Below, one piece after another: positions 1 through 56,463 of a DNA stretch of 56,463 nucleotides; position 1 is the stretch's first letter; the number at the start of each line of letters is the position of its first letter. The stretch comes from a virus. Taxonomy: Duplodnaviria > Caudoviricetes. The stretch spans positions 1 through 56,463 of IMG/VR virus record IMGVR_UViG_3300025400_000023; one strand, written 5' to 3'. The translations under genes were made by a program, and so were the position numbers. The notes under the pieces were generated by a model, which worked only from the letters and a program-made list of their open reading frames with translations, searched no databases and was not told the DNA's origin.

Positions 1-25
1 ACCATCTCAATGATTTCTTCTTTAG

Positions 26-199
26 TCATTTTGCATCCTCCCAAATCCATCCCAACAATTCTGTTGTGTTTTTGATTTGTTCATTAGTAGGTTTTGCATA
101 CATTGCAAATTTTGTTGTATGTCCACCTCCATACAAACACCAATAACCAACTGGTTTAGGTGGTTTATAAATAGTAAATCCTGTTTTTTGTTCAGTCAT
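26..199 (-). CDS. small hypothetical phage protein
   Basis: ORF track 26..229; likely start MTEQK at 199, overlapping the upstream gene end. Confidence 0.6.
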   Translation of the reverse strand: MTEQKTGFTIYKPPKPVGYWCLYGGGHTTKFAMYAKPTNEQIKNTTELLGWIWEDAK

Positions 200-413
200 T
201 ATTTCCCCTTGCTCGGATTTTGTCCGCAATGATTTCAGAGTAATTACGCTCTAACCCATCTGCGTATGAGTCAGCAATCTTTGCACATTCCTCACGTTCT
301 TTTTCTGCTACTAGTTTGGCAAAGTAAGTCAGGCAATAAATCAACTCTTCATTTGTTTTATAAAGATAAAGCCCAGACAACTCAGCCATTTCTTCTATTT
401 CTTCATTCGTCAT
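192..413 (-). CDS. small hypothetical phage protein (EREECAKIAD-type)
   Basis: 73-aa ORF with the common phage motif FAKLVAEKEREECAKIAD...IRARG. Confidence 0.75.
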   Translation of the reverse strand: MTNEEIEEMAELSGLYLYKTNEELIYCLTYFAKLVAEKEREECAKIADSYADGLERNYSEIIADKIRARGNND

Positions 414-519
414 CGTTATTCCTTATAAAGACTGTGTACCCACATCTCCAACAGACCCAATGCAGCCGAGCCTCAGTCAGCTCCATCTCGCCCAAGAAAC
501 ATACAGGACAGTCATTCAT
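403..519 (-). CDS. 38-aa zinc-ribbon protein
   Basis: Translated by hand: MNDCPVCFLGEMELTEARLHWVCWRCGYTVFIRNNDDE; CxxC...CxxC; overlaps both neighbours. Confidence 0.6.
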   Translation of the reverse strand: MNDCPVCFLGEMELTEARLHWVCWRCGYTVFIRNNDDE

Positions 520-625
520 GAGCCATCACCATGTAGCCAATCCAAAAGACCAGAACCGCCAACATAGCCCCTATCGCAGCCGTGATCAGCGCCACCGCAT
601 AAATTACAAAGTCAATGAGCAACAT
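512..625 (-). CDS. 37-aa single-TM membrane protein
   Basis: Translated by hand: MLLIDFVIYAVALITAAIGAMLAVLVFWIGYMVMAHE; GGAGG upstream. Confidence 0.6.
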   Translation of the reverse strand: MLLIDFVIYAVALITAAIGAMLAVLVFWIGYMVMAHE

Positions 626-788
626 GCTTGTCCTCCAACAAAGGACCTAGCTTCTCCTTCAAGAGCCAGTTGTTACCCAGTAACCTCAGCGAACGAACCC
701 ACTTCCTCTGGTTCGCCCTGTTCTCCCAATACGGTATGTAATCCACATTCCATAACCGCCTGGCCATGCGTAAATAAGTAATATCCAT
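612..788 (-). CDS. 58-aa hypothetical phage protein
   Basis: Translated by hand: MDITYLRMARRLWNVDY...RANQRKWVRSLRLLGNNWLL...; strong AAGGAGGT RBS. Confidence 0.7.
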   Translation of the reverse strand: MDITYLRMARRLWNVDYIPYWENRANQRKWVRSLRLLGNNWLLKEKLGPLLEDKHVAH

Positions 789-811
789 TGCACCTCCTTG
801 TAGTTTGATGC

Positions 812-826
812 ATTATATCACAGGTT
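812..826 (-). promoter_or_regulatory. extended -10 promoter (TGnTATAAT)
   Basis: Minus strand reads AACCTGTGATATAAT just upstream of the RBS of the 788 gene; a near-identical motif lies at 1422-1436. Confidence 0.6.
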
Positions 827-862
827 ATCGTAAAGTATTGTAGTATTAACGCTATATTTTTT

Positions 863-883
863 ATTCTAGAACGGTTCTAGAAT
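863..883. promoter_or_regulatory. 21-bp palindrome ATTCTAGAAC-G-GTTCTAGAAT (putative operator, copy 1)
   Basis: Perfect 10-bp arms; second copy at 48513-48533. Confidence 0.55.
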
Positions 884-1293
884 GGCGGTAATCAAAGATG
901 TATTGGCTCTGAGATTCTTTGCCCTAAGTTTTAATCTCGCAGCTTTTTTCATTAACTACCACTGATGGTGAATGTGGGTGGACAAAGAACTGCCTAGGGA
1001 CGCACTCGGCTTCCCTAGGATTTACCACTGACGGAGCCATGCTACGTCTACGGACTTCAGGTGCTTTCCACTCTCGTGTCTAGCTTGGCCACCTGAACCC
1101 TGAGCGCCACCCGCAGACCGAACCACGGACACCCAGGGCATCACTCCCAATTGCGCTTGCACCTTCTTTGCGCCATACGTCACAGGTAAGAACGTTGTAA
1201 AACTGGTGGACTGCGGACTACGCTTTCGCTTCCTACGCTTCCCTCATGCCAGTCTAAAACCCGATAGACCCTGTAAAGACATTTGTGGAGGCG

Positions 1294-1420
1294 AAAAAAA
1301 ACCGCTTAGTGATGTATCCCAGTGGTTGTCTTGCTTAATAACTTTCCAACGTGTTATTAAGTAAGATGGTATACATCTCTAAACGGTCTTTGTACATCAC
1401 CAACCACAGCAATGTACGTT
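1294..1420 (-). ncRNA. structured leader RNA with nested stems and U-tract, CI/C4-like antisense architecture
   Basis: Stems 1301-1309/1379-1387, 1311-1317/1371-1377 and 1329-1342/1353-1366; poly-U follows on the minus strand; bulge CAACCAC is complementary to upstream GTGGTTG. Confidence 0.55.
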
Positions 1421-1421
1421 C

Positions 1422-1436
1422 ATTATAACACAGATT
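1422..1436 (-). promoter_or_regulatory. extended -10 promoter (TGTTATAAT)
   Basis: Minus strand AATCTGTGTTATAAT immediately upstream of the structured RNA. Confidence 0.6.
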
Positions 1437-1536
1437 TAAGGTATCGGCCCCCATAAAGCAGGGTAGAGGTTGCACAACACTTCTAAGAATTGCCCTCACG
1501 GAGCTAAACCGTTTTGCCGATGAGAAATAGTAGCAC

Positions 1537-1566
1537 AAAAAAAATCCCATCACATAGGATGGGATT
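1537..1566 (-). terminator. intrinsic terminator
   Basis: AATCCCATC/GATGGGATT stem followed by a U-run on the minus strand, downstream of the VRR-NUC-like gene. Confidence 0.7.
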
Positions 1567-1608
1567 AAACCAAACCCTCAAAGGAATGGCAACTGGATTG
1601 GATACATT

Positions 1609-1899
1609 TTACTTACAATTCTTCAGAATGTCAAGGGCTTCCCCTATGCTATTCACAATAGCCAACATTCCACCTTCCCACTCGTCAAAAAATTTCTGCT
1701 CTGCTGGCGTCAGACTTCGGGCAGATGTTGTTTTATCCCCATCTTTTACCTCCATCAGGATAGTGTAACCACGGTATCCCACCAGTAAATCTGGTATCCC
1801 ATTGCCTTGGCTGATGATCCGAACTGTTGCGCCACAGGCCCTCAAAGCCTCAACAATCTCATTTTGATTGGCATCAATTCTGTTTGCGTATCTGGTCAT
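1609..1899 (-). CDS. VRR-NUC-like / PD-(D/E)XK nuclease (possible Holliday junction resolvase)
   Basis: RIDANQNEIVEALR...GIPDLLVGYRG...LMEVKDG...LTPAEQKF; likely start MTRYANR. Confidence 0.75.
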   Translation of the reverse strand: MTRYANRIDANQNEIVEALRACGATVRIISQGNGIPDLLVGYRGYTILMEVKDGDKTTSARSLTPAEQKFFDEWEGGMLAIVNSIGEALDILKNCK

Positions 1900-1907
1900 A
1901 TAATATG

Positions 1908-1936
1908 TTGACTTTGTTGAATACACCTGTTATATT
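1908..1936 (+). promoter_or_regulatory. sigma70 promoter of the recombination operon
   Basis: TTGACT-17 bp-TATATT with TG extension; GGAG RBS and ATG at 1965 follow. Confidence 0.65.
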
Positions 1937-1964
1937 CCATAACCCAAAACAACTAGGAGAGGCA

Positions 1965-2192
1965 ATGGAAGAAGACGAGCTGATGGCGAGATCAAAAATA
2001 ATCTATGACCTGGCTGACGAGATTATAAGCCAACTGCACAAGCTGGAATATTTAGATACTGAATTGGCGGTGGCAACAGTCTCCGCAGCATATGCAAACA
2101 TAGCATTTAACTGTGATGTTTCTTTGCACGATGCAATAGATTTATTCGTAACTTTCTATAAACAAATGGTCCAAAAAGGAGCAGCACATTGA
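1965..2192 (+). CDS. hypothetical protein
   Basis: Start MEEDELM with AGGAGAGG RBS inside ORF 1827..2192. Confidence 0.7.
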   Translation: MEEDELMARSKIIYDLADEIISQLHKLEYLDTELAVATVSAAYANIAFNCDVSLHDAIDLFVTFYKQMVQKGAAH

Positions 2193-2365
2193 AGAACATA
2201 GAACTCAGGGATTACCTAGCGGCACACGCACCCACAATGCCAGAGGCGTTTGAGCGCAAGCGAGATCAGTTCAGAAACATCTCAGAAACTGGCCTAGAAC
2301 AAATGATCAGATGGCGCTATCACTATGCAGATCTCATGTTAAAGGAAAGAAATGCAACTCACTAA
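2189..2365 (+). CDS. small protein, LRDYxA family
   Basis: Translated by hand from TTG: ..ELRDYLAAHAP...RWRYHYADLMLKER; fills the gap with overlaps at both ends. Confidence 0.65.
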   Translation: MKNIELRDYLAAHAPTMPEAFERKRDQFRNISETGLEQMIRWRYHYADLMLKERNATH

Positions 2366-3224
2366 CAAGTTCAACTTACCTGAAACCATCATCAACGTCA
2401 TCAAGCGCCCGACCTATTCCAAGGGTAAAGCACATATCTCTGTGACCGAACTGATGACTGCACCTCAGATCGTGCTCCTAAAGCGCAAGCATTGGAATGA
2501 GATCGAGCAAGACGCCAGTGAAATGGTTTGGCAGATCTTTGGTTCTGCCATCCACGCAGTACTGGAGCACGGCAAGAGCGACAACCATGTGATCGAGCAG
2601 CGCATCCACGCCAAGGTAGATGGGTGGGACATATCAGGAGCTATTGATCTACAAGAAATCACACCTGACGGAATCATTATTTCTGACTACAAGACCACAG
2701 GCGCTTGGGCGGTCATGAATGAGAAGGACGAATGGCATCAGCAGCTTAATGTCTATGCTTGGCTAGTGGATAACGTCAAGAACGACAAAGTAATCAAGCT
2801 ACAAATCATTGCCATCATCAGGGACTGGTCGGCTAAAGAGGCGCAGATTAAGGAAGGCTATCCCCAGTCTCCCATTGTGACCATAGACATCCCTTTGTGG
2901 AGCATGGAGGAGAGGATTAACTATATCAAGCGTAGGATAAAGATGCATTCAGACGCCCAGTTCAATGCCGATATGGGCGAGGGTTTGCCTGAATGTGGCG
3001 AGAAAGATATGTGGGAAAAGCCTACATCATGGGCATTGATAAAGGAAGGAGGAGTAAGAGCAAAGAGGGTATACGACAACGAGGGAGAGGCAAAGCTGGC
3101 TCTGACCAAGGGCTACATCATAGAACACAGACCTGGCGAGAGAACGAGATGCAAGTCCTACTGTCAGGTTTCCCAGTTCTGTAATCAATATCAAACCTAT
3201 TTAAAGGAACAACAAAATGGCTAG
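2352..3224 (+). CDS. PD-(D/E)XK exonuclease (Cas4/RecB-like)
   Basis: GSAIHAVLE, SGAIDL, SDYKTT and QLNVY motifs; C-terminal RCKSYCQVSQFC cysteine cluster; next to ERF. Confidence 0.85.
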   Translation: MQLTNKFNLPETIINVIKRPTYSKGKAHISVTELMTAPQIVLLKRKHWNEIEQDASEMVWQIFGSAIHAVLEHGKSDNHVIEQRIHAKVDGWDISGAIDLQEITPDGIIISDYKTTGAWAVMNEKDEWHQQLNVYAWLVDNVKNDKVIKLQIIAIIRDWSAKEAQIKEGYPQSPIVTIDIPLWSMEERINYIKRRIKMHSDAQFNADMGEGLPECGEKDMWEKPTSWALIKEGGVRAKRVYDNEGEAKLALTKGYIIEHRPGERTRCKSYCQVSQFCNQYQTYLKEQQNG

Positions 3225-3474
3225 ACCACCAATCGACTGGAAAAAAAGATGCGTAGAGCTTGAAGGGCAAGTCGCAGCTTTAATGCGTGATAAGGCAAAT
3301 TTAGAGAGAAATTGTTTCGAGCTATCGTTTTCACAATCAAACGCTAAGACCGAGTCAGAAAATCTTAAGGAAAAGAATACAAAGCTTTATGGAATCATTG
3401 AGTATCTAGAAGACCACATCCATACACTTAACTCAACAATAGAAGATTTAAGGAAACCAAATGAGCGTACATAA
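3217..3474 (+). CDS. coiled-coil hypothetical protein
   Basis: 85-aa ORF coupled to both neighbours. Confidence 0.7.
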   Translation: MARPPIDWKKRCVELEGQVAALMRDKANLERNCFELSFSQSNAKTESENLKEKNTKLYGIIEYLEDHIHTLNSTIEDLRKPNERT

Positions 3475-4162
3475 AAAACTTATGGCAGTCAGATGCGATC
3501 TGCTGCGAACCAAACTGGAAAAGTCAGGACACAACAAGTTTGCTGGCTACAAGTATTTTGAGCTGGGTGACTTCATGCCAGCCACAATGGATTTGTTCTT
3601 CAAGCACGGCATCTGTGGTGTTGTTACTTATACACACGAGTACGCAACCTTACAGATCACAGACGTAGAAGACGGAACCATGATTGTGATTACCTCACCT
3701 ATGGCTACGGCTGCACTTAAAGGCGCACACGATATTCAGAACCTAGGAGCCGTTGAGAGTTATCAAAGGCGCTACCTTTGGATGACTGCGCTAGAGCTGA
3801 CCGAGAGCGATCCTATAGATTCAGCCGAGCCTATCAAAGATGTTCCAAAGCCAGTTGTAAGAACCCAACAGGATGTGGCTAGGGAAAAGTCTGCGGCCAA
3901 GAGTTCATATGTGCCGATAGAAGATCCATTTGCCATTCACATTTCTGTGGACCCAGAGGGTTGCACGGCTGAAGAGTTGAGCAAGGTTGTTATGGAAGCA
4001 ACAAAGATACAACTGGCCACGGCTAAATCTGTAGACGATGTGATGAAGATTTACCAAGTGAACAAAAAGATGTACGACTTGATAAAGGAAAAAGACGAGA
4101 GACAGCACGTTGCATTGCTAGGTCTTTTCAAAGAAACCAAAGATAGTTTAACCAAGGAGTAA
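3461..4162 (+). CDS. erf: ERF-family ssDNA annealing protein
   Basis: KSGHNKFAGYKYFELGDF and QNLGAVESYQRRY (ERF GxxxSYxRRY motif). Confidence 0.88.
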   Translation: MSVHKKLMAVRCDLLRTKLEKSGHNKFAGYKYFELGDFMPATMDLFFKHGICGVVTYTHEYATLQITDVEDGTMIVITSPMATAALKGAHDIQNLGAVESYQRRYLWMTALELTESDPIDSAEPIKDVPKPVVRTQQDVAREKSAAKSSYVPIEDPFAIHISVDPEGCTAEELSKVVMEATKIQLATAKSVDDVMKIYQVNKKMYDLIKEKDERQHVALLGLFKETKDSLTKE

Positions 4163-4164
4163 AT

Positions 4165-4428
4165 ATGGAATATCCAAATTCAGGCGCATTGTTTGTTAAC
4201 CAGTACAAGAAATCCGATAAAGCCCCCGATCACAAGGGTACGATTACTTTGGAGCGTTCGCTGCTCAAGAAGTTGTTGGACCTGTCCTCTGAGGATGGCA
4301 TACCAATTAAGCTAAGCGGATGGAACAGACAGGGGAAGAATGGCATGTTCATCAGTCTCAAGTACGATGACTTTGAGATTGCCAAGGTACAGGCCCCACA
4401 GATTGACGAAGGCGAAATTCCCTTCTGA
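4165..4428 (+). CDS. putative single-stranded DNA-binding protein
   Basis: NSGALF..KKSDKAPDHKG..LSGW; acidic tail ending EIPF; follows ERF. Confidence 0.7.
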   Translation: MEYPNSGALFVNQYKKSDKAPDHKGTITLERSLLKKLLDLSSEDGIPIKLSGWNRQGKNGMFISLKYDDFEIAKVQAPQIDEGEIPF

Positions 4429-4844
4429 TGAAGTCATCTAACTTCGAGGGCGTAAAAGTCGCTATGAAACAGGATAGATCGGGTTACATACTGACCCTTT
4501 CTATTCACCCTGACGAAGTGCCAGAAGAGATTCTGAGGGATTTTGTAGGCGCTCGATACCAAGTTGTGATGGTTAGGATAGGCGAAGATGAAATGCCATT
4601 CAACCGCAACAACCTTAGAAATCCTGTTCAGCTTGCAGGTATTCTTTGCAAGGACCCTATGTTCTGTAATTTCTTAGTGGAGATGGGGGAAATACAAGAA
4701 GAGTCTGAGGATGTTGTGGTCAAGTGGCTCAGGGCAAAACTAGGTGTTTTATCTAGGTCCGAGCTTAAAGATAACCGAGAAGCAGCTCAACAATTATTTG
4801 AAATCAATGAGGCATTCACAGAATGGAAACACCTAAACGCTTAG
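4428..4844 (+). CDS. hypothetical protein
   Basis: 138-aa ORF translationally coupled (TGATG). Confidence 0.75.
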   Translation: MKSSNFEGVKVAMKQDRSGYILTLSIHPDEVPEEILRDFVGARYQVVMVRIGEDEMPFNRNNLRNPVQLAGILCKDPMFCNFLVEMGEIQEESEDVVVKWLRAKLGVLSRSELKDNREAAQQLFEINEAFTEWKHLNA

Positions 4845-5128
4845 TCCCTTACTCTGTCTACCTGACAGAGGAGGTTTACAACAAAGTCAAGGAGGCGGCC
4901 AAGGACAGGAAGGCAGCCAGTATGGTTAGAGATGCCATCAATATGTTTATCGAAGAGAACAAACCTTATACCGCAGGGTACAAGAAAGCTTTGATAGATG
5001 TAAAGGCAATCATTAAGAAACAACCGACCATGATGTCTATCCATGTCAGTGGTAAATCTCTATCCAAGACTGTTTGCGATGAGATTGACAAACTGAAAGG
5101 AGTAAAAGATGCCAAGGAAAAAAGCTGA
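4823..5128 (+). CDS. putative ribbon-helix-helix DNA-binding protein
   Basis: PYSVYLTEEVYNKVKEAA...ASMVRDAI matches the RHH pattern. Confidence 0.6.
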   Translation: METPKRLVPYSVYLTEEVYNKVKEAAKDRKAASMVRDAINMFIEENKPYTAGYKKALIDVKAIIKKQPTMMSIHVSGKSLSKTVCDEIDKLKGVKDAKEKS

Positions 5129-5306
5129 TGGAGTTGCAGGTTTGGTCGAGGAAGAACACATCGAACTACCTGACATGAAGTTGGTGGATCTGTTTGCATG
5201 TTTTTGCATGATGGGCTCTATAATTGGTGACGATCCTGAGCGTGAGGCTGAATTGGCTTACGACAGGGCTTTTGCCATGATAGATGAAAGAAGGCGCAGA
5301 CTGTGA
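5109..5306 (+). CDS. small protein, LRDYxA-like family
   Basis: MKLVDLFA...AELAYDRAFAMIDER. Confidence 0.7.
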   Translation: MPRKKADGVAGLVEEEHIELPDMKLVDLFACFCMMGSIIGDDPEREAELAYDRAFAMIDERRRRL

Positions 5307-5593
5307 GCAAAGACCTCAAACGTTATTTGAGTGAAGTTGCAGACTTAGGATGCGTCCTTTGTCTGCACCTTGGATACGGGCACACTCCTCCACATTTACA
5401 TCATCCCAGAAACGCAGCTGGCGGAGGAGAAAAAGCCTCCGATTGGCTGGTCGTTCCACTTTGTCCAGAGCATCACACCGGCAATTCAGGATTGCATGGC
5501 CTTGGCACAAAGGGGTTTTATACACGCTACCGGCTTACCGAATGGAACCTGGTGGCCATGACCATAGAGCATCACTTCAAGGCTAGACAATGA
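5303..5593 (+). CDS. Ref-like HNH nuclease (recombination enhancement function family)
   Basis: LGCVLC...HLHH...VPLCPEHH...GLHG; GTG start. Confidence 0.78.
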   Translation: MSKDLKRYLSEVADLGCVLCLHLGYGHTPPHLHHPRNAAGGGEKASDWLVVPLCPEHHTGNSGLHGLGTKGFYTRYRLTEWNLVAMTIEHHFKARQ

Positions 5594-6408
5594 ACCCTTA
5601 CATCATCAATGAACCAACATGCATATCTTTTAGTGGGGGCAGAACATCTGGCTTTATGCTTTATAAAATCATTGAGGCAAACAACGGGCTGCCTGATGAT
5701 GCTTATGTTTGTTATGCCAATACTGGCAAAGAAGAGGAGGCTACATTAAGATTCATTGATCGATGCTCAAAGGAGTGGGGCGTTAAAATTCATTGGATTG
5801 AATATTTACCCGATGAACCTAAGTTTAAAATTGTTGACTTTGAAACGGCCAGTAGAAATGGAGAACCGTTTAAGGAATTAATCATTAAGCGGCAATATTT
5901 ACCAAATCCAGTAACCAGGTTTTGTACTTCGGAGCTAAAGATTAGGTCAATCAATAAGTACTTAAGATCAATTGGTTGGACGGATCACACGGAAAGTGAG
6001 GATTGGATTGGTATCAGGGCCGATGAGCCTAGACGAGCAGCCAAGATAACTGACAAAAGCAGAATTCCTTTATTTGTAGATGGAATAACTTCGGCAGATG
6101 TACACAAATTTTGGAATAGCCAGCCGTTTAATTTAGAGTTGCCATCTATCAATGGCAAGACTATGCACGGAAATTGCGATTTGTGTTTCCTAAAACCAGC
6201 AGCTCAGATTCTTTCTTTGATTCAAGAAAAACCAGAGCGAGGAGTTTGGTGGGCCAATATGGAGGCATTGGCATTGGCATCTAAGCCAAGCGGAGCAAAC
6301 TTCAGAAACGACAGGCCAAGCTATTCTTCCATGTTGGCATTTAGCACATCCCAAACGGATCTATTTGATCAGAATGAAGAAGGCATAGCTTGTTTCTGTG
6401 GCGATTGA
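5590..6408 (+). CDS. PAPS reductase (CysH/PP-loop) family protein
   Basis: ISFSGGRTS PP-loop, NTGKE, RFCT, GIRADE, NCDLCFLK, C-terminal CFCGD. Confidence 0.85.
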   Translation: MNPYIINEPTCISFSGGRTSGFMLYKIIEANNGLPDDAYVCYANTGKEEEATLRFIDRCSKEWGVKIHWIEYLPDEPKFKIVDFETASRNGEPFKELIIKRQYLPNPVTRFCTSELKIRSINKYLRSIGWTDHTESEDWIGIRADEPRRAAKITDKSRIPLFVDGITSADVHKFWNSQPFNLELPSINGKTMHGNCDLCFLKPAAQILSLIQEKPERGVWWANMEALALASKPSGANFRNDRPSYSSMLAFSTSQTDLFDQNEEGIACFCGD

Positions 6409-9400
6409 TTACTTATAACTCTTTCTCAACTCTTCTGCCTGCTGGGCATATCGATTGATTATCTCTTTTAAGCGGTCAATCTCTTCACGCTTTTCAGTAC
6501 CGGTCATCTGTTTGTCTTCAGTTATGACCATGATTTGCTGCCTAGCCTTGGCCATCTTCTTAGCCGTTGCATCGTACATTTTCTGCAGCGCAATCTTATC
6601 GCCCTTCTCTTCTTTAATTTCCGCGACTTTATCGAAGTCACCCAATTCAGCATAGTGGCGCATGTCAGCATAAGCCTGGTTGATCAACTTACTATTCTCA
6701 TAAAAGTCGTTCACATAAGCCGACTGATTACTGGGCAATGACTTGATAAACCCAAGAGAAACAGCATCCAGTTTCTTCATGTCAGGATAAGCGCCATCGT
6801 TAAACGGCATCATGGCATAGTAAGAAATACTCTCAGCCGTTCCACCCATCCATCCAAGGTAAGCCCTGATCAAGTAATCAATCTGAACCGGGGACAACTC
6901 TGTTCCTTCACCAGTTACAGACGCTACGGCATGAGATATTCCACCCAAAGCTTTGGCTATTGGACTTGTGGATTCAGTCATGCGCTCTTGCTTAGACAAT
7001 CTTTCTAGGCCAGCAGTCTCAATCGGAGCGCCAGTAAAGCTATCTTTGTTGGCATAAATGTCAACTAAAGGTTTAGCAAATTGGGGAATAGGATTGAGCG
7101 AGAAGGTATTGGTCAGCATACGGCTGATACTGTCACCAAACTTCTTGCCCTCAACATCCTTATCCACGATCTGCTCAAGCGTTCTCTCAGCCAACGTACC
7201 AAATGCACCGATCTCAAACGGCTTAGGAATACGCAAAGCTGCATCCATTCCAGGTAGCTTGATCCACCAGAAGTTATCCCTATCCCAGTCTTCACGCTTC
7301 TTGAAGTCATCGTCATCTTTGAATGCAAGATAAAGTAACATGGATGCCAACATCACGCTACCCGTAACTACGCTGAACTGAGCCGCCTTTTGTTTATCCG
7401 TAGCTTCAATGGGCTTGCCTGTTACCGTGTTGTAAATCACTCGGCTTGTGGGCAATATGCCATCCCTACCTAGTTTGTACAAACCTTGCAGGCGGGCATT
7501 CAAGAAGGGCACGGTGGTTGTTAGATATCTGAATGCATTAGAAGATCCTTGCATTGAGAAGTCCATCAAGTCACGAGCTTGGAAACTGGCCTCAAGATGC
7601 GACAGGCCCTTGGCTCTTAACTGTTGGTAAAGTGCAGCTCTGTTCGCAGCTTCACTTCTATTTCCCAAATCTTCATACGCATCAAATAACTTTTTCAATC
7701 CATCCTTAATGGAGTCTGAGCCAGTCAATATGGTGGTTCTATTCACGCCTTTGGCAATCAATCTCTTGACCATTGCGGCTTGATCGCCCTCGCCATTTGT
7801 GCCAAAGTTAAAGATCGCACCACCAGCCAACATGGATGCATACGCAGGGTTATCCCTAGAAGATAGTGCCCATCCGTCAATCAAGTTCTTGCCGATGTTT
7901 GTGGACAATCCTGACACGGCAGCAGACTGGATCGAATCTTTGATCAAGTTAGATACCTTGAACGCAGGAGACAGAGTTACGCCAAACCTGATGGCATTCT
8001 TAAACGCTTTGGCTACATCAAGGTAAGCATTGCTCTTACCCAGGAAGGTGATGTTAGAAATGGATTCCAACAACATGGGTTCATGCACATCATAGTAAAC
8101 CAACTCGCCATTCTCTCTGACCTTAACGGCAGTATCCTTTTTGGGTCCAGCGTTTGTGCCCAACCTTGTAACCGCTCCTATTGTTTCAGCATCCTTTAAT
8201 GTCTGAACAGCAGCTTGGTTTTTTGCCGAGGCAGATAGAATATGACTCCAGTTTCTTAGTACATTCTCCATCAAATCACCAAAAGCTTTTTCATTGTTGC
8301 CTTTTAGTTCTTTTGAGAAATACTGGCTAGTCAAAGTTGATGCAGTTTTAATGCTCTCCACATTCCCATCCTCCATCGCACGGTAGAAAGGAACGTAGAA
8401 CATATCATTGCTAAAACGCTTATACGCTTCGTCATCAAGCAATCCCATACTCTTAGCTACATCAAGCACAGACTTGTTCAGCTCTTGCATCTTTTTGCGA
8501 GTTTCCTCATACACCAAAGCGCGAGGCTTACCGTTGATGGTTCCTCTTGTGTACTCAGGCAAGTCGGCCACTAAATCTTTTAAATCATCAGATCTCTTTT
8601 CAGCTGGCAATCTAGCTTCTCTATTTAAAGCCATCCAAATCTGAAAGCGGTCCACCTCTTCACCCAAAGGCTTTAGGATATCAATCAATCCCTTTGTGCC
8701 ATTCTTAATATTCAAAGCACCGCCATCATTGAACACATGGCCATAGAACAACAAGCCTTCCAGGGCGCCATCAATACTCCTGGACATGCGAGCCATCATG
8801 TAACCCAACTGAGGCATAGCTACGCCTGTTTTTTTCTCTATATCTTCGTAAATGCCTTTAATTGATCTGAACTGGTCTACTGTTTTCTGTGCAAGATGCT
8901 TAAAGAAGTTATCCTTTAACCCATCAATGCGATCCAAAATGGTTATGTTGGGCGCATAAAACTTAGGCTGAATACGAGCAACAGCAGCAGCACTCATGCC
9001 TTGGAATGCTTTAGTATTCATCGGAGCACGTTTCTGCAACGCAGCTTGTGCCATTGCCCTGGCCTCTTGCTTGGTCTTGGGCAAATTAATAGCACTCAAT
9101 GTATCTTCAACATTCGAATCGCGTTTATTGAATAGTTCATCCTGAATCGGTGTGGGAGCAGCTTTGGCTTGTTCAGATACCTTGCCGGGCTCAAGCAGCT
9201 TACCTGTTGTTGGGGCATTGCCAGCGCGAGCAGGAACATCCTCTTGGCCATAATATTCCAAATTACCTCGGGCAAACATTTTATTCCCGGTAATCGTCAC
9301 CTCATCCGCATATTTCAACACGCGGCCTAAAGCATCCTGGAACAGATGTGTGCTCTTAGGATTAAATCCCATTTCCACGCCATCAAAACTTGGCTTATCC

Positions 9401-12400
9401 GTGGGTACATATTTACCGTCTGCACTGCCCATAGGCTCTTTATACTGAAGGCCCGCGGCGATTCTCTCCCTAATTGGCTGGCTTACTTTGAAGAAAACAT
9501 TCCTCATCGTAACAACAGGCAAGTATTTAATAACCTCCTTAGACCAATAGCCGGCCGTAGAGCCATGCGGGAACTTGTCAGACTCAGATCCCTTGTGAAT
9601 GGCCAAAACAGGTACGCCTTGGTTTTTAAGAATGTTTAAATCTAAACGCGCACCAATCAAATCACCATGATGCAAGGGAACGTTTTTCTCCATAATCCGA
9701 GCGCCTGTTTTATTTGCGCTGATGGCTTTGTCCGCTTGCTCTTTGGTAACAGGATCAACCTCTTGTGCAGTCCTGGTTTTGTATAAAGGAGACTCTTTTG
9801 CATTGAAGTAAAAGCCCTGCCTACGGGTATCCATTTCATCTGCAAATAGATGTTGAACTCTCTTGGAAAACAAAGATTGTTGCCGTATTCTGCTGCTGGC
9901 AGCAATTTGCTTGGAGCCAAAACTATAACCCTGTTGTTCAATCTCGCGACCAATCTTTCTCACATCTTCTTTGAGAATGATGTCAGTCGTGCGAACCAGT
10001 TTATCCAGAGCTGATTCAAAGTTAGGTGCAACACCTAAAACTCTGCGCACCAAATTCACCACTTGATTAAAGGCGGTCTTAGGTCCAACCATGATGCTAG
10101 ACATAAAGTCTTGCATATCACGGTCAGTAATCGACCAAGTAACCATCTCATCCACAGATTCCAATGCATTGTTTAATCTGTTGATGCGGTCCATGAAATC
10201 AGTCTTGCGACCAGCTCTAATCTCAGAAGTCAAATGTCTGTGAACTTGAACAAACAAAGCGTTTAACTCTTTGACAATTGGATCTGTACTGTTCAAAAGT
10301 TTCAACTGACCACGGGTCGCAACGTGCAGCAACTCATGCAGAATGGTTGTGTAATCCGTACCAGGTGGGTGAGTAGCCTGATTTCTTACAACCGTAGGAC
10401 CGTTGAGCTGAACGCTAACAGAAGTATTCTCTCCTGTCCTACCCCAGATAAAAGATGTTCTACCGTTGGCATTACGCATGACCACAGTTCGGGTGGCGCC
10501 ATCCAATATTTGGAAATCCATTTTCATGCCACGCTGAGCCATGCCCTGTATACGCTTGTTAACAAGATCAGCAAAGTATCTAGCCATCTTGTTAGGCGCA
10601 TTGTCCACAGCCCACTGTGCAACCTCAAGCAACGTCTTGCCCTTCAACTCCTTGGCATTTCTCTCTTGTTCTCTGGTCGTGTTGTGGCCATTGAACGCCC
10701 TGGTCGAATGCATCACATCTTCAGGAACAATCCCGCGCACAGCCATATCTTCAGCCTCACTGGGAGAGGCATGACTCATAACCGTAGGATTGCCGTCATT
10801 GTCTAAAACAACATCAAGAATGTCATCCTGACTTGCAACCGGGAGATTGGCAAAATCCTCATTATCTTCTGCGTAACGCTCTCTATTAGCCTCAAACTTA
10901 TCGGCATAACGCTTGGCCTCTTCAATCGCTTCTTGTGCTTTTAATTGCTTGGCCTTACTCTCCTCTAGCTTTCTCTCTATGCGCGATACCATACTGGCAA
11001 TCCGCTCTGGGCTCATGCCATCTGTATCTATTCCATACTGATTGGCCGCATCGTCAAGCAACTCTTGCTGATATGCCTCATATGCTTTTTCAGCAGACGT
11101 CTTTTGGTCTTCTACATTCTTTTGCTCTTCGCCATTCAATTCATCCTTGATCATCTCCTGGAGCTTACTCACACCACCGTCATACTCCATGTCGCTCTCA
11201 AGCAAATAACCATCCTCATATGCCCGCTGCGCTAGGTCATCAATTCCCAAGCCATCTTTTCTAAAAAATCCAGGCAGCTTTCTGTTTGCGTTGACCTTTC
11301 TTTGCTCGCCAGTCACATCCAAAGATTCTTCAGGCTTTAATCCATTGGAAAGCAAGAACTTCCTAAACGGAGTGGTTTTGGGGGCTTGTTCAATATCTTT
11401 GGGTTCAACATTCAAACCGAGGCGAGCCGATATTTCAGCCTTCTTCGCATCTATCTCTTCTTGCGTTAATGGTTTGTTTTCAACTTCAGAAATGCCTTTG
11501 TAAAGATTTGCCAACTCTTCTTGTCTAGCAATCTTTTCTTCTGGGCTTAAAGCTTTTAGTTGCTCCTTTTCTGCTGGGGTTAAATCTTTATATGTAGCAA
11601 GAATAGCCTTTTCTGCATCTTCTCCAGCTTGAATTCTATTTCTAGCAGCAGTTATGAAAGGATCTGCAACCGCTTCTGCTTTGAGCTGTGCATTCTTAAA
11701 AGTTTGTTCAGCTTCTTGCTGTAACTTAAATTGGTTTTGTCTTGCCGTATCCAATAGCTGCTGATTTTGAGTATTGGGACTAACACCAAATAAAGTTGTT
11801 TGAGCTGTCTTTGTCAGCGGCACACCAACTTTTTCAGCAGCTTTCATGGCCGCATCTAAAGCAGTTCTTTCGTTTTCACTGACTTCATTATGGTCAGGTT
11901 TATCTACAGGCTGAGTCTCATCGGCATGTTCTTGTTCTTTTGTTTTCTGTTCAGCCGCAGACGCCAATCGGGTTCTAACTCCACCCAACGCACCAGGCAT
12001 AACAGACATACCAAACGCAGCACCAGCAGTATCAATGTATTCATTGATCGCATTCTTATCGGTCAACGGTAAGTTAGCACCATAACGCTCGGCTGCTTGT
12101 TGCAATAACTCAGGGGGCACTTCTTTAGCCCCTGTCAAAAGCATATTGGCACCTACATCCAAGAACACATTTTTGGTAGATCCGCTAAGTCCCCTCAATG
12201 AACCCAAGCCAATTCGTTCTGCCGCATAGTCTGCCAATGCATGAGCAGCCGCAGCAGGCCCAACCTTAGACAAATCCATGTCCTCTGGGCGCTTACCCTC
12301 TTCTTCAGCTTGCTCCGCTGCACGACTACCCACTTCACCCACGCCATGATAGACCGCCTCAGCAGCACTACCCGCCATAGATCCATATGCCTTAGCACCA

Positions 12401-13053
12401 GACTTAGCCAAGGTTTTGGCTTCTTCTCCAACAATCTCTTTCTTAGCCTGATTCTCAACGTAGGTCTTAGCCGCCTCTTCACCAGACTCTTTTAGGATCT
12501 TTTCCGCAGCTTCTTTAATGCCCTTCTTGACCATTGACTTGGCCACCAAACCAGCAACACCGCCAGTTATAGTACCTTCAACAGGCAATACGCTACCAAC
12601 CAAAGCACCGCCCACGGCAGTAGCACCAGTCTCCAACATATTGGCAGCACCCGATCCAATCTGATAGGGGAGCCAATCAGTCAGTACAGTTCCTATGCCT
12701 TGGTTCCAAGCATTCGCCAAAGAGTCAGTAGGCTTAGCCATCGCCTCTTGTTTCTCTTGCGCTTCTTTAAGTTTCTCTGCACCGCCTTTAAGTAGGTAAT
12801 CAGAGATGGCGCCCTGGCCCAAAAGCTTTTTAGCACCAGCACCAAGTACGGTTTCTACACCGCCTATGGTTTCTTCTGTTTGTGGGATATAAGATTTAAA
12901 GCCACGAACAAAGTCGCTGGATTCTTCCTTGGGAGCAGGCGCAGCTGGCGGTGGAGTAGAAGCATAAGTATTCGCCCAAGACCAAGCCGTCTTAGGATCT
13001 GGTGCGTCTACTTCATAGGTCTTATCGCCAACATCAACTTGATAGGTAGGCAT
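6409..13053 (-). CDS. giant internal virion (ejection) polyvalent protein, zincin-like HExxH and LPD38-like C-terminus
   Basis: 2214 aa, last gene of the virion block; TILHELLH motif; C-terminal PFLNARLQG...LRIPKPFEIG...SPVQIDYLIRAY resembles LPD38. Confidence 0.75.
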   Translation of the reverse strand: MPTYQVDVGDKTYEVDAPDPKTAWSWANTYASTPPPAAPAPKEESSDFVRGFKSYIPQTEETIGGVETVLGAGAKKLLGQGAISDYLLKGGAEKLKEAQEKQEAMAKPTDSLANAWNQGIGTVLTDWLPYQIGSGAANMLETGATAVGGALVGSVLPVEGTITGGVAGLVAKSMVKKGIKEAAEKILKESGEEAAKTYVENQAKKEIVGEEAKTLAKSGAKAYGSMAGSAAEAVYHGVGEVGSRAAEQAEEEGKRPEDMDLSKVGPAAAAHALADYAAERIGLGSLRGLSGSTKNVFLDVGANMLLTGAKEVPPELLQQAAERYGANLPLTDKNAINEYIDTAGAAFGMSVMPGALGGVRTRLASAAEQKTKEQEHADETQPVDKPDHNEVSENERTALDAAMKAAEKVGVPLTKTAQTTLFGVSPNTQNQQLLDTARQNQFKLQQEAEQTFKNAQLKAEAVADPFITAARNRIQAGEDAEKAILATYKDLTPAEKEQLKALSPEEKIARQEELANLYKGISEVENKPLTQEEIDAKKAEISARLGLNVEPKDIEQAPKTTPFRKFLLSNGLKPEESLDVTGEQRKVNANRKLPGFFRKDGLGIDDLAQRAYEDGYLLESDMEYDGGVSKLQEMIKDELNGEEQKNVEDQKTSAEKAYEAYQQELLDDAANQYGIDTDGMSPERIASMVSRIERKLEESKAKQLKAQEAIEEAKRYADKFEANRERYAEDNEDFANLPVASQDDILDVVLDNDGNPTVMSHASPSEAEDMAVRGIVPEDVMHSTRAFNGHNTTREQERNAKELKGKTLLEVAQWAVDNAPNKMARYFADLVNKRIQGMAQRGMKMDFQILDGATRTVVMRNANGRTSFIWGRTGENTSVSVQLNGPTVVRNQATHPPGTDYTTILHELLHVATRGQLKLLNSTDPIVKELNALFVQVHRHLTSEIRAGRKTDFMDRINRLNNALESVDEMVTWSITDRDMQDFMSSIMVGPKTAFNQVVNLVRRVLGVAPNFESALDKLVRTTDIILKEDVRKIGREIEQQGYSFGSKQIAASSRIRQQSLFSKRVQHLFADEMDTRRQGFYFNAKESPLYKTRTAQEVDPVTKEQADKAISANKTGARIMEKNVPLHHGDLIGARLDLNILKNQGVPVLAIHKGSESDKFPHGSTAGYWSKEVIKYLPVVTMRNVFFKVSQPIRERIAAGLQYKEPMGSADGKYVPTDKPSFDGVEMGFNPKSTHLFQDALGRVLKYADEVTITGNKMFARGNLEYYGQEDVPARAGNAPTTGKLLEPGKVSEQAKAAPTPIQDELFNKRDSNVEDTLSAINLPKTKQEARAMAQAALQKRAPMNTKAFQGMSAAAVARIQPKFYAPNITILDRIDGLKDNFFKHLAQKTVDQFRSIKGIYEDIEKKTGVAMPQLGYMMARMSRSIDGALEGLLFYGHVFNDGGALNIKNGTKGLIDILKPLGEEVDRFQIWMALNREARLPAEKRSDDLKDLVADLPEYTRGTINGKPRALVYEETRKKMQELNKSVLDVAKSMGLLDDEAYKRFSNDMFYVPFYRAMEDGNVESIKTASTLTSQYFSKELKGNNEKAFGDLMENVLRNWSHILSASAKNQAAVQTLKDAETIGAVTRLGTNAGPKKDTAVKVRENGELVYYDVHEPMLLESISNITFLGKSNAYLDVAKAFKNAIRFGVTLSPAFKVSNLIKDSIQSAAVSGLSTNIGKNLIDGWALSSRDNPAYASMLAGGAIFNFGTNGEGDQAAMVKRLIAKGVNRTTILTGSDSIKDGLKKLFDAYEDLGNRSEAANRAALYQQLRAKGLSHLEASFQARDLMDFSMQGSSNAFRYLTTTVPFLNARLQGLYKLGRDGILPTSRVIYNTVTGKPIEATDKQKAAQFSVVTGSVMLASMLLYLAFKDDDDFKKREDWDRDNFWWIKLPGMDAALRIPKPFEIGAFGTLAERTLEQIVDKDVEGKKFGDSISRMLTNTFSLNPIPQFAKPLVDIYANKDSFTGAPIETAGLERLSKQERMTESTSPIAKALGGISHAVASVTGEGTELSPVQIDYLIRAYLGWMGGTAESISYYAMMPFNDGAYPDMKKLDAVSLGFIKSLPSNQSAYVNDFYENSKLINQAYADMRHYAELGDFDKVAEIKEEKGDKIALQKMYDATAKKMAKARQQIMVITEDKQMTGTEKREEIDRLKEIINRYAQQAEELRKSYK

Positions 13054-15089
13054 TATTTCTTACCTTCGTTCTTAACCTCACGAACTGCATTGGGATTATA
13101 TTGCGGCCCGCCAGTTATACCCGCTTTTAGTTGAGCATCAATTTCTCTAAGCTCTTTCTCAATTTCATCAGCCCTTGCCTTGGATGGTAAAGCTTCTTTT
13201 TCTTTGAGCAAAGATTGTTGTCTGTCTCTGATCGCAGACAAGTCAAGCTTAGATGCATTCATGGCAGAACTGGGATTGCGGAACAAAGCAATGCGAGTCA
13301 ATATCTCTGGGTCTGTGGCTTTGGGATCTGCCGCTTTATAGGCGTCATAGAGTTGCTTGTCGGTAAAGGATTTACCCATCGACATCTCTCTCTCCATCGC
13401 TGCAACCTTTTCACGAGAAGCAATGTCAGCCAAGCGCCATCTTTCATTGGATGCAATCTCCAACGCTTTCTGTTTTTCAGCAGACAGGTTCTGCATGCTT
13501 TCTTTCTGAAGATTAACCGCAGCAGTAGCGGCAGTCTCTTTGTCTTTGCCATAAGAATCAAAGACATTCTTCGCACGGGCAGCAGATTGCTTGAACTGCT
13601 CAGTCTCAATCGGAGTCATCATCTCATGGATCTTCAACATCTGATCCAAGTCAGCTTTGCGTTCATTTTCAACTGCGCTTAGATAACCTGGCCCTGCGCC
13701 CTTCAATCCACCGTAAGACATGGCAGCCAATACTTTCATCAGCCTTTCCATAGGACGCTCAGCAATGGAAGCTTGATATGCTTTGTTGTATTGATCTATG
13801 CGATCCATAGCAGCTTTGCCTATTGGAGAATCTGTTCCATAAGCTTTAGCAATTTTGACCTCATCTTCTATCTTCTGTTTAAGATCAGGACCTTTGGTTG
13901 CTTCTAAAGCTCTCTTTTCCAATTCAGTAGACTCAGGAGTTGGCTTGTTCAGCGAACTCACATCTGTCATTTGGAAAGCCGTTCTAGCTGGTGCAGCCGC
14001 AACAGGTTTAGCCGCTGCCAATGGAGAAGGAGCAGCCAAAGGAGATGGGGGAGGAGGAGTTGTATCCGATGGCGTTGGAACAGGAATAGGCTTTACAGTA
14101 TCACCCGTAGGCATTAACTGACTCAGCAACGGTGCAGCATTTGGATTGGATGCAACGCTTGGGAAGTTTTCAGACTCAGTACTTGATGGATACCTTCTAT
14201 TGTATTCACCTGATGGCATGGTCAGATAATTGATGGCATGACCAGTCGTATCCCCTATTGCATTAGCACCTAGGACACCAACCTTACCCAAGCCCAAAGC
14301 AAAACTACCTAGCGCATTGGCCGCAGGAGAAAGACTGGGATCATGCATCACCCAATCCATAGGCTTGGTTTGTGACGCAGAAAAGTCTGGTGCAACATAA
14401 GGTTGTCTAACCACAGAAGTAGCTGCAGGAGTAGCGGCTGGCGCAACATCTTTACCTGTCACTTTAGCCGTCTGTCTAGCTTTCTCATCGTTGAAGTATT
14501 GTTCGACTTGAGCAGGCGTCATAACTGATGGATCAGCAGGCAAGTTGGGATCAGGAACCAAACTGGGAGCTTCTTTAAATCCTATCACTCCGCCATGCCT
14601 ATAGTTGAACATATGATGTCCAACAGGTAGTTGCATCAATCCACCTCTCGCTGCCATTACTGGTTGAGGAGCTTGTTGTGGCGCTTGCTGAGCAGAGGGC
14701 GCTTGGAGTTGTTGCTGAGGACTTTGTGGAGCTTCTTGGGTAGGTTCAATACCAGGCATTTCATTCATGGGTATAGCATTCAAACCCATGAGTCCTTGCC
14801 TTCTTCCCATTTCTTGTGCGGAAAGAGCTGCGGCTTGCGCTCTGATTCTGTCCATAACAGTCTGAGATTGTGGCTGAGCCTGAGCATTTTGAGCTTGTGC
14901 TTCTGCGCTCGTCTTGGCACTCAACACCACACCTGCCGTAGCGGGCAAGTCAGGGTTTCCTGGAGGCGCAGGCATTTGGGATAACCTAGTCAACGTAGCC
15001 AAACCTTGTGGGGTCGGCGGTATGTTATTCAACATATTCCAAGTCTGGCTTGGACTAGGGTTGGTGATTGGCAAAGGATTTTTAACCAT
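13053..15089 (-). CDS. internal virion/ejection protein
   Basis: Pro/Ala/Gln-rich with helical C-terminus; AARGGLM and YRHGG motifs; precedes the giant protein. Confidence 0.65.
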   Translation of the reverse strand: MVKNPLPITNPSPSQTWNMLNNIPPTPQGLATLTRLSQMPAPPGNPDLPATAGVVLSAKTSAEAQAQNAQAQPQSQTVMDRIRAQAAALSAQEMGRRQGLMGLNAIPMNEMPGIEPTQEAPQSPQQQLQAPSAQQAPQQAPQPVMAARGGLMQLPVGHHMFNYRHGGVIGFKEAPSLVPDPNLPADPSVMTPAQVEQYFNDEKARQTAKVTGKDVAPAATPAATSVVRQPYVAPDFSASQTKPMDWVMHDPSLSPAANALGSFALGLGKVGVLGANAIGDTTGHAINYLTMPSGEYNRRYPSSTESENFPSVASNPNAAPLLSQLMPTGDTVKPIPVPTPSDTTPPPPSPLAAPSPLAAAKPVAAAPARTAFQMTDVSSLNKPTPESTELEKRALEATKGPDLKQKIEDEVKIAKAYGTDSPIGKAAMDRIDQYNKAYQASIAERPMERLMKVLAAMSYGGLKGAGPGYLSAVENERKADLDQMLKIHEMMTPIETEQFKQSAARAKNVFDSYGKDKETAATAAVNLQKESMQNLSAEKQKALEIASNERWRLADIASREKVAAMEREMSMGKSFTDKQLYDAYKAADPKATDPEILTRIALFRNPSSAMNASKLDLSAIRDRQQSLLKEKEALPSKARADEIEKELREIDAQLKAGITGGPQYNPNAVREVKNEGKK

Positions 15090-18000
15090 TAGTTGTCCCC
15101 GATGAAGATCCGCCTGTAGTTCCACTAGAGTTTAAAACAGGAGATAGTGCATTGTATAGACCTGTCAACCCTCCAATATTACTAGAAAGATTGCTAATCG
15201 TATTGGTGTTGGGCGTAGTATAAGCCGTAGAAATTGGCAAGCCTTGTAACAAGCTTTGCTCAAACTGCAACTGCTGATATGGGTACTGTTGTTGTTTCTG
15301 GAACTCTGCATATGCAGCTTGGTCCGCAGCATTCTGAATGCCTTGTTGTACACCGCCTGCTGTGCCCAGAGCCTGCAAAGTTTGTTGTGCTTGGTTGGCA
15401 CTGAACTGACGTGAAGCTTCGGTATTCTGCTGAGCTTGCAACTGTCTGGCTTGATCTGCATTGAACTGATTCATTGCATTTTGGTAAGCCGTGTTATAGC
15501 CTTGACCAATTATGTTAGCTTGGTTGGTTAACAAATTACCTTCAGCCACACCTTGGGCTACACCTTGACGGCTACCTCCAAATGCGCCTTGCTTGGTCAA
15601 GTTTCCCAATAATGTTTGTTGATTCTGTTGTGCTTCATAGTTCAATGCATCCAATTGTGGTTGCAATGATTGTTGCAAATATGGGTTCATGTACTGTGCC
15701 GCAGGACTATTACCATACATGGAAGGAGCAGCAGCAGCGCCAGTAGTCTGAGTAAAGGGCTGGCCTGAAGCAGCTTGGCTTACCAAAGATGTCTCACTAG
15801 GCGTTGACAAATCAGGCAAAGAACCAATTCCTTGGCTAGACCAGTTTTGTGTCTGATAGTTCATGGGCGTATAGCCTGTCTGAGCCATCTGTGAAAGACC
15901 TGCAAACTGTTGGTTTTGCAAAGCCGATTGCCCAGCAGTCAACGGTCCTTGATAAACAGGCATAGGAGCATTAGCCAAAGCTTGACCTTGCCCCAACATA
16001 TTGGTTACATAACCGCCAACATAAGGTGACAAAGTGTTGGTAGCACTAGCACCCAAGCCTTGTACGCCTGCTGCATTAGTACCTAAGTTTGCACTTCCTA
16101 TTCCAGTAGTATCTCCACCAGTAGCAAAAGCAACTGCACCGCCACTTGCATATCCCACGATACCGCCAGGCATGTACTTATCAGGATTGATTTGTTTGCC
16201 TTGCTTTGGATTACCAGTTCTGGCTTTGCGAATCTTGGCCATCATTTGGTATAGCTTGTCTGCGCCTGCGTCAGAGTTGCCATTACCCAAGTGAGAAACC
16301 ACATCGGCAGGAACCACAAACTCACCGTGGCTCAACTTAGCAGGTTGAATGCCATCTATAGAACTGGGGACCTCATCTGCCATGCCGTCTGTATGACCCT
16401 TTAAATATCGTGGCTGATCATGCGTTTGACCGCCTGCCGCATATTTAAGATCCATCAAACCGCCCTTGGCGCCATATGTTGTATCGCCACCCTGAGCAGC
16501 AGCATAAGCTTGGTTAACAACATCAGCATTCTGAGGACCGACAACTGCAATCACATCGGCGGCGGGTACACCTGCGCTAATCAATTGACTTGCAATGGCC
16601 GTATTGTCCATACCAGAAGCTTGTCCGCTACTGATAATACTACTGATCGTATTTGCGTTTGAAGGAGCTGCGGTAGTGGCAACTGCCGTTCCACCCGATG
16701 TAGCAGGAACTTGGCTTGAAGATATAGCTTGATCGGTTTGCCCACCAACAAGAGGCCCAGTAGCTGCAGTACTAACTCCACTTGGTGTTGATGTACTAGT
16801 AGATGGCAAGCTTGCAACGCCAGTAGGAGGGGTGTATCCAGGTATGTTTACACCTTGAGCAGCATACTGAGACAAATCAACACCAGGGAACATAGACTGA
16901 AGTTGTCCAGCATTTAATCCATTTGCTTGAATCAGAGCATTTAATCCCTGAGTGTTACCAGTATTGGCATTCCACTGTAGCTGCTTTGCTAACGATCCTT
17001 GTGATGGACCAGTTAATACGCCATTTGTAAACTCAGGATTGTTTGTCATCAAAGAGTTGACAACTTTACTACCTGTATTGGCAGCACTTCCTGTGATTGG
17101 GGTATAGCTTGCACCAGGCACGTTGATGCCTTCGCTACCAGCAATGTTCAAGATTTGATTGATGTTGCTTGGAAACATCGTAGCCAACTGGGAAGCAGTT
17201 AACTTGTTGCTACTGATCAAATTGTTTAACGTAGATACGTCTGGATTCACACCGTTGTTGAATGCCGTAGCAAGTTGTTGCGCCAAAGCAGGGCTAGTAG
17301 AAGTAGTTGTACCACTCGTACCGTAATTTAGGTTACTCAGATTTCCTGTGTAGCCTAGATTCTTAGCAACAGTAGCGGCATCCGTAGGATTAAGCTTGTA
17401 CTTGTTAACAATATCTTGAGCAGACAAACCTTGTTGGTTGATCAACTGATTAGCCAATGTATAGTTGCCCGCTTGATAGGCAGCCAATATGGGATCGGTT
17501 GTGGTTGTTGTTTTGGCTTTAGCAGCAGCGGCAGCATCTTGAGCCTTTTGTTGGGCCTGTTGCTGAGCAAGTAACTGTGCTTGTTGTTGAGAAGTTAATT
17601 GAGTGGTATTTGGTTGAGTGAGAGTACTCACCCCTTGTTGCCCAGGACCGCCCGTGGTCATTGCGCCTTGTCCGTAATTACCTAAACCAGTTCCATATAA
17701 AACAGAAGGATTGGCTTGGAAAGAAGATCCAGCAGGTAAAGACGAAATGCCACTGCCATAAGTTTGTCCGCCAGGAATGCCTTGGTATTGCATGGCAAAC
17801 GTGGGAATAGGCGCATTCATCTGGTTCTGTGCAATCGCGGCAGCTTGTGCAGCAATAGCAGCCTGAGCATTGGCTTGTTGACTAGGATCGGTATACAGAG
17901 TATCTGTAAAATATTGTTTGTTGGCTTGACCTGGTATCACTTGATTTGCTCCTGGTACTTGCATTCGTGTTGCAATAAGATTGGGAATGCTACCTTGATA

Positions 18001-18387
18001 GCCACCTGTTTGTGGAGAATTACCACCCAACAAAGAAGCTATACCTGCAGCGCCAGTAGCTAAAGCAGCTGGGTTTTTAGCCAAAGAAGAAAGTAAACTA
18101 GAAAGATTAAAAGAACTATTACCCGTAACTGGTGCAGAAAAATCTGTACCCGAACCAGACGAGGCCAGTTGTCCGTTTGCCGCACTTGTTCCAACGGCAG
18201 TTCCCATAAGAGGTTCGCCTCCATCAGACCCATTCACCAACGGCATACTGCTATTGCTTGTAGTATTAAAAGAGCCAAGGCTTGGGTTGGAAAAGAAAGT
18301 TGTTGTATCTACATTCCCAAGACCAGATAAATCTATCTTGGCATTGTTGTTATTGGAAAAGTCAAAATTACTGGTATCGACTGACAT
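15082..18387 (-). CDS. internal virion (DNA pilot/ejection-like) protein
   Basis: 1101 aa, G/S/T/Q/N-rich; GHTDGMADEVP...LSHGEFVVPADVV and YMNPY...GAFGGSR segments typical of such virion proteins. Confidence 0.7.
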   Translation of the reverse strand: MSVDTSNFDFSNNNNAKIDLSGLGNVDTTTFFSNPSLGSFNTTSNSSMPLVNGSDGGEPLMGTAVGTSAANGQLASSGSGTDFSAPVTGNSSFNLSSLLSSLAKNPAALATGAAGIASLLGGNSPQTGGYQGSIPNLIATRMQVPGANQVIPGQANKQYFTDTLYTDPSQQANAQAAIAAQAAAIAQNQMNAPIPTFAMQYQGIPGGQTYGSGISSLPAGSSFQANPSVLYGTGLGNYGQGAMTTGGPGQQGVSTLTQPNTTQLTSQQQAQLLAQQQAQQKAQDAAAAAKAKTTTTTDPILAAYQAGNYTLANQLINQQGLSAQDIVNKYKLNPTDAATVAKNLGYTGNLSNLNYGTSGTTTSTSPALAQQLATAFNNGVNPDVSTLNNLISSNKLTASQLATMFPSNINQILNIAGSEGINVPGASYTPITGSAANTGSKVVNSLMTNNPEFTNGVLTGPSQGSLAKQLQWNANTGNTQGLNALIQANGLNAGQLQSMFPGVDLSQYAAQGVNIPGYTPPTGVASLPSTSTSTPSGVSTAATGPLVGGQTDQAISSSQVPATSGGTAVATTAAPSNANTISSIISSGQASGMDNTAIASQLISAGVPAADVIAVVGPQNADVVNQAYAAAQGGDTTYGAKGGLMDLKYAAGGQTHDQPRYLKGHTDGMADEVPSSIDGIQPAKLSHGEFVVPADVVSHLGNGNSDAGADKLYQMMAKIRKARTGNPKQGKQINPDKYMPGGIVGYASGGAVAFATGGDTTGIGSANLGTNAAGVQGLGASATNTLSPYVGGYVTNMLGQGQALANAPMPVYQGPLTAGQSALQNQQFAGLSQMAQTGYTPMNYQTQNWSSQGIGSLPDLSTPSETSLVSQAASGQPFTQTTGAAAAPSMYGNSPAAQYMNPYLQQSLQPQLDALNYEAQQNQQTLLGNLTKQGAFGGSRQGVAQGVAEGNLLTNQANIIGQGYNTAYQNAMNQFNADQARQLQAQQNTEASRQFSANQAQQTLQALGTAGGVQQGIQNAADQAAYAEFQKQQQYPYQQLQFEQSLLQGLPISTAYTTPNTNTISNLSSNIGGLTGLYNALSPVLNSSGTTGGSSSGTTNG

Positions 18388-18388
18388 G

Positions 18389-19504
18389 TTATCTCCTCAT
18401 AAGGGATGGCAGACCCATCAGCCCACCTTTTGCTGCCATTGTAATGCTTTGCTGTTCATTTGTGGTATAAGGATTCTTAATTCCACCAATGTCATAATCC
18501 ACGATTTTACCCACCACAGGTGCTAAAACCTGTACTCCTGTACCACTAGATGAAGTTGAACTTGTAGGCGTTGTAGTTTGTGTAGGAGTATTTGTTGTAC
18601 CAGAGCTTCCTCCCGGTATGCTGACATTACCTGAGCCACTTGCTACATTGCTTGCCGCACTCAACACACCAGCCAAATTGCCTTTAGATGCTGCCGTTAG
18701 ACCGCCCAAAACATTCAGCACAGTCGATGTTCCATCAGGCAACAAACTACCAGCGCCTGTGGCATTAGCTATTGTGCTTGCCAGAGCCAACGGGTTTTTG
18801 CTCTGTACTGCATTGACGCCACTTGCCACTTGTTTGGCCGTGTTCAAATCAGATATGGTGGAAGGATCTAAACCCAACGTACTGCCCAATCCAGTAGCGG
18901 CAGTCAAAGTATTTAGTATCGTCCCTGTGTTTATTTTGCCATTCGCTATGGATTGAGCTGCACTCAATGCCGCAATAAAAGGTGCTGCACCTGGGACAAA
19001 AGATGCCATAGTTAGCAAATCTTGTGTCAAAGGAGAGCCACCTTTGGATGTATCCAAGGTAGAGGTAGGAGTTCCTGTTGCCGTCCAAGAAGGATCAAAC
19101 TTGGCTGAGCCACTTAGCTTTCCATTTGCGCCAGCAGGAAATACAGGATTAGAACCAGAGTATCCAGTTAGATTACCGTTGGCATCATAGTTTGCCGTCA
19201 ACTTTACAGTTGGATCCCACCCACTTGGAGTGGCAATGCTTTGGCTATAAGTTGTATTGCCATTCTCATCTGTGACCTGCTGCACACCCTTTGGCAACTT
19301 TGTAGTGTCAATGACAGTTTGCGTTGTATATTTGGGTGGATAAACAGGAACTTGATTGCCGTTTCCATCATCTTGGGTAACTGGAACTTGTACAGTCTTT
19401 GTAGGCAAACTACTTGTCCCTTGTGTAATAGAAGCAGGCAACCCTGTGAATGCAGAGTAAGTAGCCAAATCATTATTTGCCCATGTGGGTAATGTTGTAC
19501 TCAT
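18389..19504 (-). CDS. putative internal virion protein
   Basis: 371 aa, T/G/S-rich, ends MAAKGGLMGLPSLMRR. Confidence 0.6.
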   Translation of the reverse strand: MSTTLPTWANNDLATYSAFTGLPASITQGTSSLPTKTVQVPVTQDDGNGNQVPVYPPKYTTQTVIDTTKLPKGVQQVTDENGNTTYSQSIATPSGWDPTVKLTANYDANGNLTGYSGSNPVFPAGANGKLSGSAKFDPSWTATGTPTSTLDTSKGGSPLTQDLLTMASFVPGAAPFIAALSAAQSIANGKINTGTILNTLTAATGLGSTLGLDPSTISDLNTAKQVASGVNAVQSKNPLALASTIANATGAGSLLPDGTSTVLNVLGGLTAASKGNLAGVLSAASNVASGSGNVSIPGGSSGTTNTPTQTTTPTSSTSSSGTGVQVLAPVVGKIVDYDIGGIKNPYTTNEQQSITMAAKGGLMGLPSLMRR

Positions 19505-19851
19505 ACCGCCTCCCCACCACTGATCGTAATCGTCAATCCTGTAGTCGATGCCTTAGCTGAAATAAAAGAACTGGTTGGCAAAACCTGTACGCCTGTATAA
19601 GAGAATGTGGTATTGGCTGCTACGCTCTGAGCATAGAACAAAGCATTCTGAGTTCCTGCACTAAAAGTAGCAAGTACGATGTGCAAGTTAAAAGTAATTG
19701 CGCCGCCTGTTGTATTGCAAACATCTATCTGCTTGAGATATGTTCGAGTAGGAGTCGTAGCATTTGTAGGAACCGTGTAGAGCGTAGCATAGCTGGTCGT
19801 TAAAGCAGCCTGTGCAATCTGTACTGGAGTGACGTTTTGATAATTAGACAT
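19501..19851 (-). CDS. virion structural protein (beta-rich)
   Basis: TLYTVP...KQIDVCN...LTITISGGE; located in the tail block. Confidence 0.65.
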   Translation of the reverse strand: MSNYQNVTPVQIAQAALTTSYATLYTVPTNATTPTRTYLKQIDVCNTTGGAITFNLHIVLATFSAGTQNALFYAQSVAANTTFSYTGVQVLPTSSFISAKASTTGLTITISGGEAV

Positions 19852-20033
19852 TACACCCCCAACCAAATGAGCGTTTGATTAGTCGATACTTGATTACTAA
19901 TCACTTGGTTTACGTTATCGTTACTCGCAAAGTACAAACGTAACACTTTAGTTAATGTTTCAAAGTACTGTTGATCGTACTGCTGAGAAGGCAGTGGCAA
20001 GTTAGGAGATACATTGATCACAGGAATGCTCAT
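19851..20033 (-). CDS. small virion-associated protein
   Basis: PNLPLP..YDQQY...LRLYF; coupled overlaps. Confidence 0.65.
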   Translation of the reverse strand: MSIPVINVSPNLPLPSQQYDQQYFETLTKVLRLYFASNDNVNQVISNQVSTNQTLIWLGV

Positions 20034-21937
20034 GTGCTTCCCCTTCTGCCGTCTGGTTTGATCTCAAGCCTAGGTGTTCCCAATTGCCACTGGAGATTCA
20101 ACTGATTGCCTTCAATCTGGAATATCATCTGACGGCCACGCAAGCGCAAAAACACTTGGCCTGTAAACTGTTCAATGGGCGCAGTAGCAGTACGAGTTAC
20201 CGTGGCTATGTTTGTTCCGCCAGTAGCTTGTGGACTGTTGTATCCAGAGCCTGAGTTCTGCATAGGTATCAAAGTCATCGTCACCTGTGGATTACTGGTC
20301 GTAGACTTTCTAAACGTCACATCTGGCAAGATACGGTTTACAAACGAAAACTTATTGCCAAACTGGAGATCAAACTCAGACGATTGGATATAAGAATCCA
20401 TAGCATTATCTGTACCCGTTGTATTGTCATTCAATCCATACTCGTGATAGACAAGCGTATTGTTATACGTTGCGGCAATAGGATAGGTCAGTTCGGTCGA
20501 ATCAATCCAAGCCGTTCTAGCCATTTGTCCATAGTACCAAATGTCATCTTGGTAGTTATAGACTACATAACTATCGACTGTCGTACTGCCTGAAGAGCAA
20601 TAGAACCACCACACCTCATTGAACCCTTCGTTGGTTCCAGAGAATATCTGTTGGCTTTGGGCCAGATTGATGTTGGCAAATATATATTCACGCAAATCAC
20701 AACGAAGAGTAGATGTTGTACCGTTGTATTTGTAGAACTTATCAACGCCCATCCAATAAGTAGTACCAGCTGCGAGCACTGCTGCATTCTGGCTTACGAT
20801 GGATATGTTGTCTCCAACAATGTTCGAACTCCAAACGGCTGGTGTTCCTACATATTGGAAAGAATAAACCGATGTATCTGTCCAAACAATAATCTCCTGT
20901 CTGTTCTGCACGCAACTGATGATCTGAGAACCTCTAGACAAACGGATATCGCCTGCTTGGTTAGTAGCCGCTGGCGTCCATAAGGTTACTGATTCCTGAT
21001 CTGACCAACGAACAAGCATAGGATCCTGAGTACTGGTTCCCAGAGTATTAGTCCCAAATGCAAACACAAAGCGACTAGCATCGGAGACAAACACAAAATT
21101 AGCAATGGTCGGTACATCTGACGCTCCCGACAAAGTAGATATGTTGACTGCTGGACTGGATATACTGGAACTGTACGTCCAATAATAAATACCGCCACCT
21201 CTAGGGCAGAATATCAAATCCTGACCAAAGTTAGACTGACTCCATAACCTTAGACTGATCGTTGTAGAAGAACCTGTTCCCCATGTTCCTGAACCCCAGG
21301 TACTAGCACCCCATCCAGTCAATGGAACTTCGATGGCTGGCCCTACGTTAATCTGGTATGTGGCAGTAACCGTACCGCCACCTGAGCCACTCCCTGTGGC
21401 CGCAGCAGCTGCAGTAATCGTATAGTTGTCTACATCAACAATCGTTTGTACTTGGTACTGGCCATTGATCAATAAGCCATTAACAGTACTAGCGCCAGAG
21501 AAAGTAACAAAATCCCCGACCGTTACGCCATTAGCCGTATCAGTTACTCTAACCGTTGTAGACAAATTGGTGGTCGTAAAGGGATTGGTTAACGTACTGG
21601 TTTTACGAACAGGAGTAATATCATAGTACGCACCGCCTTTACTGATGTAGAACTTTAGGTTAGTTCCTACGCCAATCAAAGGTGTACCGTCTAGTGCCGC
21701 CCAGTTGAACAGAGAACGACAAACTCCCAAATAGGTAATCGTACTGTATGGATACCAGCCGCCCAACTTTTCGGGGAAACCTTGTCTAAATCTAACCAGT
21801 TGTGATTTATACCAACTTCCTACAATAGAAAAACCGGGGGAGTTAGTGCCTACCGTTTCAGAGGCATATTGAGTTTGCTCCCGATTTACACCAGGGCGAA
21901 ACATGATGGGCAGTAGTGCGGTAGGTGTATCGGCCAT
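20030..21937 (-). CDS. tail nozzle / DNA stabilization protein (P22 gp10 / T7 gp12-like)
   Basis: 635 aa beta-propeller-like; FRPGVNRE, VRFRQGFPEKLGGW, VRWSDQE, LRLRGRQ. Confidence 0.7.
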   Translation of the reverse strand: MADTPTALLPIMFRPGVNREQTQYASETVGTNSPGFSIVGSWYKSQLVRFRQGFPEKLGGWYPYSTITYLGVCRSLFNWAALDGTPLIGVGTNLKFYISKGGAYYDITPVRKTSTLTNPFTTTNLSTTVRVTDTANGVTVGDFVTFSGASTVNGLLINGQYQVQTIVDVDNYTITAAAAATGSGSGGGTVTATYQINVGPAIEVPLTGWGASTWGSGTWGTGSSTTISLRLWSQSNFGQDLIFCPRGGGIYYWTYSSSISSPAVNISTLSGASDVPTIANFVFVSDASRFVFAFGTNTLGTSTQDPMLVRWSDQESVTLWTPAATNQAGDIRLSRGSQIISCVQNRQEIIVWTDTSVYSFQYVGTPAVWSSNIVGDNISIVSQNAAVLAAGTTYWMGVDKFYKYNGTTSTLRCDLREYIFANINLAQSQQIFSGTNEGFNEVWWFYCSSGSTTVDSYVVYNYQDDIWYYGQMARTAWIDSTELTYPIAATYNNTLVYHEYGLNDNTTGTDNAMDSYIQSSEFDLQFGNKFSFVNRILPDVTFRKSTTSNPQVTMTLIPMQNSGSGYNSPQATGGTNIATVTRTATAPIEQFTGQVFLRLRGRQMIFQIEGNQLNLQWQLGTPRLEIKPDGRRGST

Positions 21938-21951
21938 GCTTTATTGTCTCA

Positions 21952-22548
21952 TTAGGCGCTTAAAACGGCAAGGGCTTTAGCCGTCAATTGTATGCGTTCG
22001 TTAAGCCCAAATAGACCGCCATTGATACGCTTACATAGCCCCTCTTCATTACCTGATTCAGCCAGTTGATTGCATCCGTGCGTAGCCCAAAACCACCCCC
22101 CACTCATAGCCGCATACATAGGTGTTTTTACCAAGTCTGGGTTTTTTACAAAATCCTGACCAAGAGCTTGTCCACAATGCCAGTAGTTATCGTGAAAGGT
22201 AAGCTGGATTGTGCCTCTTCCCCTGTACAAATACCCGTCCCCACTTGCTTCATTCCTGTTTCCTCCTCGATTGGCGTAAATTCTGTTGGCAATCTTTTGA
22301 GGTTGATGGGCAAAAAGGGCATACTCTTCTGGCTTAAAGTGAGTATGGAACAAGGCTTGAAGGGTTTCTGCTCTATAGTTAAGATTTTCTTCCAGTGTGC
22401 GGAAGTGGTTGCACTCGTGTGAAAGCTGTCCGATAAAGGCGGCCTGCTCTTTGACGGTAAAAATGCTGAACTTTTGGATGGTGGCATTAAGTGGCTCTAC
22501 CCATTCTGGCCCAATCTGTAGGGCATGAAGTTTCTCTACTGTGATCAT
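21952..22548 (-). CDS. glycoside hydrolase family 19 endolysin
   Basis: AAFIGQLSHEC...LEENLNY...YRGRGTIQLT...NY...KRINGG. Confidence 0.92.
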   Translation of the reverse strand: MITVEKLHALQIGPEWVEPLNATIQKFSIFTVKEQAAFIGQLSHECNHFRTLEENLNYRAETLQALFHTHFKPEEYALFAHQPQKIANRIYANRGGNRNEASGDGYLYRGRGTIQLTFHDNYWHCGQALGQDFVKNPDLVKTPMYAAMSGGWFWATHGCNQLAESGNEEGLCKRINGGLFGLNERIQLTAKALAVLSA

Positions 22549-23126
22549 TTCACACCCTCGTTAACTGTCTGCATCACTTCGTTGTATTGACTGATGCAGG
22601 CATTGAGCTTGACGATTGCTTTGTCTCCGTCTGAGGCGATTGCGACAATATCTTTAATAGTCTGTCGGTCAGATTCGGATCCATTGGTTTGATTTCCATT
22701 GGAGGCATCTGAACTGGCTTGTACACCACAGGTGGAGGGGAGGCGCAACTCGCCAGCATCAATGCGAGCATCAATACTAGCTTGCTTGGTCTTAATGTCA
22801 TTTTTAGCCTTCTTCAGTTGGCTGGTGGCTCTTGCGAGCTTGGTGTTGAGTTCGGCTTCTTTAGCCCTAGCTTCACCATTAAGTCGCTCAATTTCTGCTT
22901 TATCTTCTGCAACCCGTCTTTCATAACCTCGGTGATCAGCAACATAATAGCCTCCTATAACAACTAACGATAATCCCACAACCTTCATTACAAGGGCATG
23001 GGGCTTTAACATAGGGAGAAACCCTACAAGATAACTCAGTACATAAGCCGCTGCACCGCCTACCAGCGCAATGATGGCTATCCAATAAAACAGGTCATCT
23101 ACAAACCATGACAACCAACTAAGCAT
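22545..23126 (-). CDS. Rz: inner-membrane spanin (Rz-like)
   Basis: N-terminal TM segments, coiled coil, GELRLP..C and LNACISQY; contains an embedded lipoprotein gene. Confidence 0.8.
   Translation of the reverse strand: MLSWLSWFVDDLFYWIAIIALVGGAAAYVLSYLVGFLPMLKPHALVMKVVGLSLVVIGGYYVADHRGYERRVAEDKAEIERLNGEARAKEAELNTKLARATSQLKKAKNDIKTKQASIDARIDAGELRLPSTCGVQASSDASNGNQTNGSESDRQTIKDIVAIASDGDKAIVKLNACISQYNEVMQTVNEGVK
22574..22801 (-). CDS. Rz1: outer-membrane lipoprotein spanin (Rz1-like), embedded in Rz
   Basis: Signal peptide with lipobox LASC followed by a Pro-rich segment; +1 frame inside Rz. Confidence 0.75.
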   Translation of the reverse strand: MTLRPSKLVLMLALMLASCASPPPVVYKPVQMPPMEIKPMDPNLTDRLLKILSQSPQTETKQSSSSMPASVNTTK

Positions 23127-23580
23127 TTGACGCCCTTGCTTGTGCCATTCTCTCACGCTCATGGTCAGCTTCTAGCGTAGGAGGACTCATGGGTGGAGGA
23201 GGAGGCGTCCAGTTTGGAGCAGTCATGATAATAGGCGCAGGAGGAGGGGGTGGAGGAGCTACATAAGCATCCTTGTTTGCCTTTGCTGCGTTCATCATGT
23301 TAGTGGCTTCATTGGTCAATCCTTTAGTCAAAATACCACCAATACCGCCAACGATAAGTAATACTATATCATTAAGCATCTTGGTGTATGCTTGGTCGAT
23401 GGGCGCCATCGCCTTGATCGGCTGACTAACAAAAGTCACCGAATAAAGCAAAGCCATGACGATGAAAGCTAGGATTAGGGTTACCACTATGATCACAAAT
23501 GACCGTACCCTTATCTCTATTTCATCTGCATTGAGCCGTTCCTTGTTGCTGTTGAGGAGTGCTAGGAGGATTTCCTTCAA
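23119..23580 (-). CDS. two-TM membrane protein (holin candidate)
   Basis: Two hydrophobic helices and a Pro-rich tail, directly upstream of spanin and endolysin. Confidence 0.55.
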   Translation of the reverse strand: MKEILLALLNSNKERLNADEIEIRVRSFVIIVVTLILAFIVMALLYSVTFVSQPIKAMAPIDQAYTKMLNDIVLLIVGGIGGILTKGLTNEATNMMNAAKANKDAYVAPPPPPPAPIIMTAPNWTPPPPPMSPPTLEADHERERMAQARASNA

Positions 23581-23782
23581 TTTTCTTCTCCAAAATAGGG
23601 GCTACCAAATATTCAGGACAATCCTGATTAAACTCACATCGAGGCTTTTGACAGCGCTCTTTACCAAAGTTATCAGGGTCTTGGCAATAATACCTGTAAG
23701 TGTCATTGCAACTTGTAAACAAAAAAGGCAAAAATATACATATCAATATTGACGTGTATAGAAAATTAGGTTTTTTAATCAT
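23522..23782 (-). CDS. putative lipoprotein
   Basis: Hydrophobic leader with FTSC lipobox, then DTYRYYCQDP...C..P.C....CPE. Confidence 0.65.
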   Translation of the reverse strand: MIKKPNFLYTSILICIFLPFLFTSCNDTYRYYCQDPDNFGKERCQKPRCEFNQDCPEYLVAPILEKKIEGNPPSTPQQQQGTAQCR

Positions 23783-23940
23783 TTGCCTTCAATCCTTGTC
23801 AAAGCTTTGTTGACCCTTAGCTCCATCTGTCTTACATCCACATACATCCAAGCGATCAACGGAATCAACAATAACAAAATAACCAACAGAAGAATAATCA
23901 GTAGGATGGCGAGTGAGTCAGACTTATTATCATCAGCCAT
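23779..23940 (-). CDS. single-TM membrane protein
   Basis: Start MADDNK; about 23 consecutive hydrophobic residues. Confidence 0.6.
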   Translation of the reverse strand: MADDNKSDSLAILLIILLLVILLLLIPLIAWMYVDVRQMELRVNKALTRIEGK

Positions 23941-24617
23941 ATCCACATTAGCATCAGCACTGTAATTGCTGAAGCCACCATTCTTCCCCTGATTAGATCT
24001 GCCTTTTGCCGCCGTTGCCATTTTGCCCTACGCTCCTTCAGCATTTCTTCCCGTCTTGCAAGCGCCTGCACATTGGCAATGTGACCGATTTGCTGATTGA
24101 CCCGAGTATACAAGTCCTTCAATTCATTAGGCACATGGTATATCATGTAATCACTCAGCTCCTGATTCAACTTCTCCATCTGCAAATTGGCAATCGTGAT
24201 CTTGATTGCAGCCTCTTGGCCTTCATCGTTATTTGCATGGAGAGCAAATTCTTCCTGTTCCTTAACGTAATTCTTCAGCGAGTTATACGCTTGGAAGAAC
24301 TTGATGAGAGCATCACTTACCTGTTGGTAAATGAGGTTTTCATCAAATTCTGGCGGTGGCTCTTTTTTCTTTTTGACCTTCTTAACTGGCGCTACATCTG
24401 CAGTCGACTGCAGTTCTTCCTTCTTCCCAAAGACAGCACTCAGGAACCCAAGAAGACCTTTGGCTTTCTTTTGTACTGTCTTAACGTCTTTGACAACTCC
24501 ATCAACTTCATGGGCAATGTCAGTAACAATTTGCCGCCCTTCTTTGTACATCTCGCAAGCATCTTTGCAGAGCTTGAAAGCGCCAGAAGCAAGGGCAACA
24601 AGTGTAAACGGATCAAT
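23898..24617 (-). CDS. coiled-coil protein with C-terminal TM; probable AUU start
   Basis: ORF 23898..24551 extends in frame to ATT-GAT-CCG-TTT (IDPFTLVALAS) with GGAG 6 nt upstream. Confidence 0.7.
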   Translation of the reverse strand: MDPFTLVALASGAFKLCKDACEMYKEGRQIVTDIAHEVDGVVKDVKTVQKKAKGLLGFLSAVFGKKEELQSTADVAPVKKVKKKKEPPPEFDENLIYQQVSDALIKFFQAYNSLKNYVKEQEEFALHANNDEGQEAAIKITIANLQMEKLNQELSDYMIYHVPNELKDLYTRVNQQIGHIANVQALARREEMLKERRAKWQRRQKADLIRGRMVASAITVLMLMWIWLMIISLTHSPSY

Positions 24618-24620
24618 TTG

Positions 24621-24761
24621 TTACTCCGCCGCAGGTTGTTGTTGAGCTTGGGCTTCTTTCTGTACAGCCTCAATCAGTTGGAATACTTCTTGGAACGGTC
24701 TGGTTCCCAAGTAAGCCATGATCTGGTTAACGAGTTGTGTGGAGAGGGTGATCTTTTCCAT
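24621..24761 (-). CDS. 46-aa tail-associated protein
   Basis: Translated by hand: MEKITLSTQLVNQIMAYLGTRPFQEVFQLIEAVQKEAQAQQQPAAE. Confidence 0.75.
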   Translation of the reverse strand: MEKITLSTQLVNQIMAYLGTRPFQEVFQLIEAVQKEAQAQQQPAAE

Positions 24762-24992
24762 TTAAGCTACCTTTGCAATTGCTGTGTGAAGGGGTGTCAG
24801 GTCTTGGGTTGTCCAGTAGGTCTTAGCTACCATGATCTCCAAGTGCGCCTTGTTTCTTTGCAGAGTGGCTGTCCATTCTGCGTCTGTTTCGTTCTCAGGC
24901 TTTGTGCCGTTGATGAGGTTCACACTATCGAGGGCAGCCTCATAGTGTTTCTGAATCTCTTCTGCGGTTAAAGTTTCTACGATGTCGGTCAT
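24762..24992 (-). CDS. tail-fibre-associated small protein
   Basis: 76-aa ORF directly after the fibre genes. Confidence 0.7.
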   Translation of the reverse strand: MTDIVETLTAEEIQKHYEAALDSVNLINGTKPENETDAEWTATLQRNKAHLEIMVAKTYWTTQDLTPLHTAIAKVA

Positions 24993-24994
24993 GG

Positions 24995-26542
24995 TTATGC
25001 TCCTTTAAGTGTGGCTACTTCAGCCTTTAGTGATTGAATTTCTGCGTTAAGTTCTTGAATTGCTTTTACAAGAACTGGAATAATTTCTGTATAAGCAATA
25101 CTTAAAGGTAACAATTCACCTTTATCATTTAATTCTTTAGTAGGTACATCAACGACTTCAGGTAATGTTTTTAACACATCTTGAGCAATTAAACCTGTTT
25201 TTACATCTTTTGATTCATCACTTTTCAGCGTGTAAAAAATTGTTCTCCACGGAGAAATAATACTTAATGCGTTTTCTATGTTACCTGTAATGTTTTTAAT
25301 TCTTTCATCTGAACCAGACAACCATGCTGTACTGTTGTAATTTAATTTGACATTAGGGCCCCCATTTGCAGTGCAAGCAACAGCAAAAACATTACCTCCA
25401 GCGCCATAAGGAGATAATCCAATACCCCAATCATATTGAGTACCATTTGCACTTGTTGGACTATTACCTAATGCTGTTGCTCCTGATACAAAATGAATAG
25501 TACATTCTGTATTAGTTCCTGTGTTTGCAGAGCCTAATTGCAAAACTCCATAACTTCCACCATTTGATGTACTTAACCATGCTTCAATTCTGCCATCTGT
25601 AGATGAAGAACCTGATTGTGTTCTTAATGTTGAATCTGCCGCACTTGTAGTTCCAATTAACAATCTACCACTATTATCTAGTGTCATTGCTTGGGTGTAA
25701 CTTATTGTTGTACCAGCAGTACCTGAAGGGGCAATATTGAATCTAAATGTTCCATTAGAAGCATCTAATTTAGAAGATGCCGCTGTATATGGATAAGTCC
25801 AATTACCAGAAGTATTTAAATAAGCGTTACTGCCTAATTCAAGTGTGGTTGCATCATTGCTTCTGCCTTGAATAAAACCACCAGCACCAAGTTGAAATGC
25901 CCTTGAATAAGAATACCAAGTAGCAGGACCAGCTCCTAGCCCTAGGTTACCTGACTGACTAAGTTGCAATAAATCAGAACTACTTGTATTGCATCTAACA
26001 ACTAAATTTGAATTTGATGCACTTGTTACACCTACTTGAATATTGTATGATTCTCCACCAGTTCCGCTATTTGTCAAACGTAATTTAACATTAGAATTAT
26101 CGTTACCATTGATTATAATTCCATCTGATTGATTATTAGATAATACTCTAGAAACTCCTGTAACATCTAATTGATAACTAGGACTACTTGTACCTATACC
26201 TAAATAGCCTGATGTGGTAAGGCGCATATATTCAGTATTATTAGTTCTAAATATCATTGGCGTAGAACTAGAAGAACCAAAAAATGCGCCAGTTGAATCT
26301 GAATAAATTCTTGCTTGACCAGCAGTTGGTCCAAGATTTAATAAACCAGAAGTACCATTTGTTAATGCTAAAGTGTAATTGCCATCAAAACTTAAATTAG
26401 ACCCAGTAGCCAAAGCACTTGTACTAGACGCATACACCACACCATTTGCTGTATACGGGGCTGTTATGTTTGCGGCAGTACTTTGCGTTGTTCCATCAGG
26501 AAACGTGACTGCGGGGGATGAACCGTTAAGAGTAAGTGACAT
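24995..26542 (-). CDS. tail fibre/spike with peptidase S74 intramolecular chaperone
   Basis: GIGTSSP repeats; SDERIKNI...GLIAQDV...LVKAIQEL coiled coil. Confidence 0.85.
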   Translation of the reverse strand: MSLTLNGSSPAVTFPDGTTQSTAANITAPYTANGVVYASSTSALATGSNLSFDGNYTLALTNGTSGLLNLGPTAGQARIYSDSTGAFFGSSSSTPMIFRTNNTEYMRLTTSGYLGIGTSSPSYQLDVTGVSRVLSNNQSDGIIINGNDNSNVKLRLTNSGTGGESYNIQVGVTSASNSNLVVRCNTSSSDLLQLSQSGNLGLGAGPATWYSYSRAFQLGAGGFIQGRSNDATTLELGSNAYLNTSGNWTYPYTAASSKLDASNGTFRFNIAPSGTAGTTISYTQAMTLDNSGRLLIGTTSAADSTLRTQSGSSSTDGRIEAWLSTSNGGSYGVLQLGSANTGTNTECTIHFVSGATALGNSPTSANGTQYDWGIGLSPYGAGGNVFAVACTANGGPNVKLNYNSTAWLSGSDERIKNITGNIENALSIISPWRTIFYTLKSDESKDVKTGLIAQDVLKTLPEVVDVPTKELNDKGELLPLSIAYTEIIPVLVKAIQELNAEIQSLKAEVATLKGA

Positions 26543-26543
26543 A

Positions 26544-27704
26544 TTAGATTCCTACCTTTGCTTTTAATGCCGTGATTTCTGCGGCTTGAGCGGTTACTAG
26601 GGTGTTAAGTTCTTGGATGGCTTTGATGAGCATGGGGACAAACACGCTGTATTTAACTGACTTTGTTGTTGTCCCCAAATCGTTCCCATCTTTGTCTTTG
26701 TCTGGTGATTCATCAATCATTGATGGGAAGACTTGCTCTAGCTCTTGTGCAATGACACCAATTTGTTTGTGATTTTCATAATCACCTTTAAGGTTGTAAT
26801 TGCGAACTTGTACTTTTAATAAGTCAGCAAGTTTTGGAGTTGCATCAACAATGTTTTCTTTTAGTTTGGCATCGGAAATAGAACCATAACTATTGTTGGT
26901 GTTTTGAACATTACCGTTTCCATATACCCTAAATTGCAAAGAAGATGAACCTGCATAACCTTCTATCAATCTGAATGTTGTTCCAGCAGATGTGGACGAA
27001 TCTAAAATTAAAACAGCATCTGTGTATGAAGATGTATCTGCTCTTAAATACCCAACCCTACTATTCGTTGTCGATTTAACAACTGATAAAGGATAAACAT
27101 AACTTGTAGTCCCCACTAACAAGTTACCACTAGAGTCTATACGCATTCGTTCTGAATATGATGAACCTGTGTATTGTGAAAAAGCTAAACCTGTCGATCC
27201 AGATGTAGTACCAAGAACAGATAAACGTTGTTCTTGAAATACTGTGCTACCACCCAAGTAGGTATTAGTACCGCCAAGAGAAGAATCACCACGAACATCA
27301 AGCGGTGTTGCTGGGCTTGTTGTACCAATTCCCAACCTACCATTATTATCTAGTGTCATTGCTTGGGTAAAAGTTTGTCCATATTTGGTTGTGCTTGTAC
27401 CAGTTTCAAAAATCAACTGACGAGTTGAACTTTCACGTAAACGCCAAGCCAAACGATTACTACCACCGTCACTTCTGTCAAGCCAAACAAATGGGTCATC
27501 ACTAGATTGTCCAATTGCAATAGAAGCATTGGCATTTGCGGTAATGTCTAAAGGATAAGCAGGGCTACTTGTGCCTATACCAACATATTGACTTGTATTG
27601 ATCGTAACCGCAGTTGTTCCTGCTGTTTGGAGTGCAAGGCTTCCTGATGTGTCACTTGTGACCACCACGCCCGCTGTGGTTGATGCGTTTATGCTTGCGG
27701 TCAT
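26544..27704 (-). CDS. tail fibre/spike with peptidase S74 chaperone
   Basis: SDAKLKENI...IGVIAQELE...MLIKAIQEL. Confidence 0.87.
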   Translation of the reverse strand: MTASINASTTAGVVVTSDTSGSLALQTAGTTAVTINTSQYVGIGTSSPAYPLDITANANASIAIGQSSDDPFVWLDRSDGGSNRLAWRLRESSTRQLIFETGTSTTKYGQTFTQAMTLDNNGRLGIGTTSPATPLDVRGDSSLGGTNTYLGGSTVFQEQRLSVLGTTSGSTGLAFSQYTGSSYSERMRIDSSGNLLVGTTSYVYPLSVVKSTTNSRVGYLRADTSSYTDAVLILDSSTSAGTTFRLIEGYAGSSSLQFRVYGNGNVQNTNNSYGSISDAKLKENIVDATPKLADLLKVQVRNYNLKGDYENHKQIGVIAQELEQVFPSMIDESPDKDKDGNDLGTTTKSVKYSVFVPMLIKAIQELNTLVTAQAAEITALKAKVGI

Positions 27705-27705
27705 G

Positions 27706-29442
27706 TTATGCTCCTACTTTCGCTTTAAGTGCGTTGAGTTCTGCCGAGAGTTCTTTTACTGCGTTGATCAATGGGGTAATAAACATTTCTCTTGAAATAC
27801 CTTGAATACCATCAGGGCCTTCTTCCCAGCCATTAAAACTTGTAATACCTTGTGCATCCATTACAGCTTTAACTTCTTGAGCAATAAGACCATGCATTAC
27901 AAGATTTGTATCAAGATTGTTTTCTTGTCTATATCTTGGATGATTTTTTGGCAGTTCGTTTTGTGCAATCCAAGTATATGTTTTTGGTTGTAAAGCAGTA
28001 ATAAACGCTAAACCAATTGTGTCATTTTGAATGTTTGTTTTTAATGATTGATCTGATGTTTGAGTCCATGTACCTGTACTTGTGTAATTTAAATGTACAT
28101 TACCACCACTACTTCCAATTGTTACTGTATTTGAACCATTGCCTCCTACGCTAGATCCAATAACAATTTCATATGTGTTGTTGTTGGCACTTCCACCGCA
28201 GTTATATCCAATATAGGTATTATTAGAACCAGTTGTTAAAGCGGGGCTTAAAGTTCCAGCATAAGTACCCAAACACACATTTTGTGCGCCTGATGTTACG
28301 TTATACCCAGCTTGAAAGCCTAATGCTGTATTGTTAGCGCCTGAAGTAATTGCTTGAATGGCTTGGGAACCCAAAGCAGTATTACCTGTTCCTGTTACAC
28401 CACCACCATTACCACCTAAAGCAGTATATCCAATACCAGTATTGTCATTAACAGTTGACCAATACCCAGCATAAGAACCTAAAAATGTTGACCTAGTTCC
28501 TGTGGTATTGCTATACCCTGCTTGATAACCTACTGCAGTGTTGTAAGAGGCTGTGGTGTTTAGACCAAGAGCACACATACCCAAAGCCGTATTAGCAACA
28601 CCTGTTGTATTTGAATTTAAGGTTGGATAATAAGAAGAACTATTTCCACCACCAACACCTACGTTGTTGCTACCTGTAGTATTACTTTGTAATACTTGAT
28701 ATCCAATTGCAGTATTAAAAGATGCTGTTGTATTGCTAAACAATGCAGAATCGCCAACTGCAACGTTTCCTGCACCAGATGTATTTTGATAACTAGCCAA
28801 CCTACCAACGGCCGTATTGCTGTCACCTGTTGTTTTTGCAAGAGCAGCATATCCAATTGCAGTTATGTTATTTATTGCTCCAGTTGATCCACCTAATGCG
28901 CCACCAGTACCATAACCAACACCTACGTTACTTGTACCTGTTGTGTTGTTGTAAAAAGATTGATAACCAATTGCTGTATTGTTAGATGCTGTGGTGTTGG
29001 AGTAGAGAGCTTGAGTACCAACTGCAGAATTATAGCTTCCAGTAGTATTTGCTTGTAATGAATAATTTCCAAAAGCTACATTATTTGCACCACTAGTATT
29101 TGAGCCTAAAGTTGTTCTTCCAAAAGCATCATTTACAGAGCCAGAAGTTAATGAATTTAAAGCAAATCTGCCAAAAGCATTATTGGTGTTCCCAGAATAG
29201 GAACTAGACATTGCGCTATAACCAACAACAGTTGAATAAATATCAGAACCACCACCCAATCCAACAGTCAATCCATGAATGGTCGAATCAGCAGTAGTCG
29301 TAATCGAAGTGAACGATGGAGATGTACCCGATACTGCAATCGTACCTGATGTGCTGGGTGTGGTTAATGTTACCGTTACCGCATCGGTAGGTTGAATGGT
29401 TGTAGAACCTGACGTATTTCCGTTTAGAACAATGGCGCCCAT
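27706..29442 (-). CDS. tail fibre with 14-aa beta-roll repeats and S74 chaperone
   Basis: Repeated NTA(V/I)GYQALxSNTTG units; SDQSLKTNI...HGLIAQEV. Confidence 0.87.
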   Translation of the reverse strand: MGAIVLNGNTSGSTTIQPTDAVTVTLTTPSTSGTIAVSGTSPSFTSITTTADSTIHGLTVGLGGGSDIYSTVVGYSAMSSSYSGNTNNAFGRFALNSLTSGSVNDAFGRTTLGSNTSGANNVAFGNYSLQANTTGSYNSAVGTQALYSNTTASNNTAIGYQSFYNNTTGTSNVGVGYGTGGALGGSTGAINNITAIGYAALAKTTGDSNTAVGRLASYQNTSGAGNVAVGDSALFSNTTASFNTAIGYQVLQSNTTGSNNVGVGGGNSSSYYPTLNSNTTGVANTALGMCALGLNTTASYNTAVGYQAGYSNTTGTRSTFLGSYAGYWSTVNDNTGIGYTALGGNGGGVTGTGNTALGSQAIQAITSGANNTALGFQAGYNVTSGAQNVCLGTYAGTLSPALTTGSNNTYIGYNCGGSANNNTYEIVIGSSVGGNGSNTVTIGSSGGNVHLNYTSTGTWTQTSDQSLKTNIQNDTIGLAFITALQPKTYTWIAQNELPKNHPRYRQENNLDTNLVMHGLIAQEVKAVMDAQGITSFNGWEEGPDGIQGISREMFITPLINAVKELSAELNALKAKVGA

Positions 29443-29457
29443 GTTAATCCTTTAGTA

Positions 29458-30252
29458 TTAGAGTACGACCCACCTAGAGCCGCTAGGAATTGTAATGACC
29501 ACACCCGAGTTGATCGTGATCGGCCCTGTACTCTCTCCGCTTGTACCGCTTTGGAAAGTATAGCTCGAAGTGATGGTTTGGTTGTTGACATAAATACAGC
29601 CAGATGCGTTAGCTCCACCAATACCGCCCCAGATCGACCCGTTGTACCCCTCAAATTGATTGAGCGTGGTATTGAATCGGATCATGCCTGTAGCTGGACT
29701 ACCGGGTTCCTGCGCTGTTGTTCCCGATGGAACTGTGATCGCACCTGTACCACCAAATGTCACCGTACCTGTGCCGTCCGTACTCAGCGTAGAAAACGTG
29801 GCAGAACTAACCGTGATGGTCGGTGTATACGTTACCGCAGAAACATAGTCTGTACCGTTGAACACGACCAGCGTATTCTTACCCGATGGAACCGTTACCC
29901 CTGTCTGACCTGATGCCTTGACTGTAACCGTATAAGATGAACCATTGATTACATAGTATGTCTTACTGGATGTGGGAGCCGTGATCGTGACGTTAGCCGT
30001 TAAGCTTGTAACGTCCAAAATAGCATACTGGGCCGTAGTCGTTGTGATCCCTGTGGATGAACTACTTCCTGCCGTATTCGCCAAAGTCAAAGCATTGGCC
30101 GTGAAATTAGCTTGTGTTAAGGCAAGACTACCCGCAATCGCAATATCCAAATACTGCGTTAAGCCATTGTTTACGTCATTACCCCAAGTACCAGATTCAG
30201 TACCTGTCGTGATAATCGGTAAACTTAATAGTGACGTTGGTGTGATTGCCAT
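29458..30252 (-). CDS. tail fibre base/adaptor protein
   Basis: TGTESGTWG N-terminus, GMIRFNTT..FEGY, C-terminal GPITI...IPSGSRWVVL. Confidence 0.7.
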   Translation of the reverse strand: MAITPTSLLSLPIITTGTESGTWGNDVNNGLTQYLDIAIAGSLALTQANFTANALTLANTAGSSSSTGITTTTAQYAILDVTSLTANVTITAPTSSKTYYVINGSSYTVTVKASGQTGVTVPSGKNTLVVFNGTDYVSAVTYTPTITVSSATFSTLSTDGTGTVTFGGTGAITVPSGTTAQEPGSPATGMIRFNTTLNQFEGYNGSIWGGIGGANASGCIYVNNQTITSSYTFQSGTSGESTGPITINSGVVITIPSGSRWVVL

Positions 30253-30259
30253 GTTGTCC

Positions 30260-31156
30260 TCATTGCGTTGGTACTATAACCCAATTGGGGGAATCTGAAT
30301 CATTGATTACCGACCAACCGGGTGTCTGCCCATCCCCTATATTTTGCCACGAAGGGTTCTGGCTGTCATTAATTAAAAACCATCCAATCACAGTATTTCC
30401 ATCTGCCATTGTGACTGATTCTGTCAAGCTAACATTGGCTCCAAACTGGATGGCTTCTATATCCTTTAAGGTAGTGGTTTCTACCAAACTAACGATAAAT
30501 CCTTGATTTGCCGTTGGCGTATCTGCTACCCCAAAATTCTCAGTTACCGAGAACAAATAGATGGTACTGATACCCTCTACCTCAGCTACCCCAATGTTTT
30601 CTGTAATGGCAAAGTAGTAAGTATCCGCCTCAGAATTGTTATCCAGCATTGTCAAAGATTCGGCAATGGTCTGGGCAAACTGGGCCAGAATAGTTGGGTT
30701 ATCCGCTAAAGTAGTACCCTCGGTCAATGACTCCAAGAACGCAGATGTTTGAGTACTTGAATCAGCCAATCCTGAATTCTCTGTGCGGCTAACGCTAAAC
30801 TGCGCTGACATAGAGAGCACATCTGCTATACCTGAATTCTCCGTATCAGATGCCGCAAACTGTGCGTTAATCGTATCTACATCGGCAACGGTTATATTTT
30901 CAGTATCTGTGAAATAGAACGCTGAAGTCTGGGTGCTAGAGTCAGAATTACTCAATCCCTCAACTATAGTCTCATAAAACACATCTTGTTCTGAATCCGT
31001 GTTGTTGGATGTAAGCGCCTCGGTAATAGAGTAAAAAAACGCAAATACTTGAGTACTAGAATCCGCTATCGCTATGTTTTCGGTTAACGACAAAACATAA
31101 GAATTACTGCCCGTTGATGCAAACGGTGATTGGGCAAAAGCGGATAAGCCAAACAT
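30260..31156 (-). CDS. acidic 20-aa repeat virion protein
   Basis: Start MFGLSAFAQSPFAS; about 12 tandem 20-residue units. Confidence 0.7.
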   Translation of the reverse strand: MFGLSAFAQSPFASTGSNSYVLSLTENIAIADSSTQVFAFFYSITEALTSNNTDSEQDVFYETIVEGLSNSDSSTQTSAFYFTDTENITVADVDTINAQFAASDTENSGIADVLSMSAQFSVSRTENSGLADSSTQTSAFLESLTEGTTLADNPTILAQFAQTIAESLTMLDNNSEADTYYFAITENIGVAEVEGISTIYLFSVTENFGVADTPTANQGFIVSLVETTTLKDIEAIQFGANVSLTESVTMADGNTVIGWFLINDSQNPSWQNIGDGQTPGWSVINDSDSPNWVIVPTQ

Positions 31157-31971
31157 CAGGCCACCACCCATCTAGATCCACTAGGAACCGTAATGCTCAC
31201 ACCGCTTGATAGCGTAATCGGGCCAACTGAATGGGCTGCATACCCACTTGGAATTGAGTAAGACGTGCTGATGGTCTGGTTGTTTACAAACAAACCGTTA
31301 CCTACAATTGACTGTCCATTGGTTTTGAAGTTTGCAGACGTATCCAGCTGAGCACTTTGTGACCCATTGGTATAAAACGACAAAGGCAAATATGTACCTG
31401 TACCGTTGATTCCTGAAACCAACTGAACATCGGTCGTGCCATTGGTTGCAATCAGAATCTTACTGGCGTTTGTAGGATCGCTATTGTTCGTAGCTTGCCA
31501 AGATGCCGCAGTAGATGTTCCATTGGGCAGCGCATAAATACCCGTTGTACTGTTTGTTGTACTGGTCTGGAACGCAAATCTACTGTTGAACGTGGCGTTG
31601 GTGAAGTCCGCTTGGAATCTTTGTGCTGTGTATCCAGCAAATACAACATTGTTGCTTGGGTCTAAATTAACAGACTTTTCAGCAGGGTAAGTGATAAAGA
31701 TATTAACCGTACCACTAAATGATGCCGCTGCCCCCGAGTTATTAGAGGACAGAATGGTTGTTCTAGATAAAGAAGGAGTTACAGAGCTATACGTTCCATA
31801 ACCCACTTCCCAGTTGCCAGATACATCCGTTGCGGCGTAGTAAGTCGTATTACCGCTGGTCAAAGCGGTAAAGTTCTGAAACCCAGTTACAGGAGTCGTA
31901 CCAAGAGTAAAGCTACCCGTTGTATACGAGGTGCTCTGTACCTGAACTCTATCGGCAACTTGCAGGGCCAT
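31156..31971 (-). CDS. tail/fibre-associated protein
   Basis: MALQVADRVQ...WEVGYGTY...LSRTTILSS...FITYPAEK; C-terminal VPSGSRWVVA. Confidence 0.72.
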   Translation of the reverse strand: MALQVADRVQVQSTSYTTGSFTLGTTPVTGFQNFTALTSGNTTYYAATDVSGNWEVGYGTYSSVTPSLSRTTILSSNNSGAAASFSGTVNIFITYPAEKSVNLDPSNNVVFAGYTAQRFQADFTNATFNSRFAFQTSTTNSTTGIYALPNGTSTAASWQATNNSDPTNASKILIATNGTTDVQLVSGINGTGTYLPLSFYTNGSQSAQLDTSANFKTNGQSIVGNGLFVNNQTISTSYSIPSGYAAHSVGPITLSSGVSITVPSGSRWVVA

Positions 31972-31983
31972 TTAAAGCCCCAA

Positions 31984-32589
31984 TCAAGATGTAGCAGTTG
32001 TGCTATATGTAACTGATACGGTATCGCCCGCAGTCGTAGTCTTGGCCGTACCAAAGTTACCCTCTGAGTACAAAACACCAGCAGTAGAACTTTGTGTGCT
32101 AACAGCACCTGTACCAGTCACCAAGAAACAACCGTAAATTGTACCGCCTGATCCTGTGATCGTGTAAGTAATCGCTGTAGCAGTACTTGATGTCACATTA
32201 GAAGGAGTAGAGCCTGTGGATGTAGATGAAGCAAAAACAGCCGTACCACGCACCGCAGAACCACCAACTGTATAAGCAGTAAATTCTTTACCGCCACCAA
32301 CCAATGTGGTCATGGTGTCAGTAGCAGCAGGTGTCAAGCTGGCATTGGTCAAACCCAAATATGGTCCAACAACTGTGTAAGAGCTACCTTTAAGTAGCGT
32401 ATCAAGCATCAATTGCTTACCTACAGCTACCACCAAATTAGGAAAATTCTCTTCCCATTTCAAATTGCCGTTTGCGTCATGGCAAACAACGTGATACCAA
32501 CCTTCAATACCCATGCCTTCAGGCACTTTGGCATTGGCATTAAGTGTAGCTACTGCGTAGTCTCCACATCCTTGAGTTTCGTTTGTCAT
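31984..32589 (-). CDS. virion structural protein
   Basis: KWEENFPNLVV...GDTVSVTY; T/G/S-rich. Confidence 0.7.
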   Translation of the reverse strand: MTNETQGCGDYAVATLNANAKVPEGMGIEGWYHVVCHDANGNLKWEENFPNLVVAVGKQLMLDTLLKGSSYTVVGPYLGLTNASLTPAATDTMTTLVGGGKEFTAYTVGGSAVRGTAVFASSTSTGSTPSNVTSSTATAITYTITGSGGTIYGCFLVTGTGAVSTQSSTAGVLYSEGNFGTAKTTTAGDTVSVTYSTTATS

Positions 32590-32597
32590 GTTTGCTC

Positions 32598-33014
32598 CTA
32601 GTTTGAACTACGAATTAATGCCGTTGTTGCAGAGTTAACTGGCATTGTAATGGTGAAATTAACTTGAGATTTGTCTGCCCCAAAATCTAAAACAACAATA
32701 GATTTGTTGCCCTTGCTTACGTTATAAAGCAAAGCGCACCGAGCAGTAATGTTTGAATTGGGCCACACCACATTGTTGAAATTAACATATGCCGTGTAAC
32801 CATAAACATTGACTGTTGCCCCTGTTACCAACTGCCCACCAGCCGTATACCCAGTAGCAACAACTTCATTGGTCGATGAATAAACAGTCGTAGAAGCATT
32901 GATGCTTGCATTACCCGTGTACAAAGCAAAGTAAAGCGTATCCGTCAAAAGGTTATGAACCCCCTGATACAACTCAGCTTTGAACGATGTGGTTTGCGTT
33001 TGGACTATGCTCAT
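32598..33014 (-). CDS. virion structural protein
   Basis: TSFKAEL..GVH...ALYT...GYTAGG...VLDFGADK. Confidence 0.72.
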   Translation of the reverse strand: MSIVQTQTTSFKAELYQGVHNLLTDTLYFALYTGNASINASTTVYSSTNEVVATGYTAGGQLVTGATVNVYGYTAYVNFNNVVWPNSNITARCALLYNVSKGNKSIVVLDFGADKSQVNFTITMPVNSATTALIRSSN

Positions 33015-33934
33015 ACAACAGGTTGCCTAACTTGACCGTCACGATAAGCATCCATACGGAGCTTTCCATCTCCCAAGTTCTTGAGTGATGCCATCGCCAA
33101 ATCATATCTACTTTTGTACAAAGCAACCATGTCAGCATCACCCTTGACATATGTAATCGCCTCGAACAACGTGCCATTCAACAATGCAGAGTCAAAATTA
33201 TCACCAACCCAAGTCTCACCATTGACATTGTTGATAGACGTTACCTGCGCCTGGAAACCTATTCCACCACCTATGGATGCAGTCAACGTATCACCAACAA
33301 CATAATAACAACCTGAGCTGATCAAATTGACAGATGTGACAACACCACCGCTAACAACAATAGTAGCAGTAGCGCTATTGCCAGTCCCGCCAGTAAGAGA
33401 AACATTGTAATAAGTGCCATTTGTATATCCCGATCCAGCCTGATATATAGACAACCCACTTATGGCCGCTTGGATGATAGACGTTGGATAGTAGTAATAA
33501 TGCAACTCTGCACTGTACGTTATGTTGGGAGTTGGCCCAATGATGAACGTCAGCTCTGCTTCATTACTAGACTGAGGACCAAAGATAGCATAATGCTTTG
33601 GCTGACCCGTTACCGATGGATCTGGATAAGCCTCTCTGATAAAGTTCACATCTTTGTTCAACAAATACAAATAACTGTTCGATGAACCTGGCACTGCAGG
33701 ATATCCAGTCGTTGGATAAACGGCCAAAGAATAAACAGATAGAAAATCGTTGGGACAAGATAAGTACTGATTACCAGAGGTAATAGTACCAGTTACATTC
33801 TTCCGCAAAGAAGGCAACTGCACCGTGTTATAGATGCGTTGCTCCGTCTGCTCAATCATACGATTGAGGTCAACCGTAGGGAAATTATTCTCTACATAGT
33901 CATTAACGGCAGTAACCAGTTCACTGTAATACAT
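33011..33934 (-). CDS. head-tail adaptor-like protein
   Basis: YSELVTAVNDYVE...EQRIYN...GPTP...ELHYYYYP...LLNGTLFEA. Confidence 0.7.
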   Translation of the reverse strand: MYYSELVTAVNDYVENNFPTVDLNRMIEQTEQRIYNTVQLPSLRKNVTGTITSGNQYLSCPNDFLSVYSLAVYPTTGYPAVPGSSNSYLYLLNKDVNFIREAYPDPSVTGQPKHYAIFGPQSSNEAELTFIIGPTPNITYSAELHYYYYPTSIIQAAISGLSIYQAGSGYTNGTYYNVSLTGGTGNSATATIVVSGGVVTSVNLISSGCYYVVGDTLTASIGGGIGFQAQVTSINNVNGETWVGDNFDSALLNGTLFEAITYVKGDADMVALYKSRYDLAMASLKNLGDGKLRMDAYRDGQVRQPVV

Positions 33935-34254
33935 TATGCCATCGGTCCTCTAGCAATTCTTCCACGCTCAGCAGCGCCATTACCCCTAGTCTCTTCACCA
34001 GTGGTCTTGATATCGTCCATGTGACCAATAGAAACCCCACCATTCAATGGAGTCCAATTGTGACGAGTAGGCATCTTCACCGCCATGCCAATATCAGGAT
34101 GATCAGGATTTTGCTCAATCGCCTCTGCACCAAACTTCTTATCATTCATGTGATGAGGAGGTGCATACTCAGAAGCCGTGCCATTATAAACACGCTTTGG
34201 CTTGACAATAGCTGGGCTATTCTTGGTTGTGGGTTTCATTTGTGTAGGCATCAT
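33934..34254 (-). CDS. small basic virion-region protein
   Basis: Ends TRGNGAAERGRIARGPMA. Confidence 0.7.
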   Translation of the reverse strand: MMPTQMKPTTKNSPAIVKPKRVYNGTASEYAPPHHMNDKKFGAEAIEQNPDHPDIGMAVKMPTRHNWTPLNGGVSIGHMDDIKTTGEETRGNGAAERGRIARGPMA

Positions 34255-34454
34255 CCACCTCTTCCACGTTGGTTCATAGCACGAGCCATGTTGCGTCCAA
34301 CTGCTTTCATGGATTCACCTGATACACCAGCCAAACCACCCTTCTTCAACTTAGAAAGATTGGTGTGCTTGCCAGTATGCTCTTGCTTATCGTGCATAGC
34401 AAAAGCCTTTTTGATCAGCTTCTTGTCTTCTTTAATGTCATCGTGCTTAGCCAT
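34251..34454 (-). CDS. small basic protein with LKKGG motif
   Basis: DKKLIKKAFAMHDKQEH...LKKGG...GRNMARA. Confidence 0.75.
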   Translation of the reverse strand: MAKHDDIKEDKKLIKKAFAMHDKQEHTGKHTNLSKLKKGGLAGVSGESMKAVGRNMARAMNQRGRGG

Positions 34455-34456
34455 GT

Positions 34457-34846
34457 TTAACTCCCTGTAATTGTTACCGTACCTACCGATGTCGTTGCTA
34501 CCAAATAGTTTGGCGTTAATCCCGCATCATTGGCAGAAGCCCCACCAACTGGATTCCATCCCCATTGAATATCTCTCGATCCCCCAGAAGGAAAACCTAA
34601 AATATCCAAACCAGAAGCGTCATAACTCAAATCAGGTCTTGGCTGCCTTACACCCTGTGGATCATCAACTGGATACATACCCAATTGAAGTTGAGGATGA
34701 TCTGGATCCCAACACTCAGGACAAACTTTCAGTTGATATAGTTTAGTCTTAATGACCTCAAACTTCAACTGTTTTAATTTGTACCTCTGCCCGCACCGAT
34801 CACACTCGGCAATCGAGTATTTACCTGATGCAAACCTGTTACCCAT
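34457..34846 (-). CDS. zinc-finger virion-region protein
   Basis: CDRCG...VCPECWDPDHPQL...PRPD. Confidence 0.75.
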   Translation of the reverse strand: MGNRFASGKYSIAECDRCGQRYKLKQLKFEVIKTKLYQLKVCPECWDPDHPQLQLGMYPVDDPQGVRQPRPDLSYDASGLDILGFPSGGSRDIQWGWNPVGGASANDAGLTPNYLVATTSVGTVTITGS

Positions 34847-35796
34847 TACGGAGTACTTCCACCAATAAACATTTGTCTAGGCACAAAACGAATAGCAGCT
34901 TTTTCACGATCCTCGCCCGCGGCAAGGTTGAACTGCTCATCGTACTGGCCCTTCAACATCTCAATCCTGTTCACCAACTCAGGCACTTTGGTGGCTATGT
35001 GATAAGCCAACCCAGCTGCAGCAGCAGGCAAAAACCTGTAGTTCATATCCTGAGTCTGAATACCTGAGCCAGTATCCTGAACTCTCCTCATTCTCCAATA
35101 CACAAAAGTATATGTAGTAGAACCATCTGGAGTCGGCCAAACCGTTATGGCTGGCAACTGAGGTACATAAATCTTTGCAGTAGCCGAATGAACTGCTGCA
35201 GTCGTATTGTTCTGCCCACGAACACAGTTGTACAAAACATTACCAGATATATACTGGTAATAAATCGTTTCCGAATCAATCTGAATATAGCCCTGAGCAG
35301 CTAGATTGACCGTACTGGAAATTGTGATTGTGGTATCTGTCGTACCTATACTAGAAGATAAAGTAACGGCAGTATTGGTCTGATCATACAAAGGGTTAGT
35401 CTCACCCGAAAGCCTCTGTACCCATACTTGAATTGGCCTTGCCTGAGTCAACTTGTTTGGGATCGTAGCGTAAGTAGAAACGCTAATACGAGTGATGTTT
35501 AAGTCAGCCTGATTGTTGGTCTGATTTGCATTTGTACGAATCACATGATCCAACAAATCAATCGTATCCGATGGCAAAGCATATGTATTCAAACCTTGAG
35601 TCAGGACAATACTGCCCTGCTCAATGGTCCACATATTGATGCCACGATTCTGCCACTCTATCGTCATCAGGTTCATTGACCTGCGAGCAGTACGCAAGTC
35701 ATAACCTGAGCGCAGTTCACGCCCAGCACGCTCCCACGCTTCCTCGGCTAAATCCGTGAAGTCAAGGTCAAATGAGGTTGTGCCAGAAGTGCTCAT
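34846..35796 (-). CDS. head-tail connector / tail tubular A-like protein
   Basis: EEAWERAG..LRSGYDLRTARRSMNL...ITRIS..Y..IPNK...WPTPD...GLAY. Confidence 0.72.
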   Translation of the reverse strand: MSTSGTTSFDLDFTDLAEEAWERAGRELRSGYDLRTARRSMNLMTIEWQNRGINMWTIEQGSIVLTQGLNTYALPSDTIDLLDHVIRTNANQTNNQADLNITRISVSTYATIPNKLTQARPIQVWVQRLSGETNPLYDQTNTAVTLSSSIGTTDTTITISSTVNLAAQGYIQIDSETIYYQYISGNVLYNCVRGQNNTTAAVHSATAKIYVPQLPAITVWPTPDGSTTYTFVYWRMRRVQDTGSGIQTQDMNYRFLPAAAAGLAYHIATKVPELVNRIEMLKGQYDEQFNLAAGEDREKAAIRFVPRQMFIGGSTP

Positions 35797-36107
35797 TCTG
35801 CCGCAGGTGTTTCAGCTACTGGTGTATCCACCACAGGAGCATCAGGTACAGAATCAACAACAGGAGCAGCATCTTCACTTACTTCTTCCGCAGGTGCATC
35901 AGTAGCAGTATCAGGCAAAGAAATAGTGTCAACAGATGGAGCATCCTCAGAGGATGAATTATCATCAACATGATTCTCCAATGTTTCTATGATTGCTTTT
36001 AAACGATCATCGTGATCACCGTATGCACTGTTGTGCGATGCAGCCAATCTTTTCAGTTCGCTCAGCAAATACTCAGCCTGTTCTTCAAGGTGTGATAGTA
36101 AGCTCAT
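35793..36107 (-). CDS. acidic low-complexity protein
   Basis: 104-aa ORF with a D/E/P/V-rich tail. Confidence 0.65.
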   Translation of the reverse strand: MSLLSHLEEQAEYLLSELKRLAASHNSAYGDHDDRLKAIIETLENHVDDNSSSEDAPSVDTISLPDTATDAPAEEVSEDAAPVVDSVPDAPVVDTPVAETPAAE

Positions 36108-36352
36108 TTTGATGCCCTCATGTTATCAATCAAATTAGGATAAGGTCTGCCCGCCGCTTTAGCCATAGCCTTTGCTTTTGCCTTTTTAGCAGAGCTAAGC
36201 TTTTTATGCTTCTTGGCAGGATTGGGGGTGTCCCAAACTTCCCCCCCCTTTTTATAAAGCGATACATCTTGGGGTTTATCCTTGCGATGTATCACCTTTT
36301 TACCAGGCATTTTTGACGGGTTAATGTCACCCATACCACGGCTTGCTAACAT
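36104..36352 (-). CDS. small basic protein
   Basis: SRGMGDINPSKMP...YKKGG...AGRPYPNLIDNMRA. Confidence 0.75.
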   Translation of the reverse strand: MLASRGMGDINPSKMPGKKVIHRKDKPQDVSLYKKGGEVWDTPNPAKKHKKLSSAKKAKAKAMAKAAGRPYPNLIDNMRASK

Positions 36353-36358
36353 GTTAGC

Positions 36359-36598
36359 TCACTTGTGCTTGTGATGAACATGACCACCATGAGCCATGTG
36401 TTTTTGATGCTTATGCAAATGCTCTACCACTTCGTGGTGAACCTCATGCCCAGCAGCATGCTCACTATAGTGATGGTGATGATGAACGTGACCACCAGCT
36501 TCATGTTCTTTCATGTGATGAACATGGTGCTTGTGCTCATGGGGGTGCTCATGGCCGTGAGGATGTGCGGGTACTTCGTGATGTGATTTCATGTTCAT
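36359..36598 (-). CDS. histidine-rich protein (about 40% His)
   Basis: About 32 His in 79 aa by hand count; AAGGA RBS; operon strand. Confidence 0.7.
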   Translation of the reverse strand: MNMKSHHEVPAHPHGHEHPHEHKHHVHHMKEHEAGGHVHHHHHYSEHAAGHEVHHEVVEHLHKHQKHMAHGGHVHHKHK

Positions 36599-36601
36599 TC
36601 C

Positions 36602-37264
36602 TTAGCAAATTTTGCCGCCACGTTTTTTGGCATTAATGATTGGTCCTGTACCAATGTCATTGCCCTTCATCTTAGGCATCATGGCACGAGTGTGACCCTT
36701 CTCTTGAATAGCATGTTCGCCATGAGGACGGTTACCTTTTCTCAAGTCTCCGCCTTTTTCCATGTGGCTTGGCTCCATGCGAACGTCACCGCCCTTGGCA
36801 TAGTGGTGCTTAGTAGCTTTACCACCGTGCTTGAGCATCTTCTCGCCCATCTCTTTAGAGTGTGGCTCGCCCTTTTCCATAGTCTTGCCACCAGCTTTCA
36901 TCGCCATCTTGAGATGGTGGTGAGCCATCTTCATGTGATGATGATGATCTTCAGCCTTACCGCCATGCTTCATGCCAGGCATAGCAGGAGCAGCAGCAGG
37001 AGCAGCCATAGGTGCTTTGCGGGGCATCGCTCTGGCCATCATAGCGGCAGCACGGGGATTCATTCCCATACCACCCATAGCCATTTTCTTCTCATGTTTC
37101 TCGTGTTTCATAGTTCCACCTTCTTTAAATTTTTTGCCTTTATCGGCATTTACAAAATCTTCACCTACCTTTTGGGGTATGTGAACCTTCTTTGCAAACG
37201 CCTTGTTGTGAGCGATTGCTTCCATAAAATCATGCTGCTTCTTGCTATGAGATGGCATGGGCAT
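36602..37264 (-). CDS. His/Met/Lys-rich protein with eight xxGG motifs
   Basis: PSHSKKQHDFMEAIAHN N-terminus; FKEGG, MAMGG, MKHGG, MKAGG, LKHGG, YAKGG, MEKGG, KKRGG. Confidence 0.8.
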   Translation of the reverse strand: MPMPSHSKKQHDFMEAIAHNKAFAKKVHIPQKVGEDFVNADKGKKFKEGGTMKHEKHEKKMAMGGMGMNPRAAAMMARAMPRKAPMAAPAAAPAMPGMKHGGKAEDHHHHMKMAHHHLKMAMKAGGKTMEKGEPHSKEMGEKMLKHGGKATKHHYAKGGDVRMEPSHMEKGGDLRKGNRPHGEHAIQEKGHTRAMMPKMKGNDIGTGPIINAKKRGGKIC

Positions 37265-37490
37265 TCTCCATTAGTCGATCAATTTTGCTTTCCAGTCTGT
37301 CCAACCGATCCAACACTCTGTTGATATCTGCATGGACTTCTGCTTTTGTCACATACTCTTTTGCCATCTCTTCCCGTGTCCGATTGAGCAAAATAGTAAT
37401 GCGTTGCAATTCTGCTGATTTCTCTCTCAACACCCATCCTAAAATAGCGACAAGCAAGGATAGAACTGCATTCCACATCGTTGTGTCCAT
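37245..37490 (-). CDS. N-terminal TM plus coiled-coil protein
   Basis: WNAVLSLLVAILGW...TREEMAKEYVTK...LESKIDRL. Confidence 0.75.
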   Translation of the reverse strand: MDTTMWNAVLSLLVAILGWVLREKSAELQRITILLNRTREEMAKEYVTKAEVHADINRVLDRLDRLESKIDRLMENAHAIS

Positions 37491-37915
37491 TATAGGTATC
37501 TACCTTTTGTATGTCCACGTTTTGCAATCCCATCTGCACGTTTAGATGCATGACCAAATACCACAGTAATGCTTTTATCACCCCTCTTGTCTGCCGCTTT
37601 TACTGCCGCTTCAGCACTGGGGTAATGTCTGATTTTCCCACCCTTTTTCTTGCCCTCAATCTGTGGCTGCTCTATCGAGTCAGGCAAAGGCTGTTGGTCA
37701 GGATTAAATACTTTCTGTCTTGCAGACTCAGCAGCATCAGCGTCTTCTGGTCTTGGTTTAAAACCCATGCCAGCGCCTCTGCCACCAGTTACATACTGTT
37801 GCAAACGGCTTTGATAGTCAGCTTCTTTTTTAGCATTCTGCTTGGCAGCATTGTTGATGATATTCAACTGCTCTTGCATCTGCTCAGGTGGGGAATTAAT
37901 GTTCATGCCGCCCAT
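37490..37915 (-). CDS. small protein with KKGG and ADGIAKRGHTKG motifs
   Basis: 141-aa ORF in the operon. Confidence 0.75.
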   Translation of the reverse strand: MGGMNINSPPEQMQEQLNIINNAAKQNAKKEADYQSRLQQYVTGGRGAGMGFKPRPEDADAAESARQKVFNPDQQPLPDSIEQPQIEGKKKGGKIRHYPSAEAAVKAADKRGDKSITVVFGHASKRADGIAKRGHTKGRYL

Positions 37916-37916
37916 A

Positions 37917-38528
37917 TTAAATCATCCTTCCTTTAGTATGACCCTTTTGAGCAATACCGTCAGCACGTTTAGATGGTGATGATCTGGTTACTCCACCTTT
38001 TGCATGATGCTTAACTTTGCCACCACGCTTCATCAAGTCACCGCCTGGCTCTTTAGGAGCGCCAATATCATCCCTAATGCCTGGCCCATAATCTTTTTCT
38101 TCCTTCATCATGGGTGCAGGCTCGGCAGAAATCGTTGTTTTAGAAACAGATCTCTTCACTGGCTTCTTATCCAGTGCGCCTTTTTCAATTCTCTCTTGTG
38201 CATCTTTAGTCAGAGTAACTCTATCGCCTGATGTGGCAGCATCTGCAGCCATGTCACCAAGACCAGATGCATCAACTAATGTTTTACCAATACCTGTTGC
38301 ATTGTCAATCAAACGACCTGCAGTGTATCCAGCTCCAAGAACACCAAGCGCCAATTTACCACGGCCACCCAAACGACTAGCCGCACGACTAGCAGCTTCT
38401 TCAACAGAATCAACGGCAGCACCACGCAAACCATTTGTGCTTTTAAGTGCTTTCTTGATGTCTTCACCAACACCTTTGACCACATCTTCTTCACGAATGT
38501 TAGGAACTCTATCCCATTTTGTTGCCAT
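37917..38528 (-). CDS. protein with MKRGG/AKGG and ADGIAQKGHTKG motifs
   Basis: 203-aa ORF in the operon. Confidence 0.75.
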   Translation of the reverse strand: MATKWDRVPNIREEDVVKGVGEDIKKALKSTNGLRGAAVDSVEEAASRAASRLGGRGKLALGVLGAGYTAGRLIDNATGIGKTLVDASGLGDMAADAATSGDRVTLTKDAQERIEKGALDKKPVKRSVSKTTISAEPAPMMKEEKDYGPGIRDDIGAPKEPGGDLMKRGGKVKHHAKGGVTRSSPSKRADGIAQKGHTKGRMI

Positions 38529-38529
38529 G

Positions 38530-38817
38530 TTAAACCATCCTTCCTTTGGTCAGCCCCTTAACGGCACATCCATCAGCACATTTCCATACACGCAAACTCT
38601 TGTTGATCCTGCTATTTGGATCGTTGGCGGTTTTGGATGAAGTCAGCTTTTTCTTCATCCCTTCCATCCGAGCGCAAAAACTTTTCTTCCTTGATCCGCC
38701 CTCGGGTTGGGGAGCTTTTAAATTCATCCCCTCCCTCTTTGCTGAGGCTCGACCCTTGGCGTTTAGACCGCCATTCGGATTCTTCCCTTCTTTGCGTTGC
38801 CATGCGGGGGTGCTCAT
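38530..38817 (-). CDS. small basic phage protein (DUF6321-like)
   Basis: PAWQRKEGKNPNGGLNAKGRAS...RKKSFCARM...RINKSLRVWKC. Confidence 0.72.
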   Translation of the reverse strand: MSTPAWQRKEGKNPNGGLNAKGRASAKREGMNLKAPQPEGGSRKKSFCARMEGMKKKLTSSKTANDPNSRINKSLRVWKCADGCAVKGLTKGRMV

Positions 38818-39596
38818 TATGTGCTTCCAGCATCAGCATTGTTCTTAATCAAATAACCTTCTTGCGAAACCGTTAAGGCCGCAGTGCCAGTGCTGGCTTT
38901 TGCCTGCAATTGGATATCTGTTTTTTCCGCCACTGCTCTAGGCATAACCCTTTGCGTATGGTAGTTGTTTGTAAACGGAGCAATGATTGTAACAGTGGAT
39001 ACACCAGTGCTAGTTGTTTGATAGTTTTGATACGTTGCGTAACCAGCAGGGTTAGCGTTCAAGCTTGTATTAATGTCAATACGGCTTAAATAAAACGTAT
39101 ACCCCGCAGGTACGGTATAGATGCCCATCAAAGTGCGGCCATTGCCAGCTAAAATTTCTGCATACAACGTAGTGTCAGTTGTATCTTTTAGCGTGATGTT
39201 TCCTGTAGGTGCACCGGCCGTTACTGCCATGCTGTTGATACGGAAATAATATTTCACTGTAGTTACAGCGGTTGTACCATTCAACTTCAATGTTTCAGAA
39301 ATTTGGTTGTAGTTTGCATCCAAACCATTTATGGTCACTGAAGAAGTTGTATCTGCTCCGGTATTAACCGAGCTAGCAAGATGCATTTGAATTGCAGACG
39401 ATGGAAAAGTATAGGCGGTATTACCTTCCCATACAGGTACAAAAGATGTACCTACCGCTGCTTGGTAGCCATAAATGTTTAGGACACTGTGCCCATAAAC
39501 CTGACCACGAGCAACTTGCAAATCAAATGGCTCAGTTTTACTCTGGCGAGTAATTGAATTCAAAACGTTGTTTGTTGCTGGTACATTTGTAGCCAT
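38817..39596 (-). CDS. virion structural protein
   Basis: EPFDLQVARGQV.GH...VTINGLDANY...YTVPAGYTFY. Confidence 0.7.
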   Translation of the reverse strand: MATNVPATNNVLNSITRQSKTEPFDLQVARGQVYGHSVLNIYGYQAAVGTSFVPVWEGNTAYTFPSSAIQMHLASSVNTGADTTSSVTINGLDANYNQISETLKLNGTTAVTTVKYYFRINSMAVTAGAPTGNITLKDTTDTTLYAEILAGNGRTLMGIYTVPAGYTFYLSRIDINTSLNANPAGYATYQNYQTTSTGVSTVTIIAPFTNNYHTQRVMPRAVAEKTDIQLQAKASTGTAALTVSQEGYLIKNNADAGST

Positions 39597-39611
39597 GAAT
39601 AATCTCCTTAA

Positions 39612-39639
39612 AGTTTAAAGATGGGGGCCTAAGCCCCCA
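39612..39639 (-). terminator. probable weak intrinsic terminator
   Basis: TGGGGGC/GCCCCCA stem with 4-nt loop followed by TCTTT on the minus strand. Confidence 0.5.
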
Positions 39640-39644
39640 GAAGA

Positions 39645-40337
39645 TTAATCAAAGTTACCGTAGGGGTAAGTTGTAGAGTTACCAATGTTCATGTCAAGTT
39701 GAGTATAACGAATTGTTACTTCAATCTGACCTGATGTTGGAGTTGCCAAACTTGTATTGGTAATCTTCAAAGTCACAACAACTTGAGAGAACCATGTTGG
39801 CTGAGTTCCAACTTGTGGGTTTTGTACGTCTTGCAATGTTGCTGCCAATTGTGAACCAACAAATGTTGCCGTACCACGAGTAGCAGAAGTAATCGCGGCC
39901 ATCGTAGCGTAAACACCAGTGCTAGTAGCAAAGTTGTTAGACACATAAGGTTGGATGGAGTTAGCAGTTACGCTACCGTCTGTGGGTAATGTGCCAACGT
40001 CAACGATCACATCAGTGATGTTTGATGCATAAGGCAAATAGAAAACCACGCCACGATAAACCGTACCAGATGTATCAGCAGTAGGTGCTGAAGCTTTGGT
40101 AGGTCCTGTACTACTGAATACACCAGCTTGTGGTGTGTAAATAACACCTGTGCTATTAGGAATGTTGTTTGAAGAAACAAACACTCCAGAGCCACCGCCA
40201 TAGTTGGCTGTGTTAGGTGTTGTTACTGAAAAGTCCAACAATGCTGTTTGAACTAAATCTGCATATCCGACATCACGGATTGGACCAAAGCGGTTATCGC
40301 CAGATAAAATTGGTCCTTCAAAGGTGCTGCGTCCCAT
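39645..40337 (-). CDS. capsid-associated/decoration-like protein
   Basis: MGRSTFEGPILSG N-terminus, beta-rich; first gene after the capsid gene. Confidence 0.65.
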   Translation of the reverse strand: MGRSTFEGPILSGDNRFGPIRDVGYADLVQTALLDFSVTTPNTANYGGGSGVFVSSNNIPNSTGVIYTPQAGVFSSTGPTKASAPTADTSGTVYRGVVFYLPYASNITDVIVDVGTLPTDGSVTANSIQPYVSNNFATSTGVYATMAAITSATRGTATFVGSQLAATLQDVQNPQVGTQPTWFSQVVVTLKITNTSLATPTSGQIEVTIRYTQLDMNIGNSTTYPYGNFD

Positions 40338-40344
40338 AATAATT

Positions 40345-40425
40345 CCTTATGCAAAAGCCTCTTGTTAATCGTTGCATCGTCTGCTGGGCCAGTGGCAACA
40401 AGAGAAAAAATCCCAGACAGCCCTC
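40345..40425 (-). ncRNA. pseudoknotted RNA downstream of the Mu-gpT-like capsid gene (Mu-gpT-DE motif candidate)
   Basis: Crossing complementary pairs CTGGG/CCCAG, CTCTTGTT/AACAAGAG and ATGCAA/TTGCAT; position matches the described Mu-gpT downstream element. Confidence 0.55.
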
Positions 40426-40453
40426 AATATACACGAAATAAAAAAAGTGTCAA
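40426..40453 (-). promoter_or_regulatory. sigma70-like promoter
   Basis: TTGACA-16 bp-TATATT on the minus strand right after the capsid terminator. Confidence 0.5.
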
Positions 40454-40454
40454 C

Positions 40455-40486
40455 AAAAAAAGGGCCCTTTTTGGGGGCCCCTTTTT
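40455..40486 (-). terminator. intrinsic (likely bidirectional) terminator after the major capsid gene
   Basis: A-run, GGGCCC/GGGCCC stem, T-run. Confidence 0.8.
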
Positions 40487-40489
40487 CGA

Positions 40490-41392
40490 TCAATAAGAAC
40501 CGTAGATTCCCAATGGATCGGACCAGCCGAAGCTATAACGCTCACGAGCTTTATAGCGAACGTTGCCTGTGTCAAAATCTCCGTCCATGCTATTTTGTAG
40601 CGGTGTACGGACAAAATGCTTCAAGCCATTAGGCACATCGGTAGTCAAGAACCAAGCATTAGTAGCTGTCAAGAAGTGATTGATTGTGTATCCTTCTGGG
40701 ATAGAACCATTGTTCTCGATAGCGTTAATGTCATTGTTGTTTGTACCAACACGCAATTTAGTGTCGAGCAAACGTGTTGCAACGAACTGGAGTGCGGGAG
40801 GAACAATCAACTTCTTGGGCTTGGCAGCGATCAAAAGGCCACGCTCGTCTGTCCATGCGGCGATTTGAATGATAGCGTTCTCAAGAGAAGTCTCATTCAA
40901 GTCAGCAGCAGTAGCAGGAGTGTTGGCATTCGTACCACCGTTCACCAATGGGTGAGCAGAGTTCAACAAAGATACACCGTCACCGCCTACATAAGCAGAA
41001 GAGAAAGCGTTGTTCAAAACAGCCGCTGCCTTTACTTGCTTGGTGTAAGCCATAGCACGAGCCAAACCTTTGGTGTAACGAGCTGACAAAGAGTCATACA
41101 AGTTATCTTCAATCGCCTCTTCAGTGATTGAGAAACCCAAAGCAATGGTTTCGTGGTTGTAACGAGTAGTCCATGCCTCTTGTGCATTGTCATAAGCGAT
41201 GGCAGTGCCCTCGCCTTTAACTGGTGCAGCAGAGAAGCCAGACAGTTTTGTTTCCTCTTCGAATGAACGCTCAGAGGTTTCAGTCTCATAAATCTCTTTA
41301 TGTTCTTCACCGTAACGAGCGTATTCCAAACCGAACAATGCGTTCAAGCCTGGGAGGAGTTCTTTCAATAGTTGTGCGCGTGAAATAGCCAT
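40490..41392 (-). CDS. major capsid protein (Mu gpT-like)
   Basis: MAISRAQLLKELLPGLNALFGLEY...ITEEAIEDNLY...RYKARERYSFGWSD; followed by a terminator. Confidence 0.9.
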   Translation of the reverse strand: MAISRAQLLKELLPGLNALFGLEYARYGEEHKEIYETETSERSFEEETKLSGFSAAPVKGEGTAIAYDNAQEAWTTRYNHETIALGFSITEEAIEDNLYDSLSARYTKGLARAMAYTKQVKAAAVLNNAFSSAYVGGDGVSLLNSAHPLVNGGTNANTPATAADLNETSLENAIIQIAAWTDERGLLIAAKPKKLIVPPALQFVATRLLDTKLRVGTNNNDINAIENNGSIPEGYTINHFLTATNAWFLTTDVPNGLKHFVRTPLQNSMDGDFDTGNVRYKARERYSFGWSDPLGIYGSY

Positions 41393-41405
41393 TTTAAGTT
41401 ACTCC

Positions 41406-42239
41406 TTATCTAGCTGTTGCGTCATAGTACTCATGGATACCAAAGTTCAATTTAACAAGAACTTCAGGGTATTGTGTGAATACTAGGGTTGATGAAGAGG
41501 CAAATGCAGTAATAGGAGCTGCGTTCAACACAACAGTAGTTGCGCCTGCAGAAGCTGCTGTAGCTACATAAGAACCTGACTGAATGATTTGACCGTTAGG
41601 TGCAATAGATGCCACATCTGTTCCTACGGGGAGAGCAAATGGAATACCTGATGCAGTAGTAACAGTAGCAGTACTGATGCTGGTATAACCAACAGTTCCC
41701 AAAGATTGGGCAGTATCACCAACCAAACCAACCACACGAGCTACATAAGCAGAGCTTGTAGTAGCAGCGGGGATGATCAAACCATTTGAGCTATCACCTG
41801 TGTTAACGTTACCAGCCAAGTCAGAACCTTGAAGGTTTTGACCAACCATAGCAACGGCAGCAGAAGTAACAGTTGTTGAACCAGAAGAAGCCACGATAGC
41901 TGCTTTGAAAACAGTATCAGGATCATCTGTAACATAGGCTTGAATATCACCAGCCAATGTATTGGCAGGATAGTATTGGCTAAAGCGTTTCTGTTTGGTA
42001 ACTGGATCTGTATAAGTACAGCCCAAGAAAATACCAACCATACCAGATGCGCCGCCACCAGTGGTGACAGCCAAACGGTTTACCAAGCCACGGGTCAGGT
42101 TAACAAAGTCACCATAAAAGATGTTTGTACCGTAGTTGTATTGGATAGGAAGTAAACGAGTAGAACCCGAAAACACCTGTCCGCCAAGCAAATTGATTGG
42201 CTTTAGCCCGTATGGGGCAGAGACAATTGGATAAGCCAT
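41406..42239 (-). CDS. capsid cement/minor head protein
   Basis: APYGLKP...IFYGD...GIFLGCTY...AYVTDDP; directly upstream of the capsid gene. Confidence 0.7.
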   Translation of the reverse strand: MAYPIVSAPYGLKPINLLGGQVFSGSTRLLPIQYNYGTNIFYGDFVNLTRGLVNRLAVTTGGGASGMVGIFLGCTYTDPVTKQKRFSQYYPANTLAGDIQAYVTDDPDTVFKAAIVASSGSTTVTSAAVAMVGQNLQGSDLAGNVNTGDSSNGLIIPAATTSSAYVARVVGLVGDTAQSLGTVGYTSISTATVTTASGIPFALPVGTDVASIAPNGQIIQSGSYVATAASAGATTVVLNAAPITAFASSSTLVFTQYPEVLVKLNFGIHEYYDATAR

Positions 42240-42258
42240 TTAAGGACTCCTAAAAAAA

Positions 42259-42702
42259 TTAACGACCGATTTGAACCTCGGAACGCCTGTCTTTGAACAA
42301 AGGCATACGAGGATCGCTGTTTCTCATAAACGTGTTGTCAACGGATTCCATCTGCGCTCTGTTTTGATTGTCGTAATATGCATTACGCTGCTCAATGAAC
42401 TCAGCTGGAATACGACACAACAACAAACCGCCAACTTCAATATTGCCTTTGAATCGGCCTTCTTGAGTGGCATGCATCATCATCTCAGGATATTCTTCCG
42501 CTTTCACAGGTTCATATCCCTCTCTGAACTTAGAAGAAATATTAGCAGGATCAGATGTACCTGTCATACTAATACGAACCCATCTATGAGTCCAACCGGG
42601 TCTTGGATTAGGTTCAGGAAGAACTTCTGGCGGCCTCCATGATTCTGGACGCTGCATAAATTCTCTTGACTCTGTTTCTCTTGGCTTACGATTTTCACTC
42701 AT
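42259..42702 (-). CDS. conserved head-region protein
   Basis: Start MSENRK; HRWVR...REGYEPV...VGGLLLCRIP. Confidence 0.75.
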   Translation of the reverse strand: MSENRKPRETESREFMQRPESWRPPEVLPEPNPRPGWTHRWVRISMTGTSDPANISSKFREGYEPVKAEEYPEMMMHATQEGRFKGNIEVGGLLLCRIPAEFIEQRNAYYDNQNRAQMESVDNTFMRNSDPRMPLFKDRRSEVQIGR

Positions 42703-42703
42703 A

Positions 42704-43630
42704 TTAACTTCCTCTTCTTTGTTCTGCCGCAACCTGTTTAGCGTAGAGTTCCAATGGAACACCAAGCTTCTTGGCGATTTGTACCTGTGTCTGAGTAAGC
42801 ACGATCTTTTTGGCCGCTGTGCTTCTGGTAGCAGGTGCTACGTTTGATTTTTTAGCAGAAGGTGTCGCATCCTGCCGTTTTTCAGATTCAAACTTATCTG
42901 GAAATCTTTCCCGCATTTCAGCGTCAATTCTCTGCCAGTACTCGTCACTTGAAGGATTGATGCGCTCTTCAACTGTGAGTTCCTCGTGTAAACCCAGTGC
43001 ATAACTCGTCATGCGCCTGTCTTTACCCCACCAAGAATTCTTTTCCCTCCAGGCTTCCGCCCTTGGGTCAACCTGCTGAATTTGCGGTTGTTGTATTTGT
43101 ACCGCATTTCTTGGCTCCTGTAAAGGGGTAGGCTTAAAGTTTTCAATCTTGTCAGCCCTGATCTTTACATTAGTCAATTGTTCTTGCGCTAATAGCAACG
43201 CATCCGCATCTCCCGATTCGTATGCCTGCTTGTATGCACGTTTGGCATTGTCTAATTCTTGAGCCAAGCCTTGTTTGGCCTGATCAACAATCAGTCTTTG
43301 TCCCTCTGTCAACGAACCCTTGAGTTTTTTGTTCTCCTCAATGATCGAATTGGCAAAGTTAATAGCCTCTTCACGCTCACGCAATGCAGCTTCTTTCGCC
43401 CTACGCTCCTCGTGATAACCTTTGGAGAAATGCTTAATACGATGCTTTACGCTTTCATCGTACTTATTCAGTTCGTCATCGGTTAAATCTGATGGAGGTT
43501 CTTCCATAGGGCGTCTGTTTCTGTCTTCCGCAGGAGTATCGTCAACAATTTCAATCTCTGTATTCTCTACTTCAACTGAAACATTTTCTACTTCGTCTGG
43601 GAATTTAAAGTCATCATTTGATGTAGCCAT
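42704..43630 (-). CDS. capsid scaffolding protein
   Basis: Acidic N-terminus, long coiled coil, C-terminal LTQTQVQIAKKLGVPLELYAK. Confidence 0.78.
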   Translation of the reverse strand: MATSNDDFKFPDEVENVSVEVENTEIEIVDDTPAEDRNRRPMEEPPSDLTDDELNKYDESVKHRIKHFSKGYHEERRAKEAALREREEAINFANSIIEENKKLKGSLTEGQRLIVDQAKQGLAQELDNAKRAYKQAYESGDADALLLAQEQLTNVKIRADKIENFKPTPLQEPRNAVQIQQPQIQQVDPRAEAWREKNSWWGKDRRMTSYALGLHEELTVEERINPSSDEYWQRIDAEMRERFPDKFESEKRQDATPSAKKSNVAPATRSTAAKKIVLTQTQVQIAKKLGVPLELYAKQVAAEQRRGS

Positions 43631-43639
43631 GCAAACTCC

Positions 43640-44047
43640 TTACGCTGCGCGGGTAATGCCGCGGGGATCTTGCACAACCGCTTCGACTGAATCATCATTG
43701 ATTAGTCTGAACTCTTTGCCATGAATCTTAAGTCGTGTACCTGTATTGGGACGCACGATTACAAAATCACCTACCTTACAAGAAGGGCCAGACGGAAATC
43801 TAGTCGCATCTTTATAAGCATCAGGCCCAAGTTTAACTACAAATAGAACAGGGGAGAGCACCTCTTCATAATGCATACTTGTTGCCGCTTTAGCAATTCC
43901 ACTTTCATACTCTTCTTCAATCTCAGGTAATACCGTCAATATCTGAAATCTCACAGGATCAGGGAGTTGCCGCGCCTTTTCCTCTGGACTTTGGGGTAAC
44001 GTTGTCGCAGTCTCCCCGTCTTGACTAATCAATAGTTCACTCATCAT
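43640..44047 (-). CDS. groES: GroES-like co-chaperonin
   Basis: P...ILT...ESGI...VVKLGPDAY...CKVGDFV...GTRLKIHGKEFRLINDDSVEAVV. Confidence 0.85.
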   Translation of the reverse strand: MMSELLISQDGETATTLPQSPEEKARQLPDPVRFQILTVLPEIEEEYESGIAKAATSMHYEEVLSPVLFVVKLGPDAYKDATRFPSGPSCKVGDFVIVRPNTGTRLKIHGKEFRLINDDSVEAVVQDPRGITRAA

Positions 44048-44237
44048 CGTCTTCCTTATATCTTCGCACGAGGTCTTCTATCTCTTGTTGGCAGGTGGCT
44101 AGACCTCGGATCACCCCCACCAATTCACGATAGGCAGCATAGTCGGCTACGCTACCATTCGCTAACGCTTCGATAAGATCGTCTTGACGCAAACGAATTT
44201 TCTTACCGAGATGTTCTAAAACTTGTTGTGACATCAT
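44037..44237 (-). CDS. small head-region protein
   Basis: LANGSVADYAAYRELVGVIRGL, between portal and GroES. Confidence 0.75.
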   Translation of the reverse strand: MMSQQVLEHLGKKIRLRQDDLIEALANGSVADYAAYRELVGVIRGLATCQQEIEDLVRRYKEDDDE

Positions 44238-46729
44238 TTATTCCCCCCATTCTGTTGACCACTCTTGGCCACATTTAGAAGTGCATTGATCGCCGCTTCA
44301 TGTTCGGCTTGTCTCATCTTCTGAGCGTGGGCTTGCTCATTCATTGCCAGTTCTTGTCTGTGCGATTGAACCGATTGTTGCAATTCCAACTGGTGAGCTT
44401 GCGCTGCTTGCTGCATCTGCTGAGCTTTTGCTTGCGCTTCCATTACTGGATTCTTACCCTGAGACTGCTGACTCTTCAATTGCAACTCTGCCTGTCTGAT
44501 TTGCAAATCGCCCTGCACTTTCATCTGTGCAATCTGATTTTTCTGCGCCTCAAGTTGCAGCTCTTGCTGCTGCATCTGAATGAGAGGATCTTGTGCTTGC
44601 TGCTGAGCCTGTTGTTGTGCTGCTTGTGACTTGCTTTGTTGCAGAACTTGCTGAGATGCCTGCGCCACAAGTCTAGACAATTGCAATTCCATCTCTGGCG
44701 GCATGTCCTGATCGGGAGCTGGCAACTGAGCACCGTACGCATCCTCGATTTTTTTCCTGTAAGCAAACGCCAAATGCTCTGCAATGTGGCTCTGAATAGC
44801 CGCTTGCATGGTCTGGGCCTGTGGATTTTGACCAATTTGTGCCGCCATTAATGGGTCTTGCAACAATGCAGTATGCACCGCAATATGTGCATCATGGTCC
44901 TGATAAATGAACGCTTTTGTCGGTTTTCCGTTCAAAAACGCCATATTTTCGCTCACAGGATCCCTTGGATGCTGATCATCTTCGGTCGGAACCAGCTTAT
45001 CTGCGTTCTTTATCCCCAAAACTTCGATCATTTGGCGGTGTAATTGGGGCAAATTGTAGATCTGAGGGGCCTGCTGAGACAGTTGAATCACCGCCTGATA
45101 CTGCATAATCCTCTGTGCCATCGTAGAACTGTTAGGATCGCTAACAGGAATCACCTCTACAATGTCGTAATCCTCTTTTTTCGCCTTTCTCTCCCCACCA
45201 TCAGGTACATATTCGTACTCTTTGGGGCTGAAATCCCGAATAATGTCCTTCAATAATTTGAATTCCTGCTTCATTGAGTAATGAACACGGGCTTGCACCG
45301 CACTCATCGTCTTCAACTGGCGCTCTAACAACGCTAAAGTTGTGCCAACAGGACTGTTTGCGCTCATATCAGACACGTTCATGTCCGCAATAGAGCCTAA
45401 TCTTCTACCTTCTTCAGTAATCTTATCCAATAAACCAGATAATACTTGGCTCGGCTCCTTATAAGGAAGCGTCATAATATTATCTTTAATCGAGCCAGAC
45501 GGAACATCTACGTCCCTGAACTCTCCCGGTGCAATAGGAGTATCGTCTCCTTTGACCCTCAACCCCCTAGACTTTAATCCACCAGGTAAATTACTTAAAG
45601 TACCAGCATCAATAAGCTGTCTAATGAGGGAAGTACCCGCACGAGCATACCCACCAATAAGATGTATGTACCCAAAACCGTAAGCACCAAAACCAGGTAT
45701 GTAATCGTACTGAACAAAATGCTGCCTCTTTAAACGTTTCTTGTCTGTCTTCTTCCAATTCCTATAAATAGATAAAACCTTATTGGTCCCCCTATCTATA
45801 GTAATAATATAAGGCAAAGCTATGCCATCCTCATCTTCAAATCCCGGCAAGTCATAGTCTACCTGAATTTCAAACATCTGATAACGGTCATCGTCCGTTA
45901 CCGAATACCCCTGATCCTCGGCCTTCTTCTTCTCCACATCCGTATGGATCTGTACAGGCTCTCCCAAATCCACATCTACATAAAAGCCCGCAACCTGTAA
46001 CTTCTTGATCTCGTTCTTTGTCTTCCTCATAATATGAGTGACACGCTCAGAAGTCCTAGCCCCACTCGATCCATAAGGAATGATCACATCCTCAGCAGGA
46101 ACAAATATAGCCGTCTGTCTTCCTAAACTAGGATCGTAATAAACCTTCTTAAATGCAGAGCCAGCAAGACCTAAATTAAACAACATCCTCTCATGCTCTG
46201 GCCTGTACTCATGCATTACATCAGTCAACTGGTAATTCATGTCCTGCCTGACTCTCTCCGCCGCATCTTCCTTTAACTTATTAATAGCACCCATGATCTC
46301 AGTCTTCACAGGCCCAGCCGCAGGAAAAGTCTCTAATATTGTCTCACTCTGAAACCTCACCGCCGCTTCAGTCAAAATTGTGCTAAATACACCACACGCA
46401 CCATTCCACGGCTCAGTTCTCTCCTCATATTTCATGCCAAGAACCTCTAGTCCCCGCACAAACATCTCTACCCAATCCTTCCTAGAATTAATGTCGCTCT
46501 CAACCTCACTCACCAAATCATAGCCAATACTAGCCAATGTGCCATCATCAATGTGCTCAGCTAAATTAGAGTCAAATTCATCATCCTTTTCCTCACTCTG
46601 CCTAGGGTCCAAATCAATCGTCACCCCATCACTAGGATCTTCCTTCTCCTCCTCAATCTCAATCTCTACATTCTCATCAGGCAAGGAACCCAGTCCCTGT
46701 GGTGCTTGGTATAGTGCGCTATCAATCAT
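44234..46729 (-). CDS. portal protein
   Basis: 831 aa directly after terL; FDSNLAE...GSAFKKVYYD...LRQLIDAGTLSNLP; Gln-rich barrel-like C-terminus. Confidence 0.9.
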   Translation of the reverse strand: MIDSALYQAPQGLGSLPDENVEIEIEEEKEDPSDGVTIDLDPRQSEEKDDEFDSNLAEHIDDGTLASIGYDLVSEVESDINSRKDWVEMFVRGLEVLGMKYEERTEPWNGACGVFSTILTEAAVRFQSETILETFPAAGPVKTEIMGAINKLKEDAAERVRQDMNYQLTDVMHEYRPEHERMLFNLGLAGSAFKKVYYDPSLGRQTAIFVPAEDVIIPYGSSGARTSERVTHIMRKTKNEIKKLQVAGFYVDVDLGEPVQIHTDVEKKKAEDQGYSVTDDDRYQMFEIQVDYDLPGFEDEDGIALPYIITIDRGTNKVLSIYRNWKKTDKKRLKRQHFVQYDYIPGFGAYGFGYIHLIGGYARAGTSLIRQLIDAGTLSNLPGGLKSRGLRVKGDDTPIAPGEFRDVDVPSGSIKDNIMTLPYKEPSQVLSGLLDKITEEGRRLGSIADMNVSDMSANSPVGTTLALLERQLKTMSAVQARVHYSMKQEFKLLKDIIRDFSPKEYEYVPDGGERKAKKEDYDIVEVIPVSDPNSSTMAQRIMQYQAVIQLSQQAPQIYNLPQLHRQMIEVLGIKNADKLVPTEDDQHPRDPVSENMAFLNGKPTKAFIYQDHDAHIAVHTALLQDPLMAAQIGQNPQAQTMQAAIQSHIAEHLAFAYRKKIEDAYGAQLPAPDQDMPPEMELQLSRLVAQASQQVLQQSKSQAAQQQAQQQAQDPLIQMQQQELQLEAQKNQIAQMKVQGDLQIRQAELQLKSQQSQGKNPVMEAQAKAQQMQQAAQAHQLELQQSVQSHRQELAMNEQAHAQKMRQAEHEAAINALLNVAKSGQQNGGNK

Positions 46730-46738
46730 TTAATCACC

Positions 46739-48223
46739 TTAATAGTAAACGTGCTTCTTACGGAAATACACCTCTTCATCCGCTTCATCAGATTCCAATC
46801 GTATAAATCCACCTTGCCTAAATCGAATAAGCGCCTGAACAGAACTGTCCACCAAGTCATCGTGGTCCCCGTTCGGAAACGATGCCATCTCCTCAACCAC
46901 TTCAGCCGCCCATCTCGTGTCTGGACACCATACTTTACCTGACTTGAACAAATCCGTCACGCTATTCAATCGAACAAATTTGTCATTACCCCGACTCGGA
47001 GTATATTCGCTCACCACAATCCCCATCTGTCTTAACTCATAAATCAACGGACTACCCGCCGCTTTCGCCTCAATCACAAACGCATCAGGACTCCATTCCT
47101 TATACATCTCAAATGCCATCTGCTTCAACTCTGGAAACTCCATCCTCTTCTTAAACGCATCCAACAAAACAATATTTACATTCTTCGGATCCTCGTTCAA
47201 GTGAAACACCCCCCATGTCGTACACGCAGAATAGTCACTCCTCTCATTCTTCGTAAACGCAGTATCCCAACTCTGAATAATAAACTCACACGGAGGCGGC
47301 CTGTCATTCTCCCACACTTGCCACCACTCCCTCTTCACCAACGCACCCTCTTCCCCCGTAGGCGTCTGCTGATACTGAGCATTCCACTTCGCTGGCGGCA
47401 ACTCCTCCCTCAACGCCTCCAACTCCCTCAAACTCCAAAACTCTGGCCACAACGGATTACCACTCGGCATGATCGCAGGCAACTCAATCACCTCCCACTC
47501 CTCCGTCTTATCCCTCTGCGCCGCATCCCGAATAATCCTACCCGTTAAATCCCTATCCCCCCACCTCGTCATCACAATCACAATACTTCCACCCGGCTGC
47601 AAACGCTGCCTAGGCCCAGACGTATACCACTCATACACCCTATCAAATACACTCGGGTCCCCCAGTGCCGCCTCCTGCTCACTATGCGGATCATCAATAA
47701 TAAGTAAATCCGCACCCTTACCCGTTACCGTACCACCCACACCAATCGCAAAATATTCCCCATTCTTATTAGTAGACCAACGTCCCGCCGCCTTACTATC
47801 CTGCCTCAAGCTCACCTCTGGAAACACCGTCTTATAGTGCTCACTTCCCACCAAGTTCCTAACCTTCCTACCAAAACCCACCGCCAGCTCAGCAGTATTC
47901 GAACACTGAATCACCTTCTTATTCGGAAACTTACCCAAAAACCAACTCGGCAACAAGTAACTCGCAAACTCCGACTTCGTATGCCTAGGCGCCATATTGA
48001 TAATCAACCTCTTACTCTCACCCCTAGCAATCGCCTCAAACTTCTTCGCCATCACACTATGATGCCTACCCGCCACAAACCCAGGCCACATCATCTTCAC
48101 ATAATCCATAAACCCCTCTTGCGCCTTCTCCCTCTCCACACTCGCCCTCAACCCCACAACCTTCTCCATAAAGGCCGCATATTCCCCCTCATCCAAACTC
48201 CCCAACAATTCCTCTAGCGTCAT
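46739..48223 (-). CDS. terL: terminase large subunit
   Basis: INMAPRHTKS (Walker A-like), LLIIDDP (Walker B), VMTRW, QSWDTA, IEAKAAG, HDDLVDS. Confidence 0.95.
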   Translation of the reverse strand: MTLEELLGSLDEGEYAAFMEKVVGLRASVEREKAQEGFMDYVKMMWPGFVAGRHHSVMAKKFEAIARGESKRLIINMAPRHTKSEFASYLLPSWFLGKFPNKKVIQCSNTAELAVGFGRKVRNLVGSEHYKTVFPEVSLRQDSKAAGRWSTNKNGEYFAIGVGGTVTGKGADLLIIDDPHSEQEAALGDPSVFDRVYEWYTSGPRQRLQPGGSIVIVMTRWGDRDLTGRIIRDAAQRDKTEEWEVIELPAIMPSGNPLWPEFWSLRELEALREELPPAKWNAQYQQTPTGEEGALVKREWWQVWENDRPPPCEFIIQSWDTAFTKNERSDYSACTTWGVFHLNEDPKNVNIVLLDAFKKRMEFPELKQMAFEMYKEWSPDAFVIEAKAAGSPLIYELRQMGIVVSEYTPSRGNDKFVRLNSVTDLFKSGKVWCPDTRWAAEVVEEMASFPNGDHDDLVDSSVQALIRFRQGGFIRLESDEADEEVYFRKKHVYY

Positions 48224-48441
48224 TTGTAATTCCTAAACTTAATATATACAGGCCGAACAGATCTCTTCCCATCTATCCTCTTTACAACCCCCAACTTCAC
48301 CAACCTATCAATCATCTTCTTAACCCCCGCTAACCCACTCACACCCCTCATCTGTGCTATCTCCCGATACGAAGGACTAAACCCAAACTTCCTCCAATAC
48401 TCCTCAATAATCTCATAAACCTCACTCTGCTTCTCAGTCAT
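48220..48441 (-). CDS. LexA-type winged-HTH DNA-binding protein (no protease domain)
   Basis: MTEKQSEVYEII...GFSPSYREIA...V..MIDRLVKLG...RSVR. Confidence 0.78.
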   Translation of the reverse strand: MTEKQSEVYEIIEEYWRKFGFSPSYREIAQMRGVSGLAGVKKMIDRLVKLGVVKRIDGKRSVRPVYIKFRNYK

Positions 48442-48486
48442 TTCCCATCTCCATATATATATACCCCCTATGGGACCCAAACACTT

Positions 48487-49185
48487 TTATAAGGGGGGGC
48501 CTTCCGTAGGGTATTCTAGAACCGTTCTAGAATGCAAATTTTCTGGTGGTTGTTTGTGTGGAATACTATGCGGAAAATTTTGGGACTCCTGCTGCGCATC
48601 TTGGGGGGTGCCGCCCGGGTGGGGGTCGCCCGTGAGCTCGTCCAGCAGCGAACGCGCCTGCACGTCAACGATATCCGAATCAACCTTCACACCCATCAAC
48701 TTGCGTATTTCATCCAATATCTGATCGCGCGCGACCTTAGAACTAACCGGCTTACTCGATTCCGTTATTGGTTTAAATAAATCTACGCCAGCAATCTCGC
48801 CGATTACCTTTGACGCCTGGATCCGGTCGCTGTGGCGCGCATCGTCATCGAGTAATACGCGGGTTAACGAATCCACCACTAAGGCCCTTAAGTGTCCAGC
48901 GGAACGATATTCCGCAGCTTCCATTGCCGCCTTTACTCTTTCTATTTCAAGGGCAACCACAGGCTTAGCTGCAAGCCTGGCAGCATCAGCACCCACAGCA
49001 CGCGGGTTTGCCTTTGTGTTATACGCTTTCCGGTATGCATTAGACTTAGTTTCCCCTTTGATTACATGCTCAGTGACGAAACGCTTTTGCTTAGGTGTTA
49101 GCTCTTTAGCTCTTCCCTTATTCAGTACTGCTTTAATTGGCAGCTGTTCCAGGCCTTCTTTTATCTGTTCCCGGGTTAACTTCAT
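48487..49185 (-). CDS. terS: terminase small subunit
   Basis: LTPKQKRFV...SNAYRKAY...AARLAAKPVVALEI; upstream of terL. Confidence 0.8.
   Translation of the reverse strand: MKLTREQIKEGLEQLPIKAVLNKGRAKELTPKQKRFVTEHVIKGETKSNAYRKAYNTKANPRAVGADAARLAAKPVVALEIERVKAAMEAAEYRSAGHLRALVVDSLTRVLLDDDARHSDRIQASKVIGEIAGVDLFKPITESSKPVSSKVARDQILDEIRKLMGVKVDSDIVDVQARSLLDELTGDPHPGGTPQDAQQESQNFPHSIPHKQPPENLHSRTVLEYPTEGPPL
48513..48533. promoter_or_regulatory. 21-bp palindrome ATTCTAGAAC-C-GTTCTAGAAT (copy 2)
   Basis: 22/23 identity with 862-884; lies in the terS 3' end upstream of the LexA-like gene. Confidence 0.55.
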
Positions 49186-49334
49186 TTTGACTGCTCCGCT
49201 TCGCTGTTATCCTGGGCCCGATTATAGGTGAACAAAAAGAGAAACTGCAACACTTAGCCCGCATTTATCCATTATTACTTAGATGAAGAATGCAATATTA
49301 GGGTTTTCCCCTAGAAAATAATTAAAAATAAGTG

Positions 49335-49363
49335 TTGACAAGTGTAAAACGATGCAATACTAT
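49335..49363 (+). promoter_or_regulatory. strong sigma70 early promoter
   Basis: TTGACA-17 bp-TACTAT with an AT-rich UP-like tract at 49314-49331. Confidence 0.8.
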
Positions 49364-49408
49364 GCACTCACTTGCAAATAATTGCAGGCAACTACAAAGG
49401 ATAACAAA

Positions 49409-49594
49409 ATGAATATTTCAATGATGAAAGACGAACAAATTAAAAACATACCCTTTGGAACTCGAGTAACAACGGGTAATGACACTTATGGGATTTTCCT
49501 GGGTGTTAATTCGAAAGGCGTCCAAGTTATTGCATATGAGGATAAATTAACTGAAGAGTATTTAACCGGGTTAATTGAATATTCTAAAAAGTAA
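49409..49594 (+). CDS. early hypothetical protein
   Basis: AAGGA RBS, start MNISM. Confidence 0.65.
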   Translation: MNISMMKDEQIKNIPFGTRVTTGNDTYGIFLGVNSKGVQVIAYEDKLTEEYLTGLIEYSKK

Positions 49595-49606
49595 AAGGAC
49601 CTAACC

Positions 49607-49792
49607 ATGAATCAATCACAGAAAAGAGAAATTATCAAACTCCACGCCATGCATACACTTGGAATGAATGACACCATTGCGCGCAGCTTATCCGCTTTAA
49701 TCCGTTCCGCCATGACAAAAAAGCAAATAACAGAATTGATGCAATACGCCGCCGCCTTTAACGTAACCACTCACCCCGACTTCATTATCTAA
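49607..49792 (+). CDS. early hypothetical protein
   Basis: ARSLSALIRSA; AAGGACCTAACC leader. Confidence 0.7.
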   Translation: MNQSQKREIIKLHAMHTLGMNDTIARSLSALIRSAMTKKQITELMQYAAAFNVTTHPDFII

Positions 49793-49802
49793 GGACCTAA
49801 CC

Positions 49803-50063
49803 ATGAACGATTTAACAATTGACACAATCAGCAGCATCGCAGCGTTTATGCATCATGAAAACCTCAAATCAAAGTATATAGCCTTAGCCACAAAACAGCT
49901 TAAGCCTGGCAAGTATTACAAAATCGACAAATCGTTAATCATTGACGCCGCCAGTGTAAAAACAACCGAGCAGCTGCAGGAATCGATTAACCGAATCAAG
50001 GCCGCCCAGCAAGTAACCCAGCAGGAAATTAACCAGCACTCACAGTTTAAGCCGCTTAAGTGA
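49803..50063 (+). CDS. early hypothetical protein
   Basis: Same AAGGACCTAACC leader. Confidence 0.65.
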   Translation: MNDLTIDTISSIAAFMHHENLKSKYIALATKQLKPGKYYKIDKSLIIDAASVKTTEQLQESINRIKAAQQVTQQEINQHSQFKPLK

Positions 50064-50068
50064 ATTCT

Positions 50069-50091
50069 ATAAGCCCATGCTGTGGGCTTAT
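50069..50091. other. intergenic hairpin ATAAGCCCA-TGCTG-TGGGCTTAT
   Basis: Perfect 9-bp stem, no U-tract. Confidence 0.55.
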
Positions 50092-50136
50092 GGGGCAACA
50101 CTTCGCCCGGCAACTAACCAAAAAGGATAACTAATC

Positions 50137-50610
50137 ATGGGATGGACCTCTTACACAATTGGGCGAAACCAAAAAACCGCGGACGTGCTGCAGCGCGAAT
50201 TGACCCAGGACAGCGCCCAGGGCACGCGCTGGGAAGTAATCGACCACAGCATGGCCGGCAACACTTACTATGCAATCATTAAACGCACCGAAACCACCGG
50301 CGCCACTATGTACTATGGAATGGTGGTCCTAACTGAACGCCGCGCCAGCTATTCGCGCGACACCGTAGAATTTTATTTCAAAGACATGACCGAGGACATG
50401 GGACCACACTATTATGACATGCCCGCGCGCATGCTCAATAAGCTGGACCAGCTTTCCCCCAATCCCACCGGATACGCCAAAACTTGGCGCGAAAGCTGCC
50501 GCGAACACTTGGCCAGGAAATCACAAAAGGCCGCACAACGCCGCCAAATCAAAAAGCAGCAGCTGGAGCGCCTGGCCGCTTTAATCCCCCAGTACTTCAA
50601 GGCCGCATAA
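50137..50610 (+). CDS. DUF6927-like early protein
   Basis: MGW N-terminus and YFKDMTEDMGP.YYD.P...L...YAKTWRESC. Confidence 0.65.
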   Translation: MGWTSYTIGRNQKTADVLQRELTQDSAQGTRWEVIDHSMAGNTYYAIIKRTETTGATMYYGMVVLTERRASYSRDTVEFYFKDMTEDMGPHYYDMPARMLNKLDQLSPNPTGYAKTWRESCREHLARKSQKAAQRRQIKKQQLERLAALIPQYFKAA

Positions 50611-50611
50611 C

Positions 50612-50797
50612 ATGAAAACAATTCAAATCCAAATCCGCGAACAATACGGGCAACTAGTCGCACACCCAGCATGCGAGCAGGCAAAAATTTTTGCTGCTAT
50701 TGCCAAAACCAAAACCCTAACCCGCGAAACCCTCACACAAATCCAGGCCTTGGGCTATACGATCCAGGAAACCAATCCCCTCACAATGAAAGCTTAA
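50612..50797 (+). CDS. early hypothetical protein
   Basis: YGQ...PACEQAKIFAAIAKTKTLT...LGY. Confidence 0.7.
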   Translation: MKTIQIQIREQYGQLVAHPACEQAKIFAAIAKTKTLTRETLTQIQALGYTIQETNPLTMKA

Positions 50798-50800
50798 ACA

Positions 50801-50947
50801 ATGGATATCTTAATTTTAATTTTCTCTTTTCTTTTAACCGCCTTATCCGGTTATTTGATTTTTATCGGCTTATCAATTCCCGCACTGTTCCCACTGGCCG
50901 CCGCCATTATGGGATTTTGCATTGTCCATCAAGGTGAAAACACATGA
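50801..50947 (+). CDS. 48-aa two-TM membrane protein
   Basis: Translated by hand: MDILILIFSFLLTALSGYLIFIGLSIPALFPLAAAIMGFCIVHQGENT; ATGA overlap with the next gene. Confidence 0.65.
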   Translation: MDILILIFSFLLTALSGYLIFIGLSIPALFPLAAAIMGFCIVHQGENT

Positions 50948-51621
50948 AATACCATTACATTAACAAATCAGAAAACCGTAAAACCGGACCAATCCCAACC
51001 ACCTACAGCGAACGCGGCACATGCCCGCCCAGCTGCCCGCATTACTTGGCCGATTGTTATGGTGAAGACTATTTTACCCGGCTTAATTGGAACAAGGTCC
51101 CAAGCCGCGGCGTAGATATCCAGGCACTTATCAAACAAATTGAAAACATGAAACCGGGCCAGCTGTGGCGCCACAATGTTGCCGGTGACTTACCCGGCGC
51201 CGGTGAAACTGTGGACCCGGCCGCCCTGGGTGAAATTGTCCGCGCGAACATTGGCCGCCGCGGGTTTACATACACCCATAAAAAAACACCCGAGGCATTG
51301 AAGTGGATTACTTACGCCAACTTATGGGGCTTTACTATTAACCTATCCGCGGATGATGCTGGAGAGGCCGACACCCTGGCCGCAACCGGCCTGCCAACTG
51401 TGTGCATTGTGCCCAGCGACACGCCACAGCACACCACCACACCCCAGGGCCGCTCAATTACTGTATGCCCGGCCCAGGTTAAAGAGTACATGACCTGCGC
51501 AGTGTGCCAGCTGTGCCAAAAGGCCGACCGAAAAACGATAATTGGATTCAGAGCACACGGGACCCGTGCAAAATTAACCGACCAACGCGCCCGCCGCGTT
51601 ATCCCAATCGTGAAAGGGTAA
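50944..51621 (+). CDS. Cys-rich phage protein (Gp88/radical-SAM-like, uncertain)
   Basis: NRKTGPIP...TCPPSCP...CY, RHNVAGD, FTYTH, INLS, CPAQ...TCAVCQLC...IGFRAHG. Confidence 0.6.
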   Translation: MKYHYINKSENRKTGPIPTTYSERGTCPPSCPHYLADCYGEDYFTRLNWNKVPSRGVDIQALIKQIENMKPGQLWRHNVAGDLPGAGETVDPAALGEIVRANIGRRGFTYTHKKTPEALKWITYANLWGFTINLSADDAGEADTLAATGLPTVCIVPSDTPQHTTTPQGRSITVCPAQVKEYMTCAVCQLCQKADRKTIIGFRAHGTRAKLTDQRARRVIPIVKG

Positions 51622-51624
51622 ACC

Positions 51625-51846
51625 ATGATTAAAACAATGCGCGCAAAATACCCCGGCCGCTGCAGCAAAACCGGCGCCGCTTTCCAGGCCGGGGCCGCCA
51701 TCAATTACGACACCAAAACCCGCCGGGCTTTCCTGGCGCCGCCTGGATTAGTCATAACGTACAACGAAGGCCGCCCCCAGTACTTTATACGCAACACCCG
51801 CGGCCGCTGTATCGATGCGCCCTGCTGTGGATGCTGCACAATTTAA
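51625..51846 (+). CDS. small Cys-rich early protein
   Basis: AKYPGRC...RNTRGRCIDAPCCGCCT. Confidence 0.72.
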   Translation: MIKTMRAKYPGRCSKTGAAFQAGAAINYDTKTRRAFLAPPGLVITYNEGRPQYFIRNTRGRCIDAPCCGCCTI

Positions 51847-51860
51847 AAGGATTTAAAACA

Positions 51861-52067
51861 ATGGATTACTCAAACGATTCCGACCTATTAACACACGCCT
51901 TGGAACAAACCGCACGCCGGGCCGCCCAGGCCCTTAAACGCGGCCAATGCTCACACGGGTGGATTAAAACGGAAAACTATTCCCGGATTGTGTGCCTGGA
52001 TTGTGGCCAAGTATTCAAAAGCAGCGCCGAGCACGAGCAGGCCCGCGCCGATGTATTGGACCTATAA
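51861..52067 (+). CDS. small zinc-finger protein
   Basis: CSHGW...CLDCG; AAGGA RBS. Confidence 0.65.
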   Translation: MDYSNDSDLLTHALEQTARRAAQALKRGQCSHGWIKTENYSRIVCLDCGQVFKSSAEHEQARADVLDL

Positions 52068-52076
52068 GGGGAAAAC

Positions 52077-52253
52077 ATGTTAGAAAAAAAACTTTACTTT
52101 GTTTCAGTTAGCTGTTTCGTCACAAAAGAAGTGCACATTCACGCAACTTCAGAAGAGGAAGCCGCAAGCTTAGCAATTGCAAACTTTACGCCAGAATCGG
52201 ACGAAGACACGATTGACTACAGCGAAAGAATAAATTTTATCGAAGAACTTTAA
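52077..52253 (+). CDS. 58-aa acidic early protein
   Basis: Translated by hand: MLEKKLYFVSV...HATSEEEAASLA...EEL. Confidence 0.6.
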   Translation: MLEKKLYFVSVSCFVTKEVHIHATSEEEAASLAIANFTPESDEDTIDYSERINFIEEL

Positions 52254-52264
52254 AAGGAAAAACC

Positions 52265-52648
52265 ATGGGATTCACAAGTAAAACATGCGCCAAAACACAC
52301 AAGCCGATAGTAAATATTTACAAAGGATTTCCGGCGCTGCACACCATAGCAGCACTCACACCGGACGGGAAAATTTTAACCGGCCCATACGATGGATATG
52401 GCCGCGTTAATGATGAAGATATCCTGGACTGGACCAAGGCCAGCGCCCGCGACTGGGATAAAATTAAATTCGTTTTATTGTCAAATTATGCCGGTGAAAA
52501 GTACCAGGACCTAGGACCAAGCAAAACCGAACTAGGCCAAGGTTATTTTATGAGCAATCAATTTTTAATATTTTGCATGCAGCGCGAAAGCTTTAAAAAT
52601 TACGCCGAATATAAAAAATATTTCAAAAAGCTGGCCGGGTGGTTATGA
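52265..52648 (+). CDS. early hypothetical protein
   Basis: MGFTSKTCAK...GPYDGYGR...QGYF. Confidence 0.72.
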   Translation: MGFTSKTCAKTHKPIVNIYKGFPALHTIAALTPDGKILTGPYDGYGRVNDEDILDWTKASARDWDKIKFVLLSNYAGEKYQDLGPSKTELGQGYFMSNQFLIFCMQRESFKNYAEYKKYFKKLAGWL

Positions 52649-52767
52649 GGACCCAGGCCCAACGCGAACAACAAGCAGCAGCCGGGGCCCGATTTATCGC
52701 AGCCCTGGCCGCCTGGCTTATTTTCTATGCTTTAATATCAGCGGCGCGAGCCCTTGCGATAACCTAA
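52645..52767 (+). CDS. possible 40-aa single-TM protein
   Basis: ATGA-coupled ORF MRTQAQ...FIAALAAWLIFYALISAA; overlaps the primase 3' end on the opposite strand. Confidence 0.4.
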   Translation: MRTQAQREQQAAAGARFIAALAAWLIFYALISAARALAIT

Positions 52768-53548
52768 AAAGCCCCATGGTTAGGTGGTAGTCGTTACCGT
52801 CCTGCCCCAGGGTATCGCTTATCCAATACGGGAGCCCGGATTCACGGGCTATCCGCTCACCCGTACCACTTTTATCGTTATCGGCCACCACAACGCCGGA
52901 CCCGATAGATTTTGAAATTTTCAATAAATTGTGGGCCGAAAAGCATACATGTATTGTGTATTTTATTTTCCTATTTTTAAGAGCAAGCCTCACGCTCAGT
53001 GCTGTAGCGTAACCCTCACAATATATATGCTCTCCGCCATTATCAAATATAAACTCAGCCATGCTGGACCGCTGCCCGTATAGGAACTTTTTAGACCCAT
53101 GCTTATCGATCAGCTGGCATCCAACAAGCTGCTTTCCTACGCGCATTGGGATTACAAGCATATCACCCTCAGGACCGCGCCAGACATACCCGGATTCCTC
53201 CGGGAAACCCTTAAGCCTTAAATAATCATGCTTGGCCAATTGTGATTCACGCAAAATTGCGGCCGCGCGTTGTGCAGCCTCATGGTTTAACTTTGCCTGT
53301 TTCAGAGCCTCGTGCTTGGCCATATCCCTGAATCGCTCCCGCTCCACCCATTCGATTGACTCAGGCTTCCATGTTGCGACCTTCTCATCTAACGCATGAT
53401 TTTGCACAAACGCATGAGTACCCATGTACTTTACAGCGCCATTCCTGGATCTGGGATGATCGTCCGTTGGATACCTTTTCCAAACGCCAATCGGCGGCAT
53501 GGCATCTATGAGAATGCCTTGCGCTCGACAAAAACTAATCAAATCCAT
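52718..53548 (-). CDS. Toprim-domain primase
   Basis: HDYLRLKG, LVIPM, QLID..G.KKFL.G, CEGYATALS, VADND..G.G, DGND. Confidence 0.85.
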   Translation of the reverse strand: MDLISFCRAQGILIDAMPPIGVWKRYPTDDHPRSRNGAVKYMGTHAFVQNHALDEKVATWKPESIEWVERERFRDMAKHEALKQAKLNHEAAQRAAAILRESQLAKHDYLRLKGFPEESGYVWRGPEGDMLVIPMRVGKQLVGCQLIDKHGSKKFLYGQRSSMAEFIFDNGGEHIYCEGYATALSVRLALKNRKIKYTIHVCFSAHNLLKISKSIGSGVVVADNDKSGTGERIARESGLPYWISDTLGQDGNDYHLTMGLFRLSQGLAPLILKHRK

Positions 53549-55026
53549 TACCGCATTCTCCTCATTTGACGGATATATTTCCTGATACCCGCATCAATAA
53601 ACTGCTGCACCTTGGTGTCTGGCATGATCGCCTCGTCACTCAATCCCCTGGGCCAAACGCCAAACTTATCCTTGTAAGTATGCGCTGCCCGACCCTTGGA
53701 CCAACCCTGATTATCAATATACCAATTCAACATAGACCAAAACCGTTGCTTGTCTTCCCTGGTCACAATATTTCCCTGCAGCTCTTCTAATTCCCCCGGA
53801 ACAGAATCAATGTTGCTAAGCTTCTCCCTTACATGACCACAATTAGGACACGCATCCATATAACGAGGGAAATAAGCCTCACACTTTGGACACTTGGATT
53901 CAGTCTTCTCTTTTTCTGTAGGCTCAGGCTTTGGTTTCTCTGCGCCATCGTCCAACTCGTGAACGCCATTCTGATAAACCTCTTCCCATTCCTGCCGAAA
54001 CCTCAAATAATTACCTGAATGATCAAGCCAAAGCGCAAATTCCTTGCCCTCGCAGCCACGCATCACCCTCCCCATTTGCTGGATATGGGAGGACAAAGAC
54101 TTGGAAAAAGGCCTGGCCGACACGCCGATCATTACATCAGGAACATCAAACCCTTTGGTTAAGATATCCGTTGCAATAAGACCCACGATGTCTGTTTGTG
54201 GTTTACTGAATTCCGCAATAACTTCTTTTTTGTAGTCATCGTCATCGCGATAACTGATTGAAATAAAGTTAAAACCAGCCTCATTGAACTGCCGAGCCAG
54301 GTCAATGCCATGCTCAACACCAGAACAAAAGACTATCGTTTTTTTGGGTTCACCAAAAATATCGTGGGTTTTTTTGGTCCACTCTCTAACAATGTCCCCA
54401 GTGATCTGCTTTCCGCGCTTTGTAGTCTCAGCTGCCGACCATTCCCCCGCAATCTTTTTTGCTCCCTTCATGTCAATCTCTTTTGCAATAAAGACTTTAA
54501 GAGGGACCAATACTTCCTGGTTAACTAGCTGCTGGGTTGTTACCGTTGAAATGATATTCTGATAAATGTTTGCCAGACCTTTGGTGAAAGGAGTAGCCGT
54601 CAATCCAATCACTCGAACATCAGGATTGGCTTTGATAAACTCAACGGTCTGCTCTCGCGTTTGATGACATTCATCGACAATCAATAGATTTAATCCAGGA
54701 AATTGTTTTCTTTTTTCTAGCGTTTGTGCAGAACATATTTGAATATTCTCATAAGGCCTGTTACGCCAGTGCCCAGACTGCAAAACTCCATGATCAATGT
54801 CATAGTTATCTAACCTGGCACTGGTCTGGTCGCAAAGAACAACGCGGTCCAAAATCATCGCCGCTCTGTTGCCCTTTTTCCGAGTGGCCTCTAATAATGC
54901 AATGGCCATCTCTGTTTTACCCGCCCCCGTAGGGGCGTAGAGGACTTGCGTTCTATTGCCTTTTGCAAATCCTTTTCGTAAAGCATCAAGAGTTTCCTCC
55001 TGGTATGGTCTTAATTTTAGAGTCAT
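53548..55026 (-). CDS. superfamily 2 (DExH) helicase with zinc finger
   Basis: APTGAGKT, DECH, GLTATP, GFDVP, QQMGRVMR, CPKC..CPNCG. Confidence 0.92.
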   Translation of the reverse strand: MTLKLRPYQEETLDALRKGFAKGNRTQVLYAPTGAGKTEMAIALLEATRKKGNRAAMILDRVVLCDQTSARLDNYDIDHGVLQSGHWRNRPYENIQICSAQTLEKRKQFPGLNLLIVDECHQTREQTVEFIKANPDVRVIGLTATPFTKGLANIYQNIISTVTTQQLVNQEVLVPLKVFIAKEIDMKGAKKIAGEWSAAETTKRGKQITGDIVREWTKKTHDIFGEPKKTIVFCSGVEHGIDLARQFNEAGFNFISISYRDDDDYKKEVIAEFSKPQTDIVGLIATDILTKGFDVPDVMIGVSARPFSKSLSSHIQQMGRVMRGCEGKEFALWLDHSGNYLRFRQEWEEVYQNGVHELDDGAEKPKPEPTEKEKTESKCPKCEAYFPRYMDACPNCGHVREKLSNIDSVPGELEELQGNIVTREDKQRFWSMLNWYIDNQGWSKGRAAHTYKDKFGVWPRGLSDEAIMPDTKVQQFIDAGIRKYIRQMRRMR

Positions 55027-55835
55027 TGCTTCTTGATCTGTCTCTCAAGCATGGCAACTTGCTTTCTCAACTGCGATGCCTCACGCTGATATTTATCCAT
55101 ACCCGCCTTGAGCGCACGATTGTCAATCTGCAACAAACGAATCTCCTCTTTCAAACTATCAATCAACTGCTGAGCTTTTGCCTTGTCATCCTCATCACCC
55201 TCCATAAAAGCCAACGCAACTTTTTCTTTCAACTTCTCGTTCTCTTTTGTCAGGTAATCTATCGCAGCAAAGTTCTCGTCTTCCTTCGTATGCTCAAACT
55301 CTACAGGAATGATTTCTTTGGTTTCAACTTTAGGCTCTTCTTCTTTCTTAGGCTTCTTGGTAGTGGCCTTGCGAGTAAATGTCTTACCGTTACGCTTTAC
55401 TTCAATCGTGTCACCCTTCTTACCCTTGCGATGCTCGTTCACAAACCTCTGACTAACACGCAGTCTCTTGGCAATTTCAGTATCACTCAACAACTCAATC
55501 TCAAACTGCTCTAACCACAGAGCAAGAATCCTTCTCTTGTCTGCATTCGTAAAAGGCATTCCGTGATTGTTTGATTCACCAATGTAAAACAAATAATCAA
55601 CGTAAGTACCGTTACGAATGTCCTCGTCAATTCTAAATTTGTTTAGCTTCTTGTGAGCATAGTATCTGTGCCATCCGTCAGCCAGTAACAACTCCCCATC
55701 CACTCTGAATAAAACCACTGGAGCAAATACATCACCACGCTCCATGTCCTCCGCATACTGATCAACCTTGCTCTCAACAATATGTTCTCGTCCCTGAATA
55801 CTCTTTGCAATATTAATTTGATTTAGATTGATCAT
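55023..55835 (-). CDS. ParB/Srx-like N-terminal domain protein with HTH and coiled coil
   Basis: VDQYAEDM..G..F.PV...LADGWHRYYA; LSDTEIAKRLRVSQRFV. Confidence 0.8.
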   Translation of the reverse strand: MINLNQINIAKSIQGREHIVESKVDQYAEDMERGDVFAPVVLFRVDGELLLADGWHRYYAHKKLNKFRIDEDIRNGTYVDYLFYIGESNNHGMPFTNADKRRILALWLEQFEIELLSDTEIAKRLRVSQRFVNEHRKGKKGDTIEVKRNGKTFTRKATTKKPKKEEEPKVETKEIIPVEFEHTKEDENFAAIDYLTKENEKLKEKVALAFMEGDEDDKAKAQQLIDSLKEEIRLLQIDNRALKAGMDKYQREASQLRKQVAMLERQIKKQ

Positions 55836-55988
55836 TTACTTTCCTTGATTCATGGTCCAACCCAAAAGGAAATAACTCCACTTTGTATTGATGTTTGTGT
55901 TTGTATATTTATTACCGTTCCAAAGTTCAGAGATATCTCTTCCTTTCGTGGCCATGTAATTCTCAAATGCTGCTCTTGCTTGTTTCAT
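55836..55988 (-). CDS. 50-aa hypothetical protein
   Basis: Translated by hand: MKQARAAFENYMATKG...NTKWSYFLLGW. Confidence 0.65.
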   Translation of the reverse strand: MKQARAAFENYMATKGRDISELWNGNKYTNTNINTKWSYFLLGWTMNQGK

Positions 55989-56160
55989 TTTTTTTCCTTT
56001 CTTTCATCATTGCGTCTGCAAACTGATATGCCGCTTTTGCCGCATCCATTGGATATGCTCTGTTGTCGGGCATTATTACTGGTAAAGCAAGACCAGCAAA
56101 CCAGTCTCGCAAATCCATGCCGTGCTCTTGCGTATTGTGCGGATCTGCAAATGCTTTCAT
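55963..56160 (-). CDS. small protein, LRDYxA family
   Basis: GMDLRDWFAGLA...AYQFADAMMKER. Confidence 0.75.
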   Translation of the reverse strand: MKAFADPHNTQEHGMDLRDWFAGLALPVIMPDNRAYPMDAAKAAYQFADAMMKERKKNETSKSSI

Positions 56161-56396
56161 TTCTTCATTCCCCTTACAAATGCTGCGAACGATTGTGACG
56201 TATCACCAAAATTCTTTAACTTATCAAACTCTTGTGCCACCTCTTCAAGTACTTGGTTGCGCTTGAAGTTGTCGTAAGCAAGGTCAAAATATTTATTGGC
56301 CAGTCTCATCTCATCCCGCAAAGCCTCTTGTGTTTCAATGATTCTCTTTTGCTCACGCTCAATTCTCTCGAACTCTTCGTCTTCAGGTGTTTTCAT
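56157..56396 (-). CDS. hypothetical phage protein
   Basis: EDEEFERIE...RNQVLEEVA...SFAAFVRGMK. Confidence 0.75.
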   Translation of the reverse strand: MKTPEDEEFERIEREQKRIIETQEALRDEMRLANKYFDLAYDNFKRNQVLEEVAQEFDKLKNFGDTSQSFAAFVRGMKK

Positions 56397-56463
56397 CTTT
56401 CTCTCCCATAACTCTTAATCCCAAAAATAAAAAAAATGCAAACCAGTAGTGATCATTCATAAT

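Follow-up and report, generated by a model that had tools for sequence, protein, structure and literature searches.

A structured leader-like RNA of freshwater phages with a hypervariable, compensated loop/bulge pair above its predicted terminator

The locus and its predicted RNA

The window, meaning the whole stretch of 56,463 bases analysed here, is an IMG/VR virus record with an estimated completeness of 89%. Pfam searches of its 54 ORFs identify structural genes, TerS and TerL, an Erf-type annealing protein, a PD-(D/E)XK nuclease, a helicase, a Toprim protein and a polyvalent protein of 2214 amino acids, and PHROGs (19 ORFs) adds a ParB-like protein and a primase. Pfam finds no integrase, repressor, antirepressor, RNA polymerase or DNA polymerase among the 54 ORFs. 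The closest cultured relatives by terminase, at 53-58% identity, are 023Pt_psg01, DSL-LC04 and the Pelagibacter phages HTVC027P and HTVC023P, and the metagenome runs that contain the locus are from freshwater. Judged by its genes the phage looks lytic, and nothing points to lysogeny. A first-pass annotation of this DNA had remarked on the lack of a visible integrase or CI repressor, and neither Pfam (54 ORFs) nor PHROGs (19 ORFs) reveals one; the lysogenic “immunity” that it nevertheless proposed finds no support, as integrase, repressor and antirepressor are all missing among the 54 ORFs.

The element of interest lies behind a nuclease gene and ahead of a long stretch without credible ORFs (Table 1). 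The nuclease gene has an intrinsic terminator of its own, which makes the element a separate transcription unit. Its sequence supports a structured minus-strand RNA with its own promoter and intrinsic terminator. The predicted 133-nt RNA folds at -48.2 kcal/mol, compared with -25.7 +/- 3.4 kcal/mol for shuffled sequences (z = -6.7), and none of 200 shuffles is as stable. Hairpin H1 would form the very 5′ end of this RNA, because -10-like hexamers end 0-12 nt before it. The second hairpin, H2, is built from a lower stem (P2a), a 3-bp step, a 7-nt bulge, an upper stem and a 10-nt apical loop with the sequence ACGTTGGAAA. The lower stem of H2 is also the terminator stem, and its GACCG.../...CGGU pairing followed by eight U residues predicts an intrinsic terminator. 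The bulge is the exact complement of the 7-mer in the H1 loop. Promoter, 7-mer, bulge, apical loop and U8 tract all lie where the first-pass annotation had placed them. The 7-mer that it had assigned to the leader is indeed the complement of the bulge, but it forms the loop of a 5′ hairpin rather than part of a plain leader.

Table 1. Positions of the element, its parts and the neighbouring units in the window
Feature	Positions	Strand	Basis and remarks
Nuclease gene upstream	1926-1609	minus	PHROG 93 “endonuclease”, E 7.5e-8
Intrinsic terminator of nuclease gene	1566-1543	minus	Terminator scan
Extended -10 promoter element TGTTATAAT	1430-1422	minus	Direct sequence reading; predicted; good -35 absent in window
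H1, hairpin at 5′ end	1417-1392	minus	MFE fold; stem GUACAUUGC/GUGAUGUAC, 8-nt loop U+GUGGUUG
H1 loop 7-mer GUGGUUG (“key”)	1407-1401	minus	GU at start invariant, remaining five bases variable
A-rich linker, H1 to H2		minus	3-4 nt
H2, long interrupted hairpin	1387-1301	minus	MFE fold
H2 bulge CAACCAC (“lock”)	1328-1322	minus	3′ side, directly above terminator stem
U8 tract of intrinsic terminator	1300-1293	minus	Direct sequence reading
Large structured non-coding RNA, “module a”	~1272-955	minus	Starts ~20 nt behind U tract; boundaries approximate
Second extended -10 promoter TGTGATATAAT	822-812	minus	Sequence reading; then RBS AAGGAGG, ATG at 788
First protein gene downstream	788-612	minus	Own extended -10 promoter and RBS

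Protein-coding potential within the element was considered and rejected. The longest closed ATG ORF has 0-33 codons and shows no conservation, and 10 of the 38 distinct elements described below contain none, which disfavours a leader peptide; the overlapping ORFs 1335-1553 (minus) and 1206-1364 (plus) are likewise unsupported.

The region of module a behind the U tract is G+C-rich and has no credible ORF. It is 85% identical in nucleotide sequence to locus L004 over window positions 1312-959 and 75-81% identical to several other loci. An RNAalifold consensus of 12 module a sequences contains 72 pairs, 40 of them with compensatory changes, and includes GNRA-capped hairpins; no Rfam family matches it. 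In other loci the corresponding position is occupied by module a or by its variant “d”, by a second family “b” (consensus of 14 sequences: 34 pairs, 21 compensatory) or by a third type “c” that was recognised by eye only. According to nhmmer, 30 of the 40 loci with the element carry a, b or d no more than ~130 nt from the U tract; the large RNA begins 10-130 nt behind the tract in these 30, in three more loci inspected by eye and in the window. A three-way hairpin module of ~100 nt and a pyrimidine-rich motif precede it in about 18 loci. These large structured phage RNAs appear to be new families, at least two in number, and they match no Rfam model.

Transcription of the large RNA appears to depend on polymerase crossing the terminator of the element, and module a is the presumed product of such read-through. 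A promoter scan of the window found no -35/-10 pair between this terminator and module a; the scan requires a -35 hexamer, would miss an extended -10 promoter and did miss the one that belongs to the element itself. The first protein gene downstream has its own promoter, so that the protein operon would be independent of the promoter of the element, and the non-coding unit (1430 to ~830) is flanked by a promoter on either side. Visual inspection of L027, L028, L031 and L043 showed comparable promoters behind the large RNA.

The loop/bulge pair as a variable code

The nuclease protein, used as a query against viral contigs, identified 116 relatives. The analysis kept the best 80 loci, and profile searches located the element behind the nuclease gene. 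Alignment A1 combines the window with 23 loci (24 sequences; L006, identical to L005, was omitted) and was scored against a hand-written structure into which the loop/bulge helix was entered as a pseudoknot. Covariance model R1, built without the pseudoknot and with E-values that are rough, matches on the same strand in 40 of the 80 best loci and in the window, at one place per locus and always behind the nuclease gene. The window and these 40 loci hold 41 elements, 38 of them distinct. The window and each of three complete relatives have a single element per genome.

The remaining 22 of the 63 R1 matches are weak reverse-strand echoes at identical places. Scores in 21 full-length members are 102-133 bits on this strand and 17-40 bits on the opposite one, and an RNA from the opposite strand was rejected, the reverse scores being echoes of hairpin symmetry only. 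The many G-U pairs of the ordinary stems fit the minus strand only and thereby indicate the strand of the RNA.

An exact 26-nt element pattern has no match in viral contigs, blastn of window positions 900-1700 against GenBank phages gives no match, and the covariance model finds no element in any of the four closest cultured relatives by terminase. The nuclease gene recurs in 185,579 species genomes at three distant loci only, and all three lack the element. A full-text literature search found no description of the element, which does not prove novelty in print.

The predicted fold is borne out by covariation in A1. Standard pairs fill 93.1% of the cells, compared with 81.3% in column shuffles (none of 500 as high) and 30-43% in controls with slid partners, and 32 of the 44 pairs are changed on both sides. 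The H1 stem (helix 1) is 95.1% paired, with both-side changes in four of its six pairs, and H2 helices 3-5 are 89-96% paired, with such changes in 23 of 31. In the lower (terminator) stem, 12 of 17 pairs are changed on both sides.

Weaker R1 matches differ in H2, which is a short form or a three-way junction, and keep the promoter, H1, the complementary segment and the U tract. With an L029-type hairpin there are four H2 architectures (main form, short H2, three-way-junction H2 and L029-type), and alignments of the divergent structural classes were judged partly by eye. In every class the complementary segment occupies the 3′ side, right on top of the lower stem, which adjoins the U tract. Eight more loci have the large downstream RNA and no R1 match. 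By eye, six of these (L029, L031, L036, L043, L044 and L058) share this layout and have a match of 6-8 nt, L055 is imperfect, and no element was seen in L037. The signals at both ends of the element are also conserved: in 36 of the 38 distinct elements a -10-like hexamer precedes H1 by 0-12 nt and is accompanied by a TGn extension or by a TTGMMN -35 at 15-20 nt, and a run of at least four T residues closes the 3′ end in 41 of 41 elements (window and 40 loci).

Several lines of evidence set the loop/bulge helix (columns 14-20 with 100-106 of A1) apart from the other helices. It is 97% paired and contains only one G-U. Two of its pairs are invariant (G-C and U-A), and the other five of seven change on both sides, with all four Watson-Crick types at two positions. 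The complementarity of bulge CAACCAC to leader GTGGTTG, which the first-pass annotation had read from the window alone, is thus kept by covariation in homologues. Moreover, loop and segment match perfectly over at least 7 nt in 36 of the 38 distinct elements and over 6 nt in the other two, whereas loops tested against the H2 of another locus with an unlike loop reach at least 7 nt in 8 of 1356 comparisons. The complementarity is far beyond chance.

The same helix is where the RNA varies most. The 38 distinct elements use 21 different loop words. Among the 20 full-length members of A1, variability peaks in four columns of the RNA, which are those of the two central loop/bulge pairs (1.95 and 1.90 bits), and the next most variable paired columns reach ~1.2 bits. 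Elements that are 84-86% identical elsewhere differ at four to five of the five variable code positions. This comparison of sequences demonstrates strong selection for complementarity in the loop/bulge helix, combined with rapid sequence turnover. Such turnover would not be expected of a purely structural contact, as neutral compensatory drift should be slow in a helix that is short and nearly free of G-U intermediates. Hypervariable and compensated, as is said of the immunity determinants in P4 CI and P1/P7 C4, the pair appears to act like a specificity determinant.

Further evidence suggests that the element moves as a cassette. Nine loci were chosen for a common promoter type and a common following hairpin module, and in 30 of the 36 pairs among them the element is less conserved than both the 60-nt upstream and the 110-nt downstream flanks. 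For example, identity between L005 and L011 is 98.3% in the upstream flank, falls to 74.4% within the element and rises again to 90.9% downstream; the corresponding values for L009 and L013 are 95.0, 61.8 and 80.9%, and here the H2 architecture differs too. The loop word GTCGGAG is found on several backbones and ahead of different downstream modules. Co-occurring strains were compared as DNA contigs from four metagenome runs, a comparison of DNA that does not address expression. In three runs, contigs of related strains cover 1100-1325 and 1413/1452-1650 and leave out 1328-1403, and one metagenome contig matches at 96% identity over 1413-1549, beyond which it carries a different H1, with loop GTGAGAA. 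Taken together, the dip in conservation, the shared words and the contig breaks indicate that the element is exchanged in the manner of a cassette and that the code turns over faster than the scaffold. Recombinational cassette exchange could inflate apparent hypervariability without diversifying selection.

Gating of the terminator and competing explanations

The reading that we favour, tentatively and with a probability of about 0.45, is that a strain-specific kissing pair gates the terminator and works like P4 CI. Host RNA polymerase would transcribe a phage leader RNA of ~125 nt from its own promoter, and the leader would fold into the 5′ hairpin H1 and the long terminator hairpin H2. The H1 loop and the 7-nt bulge atop the terminator stem would form a Watson-Crick kissing helix whose five central bases serve as a strain-specific code, and this pair would decide whether transcription stops at the terminator or reads through into the large structured RNA downstream. 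Abundant terminated leader may then act in trans on nascent leaders of matching specificity. It would occupy their H1 loop, which is exposed early, during the ~100 nt before the bulge emerges and so exert feedback on read-through, in the way that P4 CI RNA uses seqA of its own leader. The intramolecular contact might hinder completion of the lower stem and cause read-through, with RNA in trans restoring termination, or the direction of the effect might equally well be the opposite.

Gating is supported by the position of the complementary segment atop the terminator stem, by the universal terminal T-run and by the order of transcription, in which H1 comes first. Read-through would be needed because a large RNA with no recognisable promoter adjoins the terminator. 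The existence of a variable code suggests that pairing also takes place between molecules. The selective reason for strain-specific self-regulation is conjecture, because the phage looks lytic.

Several observations count against gating. The terminator looks strong and could be constitutive, and the loop/bulge helix could be purely intramolecular; a rough estimate of helix rise against linker length places the intramolecular contact in the folded RNA near the steric limit, yet possible. Neither a conserved antiterminator (see below) nor a third copy of the code for a separate target was found: no counterpart of seqC or of a2/b2 is consistently placed within 3 kb in the window and the 40 loci. 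Finally, given that the promoter scan needs a -35, an unusual promoter may serve the large RNA.

In a broader version of the same idea, lytic freshwater phages would carry an RNA lock and key, namely a programmable, cassette-exchanged 7-bp kissing code with at least 21 alleles. With it, the terminated leader of each strain would recognise no kind but its own and would thereby gate large ornate RNAs of a new class, or assemble with them. We regard this version as doubtful. If it were true, it would amount to RNA-only kin discrimination between co-infecting phages, outside lysogeny.

A stand-alone small RNA with a structural pseudoknot is the alternative that survives best, although it too is unlikely. 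The terminator would then be constitutive, the helix exclusively intramolecular and in the service of folding, nuclease resistance or protein recognition, and the large RNA would be made or processed independently. Promoter, 5′ hairpin, A/U-rich linker, terminator hairpin and U tract are the ordinary anatomy of a bacterial small RNA, and this alternative is consistent with the lack of a conserved alternative (antiterminator) fold and with a single element per genome. Nor do copies of the code exceed chance: the window and three complete genomes contain 1-13 extra copies per genome on both strands, where ~7-10 are expected, and their contexts are not comparable. However, an internal contact gives no reason why it should hold the most variable columns of the RNA, and it leaves unexplained how 21 alleles arose among 38 distinct elements with hardly any G-U intermediates. 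The constant position of the segment atop the terminator stem across four H2 architectures would also lack an explanation, and the large RNA would be left with no recognisable promoter.

Loop and bulge might instead join separate copies of the RNA “hand in hand” into dimers or rings, perhaps attached to the large RNA, with the variable code preventing mixing with the RNAs of co-infecting relatives. In the prohead RNA (pRNA) of phi29, a hairpin loop and an internal bulge are complementary and covary between relatives. In phages of this protein-primed, terminase-less kind, pairing over 2-4 bases between molecules assembles the RNA into a ring on the portal. Some large ornate RNAs, moreover, form multimers held together by loop contacts. 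The element resembles pRNA in having a complementary loop and bulge within one RNA that covary among relatives, and a large, ornate-looking RNA lies next to it; an intramolecular contact near its steric limit, on the rough geometry given above, would also suit assembly. It differs in that the helix has seven pairs and sits on a terminator stem, in a phage whose TerS and TerL call for no packaging RNA, and in that no Rfam family, phi29-type prohead RNA included, matches it. Between the element and the large RNA stands a strong, conserved terminator, and the code is uncorrelated with the type of downstream module. Assembly is therefore quite improbable as the function of the pair.

Membership in a known family was examined with 4227 Rfam families, none of which matches the whole window at gathering score. 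With the threshold relaxed to E<=10, positions 900-1700 and the 151-nt element (1285-1435) yield only terminator- or miRNA-like hairpin matches far below gathering. Six related loci yield two tRNAs and noise only. As no Rfam family matched, membership of the element in the C4/CI RNA family (P1 C4, P4 CI, isrK-like), to which the first-pass annotation had likened it, is not supported. It is most improbable that the element is a true P1 C4 or P4 CI immunity RNA of a temperate or plasmid prophage: it does share with that family an unpaired bulge complementary to upstream sequence in its own leader, an adjacent terminator and variable specificity, and, if the record is circularly permuted, a ParB-like gene and helicase/primase genes follow farther along this strand, but no C4 match appears even at the relaxed threshold, no downstream target copy was found, the 54 ORFs include no gene of the repressor type, the protein operon has its own promoter, and the flanking gene, with no close relative in the species genomes, leads to no prophage copies.

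Gating by a kissing pair has precedents. The satellite phage P4 and phiR73 differ in their specificity sequences, with compensating changes. According to one account (PMC4825925), the CI RNA of P4 is processed from an untranslated leader and pairs with seqA upstream and seqC downstream to bring about premature termination. The element resembles this system in its untranslated leader behind a promoter (the early promoter in P4), in an unpaired hairpin sequence that complements the upstream leader and in premature termination, which here is presumed. It differs from P4 CI in several respects. It matches no Rfam family in sequence or structure, it has only two partners and no downstream copy like seqC, and its upstream partner is displayed by the loop of the 5′-terminal hairpin. 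Moreover, a large non-coding RNA follows in place of the replication genes of P4, and there is no sign of lysogeny.

The C4 RNAs of P1 and P7 and the CA RNA of N15 are small phage RNAs that derive from the leader they regulate, pair with it through loops and differ in specificity between phages. They block translation or transcription of a prophage antirepressor operon and are cut out by RNase P. A small RNA derived from the leader, loop pairing with that leader and differing specificity would be common to these systems and the element, in part on presumption here. In contrast to P1/P7 C4, the element lacks an Rfam C4 match, and an antirepressor operon was not found.

Plasmids provide a second group of precedents. 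Attenuation in pT181, pIP501 and pAMbeta1 and copy control in ColE1 and R1 rely on loop kissing, and the loop sequences set incompatibility. In attenuation of the pT181 type, the small RNA contacts the 5′ hairpin loop of the nascent leader before polymerase reaches the terminator. The element likewise uses a 5′ hairpin loop. However, the plasmid regulator is a counter-transcript of the opposite strand, whereas here both partners lie on one strand and in the same short transcript. The element is accordingly classified as RNA-RNA control of a known principle, with a different fold and joined to large structured RNAs.

Among phages, to our knowledge, specificity switches made of RNA alone have been described for only a few temperate coliphage systems (P4, P1/P7 and N15). 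Gating by the kissing pair would extend the same logic, with an unrelated RNA fold, to uncultured and apparently lytic freshwater phages. The loci also offer a natural library of ~21 orthogonal 7-nt codes, each with its partner, which is a test bed for the specificity of kissing helices at a terminator and possibly a source of orthogonal parts for synthetic regulation. Should the code act between molecules, co-infecting lytic phages would compete in part through self-recognition based on RNA.

Other candidate pairings of the leader

The view of the first-pass annotation that this is an RNA switch holds as regards a predicted promoter of its own, an intrinsic terminator and a bulge that pairs upstream in the leader; the antiterminator and the apical-loop pairing that it added are not conserved. 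It had matched the apical loop (ACGTT) to leader AACGT, and among 20 sequences whose apical loop is comparable, a match of at least 5 nt at the 5′ end of the RNA occurs only in the window and, marginally, in L021. It had also suggested that leader GTGATGTA could invade the terminator strand TACATCAC. This duplex, in which GUGAUGUAC of the leader meets the 3′ strand of the terminator, reaches -18.1 kcal/mol in the window (z -4.0). The mean z over 24 sequences is -0.7, and z falls below -2 in only two of them (the window and L045). A conserved antiterminator was rejected, because the strength of the leader/terminator duplex is not kept across the 24 sequences.

Two shorter 6-nt matches downstream (1192-1197 and 1121-1126) had also been noted. 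As targets they were rejected, because they belong to motifs of the large RNA that stay unchanged in homologues with quite different loops; they lie in CTACAACGTTC, which is invariant in 13 aligned module a sequences, and in GTCCGTGGTT, which is present in 5 of the 13.

A different partner for the H2 apical loop may be the pyrimidine-rich motif behind the terminator. Short-H2 members keep this motif without a matching apical loop. Pairing between the two is suggestive in seven loci, with one compensatory change (L011 compared with L021).

Interchangeable large RNAs downstream of the element

Directly 3' of the terminator of the minus-strand element (promoter, hairpin H1, long terminator hairpin H2 and U tract) lies a large G+C-rich structured RNA, module a, which recurs in related phage contigs found via their nuclease gene. 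It is 320-390 nt long and has no match in Rfam. A consensus of 12 sequences comprises 72 pairs, 40 of them compensatory, and includes GNRA-capped hairpins; the invariant single-stranded motifs are CTATCGGG, CTACAACGTTC, GGCTCC, CCTAGGCAG and CACCA. A variant, d, shares the 5' part of module a (L035, L020, L009, L030 and L052).

Other relatives have module a replaced by module b, a second structured RNA of about 250-330 nt with 34 pairs, 21 of which are compensatory among 14 sequences. Its motifs AGCCTGT, GAGGGACT and CCCTTGG are invariant. Type c, the third, was recognized by eye only, in L011, L008 and L002. As modules a and b and the by-eye type c occupy one place, the large RNAs are interchangeable at that locus.

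Features of the element's surroundings in the window and in related loci (locus coordinates are each locus's own)
Feature	Position	Strand	Remarks
Module a	window ~955-1272	-	directly 3' of element's terminator
Module a, relatives	L004:3679-4001; L005:3856-4225; L040:4227-4576		also others
Module b	L013:3675-4003; L010:4475-4799; L028:5154-5408		~20 further loci
Three-way hairpin module, ~100 nt	L005:3745-3851		about 18 other loci; between U tract and large RNA
117-aa ORF, HNH-nuclease-like motif	L005:4215-4568		also L007, L014, L029, L039 by alignment
Two tRNA genes	L032:3541-3615 and 3639-3708		Rfam tRNA, 55 and 42.5 bits
~66-bp stretch	window 1452-1518		between nuclease gene's terminator and element's promoter
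Weak Rfam matches	window 1537-1606	-	all far below gathering
2214-aa ORF	window 6409-13053	-	'large polyvalent protein associated domain 38', E 2.2e-36

The three-way hairpin module and the H2 loop

The three-way hairpin module, absent from the window, has an outer stem GAGACTGGGAC.../...GTTCCAGTCTC and an inner GGGTTAGCGCC, and is followed by the pyrimidine-rich motif TCTCTCCTCCTAC. In several loci the purine-rich apical loop of H2 complements this motif, with one compensatory change (GGAGAGA/TCTCTCC in L011 versus GGAGGGA/TCCCTCC in L021). Members with a short H2 keep the motif without a complementary purine-rich apical loop.

Genes and other features around the element

The nuclease gene and the element seem to be separated by an RNA-gene island. 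One relative carries the tRNA pair there; no tRNA was found in the window. On the other side of the element, some relatives have the 117-aa ORF, whose motif resembles that of HNH nucleases, with its start at module a's 3' end; the last bases of the module would serve as the ORF's putative ribosome site. Neither the window nor L004 has this ORF. The window's own genes include the large polyvalent protein, and none of the genome's 54 ORFs shows an RNA or DNA polymerase domain.

The weak Rfam matches upstream (Betaproteobacteria toxic sRNA at 25 bits, anti-hemB and RyhB) are meaningless, because each aligns with nothing but the nuclease gene's terminator hairpin and its U tract.

In four metagenome runs, contig depth over the ~66-bp stretch is 5-15x that of its surroundings, and many of the contigs diverge at both its ends; together these indicate that the stretch occurs in many different contexts. 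Among five related contigs it was found in one, L004's, at 78% identity.
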